A program made the translations under genes and the position numbers. A stretch of DNA of 64,000 nt, from NCBI GenBank assembly GCA_963575745.1, contig CAUYUJ010000059.1, forward strand, positions 496,001-560,000, given 5' to 3'. Below, piece by piece: positions 1-64,000 of the stretch. The notes under the pieces were generated by a model. The model saw only the letters and a list, made by a program, of their open reading frames with translations, was not told the DNA's origin and did no database searches. Source of the DNA: Prorocentrum cordatum (Eukaryota). Each line of letters begins with the position of its first letter. Within the stretch, counting starts at the first letter, position 1.

Positions 1-529
1 CCATGGCGCCGCGCACACATCTTGGCAAGGCGCCGCGCGTCCTCGGATGGGTCGACTCCGGTACTATTCCGGGGGGGTACGCTGTGAGCATGCCGAATTT
101 CGACGCAGGGATCGAATGCCATCGCCATTGTTTCTGTCGCCGGCAGCCAAGCAGAGGCGACGACGCCTTCACTCGCGAGTGTAACGCTGTCTTTGGGGAG
201 AATCCAAAACTCCATCAATCTCAGGTTGCTGCCCGAGACTGTCAGGGCCCAGAAGCAATCTCGACTGCCCGTGTATGATCGCGAGCGCGCGGGCGGTGCC
301 CCCGCGGCATCGACGGGCCCCACCGCTATAGAAGCTACCATCGGAGCGCCCCCAGAGCTCAAGAACCCCCATCGCGTTCCCGCGATGATCAACATTGCCC
401 TCATGCCTCGTCTTCCTTATCGCCCTCCTCCGATCCCTTGCTGGGCAACCATGAGCGATGGGTTGCGTGGCGCCCTGTCGAACAGGATCGATTCGATCGA
501 CGCTGATCCGCGATCGTTTGGCTCGAGCA

Positions 530-1150
530 ATGGTGGTGACGCACGAGGCACATGCTGAGTCGCAGCGCCGCTGGGACGCCGCGGCTGGAGCGCGCGCGCG
601 CACCCCCGTGGCGCTCGAGGTCCAGTTCCAGTTTGGCGCGGCGTCGTTAGGCGCGCCGCAGGCGATCCAGGCGCTGGATCAGCCGCCCCGCCGGGCGTCG
701 GGGAGGCCGTCCTGGGGGCGGCCCCTGCGGTCGCCCCAACAAGGGCCGGCCCCCCGGCGCGTCGCCGGGCGCACCTCGAACGCGCGGAAGGGGATCGCGA
801 ACCCCACGGCAAGGCGGCGGGCAGGGGCCAGGCGCCCAGCGCAATCCGGGGCAAGAGCCGCGGGAAGGGCAAGGGCGGAAAGGGCACGGGCGACAAGGGC
901 GGCAAGAGTGCCAAGGCAAAGGCAGCGGCGAAGGCAGCCGCTGCCCCGGCCTCGCCCGGGGGCGCCAGTGGCGCGCCGGCGCCCGGGGGCGGCGGGGCCG
1001 CTGCAGTGGCCCCGTCCGCCCCCGGACGCAGGGGCCCGCCAGGGGCGGGCAGGGCAATGGGCCGCGCGCGAAGCTGGAGTTCATCGGGGCCAGCGCGCCC
1101 CCGATCTCGCCCGCGCGCCGCCGCTGCGCGACGCCCTGCGCCCACTTGGG
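530..1150 (+). CDS. Possible first exon(s) of a gene (G/K/A-rich, GKGKGGKG); frame uncertain
   Basis: ATG at 530 directly after an SL-like TTTGGCTCGAG. Very GC-rich and coding-like, but the plausible peptide switches frame. Confidence 0.3.
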
Positions 1151-1605
1151 AGGGGAGGAGAAGTGTCGGGCGGGATGAGTCCTACAATTTAGCCAGCCTG
1201 GGATGGGTGGTTCGTTGGCGCGAGAGGGAGAGAAGGGAGAGGGCCGAAGATTGGCGCGCCGCGTTCGCGCCCGGGGATTTTCGGGCCCCCAGTATTATCT
1301 CCCCCTACCCCCTTCCTCCCACCCCCACTCCCTCTTCCCCCCCCGGGGCTGGCTGGTCGCCTACGGGCCCCTCCCCCCCCCATAGCTCTCCCCCGGGCCT
1401 CCGGTGCCCTGCCGGAGGTCTTTGCGACCCCTCGCCGTTCTCCGTCGCACTTCCCCCCCCCCCCCGCCCCCCCCCCCGGGACTTTCCCGAGGCCCGCCGG
1501 CCGCCCCCCGGGCCACGTCGCGGCCGCCCTATATGCGGGGGCGGAGACGCAAGCGGACAGCGCCTGGCCGACTCGCCGAAGCGCCGCCTGCGGAGCCCAC
1601 GGGTC

Positions 1606-1782
1606 TGGACGCCCGAAATGGGCACGGAAAGAATGGGTACAGTGCCCAAAAGCAGTTCCTGCTCCTTTTGAACAGGACTCGCTGTGCCACGCCGCCGCGG
1701 CCTGCGCCCATGTGAGACAGAGGGCCGCCTGTTTGCTGTTGGGCATTGTACCCATTTTTTCGGTACCCATTTCGGGCGTCCA
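1606..1782. mobile_element. MITE family C (~48-bp TIRs)
   Basis: TGGACGCCCGAAATGGGCAC... / ...CCCATTTCGGGCGTCCA; second copy at 24950-25158. Confidence 0.8.
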
Positions 1783-2069
1783 AAACGGGGAGCAGGAGGG
1801 CGCTGTCCGGGGGGCGCGCGGCGGCCCGCCCCGCGGAGCCTGGCTTCGCCGATGTCCGGGGAGCGCCACAGGCCCGCGCCCCGCTGCGTTGCTGCCCCCT
1901 GGGGCACGAGCGGCGTGGCCACTCGCCACAACCCCTCCCTGCGCCTCCTCCTCCTCCTCCTCCTCCTCCTCCTCCTCCTCCTCCTCCTCCTCCTCCTCCT
2001 CCTCCTCCTCCTCCTCCTCCTCCTCCTCCTCCTCCTCCTCCTCCTCCTCCTCCTCCTAGTCCTCGCCGT

Positions 2070-3150
2070 AACCATTCGAAAAACCACTTTGCGTTTCGGG
2101 GAGGTTCTCAGGTTGAGGAAGTGATATTTCTTGAGAAACGCAACGAGTGAGACCCCGAGAACCCGCTCCTCACTTTCGCTGGAGATATCTCCAAGGCCAA
2201 TGATTACACGGACCGCTGGGGCGTTGCTCAGGCCTGCTGGAAGCACTTGATCCCGAAGGTTTTCTCGGCGGGATGGTTTCGACATATCGGGGGGGGCACG
2301 GCGACCGTCTCACTTGATGACCTCGCGAGTTCGGTTTCTGCTGGGCGAACGCGTTCTCTGGCGCAGAGGGGCCATGCGGCGCCGTTCTCGTTCAACCTTG
2401 AGCTCGTCATCCTGATTGACCAGTTCGTCAGGAGATGCGAGAGCGCGAGAGGCAGCGAAGTTTCAGCTGGCAAGTATCCACCAGCCGTGGCCAGGACCTG
2501 TATATACCCATCCTCTGTTTCGCGGACAATTTCTGGACCTTGGGAAATGACCAGAAATCGGTTGCAGATCTGACGCGAACGCGGCCACGAGGTGGATCTT
2601 ATTGACTGCCAGTGGTTTACTACATCGCTTTCCGAGGTCACTTGTTGGAACGAGACCGTCAGCATCTACGGTCAGGATATCACGAGGGTCCCGAGGCAGG
2701 AGGGCATCCAGTTTTTCAGGGGCGACGATGTCACGCGACGGACACGACGAGACGGCGACGGAACATCGCATATCTCAAGCCTGGAAGACGTGGTTCCGTT
2801 GGCATTCAGTCTTTTGCCAGCAACACGCTCCGGTCGAGAAGCGTTTGTTTTTGCGCGACGGCGCAGAGAGAAGCAGTTTGTTCTGGGGCGCCACGGGGTT
2901 GACGCTGAGAAAGGATCAGCTCGCAAAGCTCAGGGGCTTCCATGACACTTTGCACAAACGAGTTTTCGACTTCAGGAAAAGACAACCACGAACCGTGGGC
3001 TGCGTTCATGGTTCGGACCTGCGAACAAATCAACGCGGTCAGCTAAATTCGACATATTCTTGGTTGGAACGACTATATTGTGCAGATGCACCATCGTGGG
3101 CAGGTCGTCTTGAACTTCCGAGTGTTACAGGCCTCGGAACAAATCAGCGA
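2070..3150 (+). pseudogene. Decayed non-LTR (RTE/LINE-like) reverse transcriptase fragment
   Basis: RT motifs in the expected order across frameshifts: FAFRGGSQVEEVIF, GDISKAND (2181-2204), SLAQ.G..APFSFNL, LCFADNFW (FADN 2519-2530), then thumb-like GATMSRDG..TEHRISQAWKTWF...SLFWGATGLTL. Confidence 0.8.
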
Positions 3151-5635
3151 ACACTCATGCCACATTCATCCGTCAACGCCTCCTCCCCTCCCCCAATGTT
3201 CGAAGTTGGCGGTCTGACGAGATGCACTTCGACCGCAGTGTCCCCCGCGCCTGCCAACATTGAGCTTGGGGGGAGGGGGAGTGTTCAGTAATTGTTTCCT
3301 TCTACCGTAGGGATCCCTCCCGTCTGAGCCCTCAGGCCCTCCACTTTCACGACGCCATGCTTCCCCCCCGTTTGGAGCTGGCTCCCGGACGCGGGCGTCG
3401 AGGCCACGCGCGGGAGCTTCGGCCCTGGAGGTCGGGGTCTTTCCCTTGTCGCCGTCCTCGCCTTCCCCAATCCTGGAAACACTTCTTGCCCAGCACCGGG
3501 AGCGTTGGCTACACAATTGGAACGCGGCGTTCCGTGGTGTCCGTGTGCACGTGTCTCACGTTTTGTGGTTCCCAGTAGGCTCTCGATGTTCCGAGCTTTG
3601 CTCTGGTCACGGACGAACTTCTCGAGGAATATACATACATTTAAGTGTCGTCATTCTCATCGCCATCTTCACCATCACCATCACCACTACTATTATCGTC
3701 ATCATCATCGTCAGCATCGTCACCATCACCATCATCAGCATCATCATTGCCGTTGCGTTGTTCCTCGTCCCCCTCCATCATCACTCTTTTCCTCGCCTCC
3801 ACCTCGCGCCCCCCCTTCTTTCCCTGGGGCCAGCGAGGACGGAGGGGAGGGAGGAGGATGAGGAAAGAGGCCGTAGACACGGGAGGGGGTGGGGGGAGGG
3901 AGGGAGGGAGGGCGGGACGGGGAGGAGGAGGAGGAGGATTGGCCCCCCGTGGCCTTGGGGCGTGGCTGCGCGCCCTCTGATGGCACATGCGTGTGCGGCG
4001 CTGCTGGGCAGGCCCCGTGGGGACGAGAGCCTCCCGAAGACACCGCCCAGCCAGCTCACAACCCCAACATCCCCACCCCAGGGCGGGCGGGCGGGGGACC
4101 GACCCCGTCGGCTGCCAAGCGGAGTTCGGCCATCACCTTGGACAGGGTGTTCGGCTGATAGTTGCACCCCGCCCCAACCAGGCGGACCGCAGGCCAGCGC
4201 ACAACCAACCTGCTCGCAACGGCACGGCGCGACGGCACTCCGTGACGGCACGGCACCAACGGCATTGCGTGACGGCGCGGCACCACGGCACGGCGCGGCA
4301 CCGCCACTCCCCGCGCGTGACGGCACGGCACCACGGCACTACGCAACGGCACGGCACCACGGCACGGCGTGGCATTGCCCGTTTCTGCCCTCGGGACGAC
4401 GGACGTCATCAATCATGATGTGGCACCGCAGGTGCTCGAGCGCGGCCGCGAACCGCCACCCTCTAGGAAGGTATTGTGGGCTCAATGACCTCAATCGCAA
4501 CCGCCGCCTCTGCTACCAATCCTCCTGCCGCTACTCGAAGAGTACGGTTCAGGAGGAGGAGGAGGAGGAAGAGGTTGTGGAGAAGGAGAAGGAAGGGGAG
4601 GAGGAGGAAGAGGAGGAGGAGGAGGAGGAGGAGGAGGACAACGACGACGACGACGAGAAGGACGAGGAGGAGGAAGCGGGAGGAGGAGGAGGAGGAGGAG
4701 GAGTTGGGAGGAGGAGAAGGAGGAGGAGGAGAAGAAGAAGAAGGAGGAGAAGGAGAATGAGAACGAGGCGGGAAGAGCAGAAGGAGGGGGAGGGGGATGA
4801 TGGAGGCGAGGCCCCCTGCCTCCTCAGAAGGCCACACTGCCCACCTTCCGCGCGGCCGCCGGGCAGGATCGCCTGCGCATGATCGCGGAGGCGCGGGGAC
4901 GGGAAGCGCCTGGGGAGGGCGGCGGAGCGAAGATTATAGTCAAGACGCTGAAATAAGAATCGTTTTGGGACTAGAAGGGGTTCGCTGTTCTTTTCGGCGA
5001 CAAGCCCGGTGAGAAGTGAGAACGGGCGGGCTTGTTCAGAAGGCTCGGAAGTCCCCCGGCCTTCTGAGAAGTTTTCTAAGCTTTCCCCGAAGACACAGAA
5101 AAATTCTCAGAAGGCCGGCGGGTTTCTGACAAGTCCCTCCGCCTTCTGAGAGGGCCTTCTTCTTCTCACTTACCCCCCTCGCTCGCCGCCGATCCGCAGG
5201 TCACTCCGTGGTTGTTCCTTTAGCCCTCCTCGTGCACCCAGACTATGTCGGCTCCAGCAGAAGGCACCGTTCCTTGCTTCGCGCTCCTCCCGGCCGTGCC
5301 ATGGCTGCAGCTGCGTGCGGATGTTCACGTCCGGCATTTCGGACAAGGTTTGGGAGATCGGGCGTCTCGTAATGAGGGGGCGATACATGGGCTTGGCATC
5401 GCTCGGACGTGTGTATTTCTCCTTCGGCGAGGACCATCGAGGAGCATCCTTGACCAGCTGGCGAAAAAGCCACGCACGAAACCGAAAAATTACACAGGGA
5501 ATGGACGGCCGAGCGATGGCGAGAAGAAACCACCGACAAGAAGAGAGGGGCCCTCGAAGTCGAAGAGATCCTGGCCAGAGCACGCCCCAGGACAGTCCCA
5601 AAGCTCGAGCCTGAGGGAGGGGGGGGGGGCTACAC

Positions 5636-5794
5636 TTCAGTCGGGCATGTCCCTCTACAGGAGGAATATTCAAAAATTGTCGAAGAAATAGTCTGGGGGT
5701 GATGTTTCGATTATGTTTGATTATGCTTGAATATTGTTTGGCTATTTTTCGTTTTCTTCCAAAATCCGCTTGTAGGAAGACATGCCCGACTGAA
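5636..5794. mobile_element. TIR family A MITE, copy 1
   Basis: Termini TTCAGTCGGGCATGTC / GACATGCCCGACTGAA; flanks GGCTACAC / GGCTGCAC (8 bp, 1 mismatch). Confidence 0.85.
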
Positions 5795-6629
5795 GGCTGC
5801 ACCTCTGGTGGCGCAAAGAGATCTGGGCATAAGCAATTTGGAGTCCAAAATCCGGATAGCAGGGCGCCAGAAGGCGTGGAAGGACCTCTTGAAGAATTTT
5901 GGAAGCTCCTGGCGAGAGCTTCCGAAGGAGCTCCTGGAAAGCTTCCGGGCACATGTATTGGGAAATGCTTAGAAAAGGCCTGCCGGAATTGGAACACGCC
6001 ACAATCTCAAGCAATTCGCGCCGGAGATTCTTGCCGGAAGCCGGAACGAGCTCCAGGGTTACCGTGCGGTTCCGGCTTCTTAATCTGGAGCCCTTTAGCT
6101 CTCAACGAGCTACCCGAGAAAAAATGATGGTGGGCGGGCCGTCTGAAGGTCACGGGTGCTTATTTTGCCAGTGGGCCAAGAATTAAGAATCGCTAGCCTT
6201 GTCACGGGCATTTCAAGGAGGCGGGTCCTTGTGGCGAGCGGCGCCCAGGAAGCAGGAATCAGAGAGGAAGCAAGGGTCGCGATCTCCGGGCTGGGGCCAC
6301 GGGGGAAGGTGGTTCCCCGTGGCGAGCGACACCCAGGAATCAGGGGTCGCCATCTCGGCGCCAGGGCTACGGGGGAGGGTGGGTTCCGTGGCAAGCGGTC
6401 GCCGTCTCCGCGCCGGGGCCACCGGGGAGAGTAGGTCCCCGTGGTGAGGGGGCCACATGCAAACCCTACCCCTACCGCCCACGAAGTGAACCCCACCCTC
6501 CCCCTCAGAATCGTGGGGGGTAGGGGTAGGGTTCGCATGTGGCCCCCTAGTGGTGAGCAGCACCTAGGAATCAAGGGTCGCCATTTCCGCGCTAGGGCCA
6601 CTGGGAGGGGTGGGTCCCCGAGGCGAGCG

Positions 6630-9600
6630 GCACCCGCGGGTCACCTGTTGTGCGCGCGCCGCATGGGAAAACGTATGGAGTGACAATGCGTCGACTCATG
6701 TTGAGGCCCAGAATGCAAGTGAAACAGTTAGCTTTTCTCAACCAGTTTTCTGGTGACCCATTCGTCCGAGGGTCACCTGTTGCGCGCCCGACGTATGCGA
6801 AACGTATCGATTGGCAATGCAGCGACTCATGTTGAAGCCCACGATGCAGGTGAAGCAATTTGTTCTTTCTCAACCAGTTTTCCGGTGACCCCATCCGGCC
6901 GTGGGTCATTTGTTGCGCGTGCGCCGTACGGGAAACGCATCGGGTGGCAATGCATCGACTCATGTTGGGCCCAGAATGCAAGTGAAACAATTGTTTTGTT
7001 TCAGCCAGTTTTCTGGAGGCCCATTCGTCTGCGGGTCACTTGTTGCGCGCGCACCGTATGGGAAGCGCATTGGGTGGCAATGTGTCGACTCATGTTGAGG
7101 TCCAGAATGCAAGTGAGACAAATGGTTGTCCTCAACCAGTGGTCTGTCGACCCACCCGTCCATGGGTCATCTGTTGCGCGCGCGCCGAATGGGAAAACGT
7201 ATCGAGTGACAATACACCAGCGCACGTTGAGGCCCAGAACGCAAGTAAAACAAATTGTTGTTCTCAACCAGGTGTCTGGTGATCCACCCGTCCGTGGGTC
7301 ATATGTTGTGCGCGTGCCGTAAAGGAACCGTATCCAAATGCAATGCATCGAGTAATGTTGAGGCCCAGAACGCAAGAGAAACAATTGTGTTGTATCAGCA
7401 ACTTTTCTGGTGGCCCGCCCGTCCGTGGGTCACTTGTTGCGTGCAAGCCGTACGGGAAATGCATTGAGTCGTAATGCATCGATTCACGCTAAATTACAGA
7501 ACGCACATGAAACAGCTCGTTTTTCTCAACCAGTTTTCTGGTTACCCACCCGTCCGATGGTCACCTGTTGTGCGCGCGCTGTATTGGAAACGCGTTGGGT
7601 GGCAACGCATCGGATCATGTAGGCACCCAGAATGCAAGTGAAGCAATGGGTTTTTCTCAACCAAGTTTCTCGTAACCCACCCGCCCGTGGGTCAAGTGTT
7701 GCGCGCGCGCCGTAGGGGAATCGTATTGAGTGGCAATGCATCGATTCATGTTGAGGCCCAGAACGCAAGTAACACAGTTGGTTTTGTCTCAACCAGTTTT
7801 CTGGTGAACCCCCCCTGTCCGTGGGTGACCTGTCGTAAGCGTGCCGTACGGGCAACGCTTTGCGTGGCAGTGCATCCATTCATGTTGATGCCCAGAATGC
7901 AGGTGAAACAGTTCGTTTTTCGCAACCAGTTTTACGGTGGCCCGCCCGTCCGTGGGTCATTTGTTGCGCGCGCCGTATGGGAATCGTATCGAGTGGCAGT
8001 GCATCGCCTCACGCTGAGGCCATGATTGCAAGTGAAACAACTGCCGATTCGTCCGTGAGTGACCAGGTTCTGCGCCTTCCGTAGTGGAAACGTATTAGAT
8101 GGCAATGCGTCGGCTCATGTTGGGGCCCAGAATGCAGGTTTAACAACTTGTTTGTCCCGACCAGTTGTCTGGTGACCCACCCGTCCGTGCACCTTTTGCC
8201 CGCGCGCCGAATGGGAAACGTATTGAGTGGCAATGCATCAACTGCTGTTGAGGCCCAGGTTACAAGTGGAGCAATTTGTTTTTCTCCACAAATGTTCCGG
8301 TGACCCACCCGTCCGTGGGTCACTTGTTGTGCACGTGCCGTCTGGGAAACGTATCGGGTGGCAATGCATCGGATCTTATTGAGGCCCAAACATGCAAGCT
8401 AAACAAGTGGTTCATGTCAACTATGGGAAACGCATAACCTCATGTTGAGACCCCGAATGCACATGAAACAACTGGTTTTTCGCAACCAGTTTTCTGGTGA
8501 CCCACCCGTCCGAGGGTCACCTGTTGTGCACGCGGCGCACTGGAAACATAATGAGTGGCAGTGCATCAACCAGAATGCAAGTGAAACAATTGATTTGTCT
8601 CAACCTGTTTTCTGGTGACCCACCCGTCCGTGGGTCACCTGTTCCACGCGCGCCGTATGGGAAACGAGTCGGGTGGCAACGCATCGCCTCATGTTGAGGC
8701 CTAAATTGCAAGTGAAACAAACGGTTTCTCTCAACCAGTTTTCTGGTTACCCACCCGTCCGTGGGTCTCATTTTGCGCGCGCCGAATGGGAAACGCATTG
8801 AGTGGCAATACATCGCCCCATGTTGAGGCCTAGAATGCAAGTGAAACAACTGGTTTGTCTCAACCTTCTTTTGGTGGCCCACCCTTCCGTGGGTCACCTG
8901 TTGTGCGCGCGCAGTAAGGGAAAACATATTGAATGGCAAAGCATCGACTCATGTTGAGGCCCAGAACGCAAGTGAAACAAATGGTTTTTCTCCACCACTG
9001 CTTTGGTAACCCACCCTTCCGTGGGTCAGTTGCTGCGCGCACACGAAACACAGCACATGAAACAGCTCGTCTTCTCAACCAGTTTTCTTGTTGCCCACCC
9101 GTCCGATGCTCACCTGTTGTGCGCGCGCCGTATTGGAAGCGCGTTGGGTGGCAACGCATCGGATCATGGGTTTTTTCCTCTTTTCTCAACCAGGTTTCTC
9201 GTAACCCACCCGCTCGTGGGTCAAGTGTTGCGCGCGCCGTACGGGAAACGCATTGAGAGGCAATGTGTCGGCTCATGTTGAGGCCCAGAATGCAAGCGAA
9301 CAAGTTGGTTTGTCTCAACCTTTTTTTTGGTGGCCCACCCTTCCGTGGGTCACCCATTGTGCGCGCGCCATACGGGAAACGCGTTGCGTTGCAATGCACC
9401 GGCGCATGTTGAGGCCCAGATTTGAAGTGATACAATTGTTTTTCTCGACCAGTTCTTTGGTGACCCACCCGTCCGTGGGTCACCCATTGCGCGCACGCCG
9501 TACGGGAATCGCATCGGGTGGCAACGCATCGCTTCATGTTGAAGCCCAGAGTGCAAGTCGAACCATTGGTTTTACTCAACCAGTGTTCTCTTGACCCACC

Positions 9601-9750
9601 CGTGCATGGGTCACCGGTTCCGCGCGCGCCGGATGGGAAACGTACGGAGTTGCCATGCATCGCCCAATGTTGAGGCCCAGAATTGACGGTGAAAAAGCTG
9701 GCTTCTCTCGACCAGCTTTCTGGTGATCCACCTGGCCGTGGGTCACCAGC
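6630..9750. repeat. Diverged ~131-bp tandem array (>20 units)
   Basis: TTGAGGCCCAGAATGCAAGTGAAACA recurs about every 131 bp; each unit has a GGTGACCCAC-N6-GTGGGTCACC hairpin. Confidence 0.9.
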
Positions 9751-10879
9751 AAACCTGACGAACCAACAACACGCACCCATACCCATAAGGGGGTCGGAGA
9801 GGGCTATGGGTGCGTGTTGTCGGATGGGGGGCCCCGCTCGAACGGGAGCGTTCCCCAGGGTCCGACAACCCGCACCCATACCCATAGCCAGTCCTCCTCC
9901 CCGCGAACCCCCCTTATGGGTATGGGTATGAGTGTGGGTGTGTGCTGTTCGTTCGTCGAAACCGCGGAAGCAAGGGTGTCCATCTCCGCGCCGGGGCCAC
10001 GGGGGGGGGGGGGCGGGGTTCTCCGCGGCGGGCGGCGCCCGGGAAGCAGGGGTCGCCACGTCCGCGCAGGGGGCCACGGGGGAGAGGGCGGGGTTTCCTG
10101 CTGGGGGGCCCAACGATACACACCACCACCTCCCTCCCCCCCCTTCCCTCTCGCTGAGGAGAGGAGAGGGGAGGAATCCACGTGGTGGTGGTGTGTATTC
10201 TTTGGGCCCCCACCTGGGGCGAGCGGCGCCCAGGAGTCAAGAGACGCCATGTCCAGGCTGGGGCCACGGGGGGCGCGGGCCCCCGTGGCGAGCGGCGCCC
10301 TGGAAGCAAGAGGCGCCATCTCCAGGCTGAGGCCACGGGGGGGGGGGTCCCCGTGGCGAGCGGCCCCCGGGAGGCGTGCGCCGAGCCAAGCATCAAGCAC
10401 GTTTGAAACTCCTTGCGCGCGAGATCGAAAAGCGAGTCTGGCCTGCGGGAAGCACGGGGCCGAGAATTCAGGAATCCTCATGTTTGAACCTGCACGAGCC
10501 GGGTTGAGTAGGGAACACTCACTTTTCAAGTGGGGCTCGGTCGATCTTTCGGGCTGCAGGCGTTCTGCTACCTTTTTGGCGGCGAGCTTCCTTGGTGCTC
10601 CTCGGGAAGAAGGGGCTTCGTTCCTCATTGTAGAGGCCTCCGGCCGGTGCCGCCGATCCGGGACGATCCCGCTGTCTGAAGGACGCTTTCGCCCCAGCGC
10701 GGGGCGATCTTTTCCCTTCTCCGCGCTGCGCTTCAGTTTTGTAGGCGGTTAAAAAATCCTTCGGGTTGCATGCGTTCCGCTACGTACCTTCTTGGCGGCG
10801 AGCTTCCTTGGTGTTCCTCGGGAGAATGGGGCTTCGTTCCTTATGTATCGTTCCTTCGGTCAGGCCGAATCCTGTAGTC

Positions 10880-11035
10880 TTAAGTCGGGCCTGTCCCTCT
10901 ACAGGGGGAATATTCAAAAATAGTCAAAAATAGTCTGGGGATTTTTTCAGTATTTTGGGGCATCTTTTGAGTATTTTTTGAGTCTGCTTTCTTTTTCGTC
11001 CAAAATCCCTCTGTAGGGGGACACGCCCGACCTAA
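10880..11035. mobile_element. TIR family A MITE, copy 2
   Basis: Termini TTAAGTCGGGCCTGTCCC / GGGACACGCCCGACCTAA; perfect 8-bp TSD CTGTAGTC. Confidence 0.9.
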
Positions 11036-11089
11036 CTGTAGTCCGAAGTTGAACCAGAAGTTGGTCCGGCAGCGGTTCCCTCTGTCTTG

Positions 11090-11765
11090 AGCGGCGCACG
11101 ACAGCCGTGATTCTCATCAGGGCCTCCACGGGCGCAGGCCACGACTACGAATACATATGAAGTTAAAGTAGCCCGCCCCCCCTCCGCCTCCTCGTCCTCC
11201 TGCTCCTCCTGCTCCTCGTCCTCTTCCTCCTCCTCCTCCTCCTCCTCCTCCTCCTCCTCCTCCTCCTCCTCTTCCTCCTCCTCCTCCTCCTCCTCCTCCT
11301 CCTCCTCCTCCTCCTCCTCCTCCTCCTCCTCCCCCTCCTCCTCGTAGCAAAAAGTCGCACGGGGAAAAAACTTTACATGTGGAGAGTGGCTCCTACCAGA
11401 GGTGTGCCTGCCCTGTTTTTGTGTGCTTCTGGGGGTCGGAGTAGAATGGGATCGGAGGATCGAGCCGCATCGCCGGTGCATCGCCGATGCGGCTCGATGC
11501 GGGGCCCCATTAGCTTCACGCCGACGTCGCCGATGCATCGCCGACGTCGACGACTCATCGCCGGTGCATCACCGATGCATCGCCGGCGCATCGCCGATGT
11601 ATCGGCGATGCGGCGCGATCCTCCGACCCCATCTACCCCGACCCCATCTACAGTCGGCCCGGCTTAGTAGGTCGACCCTGCCAGATCAAGGGTGCCCTTG
11701 TATCTTGTGCCTCGCGACCCGTGCCTCTTGCATTCCTGCGGAAATGTGGCCCTCGGAAGGGTCTT
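11090..11765. repeat. Dispersed ~0.7-kb repeat with an internal (CCT)n tract, copy 1
   Basis: Nearly identical to 19012-19783 apart from the microsatellite. Confidence 0.85.
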
Positions 11766-11811
11766 ATCTAGGAGGCCTCTAGTGCTCGTTGGCGGCATGC
11801 TTCTCTTAGAC

Positions 11812-11972
11812 TTAAGTCGGGCCTGTCCCTCCACAGGGGGAATATTCAGAAATAGTTAAACAATAGTCTAGGGACGATGTTTCTATGATTTGTTCGACCA
11901 TTTTGGAGCATGTTTTGAGTACTTTTAATTTTTCCTCGAAAATCCCCCTGAAGGGGGACAGGCCCGACCTAA
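11812..11972. mobile_element. TIR family A MITE, copy 3
   Basis: Same TIRs; flanked by a 35-bp direct duplication (11777-11811 and 11973-12007, 2 mismatches). Confidence 0.9.
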
Positions 11973-12638
11973 CTCTAGTGCTCGCTGGCGGCATGCTTCT
12001 CTTAGGCCTCTCGCTGGACGGGCGGCCGTCGGCTCCTCCCGCCAGCTCTTGCCCGGGTCGTGGACGAGAGGCCCGCCTGGGCTCCGAGAGCATCGACGTC
12101 CACGACGAACGGAAAAGTATCTTCCACACGCCGACAGGGTCGCCGGTCTGGGGGCCGCCTGGGGAGAGAGAGAGAGAGAGAGAGAGGTCTGTTGGGGAAG
12201 CCTCGGGGGGAATTCGTGAGGGCCTCTGGCGTTATGATGTTCCAACCTACTTGTTTTAGCCTTGATCGCCAGAAAGACTCTCGAGCGCCCAAAAAAAGTG
12301 CCGAAACTCGAGGCTTTTCACGTGTCGGGCCCTGGGAGACACTCGCCCGACATTGTTTCGACACTCTTTTGACACTTTTCCGGGTGCTCGAAATTATTTC
12401 TGGGATCTGGTCCTTAAGAAGGATGGGAACATAATTCTGGTGGAGTTTCCTGGCGGTTTCGAAGGCCATCCTGGAGGGAAGTGCTCGAAGCGTCGCTTCC
12501 AGGTCCCCACTGGGGCCCCTCGTGGGGCCGTCTTGGAGGCCTCCTGAGCCTTCGTGGGGACCGTCTTGGGGGCATCTTGGGCCGCCTTGGGCGCTCTCAA
12601 TGAAGACGGAAAAATTGATCATCCGCAAATCATATAAA

Positions 12639-12673
<35 letters not shown>

Positions 12674-13754
12674 AACAAACAAACAAACAAACAAACAAAC
12701 AAACGAACAAACACACGTGTTCAATGATGTTGGCTTCTTGGGCTGGCCTCCAGGGCATCCAAAACGGCCCAAGATGCTCCCGAGAAGGCTCCAGGACGGA
12801 CACTCAGACCATCGCAGGCCATGTTGGAGGTATGGTGTCCAGGCTACGCTCCACCGAGCCTACGAGAAACTCATGCGACCGGCCCCAGCAGCCACGCGAG
12901 AAGCTTTCAAAAAGCAGGCATTCAGGGGGCTCGGGGGCACCCTGCCGTAAGAGTAGCCAGTTGCGGTGCCGCTGGGCTCCGCCACTGGGCTCGGACAGCC
13001 GCCTGCAGGGAAAACCCTCCTTGGGGCCCTCTTGGCGGGCCTCTCGAGGTCTCGTTGGGGGCCGTTCGGGGGCCGTCTTGGGGCGCGCTTGGCCCGTCGG
13101 ACGCCCTCGGAGGCCGTCGTTGGGATCTCTTTGGGCCATATGACGGCCTTTCCTGGGGCGCTTGCGGGGCCATCCTGGGGCCCTTTTGCGCCGTCTTGGG
13201 GGTCTCTGGGCCGTACTGGGGGCACACTGGGGGCCCCTTGGTCCTTCCGATTGGTGCGGAAGCCCGAAGGGGCGCCAGCACTACAAGATGTCCTGCACAG
13301 TGTTTGCACTGGGGGATCCTACTCCTGCTCCAATGAACTGGGCCTGTCTGCCGCTCTGGCGGCTATCATGCCGCCGTCGCCGCCCCGTCGCCAGCTCGTC
13401 ACCGCCCGTCGTCTGCGCCTGTCTGCCGCCTTGACGGCTGTGTTGCCGCCGTCGCCGCCCCGTCGGCATGCCTCTCGGAGGGAGCGTCAGCTGACACACA
13501 ACGGTGGCTCCCCGCCTGGCCCAGAGTCGCTCGGAGCCCATCCCCAGACCCGCCGCGCATCCCGCCCCGAGCGCCCGAGCTGCAGCGACGACGGCTCCAC
13601 GCTGCTCCCGGGCGGGCGCCGCTGCCCGGCGGAGGGGGGAGGGGAGGGGAGAATTTGGCCTATGATGTTCCAACTTGCTTTCCTCTTGACTACCAGAGTG
13701 AATGTCGAGCACCAAGAGAACACCCCCAAAGCTCGAGGGTCTTCACATGCCGGG

Positions 13755-14310
13755 CCCTGGGAGGCACTCTCTCGGCACCCTTTCGATACTTTCTTGGGTG
13801 CTCGGCATTACTTCTGGGATGTAGTCCTCAAGCACGATGGGGGCAACATTTTTTCGACACTCTTTCGACACTCTTCCTGGGAGACACTCTCTCGACACTT
13901 TTTTGGGTGCTCGACATTACTTCTGGGATGTAGTCCTCAAGCACGATAGGGGGCAACATAAGAGCAGGCACGTGCCGCACCGACGGCAGCCCCAAGCTCC
14001 ACGAGGCGCGCCGCGCCCACGGGCAGGCGAGGTCCCTGGGAGGCACTCTCTCGGCACCCTTTCGATACTTTCTTGGGTGCTCGAAATTACTTCTGGGATG
14101 TAGTCCTCAAGCACGATGGGGGCAGCATTTTTTCGACACTCTTTCGACACTCTTCCTGGGAGACACTCTCTCGACACTCTTTCGACACATTTCCTGGGTG
14201 CTCGAAATTACTTCTGGGATGTAGTCCTCAAGCTCGATGGGGGCAGCATTTTTTCGACACTCTTTCGACACTCTTCCTGGGAGACACTCTTTCGACACTC
14301 TTTCGACACT
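13755..14310. repeat. ~120-bp tandem units rich in TCGACACTC; related copy at ~12230-12430
   Basis: ATTACTTCTGGGATGTAGTCCTCAAGC recurs four times. Confidence 0.8.
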
Positions 14311-14774
14311 CGCGCAGGCGGTGGTCGGGATCGGATCGAGGCGCACCTTCCCCGGGGGGCACGAGCGCGGGAGGCGTCGAGGGCAGAAAAAAAGCGCCCC
14401 CGTCGGGCCCGTGCTGCTCGGCGGCGGAGGGCGCCGTGCTGATCGGCGGCGGAGGGCGAGGGAGGGGACGAGGGGCGAGCAGGCGGCGCGGCAGGGGGTC
14501 GAGCACGGGGAGGGAGGAGGGCAGAGGTGGTGTCGGGCCGGGCGAAAGGAGGGGATTGGGAAAGGGGGGATTACAAAATTTGCTGCATGCAGCTGGTTTC
14601 GGCCTCACCGGGGGGCCCATTCCTCGATACATAGCCGCCTCCGGCGCCGGGAGGCGCCGGGAAAGTCAGCTACGTGAGCTGGTTCTCGATCCCCCCCTTT
14701 GCTATCCCCCCCTTTCGCCCGACCCGACCCTGCCCTGGTTTACGAGAGGCGCTGTGCGCTGAAACTCGGGAGGG

Positions 14775-15685
14775 GAAAAAGCACACAGACACAATGAATC
14801 GTCGATGCCCAGGAAAATATACGAAAATATGGGAAGTGGGGGGGAAGACAAAAGCCCAGAACATATGGGAAAATATTGGGAATCTTTTTATTTGTGCGCA
14901 TTTATTTGTGTAATCTAGGGCCCCTTTAGAAACTCCTGGGGGCCGACAGGGTGAAAACCCTGCGTGACGTGCCGCGTCCTGGCGGCTCTAGGCTTTGGGG
15001 GGTCCCAGGAGGTTTACGGACCGCGCACTTGTAACCCAGGGTAGGGTCGTTTTTGTTGTCCCTGAAGTCAGGAGGAAAAGAAACACACAGACACAATGAA
15101 TCGTCGATTCCCCAGGAAAGTATGCGGAAATATGGGAAGTGGGGGGGGGGAAGACAAGAACCCAGAAAATATGGGAAAATGTTGGGATTTTTTATTTGTG
15201 TGCATTTATTTGTGTAATCTGGGGCCCCTTTAGAAACTCCCGGGGGCTGACGGGGCAACCCCTGCGTGATGTGCCGCGCCCTGGCGGCTCTATGCTTTGG
15301 GGGTTCCCAGGAGGTCTGCAGACCGCGCCCTTGCAGCCCAGGGCAGGGCCGTTTTTTCATCCCTGAATCAGGAGGAAAAGAAACACACAGACACAACGAA
15401 TCGTCGATCCCCCAGGAAAGTATGGGAAAATATGGGAAGCGGGGGGGGGAAGTCGAGAGCCCAGAAAAGAGGGGAAAAGAGTGGGGAAATCCTGCTATTT
15501 GTGTGTATTTGTTTGTGTAATCTGGGGCCCCTTGTTGTTGTATTTGTTTGTGTATCCTGTTATTTGTTTGTATTTGTTTGTGTTCGTCGATCCCCCAGAA
15601 AATATGCGAACATATGGGGAGTGGGGGGGGAGACAAGAACCCAGAAAATATGGGAAAATATTGGGAATCCTGTTATTTGTGTGCA
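14775..15685. repeat. ~300-bp tandem units; related copy at ~17860-18000
   Basis: CACACAGACACAATGAATCGTCGAT...AAATATGGGAA recurs. Confidence 0.75.
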
Positions 15686-15827
15686 TCAAGGAGGGGGAGA
15701 GGCGGGCAGACGGCGACGAGCGCGAACCGCGGGAGGCCAGGGCCGGCGGGGCAGGGCGGGCAGCCCGGCCGGGCGGCGCCTGCCCCCCGACCCCTCCCGA
15801 CGAGAGGTTCTCGGGAGGTCCTCCTCA

Positions 15828-16106
15828 CTCCTCCTCCTCCTCCTCCTCCCTCCTCCTCCTCCTCCTCCTCCTCCTCCTCCTCCTCCTCCTCCTCCTCCTC
15901 CTCCTCCTCCTCCTCCTCCTCCTCCTCCTCCTCCTCCTCCTCCTCCTCCTCCTCCTCCTCCTCCTCCTCTCCTCCTCCTCCTCCTCCTCCTCCTCCTCCT
16001 CCTCCTCCTCCTCCTCCTCCTCCTCCTCCTCCTCCTCCTCCTCCTCCTCCTCCTCCTCCTCCTCCTCCTCCTCCTCCTCCTCCTCCCCCTCCCCCTCCCC
16101 CTCCTC

Positions 16107-16130
<24 letters not shown>
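15828..16130. repeat. (CCT)n microsatellite (representative of many CCT/GGA tracts in the window)
   Basis: Others include ~1944-2057, 25915-26215, 40031-40290, 59840-60160 and 63246-63380. Confidence 0.95.
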
Positions 16131-16140
<10 letters not shown>

Positions 16141-17240
16141 AAAAAAAAGGAAGCACGCCAGGGAGGAGTCGGGCGGGGCTATACCCTGACCTCCCAGAGT
16201 GCTAAGAAGTAGCACTCCAGACCTCCAGATCTGTCTGTGCTGCCTCACACCTCGATAGGAATCAGGACGTCGACGTCCTGGTGCTATGTTTTAGCCCTCC
16301 TGGAAGGTCAGGGTAGGACTGGGGCAGATCTCGCCGGAGCGGTCTGGAGCGCTTTCAGGGCATGGCGGAGCGCTCTGGAGCCGTCGGGCGGGGCCAGGAC
16401 AGGGACAAGTCGCTCCAGAGCGTGGTGCTCTGAGAGGAGGCCGCGGCCCCGATGCATCTTCCGGAGCCTCCAGATCCCGGCGATCCCCGATGTTGTCCCT
16501 GCCCGAGTCTGCCCCTGTCCAGGCTTCTTCCGGAACTCAGGGGTGGACAGACCTCCTACCCTGACACGTCGATTTGCGAATTGGCCGTGTTCGGTTCGCG
16601 AGGGGGCGTCGCGGCCGTCATTTTTGCGGGTCCAGGTCCGCCGGTTTCGGTCCCAGGCCTTCTTCACTCAAGAGAGGTCTCTACAGGGAGGCTTGTCCAC
16701 CGCCGAGAATAGGCCGCGGCGCCCGACACACCCTTGCAAACGACCTGTCGGGGTCCGACGTTGCCCCTGTTCTGGCTTCTCCTGGAACGGCCGCGGCGCG
16801 GCCGCCGGGCCTCAGAGATCCCCGCGCTTTGCCCCGTGTCCGACTTTGCCCCGGCCGTGGCTTCGTCTGAAAGGGCCGCCGCGGGCCCGACCGGCCCTCC
16901 TCCGGTCCCAGGCCCCCGACGTCGTGATGTTTTCACGCCGTCGACCCCCAGAGGCCTGGACCCCTTCCCGGGGACCGGTTTTTCATCCGGAGCCGTTTTT
17001 CATACTGTTCCAGACCAGTCCAGACCGGTATTTCTTGAGTTTCGCACAGCTCCCGAAGAGGGACAATTTCGTTAACCTTAATGTTCTGTACCGTTCACCA
17101 CCGCCCAGAGTCTGAGGCAGGTATTCTGTGACATTTTCCTCTCGCCGGTGCAGAATGTGCGTCGCCCCCTTCCCCCCCCCAAAAAAAATTAGCTGTTTTT
17201 TCCTTGACGGTCCCGAGGCCCCGGAAGGACCCCCCTTGTG

Positions 17241-17401
17241 TTACGTCGGGCCTGTCCCCCTACAGAGGGATTTTCCACGAAAAATGCAAAAGATTCAAAA
17301 ACTAGTCCGAAAGAGCCAAAACATGCTCACAAAATAGTCCCTGGACTATTTTTTAAATTATTTTTGAATGCAACCCCTGTGGAGGGACAGGCCCGACTTA
17401 A
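17241..17401. mobile_element. TIR family A MITE, copy 4
   Basis: Termini TTACGTCGGGCCTGTCC / GGACAGGCCCGACTTAA; perfect 9-bp TSD CCCCTTGTG. Confidence 0.9.
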
Positions 17402-17514
17402 CCCCTTGTGGAGGCCGCCGCGCTCTGCCACGGCGCGAGGAGGTCTGAGACTGGGCCTGCAGGGGCCCGCCCTCGACCCCTCGCCGGCCCTCCTCCGAGC
17501 CTGGCCCCCTGCAG

Positions 17515-17690
17515 GAGGAGGCGCGCCAGGAGGCGCTGCGGCGGGCGCGGGAGGCCCACGAGGCGCGGCTGCGCGCCGCGCAGCGGGCGCGCGAGGAGGC
17601 CGAGGCGCGGCGCCGCGAGGAGGAGCGCCGGAGGCAGGCCGTCCAGGAGAGGCTGCGGCAGATCAGCCCCTGCCCGGCGGGGTTCACCTG
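17515..17690 (+). CDS. Penultimate exon of a gene with an E/R/A coiled coil followed by ISPCPAGFTW
   Basis: CTGCAG|GAG acceptor; EEARQEALRRAREAHEARL...VQERLRQISPCPAGFT-TG, then GC donor at 17691. The 5' boundary is uncertain. Confidence 0.75.
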
Positions 17691-19011
17691 GCGCCCCCCC
17701 ATCGCGCGCGCGGCCTGGGGGGGGGGGGCAGAGAGAGAGGGGGAAGGAGGTGCACCTCGCTTGCACGCCCTCGAGGCGATCGAGGGCCCCCGAGAGAGGT
17801 GCAACGCAAGGGGCCCGCGTTGTCGCTGCCCCGGCCCATCGCCCAACTTCCAGGAGGGGACAAAAGCACACAGACACAATGAATCGGCGATCCCCAGAAA
17901 ACATGGGAAAATATATGGGAACTGGGGGGGGGGGAGACAAAAACCCCGAAAATATTGGAAAGTATGGGGGAGATGTTTCTTTGTGTGTATTTATTTGTGT
18001 GTCCCAGCTCCCCTTCACAACTCCCCCCCCCCTCCCCAAAGGGCGGAAGCTGGGAGAAAAAAAAAAACGGCACAAGCAGAGGCTGTCGCGAAGGTCCGCG
18101 CGGACTTCTGGGAGCGGCGCCCGCGGCCCCCCCCGCCCCCTCCCGCGCCTCTGGCGCCCGTCGGCGAAAGCCGCGCGGATATCCGGCAGGAGGAGCAGGA
18201 GGGGGAGGAGGAGGAGGAGGAGGAGGAGGAGGAGGAGGAGGAGGAGGAGGAGGAGGAGGAGGAGGAGGAGGAGGAGGAGGAGGAGGAGGGGGAAGGGGGG
18301 GAGGAGGAGGAGTAGGAGGAGTTGCGCCGTGTGGCCTCCCTCTACGGTGGGGCCGAAGTGTAAGATCTAGGTCAGCTCGGGGAGGGCTCTGGTGTCCTTC
18401 GTGCTCGTCGTAAAGGAGGACGGCGATGAATACATGACCGGGGGTCGTGTTCACGCGGCGGCGCCCAGGACGACGATTAGAAAAAACCGGCCGCGGGCTG
18501 GAAAACTATCTTTTTATCGTTCTCCTCCAGTGAGAAAATTATGCAGAAATAGCAGAAAACAGTTGTTTTAATCGTTCTCTCCCATTTTTTATTCATCGGC
18601 ATCCCGCGTTATGTTCTTGTGCATCCTGGGGGACGGTACCCTCGGTGATCTTATGATCTGGGGTGTCCGGGCCGGCGGAGGGTCTCGTGCTCGAGAGGGT
18701 GTGATGGTGTCTTCGGCCTGGCGGTACAGCATCCTGGCCCCCGAGCAGTCCGACCCCTCCTGCTGACCTTCGGGGTACTCCTACGGCCAGGCGGCGACAG
18801 GGCCGCCACGGAAGGCGACGGCCTGCCCCCGCCCGGGCCCCGGGGAGACCTGCTCCGCTCCCGGCCTCCCGGTGGCCCTCCGCGGGGCGTGAGGGGCCGA
18901 GGCATCGCCGGCGCATCGCCGCTGTATCGGCGGTGCGGCGCGACTCCTCCTCCCCCTCCTCCTCCTCCCCCTCCCCCTCCTCCTCCTCCTCCTCCTCCCC
19001 CTCCTCGTAGC

Positions 19012-19783
19012 AGCGGCGCACGACAGCCGTGATTCTCATCAGGGCCTCCACGGGCGCAGGCCACGACTACGAATACATATGAAGTTAAAGTAGCCCGCCC
19101 CTCCTCCTCCTCCTCCTCCTCCTCCTCCTCCTCCTCCCCCTCATCCTCCTCCTCCTCCTCCTCCTCCTCCCCCCTCCTCCTCCTCCTCCTCCTCCTCCTC
19201 CTCCTCCTCCTCCTCCTCCTCTCCTCCTCCTCCTCCTCCTCCTCCTCCTCCTCCCCCTCCTGCTCCTCATCTCCTCCTCCTCCTCCTCCTCCTGCTCCTC
19301 CTCCTCCTCCCCCTCCTCCTCCTCCTCCTCCTCCTCCTCCTCCTCCTCCTCCCCCTCCTCGTAGCAAAAAGTCGCACGGGAAAAAAACTTTACATGTGGA
19401 GAGTGGCTCCTACCAGAGGTGTGCCTGCCCTGTTTTTGTGTGCTTCTGGGGGTCGGAGTAGAATGGGATCGGAGGATCGAGCCGCATCGCCGGTGCATCG
19501 CCGATGCGGCTCGATGCGGGGCCCCATTAGCTTCACGCCGACGTCGCCGATGCATCGCCGATGTCGACGACGCATCGCCGGTGCATCACCGATGCATCGC
19601 TGGTGCATCGCCGATGTATCGGCGATGCGGCGCGACCCTCCGACCCCATCTGCCCCGACCCCATCTACAGTCGGCCCGGCTTAGTAGGTCGACCCTGCCA
19701 GATCAAGGGTGCCCTTGTATCCTGTGCCTCGTGACCCGTGCCTCCTGCATTCCTGCGGCACAGTGTGGCCCTCGGAAGGGTCT
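19012..19783. repeat. Dispersed ~0.7-kb repeat, copy 2
   Basis: Shares AGCGGCGCACGACAGCCGTG...GGCCCTCGGAAGGGTCTT with copy 1. Confidence 0.85.
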
Positions 19784-19947
19784 TGTGTCCTCTCGCGTGT
19801 CCTCTCGCGTGTCCGCGGGCCGTGAGGGGCAGTCAGGAAATGGCTCGGGGTGGCAAGCAAGATCCGCGCCCTGTCCCAGGGGCACGGGCCTGAGATCCCT
19901 CCGCTTAATTCGAGCCTGTCCCCCTACAGGGGGATTTTCGACGGAAA

Positions 19948-22241
19948 ATTACCCTGGCGACGTACCCAACCCCTGCGCAAACGCGGGGCGCAAATAGTTT
20001 AGGACACTTTATAAGGGGGGCGATGACGGAGCGAGGGTTACATATGTCTGCAGACGGAATTCGGGAGACTCGCAGGACACTGGCTTCAGGACAAGGACTA
20101 GATAAAGCTGATTAGTTGCAATCCCTGAGCAACCCTAGCCACTTCGAAAGCGGGGATCTCAGATCGCAGCCCCCCAGGGATGGCGAGGTCTAATTTGGCC
20201 CGTGGCGTCACTGTGCTGAGCCCCCCAGCAGGCCTCGATGATTTGGGCCCGAGTCGCGTTTCACAGATCGCAGCCCCCCAGGGATGGCGAGGTCTAATTT
20301 GCCGCGTGGCGTCACTGTGCTGGCCCCCCAGCAGGCCTCGAAAGTGGCGACAGTTTCACAGATCGCAGCCCCCCAGGGATGGCGAGGTCTAATTTGAATC
20401 CGCCCGTGGCGTCACTGTGCTGGGCCCCCCAGCAGGCCTCGAAAGTGGCGACAGTTTCACAGATCGCAGCCCCCCAGGGATGGCGAGGTCTAATTTGGGT
20501 CCGCCCGTGGCGTCACTGTGCTGGGCCCCCCCAGCAGGCCTCGAAAGTGGCGACAGTTTCACAGATCGCAGCCCCCCAGGGATGGCGAGGTCTAATTTGA
20601 ATCCGCCCGTGGCGTCACTGTGCTGGGCCCCCCAGCAGGCCTCGAAAGTGGCGACAGTTTCACAGATCGCAGCCCCCCAGGGATGGCGAGGTCTAATTTG
20701 GGTCCGCCCGTGGCGTCACTGTGCTGGGCCCCCCAGCAGGCCTCGAAAGTGGCGACAGTTTCACAGATCGCAGCCCCCCAGGGATGGCGAGGTCTAATTT
20801 GAATCCGCCCGAGGCGTCACTGTGCTGGGCCCCCCAGCAGGCCTCGAAAGTGGCGACAGTTTCACAGATCGCAGCCCCCCAGGGATGGCGAGGTCTAATT
20901 TTGAATCCGCCCGTGGCGTCACTGTGCTGGGCCCCCCAGCAGGCCTCGAAAGTACGACAGTTTTGCAGATCGCAGAATCCGCCCGTGGCGTCACTGTGCT
21001 GGCCCCCCCAGCAGGCCTCGAAAGTGGCGACAGTTTCACAGATCGCAGCCCCCCAGGGATGGCGAGGTCTAATTTTGAATCCGCCCGTGCGTCACTGTGC
21101 TGGGCCCCCAGCAGGCCTCGAAAGTGGCGACAGTTTCACAGATCGCAGCCCCCCAGGGATGGCGAGGTCTAATTTGAATCCGCCCGTGGCGCCACTGTGC
21201 TGGGCCCCCCAGCAGGCCTCGAAAGGGCGACAGTTTCACAGATCGCAGCCCCCCAGGGATGGCGAGGTCTAATTTGAATCCGCCCGTGGCGTCACTGTGC
21301 TGGGCCCCCCCAGCAGGCCTCGAAAGTGACGACAGTTTCACAGATCGCAGCCCCCCAGGGATGGCGAGGTCTAATTTGAATCCGCGCGTGGCGTCAGTGC
21401 TGGGCCCCCCAGCAGGCCTCGAAAGTGCGACAGTTTCACAGATCGCAGCCCCCCAGGGATGGCGAGGTCTAGTTTGAATCCGCCCGTGGCGTCACTGTGC
21501 TGGGCCCCCCAGCAGGCCTCGAAAGTGGCGACAGTTTCACAGATCGCAGCCCCCCAGCGATGGCGAGGTCTGATTTGAATCCGCCCGTGGCGTCACTGTG
21601 CTGGGCCCCCCAGCAGGCCTCGAAAGTAGCGACAGTTTTACAGATCGCAGAATCCGCCCGTGGCGTCACTGTGCTGGGCCCCCCAGCAGGCTTCGAAAGT
21701 GGCGACACTTTCACAAATCGCAGCCCCCCAGGGATGGCGAGGTCTAATTTGAATCCGCCCGTGGCGTCACTGTGCTGGGCCCCCCAGCAGGCTTCGAAAG
21801 TGGCGACAGTTTCACAGATCGCGGCCCCCGAGGGATGGCGAGGTCTAATTTGAATCCGCCCGTGGCGCCACTGTGCTGGACCCCCCAGCAGGCCTCGAAA
21901 GCGGCGACAGTTTCACAGATCGCAGCCCCCCAGGGATGGCGAGGTCTAATTTGAATCCGCCCGTGGCGTCACTGTGCTGAGCCCCCCAGCAGGCCCCGAA
22001 AGTGACGACAGATTCACAGATCGCAGCCCCCCAGGGATGGCGAGGTCTAATTTGAATCCGCCCGTGGCGTCACTGTGCTGGCCCCCCCCAGCAGGCCTCG
22101 AAAGTGGCGACAGTTTCACAGATCGCAGCCCCCCGCAGGCAAGACAGGAGGAGGTAAGAGGGAGGCGGGAAGGAAGGAAGGAGGAAGTGGAGAGCACACT
22201 GCTCTATTCAAAACGAATTCCCAACCAGGAGGGTTGGGAAT
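19948..22241 (-). mobile_element. Non-autonomous Helitron2/Helentron-like element with a ~101-bp tandem array (~19 units)
   Basis: Ends ATTACCCTGGCGACGTACCCAACC and hairpin CCCAACC..GGTTGGGAAT; array ~20160-22135. Confidence 0.65.
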
Positions 22242-22257
22242 AAAAGATACCCCAGAC

Positions 22258-23640
22258 ATTACCCTGGCGACGTACCCAACCCCTGCGCAAAAGCGGGGCG
22301 CAAATACTTTAGGATATTTATAAGGGGGCGATGACGGACCGAGGGTTACATATGTCTGCAGACGGAATTCGGGAGACTCGCAGGACACTGGCTACAGGAA
22401 GAGGACTTGATAAAGCTGATGAGTTACAATTCCTGAGCACTCCTAGCCACTTCGAAAACGGGGATCATAGCAGCCTCGAAAGTGGCGACAGTTTCACAGA
22501 TCGCAGCCCCCCCAGAGACGGCGAGGTCTAATTTGAATCCGCGCGTGGCCCTCACTGTGCTGGGCCCCCCAGCAGGCCTCGAAAATGGCGACCGTTTTAC
22601 AGATCGCACCCCCCCAGGGATGGCGAGGTCAATTTGAATCCGCACGTGGCCCTCACTGTGCTGGGCCCCCCAGCAGGCCTCGAAAATGGCGACAGTTTCA
22701 CAGATCGCAGCCCCCCAGGGATGGCGAAGTCTAATTTGAATCTGCCGTGGCCCTCACTGTGCTGGGCCCCCCAGCAGGCCTCGAAAATGGCGACAGTTTC
22801 ACAGATCGCACCCCCCCAGGGATGGCGAGGTCACATTTGAATCTGCGCGTCGCCCTCACTGTGCTGGGCCCCACAGCAGGCCTCGAAAATGGCGACAGTT
22901 TCACAGATCGCAGCCCCCTAGGGATGGCGAGGTCTAATTTGAATCTGCGCGTCGCCCTCACTGTGCTGGGCCCCCCAGCAGGCTTCGAAAATGGCGACGG
23001 TTTCACAGATCGCACCCCCCCAGGGATGGCGAGGTCTAATTTGGAATCTGCGCGTCGCCCTCACTGTGCTGAGCCCCCCAGCAGGCCTCGAAAATGGCGA
23101 CAGTTTCACAGATCGCAGCCCCCCCAGGGATGGCGAGGTCTAATTTGAACCTGCGCGTCGCCCTCAGTGTGCTGGGCCCCCCAGCAGGCCTCGAAAATGG
23201 CGACAGTTTCACAGATCGCAGCCCCCCAGGGATGGCGAGGTCTAATTGGAATCTGCGCGTCGCCCTCACTGTGCTGAGCCCCCCAGCAGGCCTCGAAAAT
23301 GGCGACAGTTTCACAGATCGCAGCCCCCCAAGGGATGGCGAGGTCTAATTTGAATCTGCGCGTCGCCCTCACTGTGCTGGGCCCCCCAGCAGGCCTCGAA
23401 AATGGCGACAGTTTCACAGATCGCAGCCCCCCAGGGATGGCGAGGTCTAATTTGAATCTGCGCGTCGCCCTCACTGTGCTGGCCCCCCCAGCAGGCCTCG
23501 AAAATGGCGGCTGTTTCACAGATCGCAGCCCCCCGCAGGCAAGACAGGAAGAGGCAGGGAGGGAGGAGGAGGAGGAAGGAAGGAGTGGAGACCACACTGC
23601 TCTATTCAAAACGAATACCCAACCAAGGAGGGTTGGGAAT
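22258..23640 (-). mobile_element. Second copy of the same element, with a variant ~101-bp array (~10 units)
   Basis: Same termini and same ~200-bp leader as 19948-22241. Confidence 0.65.
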
Positions 23641-23721
23641 AATCCAAAGATGGTCCAAAAATAGCATGGGGATTATTTGTTGATTATTGATTGACCTTTT
23701 TGGGGCATTTTTGGGGCAGTT

Positions 23722-24371
23722 CCCTACCTAGGCTCTGCTTAGAAGGGTTCTTACTCTGAGGCTTAAATGGCCTGGGCAGCGGAATGCGGCCCGAGCGGTT
23801 CCCCCGGCATCCGCCCCGCGGTTCCCCCGGCATCCGCCTCGCTTAGCTTAGCTTAGTTTTAGCTTAGCTTAGCTTAGCTTAGCTTAGCTTATCTCACCTT
23901 GGCTTAGCTTAGCCTAGCCTAGCTTAGCCTAGCTAAGCTTAGTTTATATCATATTAGTTTAGCTTAGCCTAGCTTAGCTTACCTTACCTTACCTTAGCTT
24001 AGCTTACCTTAGCTTAGCTTAGTTTAGCTTAGCGCAGCTTATATTAGCTTAGCGCTGCTGATCTCAGCTTAGCGTACCTTACCTTAGTTTAGCTTAGTCT
24101 AGCCTAGTTTAGCTGAGCCTAGCCTAGCCTAGCTTAGCTTAGCTTATATCATCTTAGCTTAGCTTAGCTTACCTTAGCTCAGCTTAGCGTAGCTCCGCTT
24201 TGCTTATCTCAGATTCGCTTAGCCTAGCCTAGCCTAGCTTAGCTAAGCTTAGCTTAGCTTAGCTTAGCTTAGCTTATCTCATCTTAGCTTAGACTGGCTT
24301 AGCTATCTTATATTAGCTTAGCTTAGCTTAGCTTGTGCTGCTTTCCAAGGGGCTCCAACTCCTAGGTAGGG
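23722..24371. repeat. (CTTAG)n pentamer satellite bounded by CCCTACCTAGG / CCTAGGTAGGG inverted repeats
   Basis: Read directly; 11-bp perfect inverted repeat at the ends. Confidence 0.8.
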
Positions 24372-24949
24372 TCGCACTGGGATGATTTCTATGCTTCGTC
24401 GACAGTCCCCCTGTAGGGGGACAGGCCCGACTTGACCCCGAGAGCCCTCATGCGCCGCCCACGGCCCGGCGCCCCCTGCGGAGCAGGGGCCGGGGCAGCG
24501 CCCCCACGGGGGGAGTCGGGGGCGCCGGGGCCGATGCTGAGCGGCGGCGTCCAAGATCTAAAACGACGCGAAGATCGGGACAAAATCGGATCGGGATAAC
24601 TCGAAATCTCTGAGAATCGGCGGGTTTGGAGGATGTATTGGGCGCCGCGGCCGCTCCAGAGCGTTCCGGAACGCTCTGAGAGCGCTCCAGAACGCTCTGG
24701 AGCGATTTATCCCGATCCTAGCCCTGTTTTAAAGATCTGGACGCCCGAAATGGGCGACAAACTTGAAAGGCTCACCGTGGCAACCAGACCCCAACACTGC
24801 GGGCTCTGATCAAATCGACAGCAGCCATGCCCATGATGAGGATACCCGAGGGCGACGTCAGCACCAACGCAAAGCCCATCGTGGCCCGAGCAGTAGTTGT
24901 TCAGGGGGCGGAGAAGTTGGCCATGGGGACCACCCAGAAGCCGCAGTTC

Positions 24950-25158
24950 TGGACGCCCGAGATGGGCACGGAAAGAATGGGTACAATGCCCAACAGCCGA
25001 TCTTTTTCATTCTGAACAGGACTCGCTGTCCACGCCGCCGCGGCCTGTGTCCGTGCGAGACAGGAGGCCGCCTGCCCAACAGCGGCCGCTGTTGGTTTGG
25101 GATAACATTTGCTGTTGGGCATCGTGCCCATTCTTTCCGTGCCCATTTCGGGCGTCCA
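24950..25158. mobile_element. MITE family C, copy 2
   Basis: Same TIRs and interior as 1606-1782. Confidence 0.8.
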
Positions 25159-26323
25159 AATCCAAGAGGGGGGCGAGGACCGCAGTCGCACCGAGGTATG
25201 AGATCGAGGTCGGTTCGGGGAGGGTGCCTTGATGTTCTTCGTGCTCGTCCGGGTGTTCTCGTGCATCCTGGGGAGGGTACCCCGGATGCACTGCGCGGCG
25301 TGGCCTGCGGAGGGTCTCGTGCTCTTGACGGATGTTCTTCTGGCCTAGGTCCGATTGCAGGGGAGAGTGGGTGTATCACGGCTGGGGGCCATGACATCGT
25401 CCCGATTCCACGGCCCCTTCTGCCTCTTTCAACACGTCTCGTCCGCGCACATGCTTCGGGCCATGGTGCGTTGCCCCTCCTCTTCCTGGCCCCTATCTCT
25501 GGTGCGCCCGACTTTGGAGCGGATTCCTTGCCGGGGAGAGGTGAGCTTCCGAGGGGGCCAGTTGACGCAACGGCGGCTCCCCCCTGGGGCCGCAGCGGCG
25601 AGAAGCGCCTGGGGTCCCAGAGATGACGAGAAGCGCCGGGGAGGGCCGCCACTGTCGCGACGGGCCTCCTGCCCGAAGTCGGGTCGGACGAAGGGGGGGC
25701 CTAGGGAAAGGGAGGGTATGCCCGAAATCTGGTGAGTGCAGTCGGTTTCGGCCCCACCGACCAGCGCATTCCGCGGTGCACGAGCGCCTCTGGCGCCGGG
25801 AGGCGCCGGGGAGAGCAGGCACGGGGCCTGCTCCGCTGCCCCCCTCCTGGGCCCAGAGGCGGCGGTAGTGGCGAGTGGCCCAGGGGAGCGGAGCAGGACA
25901 CGTATCCAGGAGCGCTCCTCCCCCTCCTCCCCCTCCTCCTTTCCCTCCTCCCCCTCCTCCCCCTCCTCCTCCTCCTCCTCCTCCTCCTCCTCCTCCTCCT
26001 CCTCCTCCGCCTCCTCCTCCCCCTCCTCCTCCTCCTCCTCCTCCTCCTCCTCCTCCTCCTCCTCTCCTCCTCCTCCTCCTCCTCCTCCTCCCCTCCTCCT
26101 CCTCCTCCTCCTCCTCCTCATCCTCTCCTCCTCCTCCTCCTCCTCCTCCTCCTCCTCCCTCCTCCTCCTCCTCCTCCCCCTCCTCCTCCTCCTCCTCTCT
26201 CCTCCTCCTCCTCCCCCAAGACGTCCCTGAAGAGGCCTCCCGATGGACCGTGTCTTCGGCGAGGCTCGCCGACGGGTGCGTCGGTGCCGACTCGCTGCCC
26301 CCCCCTCTCGTCCGACCCGAGAG

Positions 26324-26408
26324 GTACAAGAGCGGGGGCGGCTGGCGCTGCGGCGGGGGGTCGCACTTCGTCTCGGACGCCGAGCTGGGCAGGAGCTTCT
26401 CGTCCTGA
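26324..26408 (+). CDS. Last exon of the same gene (WYKSGGGWRCGGGSHFVSDAELGRSFSS*)
   Basis: GAGAG|G completes the Trp codon and yields a continuous CPxGFxW-x5-GWRCxGGSHFVS motif, which I recall from the C-terminus of CbbX/SpoVK-like AAA ATPases of fungi and protists. TGA at 26406-26408. Confidence 0.75.
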
Positions 26409-26584
26409 TGGCCCGGGCGGTGGGCGGGCGGCCCCAGCGGCCCCCCGGGGCAGGCCAGGGGCACGTCGCTTGCGCTGGAGGTGGGCCTTTCCCGCCTCCC
26501 TCCTCGTCACACCTGCCTCCGACTCCTTCCACCCCTTTTCCTCTTGTTTCCTCCTCCTCCTGGACTCTCTGTGGGCCTCACCCT

Positions 26585-26660
26585 TTAAAATTGGGACGAT
26601 GCAGAGAAAATTGGCATGACCCCTGCCCAAGGATGACACACAAATCGAGAAGTGTACACA
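26585..26660 (+). ncRNA. U6: U6 snRNA-derived sequence, probably a pseudogene or variant
   Basis: AAAATTGGGACGATGCAGAGAAAATTGGCATGACCCCTGCCCAAGGATGACAC matches the conserved U6 core, with substitutions in the ACAGAGA box, the AGC triad and the ISL loop. No oligo-T terminator. Confidence 0.85.
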
Positions 26661-27393
26661 TGCTTCACGGCCACGCTCCACCTCCTCCTCCTCCTCATCC
26701 TCCTCTCCTCCTCCTCCTCCTCCTCCTCCTCCTCCTCCTCCTCCTCCTCCTCCTAGACGGGCGCCCTTTAACTCTACCGCAGCAGCTAGATGCCCTCAAA
26801 GCGGCATTAGCCAGAATGCCAAACAATTGCTCGACGGTACCCCCTCCGCCCAACACGGCTAGGCCATACAGGTGGCTCAGGCCGAGGCGTCGAGGTTGAG
26901 TCGTTGACGAACTCTGCGGAAGGTACTGGCGCTCCTCTTCCTCCTCCTCGTCCTCCTCCTCATCATCATCATTATCATCAGCATAATCATCAGCATCATC
27001 AGCAGCAGCATCATCATCAGCAGCATCATCAGCATCAGCATCAGCACCATCCTCATCATCATCAGCATCATCATCCTCATCATGCTCGTTATTAACATCA
27101 TAAGCGTACTCATCATCATCGTCATCATCATCATCAGCAGCAGCATCAGCATCAGCATCAGCATCAGCATCAGCATCATCATCATCATCATCGTCGTCGT
27201 CGTCGTCATCATCATCAGCATCCTCGGTTCCTCGGTTCCTAAAGGCATGAAAGTCCTCAGACGTTGCCGCTTCGCTTAGGGAGGCCTGGTCGGGCCCCCT
27301 TGGGGGAGCAGTACACAGAGAAGAAGATTTGGGACCCAGGTCCCGCAGGCAGACGGGAGGAGGAGGAAGAAGGAGAGACCATCACACCTCATA

Positions 27394-27570
27394 CAGTCGG
27401 GGCACTGAGGAAGGAACCCTTTTCGTTGGGGAGGGGCTCGGTGTTCCTTAGTTGTTTTGCAGCTTGCCTCAGGTTTTCCTTATGTTTTCGATTGGAAATC
27501 GAAGTTTGACTTATTGAAAAAAAGGGGCCTCGTTCCTTATTTAGGGTTCCTTAGGTCAACGCCCCGACTG
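27394..27570. mobile_element. Tc1/mariner-type MITE (family B)
   Basis: TA|CAGTCGGGGC ... GCCCCGACTG|TA; closely similar copy at 62907-63082. Confidence 0.85.
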
Positions 27571-30500
27571 TAATAACGCCAGGAGGACAAAGGGAAACCG
27601 TGGGAATCTGGGGCGGCCGCGTGGCGTGGCGGAGCGCGGCGCGTGGGAGGCCCCTGGGGGCCGCTGGTTTAGGGCCCTGCTCCCTGCTGGGTCCCCTGGC
27701 CACGTAGGGCCAGGGGACCCAGCAGGGCCTCTCCCTCCCCCGCAGGGGCGCCCCGTGTGTCCGAGGAAGGAGGGAGGCGAGGAGGTGCAGGCGGCTGAAA
27801 GTGACGATGAGGTGGACGGGGGGGGGGCGCGGGGGGCCCTCCGGTGCTCGGGTTGCCGTGGCCGTTGGGCCTCCAGCTCAAGGCAGCTCGAGGGGAGAGG
27901 GGAGAAAGGGCAGGGCGAGGAGCGCTGTTGCAGCAGGAGGCGAGGGGCGTTGCAGTGGCAGCCTGTGGGTGTGGGAAGCAGGCGGCCTGGGCGGCAGAAG
28001 AGGCCGCGGGGCCCCCTTTGGGGTGCCGCTTGCAGCGGGGGGGGCCCAAGGGCCTTCTGTCCACTGGAATCCCCCACAGGTGTCCCAGAGGCCGACGGCG
28101 GGATCCTTCGCCTGCACGCAGGCGTAGGGCTCCCAGCACGTCGGCCTCTGGGCCGCCTGGGGGGGGATTCACCAAGCGTGAGGGAGGTTTGGGCCCTCCC
28201 CCATCGGCAGCTTAGCGGCGGCGCCGACCACGCTCGCCAAGGTAGGTGGCAGAAAGGCCTCACCCCCTGCACATCGGAAGCCCCCCTAAGCGACCACCAT
28301 CCCCATGGTTGGTACCCTCCCTCGCCGAGGCAGGAGTAGGGTACGCAGACCATGGGAGTGGTGGCTGCTTAGGGGGATTCCACCGTGCGTGGGAGTGGTT
28401 TCCCTCCTCCCTCCTGCGACTCCGACTCCGACTCCTCTTCCTCCTCCTCCTCCTCATCCTCCTCCTCCTCCTCATCCTCCTCCTCCTCCTCCCTTCTCAT
28501 ATTCCCTCTTCATCATCTGCGTCCTCCCACGGGTGAGCTGCTGTAGGAACGTCTTTGCGCGCGGGTCCCGGTTCGCCACCCGCGCTTTCTGCATTTTAGG
28601 CAGCAGGTCAGCGAAAGTGTACAGCACCCTGCCAAAGCAGATAACCAGCAGACAGTGCATCGTGGTTGACGATGCTGCTGCTGAGAACTGCACACGCGGG
28701 CGTGCACGTCGGGCTGCTCCTAGATGGTTGATCCTAGTGCTCTCAGGAGGGCTTGATTTCGAGGGTTTCAACTTCCCTGTCGAGTCGTTCTCCGAAAAAC
28801 GCTCACACTTCGGGGCTCCTACTTGTGGTCTGAGGCAGTGGCATTGGCCTCTGGGCATTACGTAAGTTATCGGCGGTTATCGCACCATTATCGTTCGAAT
28901 CCTACCATTGAACGCGTTTGCTGGGGTTCCTCACGATGGGGCCCCATATTAGAGAGGTTCCATAACATGGGTTCCCACACAATCGAGTCCCACGCCGCAG
29001 GGTCACACATGATGGGTCCCACGCGACAGGGCCCTACGCGCTAGGGTCCCACATGAAAGGATTCCCATCCGATAGCCACCCGATGGGGTCCCTCCCACAG
29101 ACAGGGTCTCAGAAGACAGGCGCGTCGTCTCGGCCACAGCTTGCGATCAGATGATGAGTCCCTTGAAGGGCTCCCTTGAGATGCCAGCGCGTGGACGTGT
29201 GGAGCCCTAGGTGTAAGGAACCCTACGCCTATGTGTGTGTGTTGGTGGGGGAAGGAAGCCGTGTCGGTCGAAGCTGGGCCACGGCAGTCCACGCAACAAC
29301 GGCCAGCCCCTAGACCCAGGTCCGGCTCACGACAGCGGAAGCCGGGACTTGCAGCGTCCGAGCTTTGTTCCCCTCGAAACAGCTTGTCCTTAAGGAGTCC
29401 CACACGCTTACTTCTCGGAAGTAAGCGCATCGGACTCCTAGGAGGAGGAGGAGGAGGAGGAGGAGGAGGAGGAGGAGGAGGAGGAGGAGGAGGAGGAGGA
29501 GGAGGGGGTCGCGTGATCCAGAATCGGTGCTGCGTCACTGTCTCCCGCCGTCGCGGGCCGTCTCCCGCTGCCTCCCGCTGGGCTCCCGTGGGCTCCCGTG
29601 GGCCTCCCGCGGTCTCCCGTGTGGTCTCCCTTTGGCCCCCCGTCGTCTCCCGCTGCCTGCCGTGGTCCCCCGCTGCCTCCCACCGCCTCCCGCTGTCCGG
29701 CTGCATCACCCCTGGGAGTCTCCGTCGATGCCCCTCCTCGGAAACTGGAGCATATGCTCCAGATTTCGTGATAAAAGGGAGGGGGTCTCAACCCTCCCAG
29801 ACGAGAAGTTTTAGACCCTCCCAGACCGTCCATGAAAGGGTGGCCCTTTGCCCAGACCCCCCCGAAACCTCCAAGACAGCTCAAACCAGACTCCCCCCAA
29901 ATGTGACCCCCCCGACTTTATCATGGAATCCGGAGTACATTACCAGTGGCGGGCGGTTCTTCAATCCCAGGACTTTTTTGAGCGTCGGGGACGACGTCGG
30001 GGTGGTGTGGTGTGTGCTTGTTTCCCCGCTCTCCCGTGGCAAGGACGAAACATGTACACACCAAAACCCCGCATACACCAATATCCGCTTTCCTGTGCGA
30101 GTTTCGGTGCGGTGCTGGACAAAGCGTCGGTGTATAGAGTTCGGCTCCTTACTTCCCTCAGCTACAGAGTGAAGTTGCTCGTGGTCTTCTGCCGCACAGG
30201 CGTCTCTCGTGAGATTGTGACCACATGACCCGGTCGCCTATGAATTTCCCCACGTGCGCCCAGATGCCAGGGTCACCGAAGGGTTTCTTTGGTTGCCGTC
30301 AGGGGACAGGATTCCTTGAGGATTTCCTCATGTGCGATCAGATGTTAGTGCCACCTGAGGGCCCTGAGGCAGCCTGAAGATACATTTATCTGTGATCGGA
30401 TGATGGGTCCCCTGGTTGAGCTCCTTCATTGATGGTGGGCCCCCCTGAGGATTTCATTGATTGTTTGCTACCAGATGAGGGGGTCCCCACCTGCAGGGTC

Positions 30501-30655
30501 CAGCCGTTAGGGTCCCATCAGCATGGCCCCGTCCGTAGATGGTACACCATGGGTGTCACCCGACAGAATGGGCCGTGTTGTATAGATTCTCCTTTTTAAA
30601 AAGAGAATAGACTCTACCCCCCCCCCGACTTAACGCTTCCCCCTGGGATAGTATA

Positions 30656-30698
<43 letters not shown>

Positions 30699-30937
30699 TC
30701 GTCAATCCTAAGTATGAAATTATATCATCCCAGCTAGGCCGGTATCCCCCCCTGAGGTTCCCTTGTAAAAAACACTAGGCGGTGACATTTGTTGTTCTAA
30801 CATAACACTTTTTCACGAATCCCTTGCAAAAAATGGGACGAAGTGCACACGCGCGCGTCGTCGCGCGCGCATGCCGAAATCCTTCAAAAACCTTCGGTGC
30901 CGGAAGGATTTCGCAATCGAGTTCCCAAACACATACA

Positions 30938-32549
30938 AATATCTTGGCGAAGGACCCAACCATATGCTGTTGCGGGTACCGCAATTGTGAAAATCTTCTT
31001 CCGTGAAACTCCCTATGGGGCCACGAAGCGCTGCATTGGGTGGGGGGGAACGCTGTTCTGGGTGAGTGGTGTGTCAAGTAAGGTTTCCGGGACGCATGCG
31101 GACGGTCCCACTGGGAGCTTCGGTGGAGCTCCCTGTGGGGCCACGAAACGCTGTACTGGGTAAGTGAAAATGCCAAATTGGGCCTCTGGGACGCATGCGG
31201 ACGGTCCCACTGGAGGCTTCGGCGGAACTCCCTATGGGGCCACGAAACGCTGTACTGGGTGGGCGAAAATGCCAAATTAGGCTTCCGGGACGCATGCGGA
31301 CGGTCCCACTGGGGGGGGGCTTCGGTGGAGCTCACTATTGTATTGGGTAGGTAAAAATGCCACGTTGGGTTTTCGGGACGCATGCGGACGGTGGCACTGG
31401 GGCCTTCGGTGGAGTTCCCTACGGGGCCACGAAATTTTAGTTTGGGTGGGTGAAAATGCCACATTGGGTGCTTCGGGACGCTTGCGGACGGTCCCACTGG
31501 GCCCTTCGGTGGAGCTCCCTGTGGGGACATGAAACAATGCACTGGATGGTGAAAATGCCACGTTAGGTGTGCGGGACGCATGCGGACGGTGGCACTGGGG
31601 CCTTCGGTGGAGCTCCCTGTGGGGCCAAGAAACGTTGTAATGGGTGGGTGAAAATGCCACATTGGATGTTTCAGGACGCACTTCCCACTGGGGGCTTCGG
31701 TGAGGCTCCCTATGTGGCCACGAAACGCTGTACTGAGTGGGGGGGGACGCATGTGGACGGTAGCACTGTGACCTTCGGTGGGGCTCCCTATGGGGCCACG
31801 AAACGCTGTACTGAGTGGGGGGGACGCATGTGGACGGTGGCACTGGGGCCTTCGGTGGAGCTCCTTATGGGGCCACGAAACGCTGTACTGAGTGGGGGGG
31901 ACGCATGTGGACGGTGGCACTGGGGCCTTCGGTGGAGCTCCCTATGGGGCCACGAAACGCTGTACTGAGTGGGGGGGACGCATGTGGACGGTGGCACTGG
32001 GGCCTTCGGAGCTCCCTATGGGGCCCACGAAACGCTGCACTGAGTGGGTGGTGGACGGTGGCACTGGGGCCTTCGGTGGAGCTCCCTATGGGGCCACGAA
32101 GCGCTGTACTGACTGGGGGGGACGCATGTGGACGGTGGCACTGGGGCCTTCGGTGGAGCTCCCTATGGGGCCACGAAACGCTGTACTGAGTGGGGGGGGC
32201 GCATGTGGACGGTGGCACTGGGGCCTTCGGTGGAGCTCCCTATGGGGCCACGAAGCGCTGTACCGAGTGGGGGTGACGCATGTGGACGGTGGAACTGGGG
32301 CGTTCCGTGGGGCTCCCTATGGGGCCACGAAACGCTGTACTGAGTGGGGGTGACGCATGTGGACGTAGCACTGGGGCTTTCGGTGGAGCTCCGTATGGGG
32401 CCATGAAACGCTGTACTGAGTGGGGGGACGCATGTGGACGGTGGCATTGGGAACGGGAGAAGGAGGGGGAGGAGGAGGAGAGGAGAGGAGGAGGAACGCG
32501 GGGACGGTCTGTTCAAAACGAGGACCCAACACTACAGGTTGGTTGGGAA
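30938..32549 (-). mobile_element. Helitron2/Helentron-like element (subfamily 2) with a 77-120-bp tandem array
   Basis: Ends TGGCGAAGGACCCAACCATATGC and AAAACGAGGACCCAAC..GGTTGGGAA. Confidence 0.65.
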
Positions 32550-32842
32550 AAACACAGGGTTTCGCAACACTGAGTTGCTAAAAAAGCTTCCGCGCGAGCT
32601 CTTGCGAAATCTGAAGAAAACCATTGGTTTTTCAAAATTTTCACAAAATGCTACCAAACGGGCGTCGCGCGCGCGCATGTCGAAATCTGTCGAACGCCCT
32701 TGCGCGTGTGCCGTCGCGAGAATCCTCTGCAAAAAATAAGGCGAAGTGCAGACGCGCGCGTCGTCGCGCGTACGCCGAAATCCTTCAGAACCCATCGGTT
32801 TCGGAAGGATGTCGAGCTCGCGCGTCCAAAAAAAAACTTACA

Positions 32843-34745
32843 ATTAGCCTGGCGAAGGACCCAACCATATGCAGTTGTGAGTAATGCTGGTGTGAGTACC
32901 GTCTTCGGTGGATCTCCCTATGTGGCCACGAAACGTGTGAGGGGTGTGCCGAAATGGGTGTGGGGGCGGCATGCGAACGTTGCCACTGGTGCCTTCGGTG
33001 GAGCTCCTTATGAGGCCACGAAACGTGTGAGGGGTGCACCGAAGTTGGTGTGGGGGCGGCATGCGAACGCAGCCACTGGGGCCTTCGGTGGAGCTCCCTG
33101 TGGGGCCACGAAACGTGTGAGGGGTGTGCCGAAATTGGTGTGGGGGCGGCATGCGAACGCAGCCACTGGGGCCTTCGGTGGAGCTCCCTATGGTGCCACG
33201 AAACGTGTGAGGGGTGTGCCGAAATGGGTGTGGGGGCGCATGCGAACCCAGTCACTGGGGCCTTCAATGGAAATCCCCATGGGGCCACGAAACGTGTGAG
33301 GGATGTGCCGACATGGGTGTTGGGGAGGCATACGAACCAGGCCACTGGGGCCTTCGGTGGAGCTCCCTATGGGGCCACGAAACGTGTGAGGGGTGTGCCG
33401 AAATGGGTGGTGGGGAGGCATGCGAACGCAGCCACTGGGGCCTTCGGTGGAGCTCCCTATGGGGCCACGAAACGTGTGAGGGGTGTGCCGAAATGGGTGG
33501 TGGGGAGCATGCGAACCCTGCCACTGGGGCCTTCGGTGGAGCTCCCTATGGGGCCACGAAACGTGTGAGGGGTGTGCCGAAATGGGTGGTGGGGAGGCAT
33601 GCGAACCCTGCCACTGGGGCCTTCGGTGGAGCTCCCTATGGGGCCACGAAACGTGTGAGGGGTGTGCCGAAATGGGTGGTGGGGAGGCATGCGAACCCTG
33701 CCACTGGGGCCTTCGGTGGAGCTCCCTATGGGGCCACGAAACGTGTGAGGGGTGTGCCGAAATGGTGGTGGGGAGGCATGCGAACCTGCCACTGGGGCCT
33801 TCGGTGGAGCTCCCTATGGGGCCACGAAACGTGTGAGGGGTGTGCCGAAATGGGTGGTGGGGAGGCATGCGAACGCAGCCACTGGGGCCTTCGGTGGAGC
33901 TCCCTATGGGGCCACGAAACGTGTGAGGGGTGTGCCGAAATGGGTGGTGGGGAGGCCACTGGGGCCTTCGGTGGAGCTCCCGATGGGCCACGAAACGTGT
34001 GAGGGGTGTGCCGAAATGGGTGGGGGGGGCATGCGAACCCTGCCACTGGGGCCTTCGGTGGATGGGGCCACGAAACGTGTGAGGGGTGTGCCGAAATGCA
34101 TGCGAACCCTGCCACTGGGGCCTTCGGTGGAGCTCCCTATGGGGCCACGAAACGTGTGAGGGGTGTGCCGAAATGTGTGGTGGGGAGGCATGCGAACCCT
34201 GCCACTGGGGCCTCGGTGGAGCCCCCTATGGGGCCACGAAGCGTGTGAGGGGTGTGCCGAAATGGGGGTGGGGAGACATGCGAACCCTGCCACTGGGGCC
34301 TTCGGTGGAGCTCCCTATGGGGCCACGAAACGTGTGAGGGGTGTGCCGAAATGGGTGGTGGGGAGGCATGCGAACCCTGCCACTGGGGCTTTCGGTGGAG
34401 CTCCCTATGGGGCCACGAAACGCGCGAGGGGTGTGCCGAAATGGGTGGTGGGGAGGCATGCGAACCTTGCCATTGGGGCCTTCGGTGGGGCTCCCTATGG
34501 GGCCACGAAACGTGTGAGGGGTGTGCCGACATGGGTGGTGGGGAGGCATGCGAACTTTGCCACTGGGGCCTTCGGTGGAGCTCCCTATGGGGCTACGAAA
34601 CGTGTGAGGGGTGTGCCGAAATGGGTGGTGGGGAGGCATGCGAACCCTGAGGGAGGAGGGGGAGGAGGAGGAGGAGGAGGAGGAGGAGGAACGCGGGGCA
34701 CCGTCTCTCCAAAACGAAGACCCAACACCACAGGATGGTTGGGAA
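32843..34745 (-). mobile_element. Helitron2/Helentron-like element (subfamily 2) with a 90-bp tandem array (~19 units)
   Basis: Same termini; 90-bp period (GCCACGAAAC at ~32925, 33015, 33105, 33195). Confidence 0.65.
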
Positions 34746-34799
34746 AAACCTAGGGTTTCGCAACACGGATTTTTAACAAAAGCGTGCGCGCGCGTTCTT

Positions 34800-35310
34800 G
34801 CGTCGTCGTCGTCGTCGCCGTCCTCCCTCATCCCGCGTCGTCGTCGTCGTCGTCGCCTTCGTCGTCCTCTGTCTTTCCTCGTGCTCGTCGTCGTCGTCCT
34901 CTTTGGCGTCGTGGTCGTTTCCGTCGTCGTTGTCGCCGTGGTCGTCCTTCCTCCTCCCTGGTCGTCGTCGTCGTCCGTCGTCGGCGTCTCGTCGTCGTCC
35001 CTCCTATTTCGTCGCCGTCGTCGTCGTCGTTGTCGTCGTCTTCCCTCCTCCCTCGTCGTTGTCGTCGTCGGCGTCGCCGTCCTTCCTCCTTCGTCGTCGT
35101 TCGCGTCGTCGCCGTCCTCCCTCCTCCCTCGTCGTTGTCGTCGTTGTCGTCGTTGTCGCCGTCGTCGTCCTTCCTCCCTCGTCGTCGCCTTCGTTGGTGT
35201 CGTCGTTGTCGTCTTCGTCGTCGTCGGCGTCGGCGTCGTTGTCGTCGTCGAAGTCGTCGGAGACGTCGTCGGTGTCGTCCTAGTCGTTGTCGTCGGTGTC
35301 GTCGTAGTCG
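34800..35310. repeat. Imperfect (GTC)n tract
   Basis: Read directly. Confidence 0.9.
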
Positions 35311-36667
35311 GTCTGAACAGGTTTTGCAAACCAAGTTGCGGGTTGGTGGGTGGGATGTTTGCACGAGCAGTGGAGAGGACAGCTTCAAGACAGTCAAAGT
35401 GGATTGCACCCGAAAGATTGCGCGAGGACTCGAACTCGTGCCCGCGCTGGCAGCACTGCAGTTGCATGTCTGGTCTTCTTATGGGCGGTTTGGGGACAGG
35501 TTGCATCACAACAGTGCAACATTAGGATCGAACCATCATGTAGAGCCCCCGGCGCCTAGGGAGCACTGAATCAATTGTGTGAGCGCGACGTGTAGCGAAA
35601 ATGTGTCGCCCCATTTCCAGGTCAACATAACAATTGCCGAGTCATTATTCTCGCCGTCATCATCGCCATTGTCATCGCAACACGGTTTTACCATTGTCTG
35701 CCATTAGTTATCGTCATCATTGTGAGCATCGTCGCCATAATCGGCATCATCATGTTGGGGAGTTCCAATCAAAGTCAACATGCCAACATCCAAACAGAGG
35801 CACGGATCTAATCATTCTCCATTGGACGCCAATGGGATTGAACGCGCCAGCGTGGAAAAGCACAATGTTGGGTTTTGCATGTCCTGGACGTGCTACATGC
35901 GTTGGCGCAGGGATGATGGGCCCGATCGGGATGACCAGCTTGAGCGGAGATCTTTGCCCTGAGTAGTGCTGTCGCGCCGTGCGCGAGCCCAGACATGGTC
36001 AGCGCCGCGCGCAAAGTAAAGTTGAAGGGTAGAGGAGCAGTGGTTTTACTGGTGGAGGGGGCATCCGCAGAGCAGGTGTCGACGCTGTGATACACACCGC
36101 GTCGCGGACGGTACTGCCAGACGAACCATCGAACGACAGAAGTTCGGGCGCGTGGGCCACGAGGCTGGAGCTCGCCGCCGTGGTCGCGCACGGATCCTCC
36201 TCCCACGTTCTCGCTCATCCTCCTCATGAACATCCTCGTTATCCCTATCCTCCTGGCCCTCGTCCGCGGTCTCCGCCCTGACACCCACCTGCGCCTGTTC
36301 TTCCATCTCACTTCGCACCTCGTCCTCGTCCTTCTCGTTTTCTCGTCCACGCCCTACTCTCTCCTCTCTCTTCTTGCCTCTCCTCTCGTGGTCCTCACCA
36401 TCTTCCTCCATCGTCCATCCTCGCCCTCCCCGTCCTCCTCATCCTCCTTTGGGGACTCTCGCGTTGGGGCCGCCTTGAGTCTTTCTTGGAGCTCTCTTTG
36501 AACATCTTGGGACCTTGGGGCGCCGTCTTGGGCCTTTTCGGATGGTCCTGGGGCCCTCCAGAGGCTGCCTTGGGGCAATGTTGGGGCCGTATTGGGTCAT
36601 CGGCCGTATTGGGCCATCCTGGCACCCTTTTACGCCCCTCATGGCGCCATCTTCCTCTCATTGCAGT

Positions 36668-36697
36668 CCTGTTTCGCTCAGGCCATCTCGGCCTCAG
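36668..36697 (+). other. Two tandem degenerate spliced-leader relics upstream of the channel ATG
   Basis: CCTGTTTCGCTCAGG and CCATCTCGGCCTCAG match CCATTTTGGCTCAAG at 11/15 and 10/15, just after TTGCAG. Confidence 0.5.
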
Positions 36698-36746
36698 CTG
36701 CGCGCCCCACCGGCAACCTTCCGCAGCCCGCCCCGACTTCGCCAGG

Positions 36747-37193
36747 ATGGGGCGCACCCCACGTGCGCACGCGGTGTCATCTTCCTCACCGAGACTGCGG
36801 GCGTCGTCGCACAGCCCCAAGAATAGCCCCAGGGGCGGCTCCCAGCAGGGCGCACCCAAGTCGCCCAGAGACCGCCGCCAGGCGCCCGTGCCGCCCATCG
36901 CTGCGACCCAGCTCGATGCGGCGTGGCACCGCGCGGCCGCGCGGCAGGAGCGGAAGCCCACCGACGGGATGCTCGGGGATGACTTCGGCGAGCCCCTGTC
37001 GTTCCGGTCGCAGCTGGCCAAGTTCCAGCAGTACCTGCAGCCGGAGGAGCTCTTGGACGCCAGCAACTCTGCCAGGCAGCCCCCCCCGAGGCCGGGCCAG
37101 CTCGGGCAGGCGCCCGCCTCCCTGCACGGCCAGCTGGAGCAGGCCCTCGCGCGGCACGCGGCGGCGCTGCAAGAGACCGCGGCGCAGCACAAG
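36747..37193 (+). CDS. Exon 1 of a single-domain voltage-gated cation channel gene (low-complexity/coiled N-terminus)
   Basis: ATG at 36747, 149 GC3-rich codons ending ...QETAAQHK, then AAG|GC donor at 37194. Joins in phase 0 to the exon at 39869. SL-like relics lie just upstream. Confidence 0.65.
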
Positions 37194-37195
37194 GC

Positions 37196-39196
37196 GTGAG
37201 TCGGCCTGTCCCTCTACAGAGGGAAGATCTGAGAGCAGTGAAAAAATCAGCCTGACGAAGGACCCAACCATGTGCAGGTGTGTGTACCGCACTCGTGATT
37301 CACTTTTCCGGTGGTGATCCCTATGAGGCAACGAACCGTGCTAGGGGTGTGCCGAAATGAGTGGCGTGGTACACAACGCGAACGAAAAGGATTGATCTGA
37401 GTACGTAGGGAGACCGAGCGCGGGCGAATCTGAGCGCGAGTGCGTCTGATTGTGAATGAATCTGCGTGCGAGCGAGTCTACGTGCATGAATGCGAGTATG
37501 ACAAAGCATGGTGTAGTTGTATATGAATGTCAATAGTTTGAGAATGACTGCCTCTGAGTACTCGTGACGCTGGGCCTGGGACTCCCCGCCGGCATCGCCC
37601 GCGCGCCGCGACGCCAATGTCGGCGCGCCCCCACGCGAGGATCGCGCCCGCTTCCTCCCCTTTTTTTACTCCCTCTTTGCCCGCGCACTCAAAAGTCCAA
37701 GGTTGCGGGCGCAGCGCAGCGCGGAGTCGCCGCGACGCGCGCAGGTCGCCCCGGAGGGGTCCCAGCGACGCGCGCGGGTCGTCCGCTGCGCGGAGCAAAG
37801 AGAGGTAGATGGCTGGCTGATAGCGGGCAAGGCTCTTGCCGCTGGGCAGAGCGACGACGGGCGAGCGAGGCGCGGAACCCCGACGGCCTCCGACGGAGGT
37901 GTACTGGGTGGGGGGGGTGACGCATGCGGACTGCGCCACGGGGGCCTTCGGTGGAGCTCCCTCTGGTGCCACGACACGCTGTACTGGGTGGGGGAACCGC
38001 ATGCGGACAGCGACACGGGGACCTTCGGCGGAGCCCCTATGGGGCCACGACACGCTGTACTGGGTGAGGAAGACGCATGCGGACTGCGCCACGGGGACAT
38101 TCAGTGGGGTTCCATATGGGGCCACGACACGCGGCACTGGGCGCGGGAGACGCATGTGGACTGCGCCACGGGAACCTTCGGTGGAGCCCCTATGGGGCCA
38201 CGACACGCTGTACTGGGTGGGGGAGACGCATGCGGACTGCGCCACGGGGACCTTCGGTGGAGCTCCCTATGGGGCCACGACGACGCTGGACTGGGTGAGG
38301 GAGACGCATGCGGACTGCGACACGGGGACTTTCTCTGGAGCCCCTATGGGGCCACGAAACGCTGTACTGGGTGGGGAAGACGCATGCGGACTGCGCCACG
38401 GCGACCTTCGGTGGCGCTTCCCGTGGGGCCACGAAACGCTGTACTGGGTGGGGAAGACGCATGCGGACTGCGCCACGGGGACCTTCGGTGGAGCCCCATA
38501 TGGGGCCACGAAACGCTGTACTGGGTGGGGGAGACGCATGCGGACTGCGCCACGGCGACCTTCTCTGGCGCCCCCTATGGGGCAACGAAACGCTGTACTG
38601 GGTGGGGGAGACGCATGCGGACTGCGCCACGGAGACCTTCGGTGGCGCTCCCTATGGGGCCACGACACGCTGGACTGGGTGAGGGAGACGCATGCGGACT
38701 GCGACACGGGGACCTTCGGTGGAGCCCCTCTGGGGCCACGAAACGCTGTACTGGGTGGGGAAGACGCATGCGGACTGCGCCACGGGGACTTTCGGTGGAG
38801 CCCGTATGGGGCCACGACACGCTGTACTGGGTGGAGGAGACGCATGCGGACTACGCCACGGAGACCTTCGGTGGAGCTCCCTATGGGGCCACGACACGCT
38901 GTACTGGGTGAGGGAGACGCATGCGGACTGCGCCACCGGGACCTTCGGTGGAGCCCCGATAGGGCCACGAAGCGCTGTACTGGGTGAGGGAGACGCATGC
39001 GGACTGCGCCACGGGGACCTTTGGTGGCGCTCGGTGGCGTTCCCCGTGGGGCCACGAAGCGCTGCACTGGGGGGTGATGATGATGATGTTGATGATGATG
39101 ATGCTGATGATGATGAGTACAACGGTGACGATGATGACGATGATGTTGATGGTAATGATGATGATGATGATGGATGATGACGATGATGATGATGAC

Positions 39197-39294
<98 letters not shown>

Positions 39295-39862
39295 CGACGC
39301 TAATGAGGATGAAGATGAGAGGAGGAGAAGAAAATTAGCTTGGCGAAGGACCCAACCATATGCAGCTGCGAGTACCGCACGGATATGAGACGAAGGAGGG
39401 GGCACGCAAACTGGGCCCCTCTTCTCATAGGCACCGCGCCACTGGGGCCTTCGGTGGAGCTCCCCATGGGGCCACGAAACGTGTGAGGGGTGTGCCGAAA
39501 TGGGTGTTGGGGAGGCATGCGAACCCTGGAGGGAGGAGGGCGAGGAGGAGGAGGAGGAGGAGGAGGAGGAGGAGGAGAGGAACGCGGGGCACCGTCTCTT
39601 CAAAACGAGGACCCAACACCACAGGATGGTTGGGAAAAAGAGGAGGAGGAGGAGGAGGAGGAGGAGGAGGAGTAGGAGGAGGAGGAGGAGGAGGACACGC
39701 GGGGACCGTCTTTTCAAAACGAGGACCCAACAACACAGGTCGGTTGGGAAATAGTCCAGGGACGACTTTCTGGCTGTTTTTGAGCATCTGGGGCCATTTT
39801 GGGAAGTTGTTTTTTTCATTGGTCGTCCAAGGTCCCCCTGCAGGGGGACAGGCCCGACCTAA
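37196..39862. mobile_element. TIR family A copy 6, forming intron 1 of the channel gene
   Basis: Termini GTGAGTCGG-CCTGTCCCTCTACAGAGGG / CCCCCTGCAGGGGGACAGGCCCGACCTAA; TSD CACAAGGC / CACGAGGC. Removing the nested insert 37246-39750 leaves ~162 bp. Confidence 0.85.
37246..39750 (-). mobile_element. Helitron2/Helentron-like element with a ~77-bp array and (GAT)n, containing a nested short copy at 39334-39636
   Basis: Two left ends (37246, 39334) and two right ends (39636, 39750). Confidence 0.65.
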
Positions 39863-39868
39863 CACGAG

Positions 39869-40024
39869 GCGGAGCTGACGCGGGCGGCCGAGCTGATCGG
39901 GCAGGAGCTCGGGCGCGCGGTGGGCGAGGCGCTGCTGCGCGGTCAGGGCCTGGCGGCGTCATCCGCGCGCGGCGCGCCGTCCGCCGCGCGGGCCGGCGGG
40001 AGCGTGCCCCCGCAGGCGCGGCAG
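39869..40024 (+). CDS. Exon 2 of the channel gene (AELTRAAELIGQELGRAVGEALLRG...)
   Basis: CACGAG|GCG acceptor, open GC3-rich frame, donor CAG|GT at 40025 (an alternative in-frame CAG|GC at 40016 is possible). Phase 0 on both sides. Confidence 0.6.
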
Positions 40025-40761
40025 GTGCCGTCCTCCTCCTCCTCCTCCTCCTCCTCCTCCTCTTCCTCCTCCTCCTCCTCTCCTCCTCCTCCTCCTCCCC
40101 TCCTCCTCCCTCCTCCTCCTCCTCCTCCTCCCTCCTCCTCCTCCTCCTCCTCCTCCTCCTCCTCCTCCTCCTCCTCCTCCTCCTCTCCTCCCTCCTCCTC
40201 CTCCCCCCCTTTTTTCTCCTCCTCCTCCTCCTCCTCCTCCTCCTCCTCCTCCTCCTCCTCCTCCTCCTCCTCCTCTTCCTCCTCCTCCTCATCATCATCA
40301 TCATCCTCCAAGCAAGCGACGCGCTGATCAAGCAGTGGCGAAGCGTCCTGGCTCGCCTATAACCCTACCGAACAGTGTGCTGATGGACCTGTTTTCCACC
40401 ACCACCACCACCACCATAAGTTGGAGGGGGAATTGGGGTCCTCCTCCTGCTCCTCCTCCTCCTCCTCCTCCTCCTCCTCCTCCTCCTCCTGCTCCTCTTC
40501 GTCCTCCTCCTCCTCCTCCTCATCCCACTTCCCCCCTCCAACTTATGGTGGTGGTGACGGAAAACAAGCCCATCAATGTTCTAAAACCTTTTGTGGTTCT
40601 TACGAAATGTTATTGGAACATGTCTGGCGGAGTCTGTCTTGTTTTATCACATCGGGCTTACGTTCTAAGAACATGGTTTTGTTATTCGAACGTTTGGGGG
40701 TTCTAAGAACGTTTCGTGGTAGGACTATAGGAATGCCGGGACGGTCGGTCCCCGCTCAAAG

Positions 40762-42051
40762 GGCGCCAGCCAGGTCGAGGATGAGGCGGCGGCCGGCGGC
40801 CAGCAGGAGCGCGAGGCCCCGAAGCCCTCGCCGCCAAGCCCGTCGAAGCACGTCGTGGCGATCGGGGACCTCGCCGACGTCGATCCAGCCGGGAACGATC
40901 CGCTCGGAGGCGGCGAAGCGCGAAGGATGAGCAGCCGCGGCGGGAGCGACTCAGATGCCAGGAGAACCACAAAAGAATCGAGCTGTTCTGCGGCGAACTA
41001 CTCTGTCCTTGGCTACTCAGAACGGACTAGGTTCGAGAGGTTGATCAGGGGTGTCACGGCACAAATGAATGTGGAAGAGCCGCAACACCACGGACTTCTA
41101 GCGGAGTTTGTTCAAAGTAGGGCATTTGACATCAGTTGCAATTTGGTCGTTCTCTTGAATTGTATATTCGTTGTCTGGGCGGCGAATCACTCAGTGGGGA
41201 CTTCCGATGCAAATGACACGATTGCGTTGGCTGAATTCGTTTTCACCGCATTTTATTGTGTTGAGCTCGTCTTGAAGCTCTGGGTCCACCGATTGTTCTT
41301 CTTCACCAACGAAGACGCGGCATTCAATATATTGGACTTGGCTTTGGTGCTCATGGCTCTGTTCGAGATTTCGATATTACCACTCCTGCAAACAGGCTCG
41401 GGCGCAGTAGACCCTACGTTTTTGCGGATCCTCCGCATCTTCAAGGTTGTCAAAGTCCTCCGAATGATGCGCGCCCTCCACGCGTTCAAGGACATCCGCG
41501 TAATGATAGATTGTTTGGTGCACTCAGTCTGGCCCTTGGTTTGGGCGAGTGCACTGCTCGGATTCCTATCATCCCTCTTCGCCATTTACTTCGTCCAAAG
41601 TGTGGCTGCCGCTTTGTCGGATGGCAACCTGAGCCCCGCCCAAGAGAAAGAGTTGCTGGAGCACTTTGGACAGGTAGAGACAGCGTTGTTCTCGCTGATA
41701 GTGGCCACGACAGGAGGCAACGACTGGGCATATTATTACGAGAGGCTGGAGCCATTAGGGGGCTTTGCGTGCGTTGTATACGTCGTCTACATAATGTTCA
41801 TGTTCCTTGCGGTGATGAACATCGTTACGAGCGTGTTTTTGGACAAAGCGATGGAGATCGCCAAGCCATGCTCGGAGAACGAGGTACTGGACAAGTGCCA
41901 CTCGGACCTGCATGACGCAGACGAGCTTATCCGCATGGTGTCTGGCAAGCGCGAGGATGACCAAGACACCATCACCTTCGGCGAGTTCGTTGGCTACATG
42001 AACGAGCGAGAGTTCCGGAAGCATTTCGATGCACGGGGCCTGACCCAACAG
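40762..42051 (+). CDS. Exon 3 of the channel gene: ion-transport (6TM) domain plus EF-hand-like motif
   Basis: S1-S3 hydrophobic helices (FYCVELVLKL, WN-like 'FNILD'), S4 'LRILRIFKVVKVLRMMRALHAF', pore 'TTGGNDW', S6 'MNIVTSVFLDKAM', EF-hand-like 'DDQDTITFGEF'. Acceptor TCAAAG|G at 40761, donor CAG|GC at 42052. Confidence 0.9.
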
Positions 42052-42416
42052 GCGGGGGGGTCAAAGAATGGGGTGAGGATTGCGTGTGTGACCGGGGCCA
42101 TTGAATGTCCCAGAATTCATGGCCGTTATGCTTATTACTTTCCGTATGTGTCTGAGTCGTCTTAGTATTGTTCTTAGTGTTCTCAAGTATTCGTAGTACT
42201 AGTCTTGTAAGTCGCATTATCATCATTAGTATTATTATGAGTGTTATTACCGTTATCATTGTTATTATTATCAGTTGTATTGATGTCACTATTATATTAA
42301 ATATTTGTTTAGTGCATCTCATCCCCCACCACTCGTCCGCGCAGATGCCTCGGGCCAGGATGCGCCAACCTCCGCCTGCCACAACTCCCCCCCATCCTGG
42401 AAGCCCCCCGGGAAAG

Positions 42417-42538
42417 GACACGAGGATGCTGTTCAAGATGCTCACCTCCTACAACTCTGGCACGGTTTGCCAGGGCGGCGAGAAGAGGGTCCAGCTCTCC
42501 GCCTTCCTGGCGGGCTGCATGCGGCTGAAGGGGGAGGC
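42417..42538 (+). CDS. Exon 4 of the channel gene (DTRMLFKML...AFLAGCMRLKGEA)
   Basis: GAAAG|GAC acceptor gives the in-frame join RGLTQQ|DTRMLFKML. Carries the F..GCMRLKG motif typical of the C-terminus of these channels. GT donor at 42539. Confidence 0.8.
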
Positions 42539-42746
42539 GTCCGACATTTAGTTTATGTTGAAAACGTTCAATTGCTCGGCAACGGAAAAGCAGCAACGGC
42601 AGCCCAAAACAGATCAACCATTGGTAGTCCAAAACGGAACCGAACCGAAAACGGCTCGAGCGAGAATCCCAAAATGTCAGACAAACGTCGATACGGAAAG
42701 CGTCAAAAACGAAAGCCTCCAGCGTTGCGAACAGAGCATCTCTGAG

Positions 42747-42912
42747 GTCCAGCATGGACGTGTACGCCATCAGCTGCGGGCTGCACTTCGTGCGCGCAGC
42801 CCAGGCCGAGTTCGGCGCCTGGGCGGAGGGGCAGTTCGCGGAGCTCAGGGCCCGCCTGGAGGACACGGCGGCCCTGACCCGCGCCCCGGGCCGCGGGCCT
42901 CCTGGGAGCTGA
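42747..42912 (+). CDS. Exon 5 (last) of the channel gene
   Basis: CTGAG|G acceptor restores LKGEA-SSMDVYAI... in frame. TGA stop at 42910-42912. Confidence 0.75.
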
Positions 42913-45201
42913 GGGCGCCCCGTGCGGCTCGGTCGCAGCCCCACGACTGCCCGGCGAGCGGCGCCCCCTACGGGAAGCGGCAGCCGACCGAGGACAGGAG
43001 GGGGAGGGCGAGGAGGAGGGAAAGGGAAAGGGGGATGAGGAAGAGGAGGAGGAGGAGGAGGAGGAGGAGGAGGATTAGGAGGAGGGGGAGGGGGAGGGCG
43101 AGAGGGAGGAGGAGGAGGAGGAGGAGGAGGAGGAGGAGCAGCAGCAGCAGCAGGAGGAGCAGCAGGAGGAGCAGCAGCAGGAGGAGGAGGAGGAGGAGGA
43201 GGCTCGGGGAGGCTCGGGTGCTGCCAGGAGTGTGCCTGGCCCAGGGTGTCCGCAGGATGTCTAGGGAGGACCTCACGGCCTCCAGAAAACCCCATCACGA
43301 GGCCCCGAGGGCTCCAGGGGGTCCAAGATGAGGCGAGAAGCTGGGGGCACGGTGTGCCAGGAACGCCTTGAGCAACCCCCCCAGAGGAGAAAAGGGAGGT
43401 GGTGCCTTCGCTCGAGGGAACAGCACCGCTGCGGGTGCGCAGATCGGGGACATCCCCTCAGGCGATATGCCGCTCTTGGCTCTGCAGGCCCTGGCCAGGG
43501 GGGCTCATGACTGTGGCCGGGGCCACGGGGCACGCAGTCCAGGCCCCACGCGGAAGGCGTTTTGGCCCTCGGGGCCGCTTGCAGCGATCTCGGCCCGACG
43601 GGGTCGCGCAAAGGTGTTCTCTTGAAGACGCTGCGCGAAGGGAGGCCGACGGCTCACAGGGCCACCTGGCGGTGCTGGCTGCAGCGGCTCTGGGGGCTCT
43701 TTTGGAGCCCCGCTGGGGCTTCCCCGATGACACACCCCACACTCCCCGTATCCTTCCCTCTCCCTCTCCCCTCTCAAATCCCATCCAGTTTCTCCCTCCC
43801 GCTGATGATAATGCTCTAGTGCTTGGAGTTCCCAATGTATGGAGCTCTCGGCCGGCCCTGAAGCGGTCACGCTAGCTAAATGCCTGCGTCACGCGTGCTC
43901 AAAGGCGATCGGTCGGCAGCAGCTCTTTTGGCGACGACACCGCCATGCTGATACGGCCTCGAGCCGCTCTAGTTTTGAACCTGGCTCGCAGGGCACGCAG
44001 TCCAGGCTGCCCTAGGAGCGCGCTCGGGCCCTCGGGGGATCGCAGCGCGCACGCCTGCAGCCATCTCGGCACGAAGGGCTCGCGCGAAGACGGCCTCGCC
44101 TGCAGTCTGGCCCAGAGGGAGGAGGGCAATGCTGGGAGGCGCTCTGGCCCTCGGGGCATCAGAGCGGGGCCGTCTGCAGCGAGCGCGTGAAGGCAATCCG
44201 TGGAGTACGACGGTTGCAGCGACCGGCCTCGTGGTTGCAGTGGTATTGGCGGGTGGTGCGTCGCAGACGCCATCAAAGCGTAGCCCCGCTGCGCAATAAG
44301 AGGCCGATGCTGCTTTCAACTGCCCTCGAGACTCTCGTGCTGTGCTGGGGCTTTCTTCAGGACGGGCCCCCGCCCCATACCCTAATATCTGTCCTCCTTC
44401 TCCTCCAACCCCACCTCCCCCTGGAGTTTGCGGATCCGTATGTCCAGGATCTGAGCTTCAATGTTTATACGCAGCTTCCCAATAGCAAACGCATTACGCG
44501 AAAATCACAATGAATTATCCAGTTGCTTGCGGCAAGTCCCGCACCGTGCCAGCTCAGCACTCTGGGTGACGTCTGGTCAAGGGGCCCCACAGGAGGCAGT
44601 AACGTGTGAGACCTCGTGCCCCGAGGCTTGGGAGAGCCGTATGATGTGACACGCTCTTTCGCGTCGCTGTGTCTATCCTGAACCTCGGTGCCGGCCTCGT
44701 CTAGGCCGTCTGGTCCCCTCTCTCAACGTTCCTCCTGCCCCACCTCCTCGCTGTTTCTGCTCCTTCATCTTGCCCCACCCTCTGTGTGGCGACGGTAGGA
44801 ACAAACCCAGAAGGTCGCAACATGTGACGCCTCTGCTGTGCTGGGATGCTGTGAGGCCGTTACAGGGTGGAGTAGGAGCACGAGGAAAATGAGGAGGAGA
44901 CGGAGGAGGAAGAGGGAGGACGTACAGTGCCGTTTTTTATACATGCTCCGCGTGCGGATCATGAATCAAAAATGCAGGGATTCAGTATTGAAAACAACGA
45001 CGAGTTCATGCATAAATGTACCCATAAAGTAAGCATGTATTAAAAATCCGATGTTGTTAAAAATCCCATGTTTGGAAAACTGCCCTGTAACATGCTCTCG
45101 CACGCCTGGAGGTCGGCGAATGCCGGATGCGCTGCGCGATACCTGGGCAGCGGCAGACCGGCGAAGCAAGCTCACGCAGCCGCACCGCTTGCCAACAATA
45201 T

Positions 45202-45508
45202 AGTGTACAGATCTTTGATGTCGTGTCGGGGGTGGACAGACCTTCTACCCTGACACGCCGATTAAGGAATTGCTGGTCCACTCTGTAAGAACGGTTTTTG
45301 AAGGCAGATCTGCCTTCAAAAAACCGTTCTTACAGAGTAGACCATTTTTTGAAGGCAGATCTGCCTTCAAAAAACCGTTCTTACAGAGTAGACCATTTTT
45401 TGAAGGCAGATCTGCCTTCAAAAAACCGTTCTTACAGAGTGTACAGATCCTTGATGTCGTGTCGGGGGTGGACAGACCTTCTACCCTGACACGCCGATTA
45501 AGGAATTG
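45202..45508. repeat. Three 51-bp palindrome-containing units between 71-bp direct repeats
   Basis: TTTTTGAAGGCAGATCTGCCTTCAAAAA three times; direct repeats at 45202-45272 and 45438-45508. Confidence 0.9.
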
Positions 45509-46285
45509 GCCGTTTTCGGTTCGCGAGGGGGCGTCGCGGCCGTCATTTTTGCGGGTCCAGGTCCGTCGGTTTCGGTCCCAGGCCGTTTCCGCGAAGGGGA
45601 GGTTTACTAAAGGGAGTTTTGTCCACCGCCGAAACATAGCGTGTACACATCATTTCTTTGGTGGTTTTCTAGGTGGCCAGGCGGCCCACCACACGGCAAC
45701 GCCGATGCGCCAGCGTCAGCTGATATTTCAATTATCGCTCAAGCCAGGAACACTGGTGAGTGTCAAGGCTACCCTCCCTGCCTCTCGAGGCGCTCTCTTC
45801 TTTGCTCTGTTCGTTAATGTGCTGGGTCTCACATCGCAGGTTTTCTTCCAGAGGCTCCGCGGTCTCCTGAAAGCCGCAAGCAGCTACCTTCAAAGCCGCC
45901 GAACAGCTTAACGAAGTTGCACTTGTCAGAACAGTGCAGAAATCTGTGTACGGTGACGGGGCGGGCGCCTCCGGAAGGCCGCAACATGTGACACACATCG
46001 CCTCTATTCTCAGAGATGTCCTCATGAGGATCGCCTCGGCTTTATTGGAGATGTCCTGGGTTGCAGACAATCTGGGGGCTGAGTAGGAGGATGAGCAAAA
46101 CGGGAGTTGAGGGGGTGAGATCGCAGTGAAACGGAGAGCGCCCCACCGGGAATTGGTTCCGGTGTTGTGTTTGTATCGTGCGTGCGGGCGAGGCGAAGTT
46201 GCGTGGGCGAGCGAGAGACACGAACGCTCCCCTCCGTTGACTAGGGCGCCGCCAATCCAAGGTTGTCCAGGGGTGTCTTGCGGGT

Positions 46286-47688
46286 GTTCCACTGGTGCCC
46301 TGTCGGTGTCCCAGCGGTGTCCCGTAGAGAGATCAACAGTGAGATCGATAGTGAGATCGATAGTGAAATCGATAGTGAGATCGACAGTGAGATCGATAGT
46401 AAGGTCGATAGTGAGATCGATAGTGAGATCGATAGTGAGATCGATAGTGAGATCGATAGTGAGATCGATCGTGAGATCGATCGTGAGATCGATAGTGAGA
46501 CCGATAGTGAGATCGACAGTGAGATCGATTGTGAGATCGATTGTGAGATCGATAGTGAGGCCGATTGTGATATCAATGGCGAGGTCCATAGTGAGATCCT
46601 CAGTGAGAGGGATAGTGAGATCGATTGTGAGATCGATTTTGAGGTCGGTCGAGTAAGATTGATAGTGAGATCGATAGTGTGATCAATAGCGAGATCGATG
46701 CTGAGATCGATATCGAGATCGGCCAAGAGAGATCGATAGTAAGGTCAATAGTGAGACCGATATTCAGATCGATAGTGAGATCGATAGCGAGATTGATAGT
46801 AAGATTGATCGTAAGATCGATAGTGAGATCCATAGTGAGATTGATAGTGGGATCGATAGTATGATGGGTAGTAACGTTGATAGTTATATATCGACAGTAA
46901 GATCGATGGTGCGATCGGTAGTAAGATCGATTGAGTGAGACGTTTGTTCCTCCCCCTCCCCTTCCCCCCCCCCGAACCTCCTTATCACCCGAATGGTGTT
47001 CGTATAGGTAATATGGAGAAGGAGGAAGAGCAAGGACTTAAAAAGCGACACCTCTTGCAGGGAGTCCTCTGGAAATCGGAATCGAATATTTTACGACCAG
47101 ATTTCGTGTGATTAGGAGGTTATAGGGGTGGAGGGGGCAATTGACGACCTCTGCAGTGGCCGTCCTGGTGACGACGAGTTGGCGACGACGCACGACGACG
47201 ATGCTGGTGACAACGCATGATGGCGATGCACGGCGGCGATGCCAGTGACAATGCATGTGGTAGTGGTGATGCGTGGCGGCGATGTTGGTGACGAGCGGGG
47301 CATCGCAAACGGGCAGCGCACAAGCATCAAGCAATTGTGACTGGCAGAGACTGGCTAGCGGCACGACGCACTTGGTGATTGCGTCACCATCGCAGTCGCA
47401 GGCAAATACATGCCACCTCCATTGCTGCCCATGAGACCACAGGGCGCGACAGGACACCACTGTCGATCTCATTATGGACCCCACGATCGATCCCACTATG
47501 GATCTCACTGTCGGCCTCGCCATCGATGTATCTATCGATACCACTATCGACCTAAATTTCTATCTACATATCGACCTGTCCCTCGATGGCACTATCTCGT
47601 TCACTCTCGTTCTCACCATCGATTTCACTATCGATGCCACGCTCGATCTCACTACAATATACCAAAGCATCAGGGATACCAGCGGAAC
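46286..47688. repeat. Foldback-like structure with inverted (GATCGATAGTGA)n arms
   Basis: 12-bp array at ~46330-46932, reverse-complement array at ~47458-47655, and inverted outer ~17-bp ends. Confidence 0.65.
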
Positions 47689-48159
47689 CAGGTGGGATTT
47701 ATTTGTCCGCACGTTCGCTTCTGTTGGATTTTATGACAAGAACTACTCCCTGCATTGAGCTCCCCATATGTGCATCTTTTTGCATGGACCTTTCCGCCGT
47801 GAGTGTCTGGGCGCCAGAGACTTCGAATATACATTGGCATGAGCAGTGACTGACTGGGCGTGCATCGAACTGTGAACGAGTTGGGGTGTGAACGAGTCTC
47901 AGTAGTACGGGTGAGTCCATGCGCATGAGTCTGAGTATGTCTAAGCTTAGGATAAGAGTATCTGCGCGTCAGTGGCCTGCGCATGGCAGAGCGTGACTGA
48001 GTCGAAATGGCTACGCGATCCCTCCCTCCATGATGAAGCAAGGAATAGGTGTGATCACAAACCCCATGCAAAGCCCTTGCGCTTCAGTGGTTGGCGCAGA
48101 AGCTCTCACCCAGTGGCTGGACCGTGATGTAGCCAGCCACGCCACTGAGAGGAGAGGCC

Positions 48160-49080
48160 AACTCTATAGGAACATGCGTAAAACACATAGGACTGGAGCA
48201 ATTGGAAAGGGACAATATATAGGAACATACGTAAAGCACTAAGGATCCGTGCCCCGGGAGAGGTTCATTCTACAGGAACATACGGAAATACACATAGCAT
48301 TGAAGCCACATGAGAGGGGCAATGTATAGGAACATACGTAAAGCACTAAGGGTTCGTGCCCCAGTAGAGGCTCAATCTATAGGAACGCACGGAAACACGT
48401 AGGATTGGAGCAATCAGACAAGGGCATGTTATAGGAACATACGTAAAAGATTAAGGGTTCGTGCCCCAGGAGAGGCCCTATCTGTAGGAGCGGATCAAAA
48501 CGCGCAGGATCGAAGCCACAGGAGAAAGACAATACATAGGAACATGTGTAATTCTCATAGGATGGAAGCCACTGTTATGGCCTTCTGCGGCCTCCTGGGA
48601 CCTCCTTGTGCTTCCTGGACTGGTGCCTCCTGGTGGCTCCTGGGGCCTCCTGAAGGCTCCTGGGGCCTCTTCGGGAGTCTCGAGGCCTCCTGGAACCTCT
48701 TGGGGCATCCTGGTGCCCCTGGGGGCTTGCTGGGGCCTCCTGGAACTTCCTGAAGCCTCCTGGTGCCTACTGAAGCCTCCTGGTGCATCCTGAAGAGGAT
48801 CCGTGCCCCTGTGAGATGCCCGATCTAGAGGAACAGGCGCAGAACACTTTGGATTGGAGCCACAAGGGAGTGGCAATCTATAGGGACATACGTAAACCGT
48901 TAAGGAGTCGTGCCCCGAGAGAGGCTCAATCTAGAGGAACACACGGAAACACACATAGGATTGGAGCCACCAGAGAAGGGCATGTTATAGGAACATGCGT
49001 ACAGCATTAAGGATTCGCGCCCCAGGAGAAGCCCCAATCTATAGGAACACGTGTACATTACATAGGATTGGAGCCACTCC
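48160..49080. repeat. Diverged ~110-120-bp ATAGGAACA-containing array, interrupted by CCTCCTGG-rich tracts
   Basis: ATAGGAACATACGTAAA and ATAGGATTGGAGC recur. Confidence 0.7.
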
Positions 49081-49878
49081 TGTGGCCTCCTGGGGCTTCT
49101 TGTGGCCTCTTGGAGCCTCGTGGGGCCTGCTGGTGCCTCCGAGGGCCTCCTGGAACCTCTTGGGGCTTCATGGGGCCTCCTGGGACATCCGCAGGCATCC
49201 TGGTGCCTCCTGTGCTGTCCTGGTGTTTCTTGGTGCTTCCTGGGGCATCCTGGTGTCTCCTGGGAACGCAAGCGAGCCTGGCCACCAAAATACCCAAACC
49301 GCTCGAGACGTCCTCGCAATCTGGGCACCCTGGGTTGCGAAAACCAGCGCCTCGCCCGAGGCATCCTCAAAATCGGATCCGACAGCGGATGATCTGAAAA
49401 AAACAGCGCCTCGCTTGAGACATCTTCCAAATCTGCTACGAAAGCGGAGGATGTCGGGTGGTGGAACAGGCAAACAGTTCCAGACATCTTTTGTGGGTGC
49501 GAACGGCAGAGTAAGATATCCTTTGGCGGCTACCCTTGGTTGTGCTGAAGCAGCGCCTCGCCCGAGATATCCTCAAAATCTGTTCCGTCGTCATCACCAT
49601 CAGCAGCAGCATCATCATCATCATCAGCATCGTAACGTTCATTCTCGTCATCATCTAAATCACCATCATCATCATCATCATCAGCATCATCATCATTAAA
49701 TTGGGCTTGGTCACCAGCATCAGTATCAACATCATCAGCAGCAGCAACATCGTTGTCATCATTGTCATCATCATCAATTCCGTCATCCTTATCATCATCA
49801 CCAGCACCACCCTCATGTTCAGCAGCAGCATCGCCATCATAATCATCATCCTCGTCATCATCTCAACCATCAGAATCA

Positions 49879-49910
<32 letters not shown>

Positions 49911-50639
49911 GTGGTCATCAGCGTCATCATCATCCTCATCAGTAGCAGCATCATCATGGTCACCTTCATCAGCATCACCATCATCGCCATCGTCAACAAT
50001 GGGCGACAGCATCCACGAACATCATTATCATCACCAGCATCAGCATCATCATGATAGTTGACATCAGCATAACATAACCCAAATAGCGACCCTGAGTGCG
50101 ACTCTCAGCGAGGAAGCGGAGAAGGAGAAGGTGAAAGGAGTCGGCGCGGTCGGAGTAAGAACAAGAACCCCATCCTTCGGATATGGGGAACACGCAACGC
50201 CACGGCATCATGATACACCACGGGACACCACGATCGATCTCACTAATTATCGATATCGTTATCAATAGCACATCGGCATCGTTATCGGTCTAGGTGGCGT
50301 GTATTTGCCAGGCCTCCCCTTTCGTGAACACACACACAATACCAACGCACAGGACAATATATTTGACCATCTATGCCCGAGCGCTCTTCTCTTTATAGAA
50401 GAGTATATTAAGAACATACAATGCTGCTGGACACCAATAGACACCACGAAAAAAACGCTATCGATCCCATCACCGATTTCCCTCGACCGATCGATCTCAC
50501 TATGTATCGACCTCGCCGTCGAAATCACGTTATCCGTAAAGGTTTCGCCTCATGCCGCCGGCCCCCTGTCTCGGATAATGGGAGTTGCAAAAGCTAAATC
50601 ATGAGGTCTGGGCGCCGCCGTGAAGCAACGTCGGGACCT

Positions 50640-64000: not shown

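What the first reader, a model, noticed from the sequence alone, without database searches (positions are those of the whole stretch)
37188..39871. A TIR transposon forms an intron, and its TSD supplies both the GC donor and the AG acceptor (Introner-like)
Seen: CACAAGGC[TIR...TIR]CACGAGGC. Splicing from AAG|GC in the left TSD copy (37194) to AG|G in the right copy (39868) removes the element plus exactly one TSD length and restores the frame (QHK-AELTR). Five other copies of the same family occur in the window. Known: Introners are TIR DNA elements that create introns, and dinoflagellates tolerate GC donors. Inference: this is a generic MITE with no splice signals of its own that becomes a precise intron when it lands on an AGGC proto-splice site, a route opened by GC-donor tolerance.
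Basis: partly seen in the sequence, partly recalled or inferred. Interest (0 to 1): 0.85.

Follow-up and report, generated by a model that had tools for sequence, protein, structure and literature searches.

The report
Transposon-made intron in a dinoflagellate gene
A small mobile DNA element that landed inside the coding part of a dinoflagellate ion-channel gene is cut out of the messenger RNA as an exact intron, using splice sites in the short duplication it made on insertion; this is a clean, RNA-backed example of a route to new introns that is already described in other dinoflagellates.

Summary
A 2667-base element (37196-39862) with terminal inverted repeats is flanked by an 8-base duplication: CACAAGGC at 37188-37195 and CACGAGGC at 39863-39870. 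It belongs to a family of about 160-base non-autonomous elements. The window holds four other full copies and two fragments.

An RNA contig from one public run joins 37191 to 39867. It skips 2675 bases, which is the element plus 8. The 5-base ambiguity of the joint includes the predicted GC..AG cut (37193|39869). The public protein model (Prorocentrum cordatum, ion-transport domain, 100% identical) reads ...QHK|AELTR... A 65%-identical paralogue aligns without a gap across the site.

The gene carries a spliced leader, and another of its introns also uses a GC donor. The intron is the element split at model position about 50 by 2.5 kb of nested repeats.

New details:
- A perfect GTGAGT two bases inside the element is not used in that contig, nor are three AG|G sites in the right arm.
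- The two arms can pair (-49.9 kcal/mol).

The mechanism, with both splice sites recruited from an AGGH duplication, is already published for Polarella (Roy et al. 2020). This is therefore a new member of a known kind. Whether the family makes many introns could not be tested, because no genome is held.

The parts
36665..36666 (+). AG acceptor for the trans-spliced leader; the mRNA body starts at 36667
   Evidence: In one search an X1 contig has a loose end before 36665 that reads TTTTGGCTCA. This matches the 3' part of the dinoflagellate spliced leader, a motif I recall and did not get from a call. In one search the genome shows CCATCTTCCTCTCATTGCAG just before it.
36667..37193 (+). Exon 1 (5'UTR plus CDS from the ATG at 36747), ending ...CAG CAC AAG (Q H K)
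   Evidence: Contigs of X1, X2, X10 and X11 cover parts of 36665-37191. The first in-frame ATG is at 36747. P0001 is 100% identical over 149 aa.
37188..37195 (+). Left copy of the 8-base target-site duplication, CACAAGGC. Its last two bases (37194-37195, GC) are the inferred 5' splice dinucleotide.
37196..37247 (+). Left arm of the MITE (model positions 1-53). Its terminus reads GTGAGT where the family has TTAAGT, and one G is missing from GTCGGGCC.
   Evidence: nhmmer hit 37199-37247, E 4.2e-5; alignment of the ends.
37248..39748 (+). 2501 bases of nested repeats inside the MITE: a 77-base minisatellite x14.7 (37909-39032), (TGA)81 (39075-39318), GAG runs, and modules with GGACCCAAC...GGTTGGG ends that also occur at 30.9-34.7 kb of the window.
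39749..39862 (+). Right arm of the MITE (model positions 50-160). It holds a T-rich tract (GTTGTTTTTTTCATTGG in the 39790-39872 stretch) and three AGG sites (39830, 39842, 39850) that are not used as acceptor in the assembled transcript.
   Evidence: E 3.1e-17.
39863..39870 (+). Right copy of the duplication, CACGAGGC. AG at 39867-39868 is the inferred 3' splice dinucleotide. Exon 2 starts at 39869.
39869..40024 (+). Exon 2 (AELTRAAELIGQELG...PPQAR Q)
   Evidence: X2 records 19 and 21, X1 record 4. The 40024 end is my reading of a 4-base ambiguity.
40025..40773 (+). Intron 2, read as GT-AG with CAGGT repeated at both borders. It holds the long (CCT)n run.
   Evidence: X1 record 4 and X2 record 21 join 40020 to 40771 with one letter between; border sequence; protein reads PPQARQVEDE.
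40774..42051 (+). Exon 3, ion-transport domain
   Evidence: contigs of all 4 runs; Pfam Ion_trans PF00520, E 5.5e-22, on P0001.
42052..42416 (+). Intron 3, read as GC-AG (CAG|GCGGGG ... GAAAG|GAC)
   Evidence: loose ends at 42052 in 4 of 4 runs with the same 30 letters; those letters lie at 42418 in the window. (protein reads LTQQDTRM).
10880..11035 (+). Reference short copy of the family (156 bases), with a perfect 8-base duplication CTGTAGTC. The other full copies are at 5636-5794 (+), 11812-11972 (+) and 17241-17401 (-).

Best explanation
The window is dinoflagellate nuclear DNA. By the 100% protein match it is Prorocentrum cordatum.

What happened (inferred). A non-autonomous TIR element of a roughly 160-base family that makes 8-base target-site duplications inserted into the first coding exon of an ion-transport-domain gene. 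The target was CAC(G/A)AGGC. The last four bases of the target are AGGC, so the duplication put AAG|GC at the left edge of the element and GAG|GC at the right edge.

What happens now (shown at the level of one RNA contig and the public gene model). The spliceosome cuts after 37193 and after 39868. This removes the element plus exactly one duplication (2675 bases) and leaves the reading frame as it was before insertion (phase 0, ...QHK|AELTR...).

How I chose the cut. The joint could lie in any of six registers. I chose GC-AG because it is the only register that ends in AG.

Further inferred steps:
- Insertion created the intron rather than falling into an existing one.
- The 2.5 kb of satellites inside the element are nested additions.
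- The two arms pair in the pre-mRNA. That would bring the two sites together at the base of a stem and hide the GTGAGT and the three AG|G decoys.
- The left (exonic) duplication changed GAG to AAG after insertion, because the paralogue has E there.
For:: sequence of the borders.

TIRs, family membership of both arms, and 8-base duplications in 4 of 5 full copies.

- X2 contig record 19 (579 nt, depth 41.7, 0 other letters) joins 36671-37191 to 39867-39924, skipping 2675 bases with 5 ambiguous bases.
- The same run and X1 also join across intron 2.
- X1 carries spliced-leader letters at 36665, so these are RNA-derived contigs.
- All 4 of 4 runs end at 42052 with letters that continue at 42418, showing a second GC-type donor in the same gene.

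the public protein P0001 (671 aa; its source names it Prorocentrum cordatum, ion transport domain) is 100% identical to exon 1 and reads AAQHKAELTRAAE.

the paralogue P0002 (65% identical) aligns with no gap at the junction and has H-E-G where this gene has H-K-A. The intronic duplication copy CACGAGGC would encode H-E-A.

the arm duplex is -49.9 kcal/mol, against -23.3 +/- 3.9 (minimum -37.1) for 300 shuffles.

GC donors, the AG|GH rule and splice sites recruited from duplications are described for dinoflagellates.
Against: - Only 1 of the 4 runs laid has a listed contig that bridges the junction. In X1, X10 and X11 the listed contigs stop at 37153, 37023 and 37139, which says nothing either way.
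- Contigs cannot show minor isoforms or how efficient splicing is.
- The cut register is not observable; GT..GC and four other registers fit the same mRNA.
- X2 is labelled 'RNA? (a guess)'.
- No relative's genomic DNA could be examined, so the intron-free ancestral state is inferred from arithmetic and one paralogous protein only.
- The stem model is a calculation, not a measurement.
- The copies of the family differ by 20-36%, so the insertion is old and its history (nested before or after insertion) is open.
Confidence: 0.85

Rival explanations
1. The joined RNA comes from an allele or a very recent duplicate of the gene that never received the element (an empty site). The element-bearing copy in the window would then be an unspliced, dead copy.
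For: Only contigs were available and only one bridges the site. Dinoflagellate genes are often duplicated; gene duplication in P. cordatum is stated in the passages seen. An empty site with CACAAGGC would give the same mRNA letters.
Against: The contig matches the window with 0 other letters over 579 nt. The only relative found in 5.8 billion proteins is 65% identical. The element-bearing locus keeps an open frame, a working second and third intron and a spliced-leader site. The public annotation places the model on this locus (one contig for the cluster).
Confidence: 0.06
2. An intron already existed at this codon boundary, and the element later inserted into it. The direct repeat would then be the usual AGG|G proto-splice repeat rather than a target-site duplication.
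For: Intron 2 of the same gene also has a 5-base repeat (CAGGT) at both borders without recognisable TIRs, so short border repeats occur here without a visible element.
Against: The skipped length equals the element plus 8 to the base (2667 + 8 = 2675), leaving no room for older intron sequence. The repeat is 8 bases long and abuts the family's termini exactly, as in the other copies.
Confidence: 0.03
3. The element-made intron is removed in another register or by another route than GC-AG. One possibility is that recognition is driven by the perfect GTGAGT at 37196 with a non-AG 3' end (GT..GC). Another is a hairpin-dependent, boundary-loose excision as proposed for Amoebophrya.
For: The joint is ambiguous over 5 bases. 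GTGAGT lies 2 bases from the inferred donor. The arms form a strong stem. Farhat et al. report introns with inverted and direct repeats and undefined, non-canonical borders (passages).
Against: Of the six possible registers only GC..AG ends in AG. Roy et al. report AG|GH as the conserved dinoflagellate pattern. GT at 37196 with AG at 39868 would skip 2673 bases, not the 2675 seen, and would run into TGA three codons on (my reading).
Confidence: 0.05

Closest known systems
Polarella glacialis introner-like element classes 13, 14 and 12 (Roy et al., bioRxiv 10.1101/2020.10.14.339549; main text read)
   Same: Both the 5' and the 3' splice sites are recruited from the target-site duplication, through an AGGH motif. 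GC donors are accepted. The result is an exact, mostly phase-0 intron in a dinoflagellate gene.
   Different: Those classes make 4- or 5-base duplications. Here the duplication is 8 bases, with AGGC in its last four. The species is different (Prorocentrum by the protein match). Sequence relatedness was not tested, because their Supplemental Dataset 1 could not be seen.
Polarella classes 3, 6, 8 and 10 (8-base duplication; same preprint)
   Same: 8-base duplication, TIR elements, and introns made in more than one register relative to the element.
   Different: As described there, classes 6, 8 and 10 use one end of the element as the 3' site (GHN6 duplication). Here neither used dinucleotide lies in the element. 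The text I read does not list the registers of class 3, so identity of pattern is open.
Introners of Aureococcus anophagefferens and Micromonas (Huff et al. 2016), known here only through the description and from recall
   Same: A non-autonomous DNA transposon whose insertion plus its duplication yields an exact intron.
   Different: In those introners one splice site is carried by the element and only the other comes from the duplication.
'Introner elements' counted in Prorocentrum cordatum (Dougan et al., Genome Biol 2023; passages of the preprint and of supplementary file 1)
   Same: Same species by the protein match. They are introns with inverted repeats at both ends and short direct repeats, reported for 2.4% of all introns.
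   Different: That work is a pattern count (inverted repeats of 8-20 nt, direct repeats of 3-5 nt). The passages I saw give no families, no duplication length and no splice-site origin. Its Supplementary Table 1 (genes with such introns) was not among the files held, so this gene may already be listed there.
Amoebophrya introner elements (Farhat et al., BMC Biol 2021, PMC7789003; passages)
   Same: [quoted passage not shown]
   Different: Those introns are mostly non-canonical with undefined borders and 3-5-base repeats. Here a standard-type GC-AG reading is available and the repeat is 8 bases.

Membership tests
Introner / introner-like element (Huff 2016; Roy 2020; Gozashti 2022) | A transposon-derived sequence co-extensive with a spliceosomal intron, with TIRs and a target-site duplication at the intron borders | tested here: met
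   the element is 37196-39862 and the duplication is 8 bases; the skipped stretch equals the element plus 8.
Introner / introner-like element | Precise removal from mRNA that restores the pre-insertion frame | tested here: met
   X2 contig; the protein reads QHK|AELTR and aligns ungapped to the paralogue.
Introner / introner-like element | Splice sites supplied by the element and/or its duplication | tested here: met
   the only AG-ending register puts GC (37194-95) and AG (39867-68) inside the two duplication copies.
Introner / introner-like element | Many copies of the same family forming introns in unrelated genes | not testable with these tools
   No genome is held. For none of the 6 other places in the window could intron status be tested. 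Their flanks do not look coding where I looked (5.6 kb copy).
MITE (miniature inverted-repeat transposable element) | Short, multi-copy, with TIRs and a fixed-length duplication, and no coding capacity | tested here: met
   four full copies of 156-161 bases. Duplications of 8 bases are recognisable in 4 of the 5 full copies, counting this one; no Pfam transposase in 10 ORFs of 120 aa or more between the fragments at 19.9 and 24.4 kb.
Polarella class 13/14 pattern (both sites from the duplication) | A 4-base duplication of sequence AGGH | tested here: not met
   The duplication is 8 bases; AGGC is its 3' half. It works like class 13/14 but is not that class by duplication length.
hAT superfamily | An 8-base duplication together with hAT-type termini and a hAT transposase partner | tested here: inconclusive
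   The 8-base duplication is met. The termini TTAAG.../...CTTAA do not fit the YARNG terminus that I recall for hAT (recalled, not from a call). No transposase was found in the window.

The most novel reading that the evidence does not exclude
In Prorocentrum any ordinary TIR element with an 8-base duplication becomes an instant, exact intron whenever the duplication holds AGGH. About 8% of the 8-mers in this gene's coding sequence do. Splice-site choice would then be set by the exonic AG|GH rule together with the stem formed by the element's arms. That combination would be strong enough to override a perfect GTGAGT two bases away and three AG|G sites in the last 40 bases. This locus would then be a natural competition experiment. 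It would show that dinoflagellate 5' site recognition no longer follows the intronic GTRAGT consensus, and that the terminal TTA-to-GTG change (which extends the stem into the right duplication copy) is a compensatory adjustment.
Probability: 0.25. Interest if true: 0.55.

Novelty: new member of a known kind. Interest (0 to 1): 0.35.

Why it matters
The finding gives a fully dissected, transcript-backed case of intron birth by an ordinary-looking mobile element. The species is a bloom-forming dinoflagellate for which the papers I could search give only pattern counts of such introns (7 papers hold both 'introner' and 'Prorocentrum'; passages read).

It shows three things:
- The 'both sites from the duplication' route works with an 8-base duplication.
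- Such an intron can grow 16-fold by nested repeats and still be removed exactly.
- A textbook GTGAGT next door is not the site used in the assembled transcript.

It does not change the picture drawn by Roy et al. for Polarella.

Tried and rejected
**Whole genome.** None is held for the window. The genome-wide census of copies and the test for AGGH enrichment in exon-embedded copies could not be run.

**Metagenome scan for the 18-base terminus.** It returned 8 loci. None of the 8 has a second, inverted terminus within 400 bases, and their G+C ranges from 0.44 to 0.74. I took them as chance matches. By hand I expect tens of chance hits for a collection of that size.

**RNA runs.** X1, X10 and X11 have no listed contig across the junction, which is no evidence either way. 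The contigs inside the intron (for example the depth peaks at 38140-38353 and 39424-39637 in X1) lie on satellites that recur in the window. They say nothing about intron retention.

**Protein searches.** Only P0001 and P0002 were found, so the K/E polarity rests on one outgroup.

**Is the 5.6 kb copy also an exact intron?** Its borders would allow G|GC...AAG|GC (my reading). The flanking frames do not look coding, so I dropped the idea.

**A long element between 19905 and 24433?** The flanks do not match as a duplication, and none of the 10 ORFs has a Pfam transposase hit. I rejected it.

**Other checks.**
- Rfam: no family at gathering score in 36000-42600.
- Earlier notes of this scan: nothing.
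- The printed version of Roy et al. (Curr Biol 2023) is not held, so I used the preprint.
- Superfamily assignment is left open.
- CTAAC at 39859-63 as branch point: at about 6 bases it is too close to the acceptor (my own judgement), so I do not claim it.
Full report
**What is in the sequence**

At 37188-37195 the + strand reads CACAAGGC. It is followed at 37196 by GTGAGTCGGCCTGTCCCTCTACAGAGGG. At 39862 a stretch ends with ...CCCCCTGCAGGGGGACAGGCCCGACCTAA, followed at 39863-39870 by CACGAGGC.

The two ends are inverted repeats, matching at 22 of 29 aligned columns. The flanking octamers match at 7 of 8 bases. From the base counts I put the chance of at least 7 of 8 at one fixed pair of places at about 5e-4 (hand calculation).

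**The element's family**

A first motif search showed the same termini elsewhere in the window. I built a profile from three short copies. It finds:
- four other full copies: 5636-5794 (+), 10880-11035 (+), 11812-11972 (+) and 17241-17401 (-);
- two fragments: 19905-19951, and 23635-23716 with 24384-24433;
- the two arms of the copy in question: 37199-37247 (model positions 4-53, E 4.2e-5) and 39749-39862 (model positions 50-160, E 3.1e-17).

The family is 156-161 bases long with termini TTAAGTCGGGCCTGTCCC... and ...GGGACAGGCCCGACYTAA. It makes 8-base duplications: CTGTAGTC 8/8, CCCTTGTG 8/8, GGCTACAC/GGCTGCAC 7/8, and this copy 7/8. One copy is degenerate. That is 4 of 5 full copies with a recognisable duplication.

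No transposase was found. None of the 10 ORFs of 120 aa or more between 19.9 and 24.4 kb gave such a Pfam hit. The family is therefore a MITE of unassigned superfamily.

Copies differ from one another by 20-34%. This copy differs from the others by 27-36%, so the family is old.

**Anatomy of the intron**

The copy in question is a whole MITE split near model position 50 by 2501 bases (37248-39748). The inserted stretch consists of:
- a 77-base minisatellite x14.7 (37909-39032);
- (TGA)81 (39075-39318);
- GAG runs;
- modules with GGACCCAAC...GGTTGGG ends that recur beside the satellite array at 30.9-34.7 kb of the window.

No Rfam family lies in 36000-42600.

**Host and gene**

The translation of 36747-37193 is 100% identical to the first 149 residues of P0001. 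P0001 is a 671-aa protein that its source names as Prorocentrum cordatum, with an ion-transport domain (Pfam Ion_trans, E 5.5e-22). The window's G+C of 58% fits the 59.7% reported for that genome (passage).

An X1 contig carries TTTTGGCTCA before 36665, where the genome has a pyrimidine run and CAG. This matches the end of the dinoflagellate spliced leader as I recall it, so the mRNA body starts at 36667.

**The test by RNA**

I searched for runs holding 36282-42165. RNA-type runs hold 0.21-0.36 of the sampled words and no run holds half. I laid the contigs of four runs from four studies on 36000-42400.

X2 record 19 is 579 nt long, has depth 41.7, and shows no differing letter. It lies on 36671-37191 and goes on at 39867-39924. 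The skip is 2675 bases and 5 bases fit either side. 2675 is the 2667-base element plus one 8-base duplication.

The six possible registers give these first and last intron dinucleotides: AG..CG, GG..GA, GC..AG, CG..GG, GT..GC and TG..CG (my reading).

In the other three runs the listed contigs stop at 37153, 37023 and 37139. They say nothing about the junction.

That X1 and X2 are RNA-derived follows from three points:
- the leader letters in X1;
- contigs that also join across intron 2 (X1 record 4, X2 record 21);
- the identical loose ends at 42052 in all 4 runs, whose letters continue at 42418.

I read intron 2 as GT-AG (40025-40773, with CAGGT at both borders) and intron 3 as GC-AG (42052-42416). 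On this reading two of the three introns of this gene use GC donors.

**Independent lines**

P0001 reads ...LQETAAQHKAELTRAAELIG..., so the public gene model uses the same joint.

The only relative found in two searches of the 5.8-billion-protein collection is P0002, from the same species and 65% identical. It aligns across the site without a gap and has H-E-G where this gene has H-K-A.

The intronic duplication copy CACGAGGC would encode H-E-A. The simplest reading is that the target was CACGAGGC and the exonic copy later changed GAG to AAG. That rests on one outgroup and is inference.

**How it most likely works**

Insertion into CAC(G/A)AGGC duplicated AGGC. This gives AAG|GC on the left and GAG|GC on the right. 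Cutting at both removes the element plus 8 bases and restores the frame in phase 0.

Roy et al. (preprint, main text read) report the following for dinoflagellates:
- GT, GC and GA donors occur;
- exonic AG before the intron and GH after it are conserved;
- the extended intronic 5' consensus is weak;
- in Polarella, classes 13, 14 and 12 recruit both splice sites from an AGGH duplication, while classes 3, 6, 8 and 10 make 8-base duplications, with class 3 splicing in five registers in either orientation.

What differs here is the species, the family and the 8-base duplication with AGGC in its 3' half.

In this gene's coding sequence 148 of 1873 octamers (7.9%) hold AGGH. A sizeable share of exon insertions would therefore be spliceable at once (inference).

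1. *An unused GTGAGT.* The left terminus reads GTGAGT where the family has TTAAGT. This is a perfect classical donor two bases inside the used one. With AG at 39868 it would skip 2673 bases and meet TGA three codons later (my reading). The contig shows 2675. Contigs drop rare forms, and a frameshifted product might be degraded, so non-use is not proven.

2. *Unused AG|G sites.* Three AG|G sites (39830, 39842, 39850) lie in the right arm within 38 bases of the used acceptor.

3. *A strong stem.* The two arms can pair at -49.9 kcal/mol, against -23.3 +/- 3.9 for 300 shuffles. The GTG of the altered terminus pairs with CAC of the right duplication copy. The decoys fall inside the stem, and the donor G and the acceptor AG lie at its base. 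Farhat et al. proposed such hairpins to join exon borders in Amoebophrya (passages). Here it is a calculation only.

**What could not be done**

- No genome is held, so there is no census of copies, no enrichment test and no look at the paralogue's locus.
- The metagenome scan gave 8 chance matches, none with a paired terminus.
- The scan's earlier notes hold nothing.
- For P. cordatum the literature I could search gives a pattern count only: 2.4% of introns have terminal inverted repeats and 3-5-base direct repeats. Its table of genes with such introns and the element lists of Roy et al. were not visible to me and may already include this intron or family.

**Verdict**

This is a real intron made by a MITE, with both splice dinucleotides in the target-site duplication. 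It works like an introner. Membership in a proliferating intron-making family is untested. It is a new member of a known kind, and interest is moderate.

Noticed in passing
window 42539-42746: The public model P0001 ends at ...GEASDI with the stop at 42549-42551. The paralogue P0002 continues GEASSMDVYALGCGLH..., and the window encodes SSMDVYAISCGLHFVRAAQAEF... from about 42747. A GT-AG intron (GGC|GTCCGA ... CTGAG|GTCCAG, with GTCC repeated at both borders) would join them. The annotated C-terminus is therefore probably cut short. No RNA was laid here, because the laid stretch ended at 42400.
   Followed up: partly
window 40022-40026 and 40771-40775: Intron 2 has CAGGT at both borders, an AGGT repeat of the kind Roy et al. 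ascribe to 4-base-duplication introners. I saw no inverted repeats at its ends. It holds a (CCT)n run of about 500 bases.
   Followed up: partly
window 30937-34750, 37248-39748 and 23600-23640: A second repeat family has a GAAGGACCCAACCAT... start and a ...CAAAACGAGGACCCAAC(N)GGTTGGGAAA end. It carries 77-91-base minisatellites and GAG runs. It lies inside the MITE of this intron, and its end also abuts the MITE fragment at 23.6 kb, so it may prefer this MITE as a target or travel with it.
   Followed up: partly
window 5636-5794: This copy's borders (G|GCTACAC ... GACTGAAG|GCTGCAC) would also allow an exact GC-AG removal, with the AG spanning the element/duplication border. The flanks do not look coding.
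   Followed up: partly
window 11780-11995: The 11.8 kb copy sits between two copies of a roughly 20-base flank (TAGTGCTCG(T/C)TGGCGGCATG). Its duplication is obscured by a local tandem repeat.
   Followed up: no
window 36734, 36764, 36777, 41224-41305 and 41948 (table 3): Contigs of the metatranscriptome run X10 differ from the window at these places, while X1, X2 and X11 do not. This is probably strain variation of the same gene in the sea.
   Followed up: no
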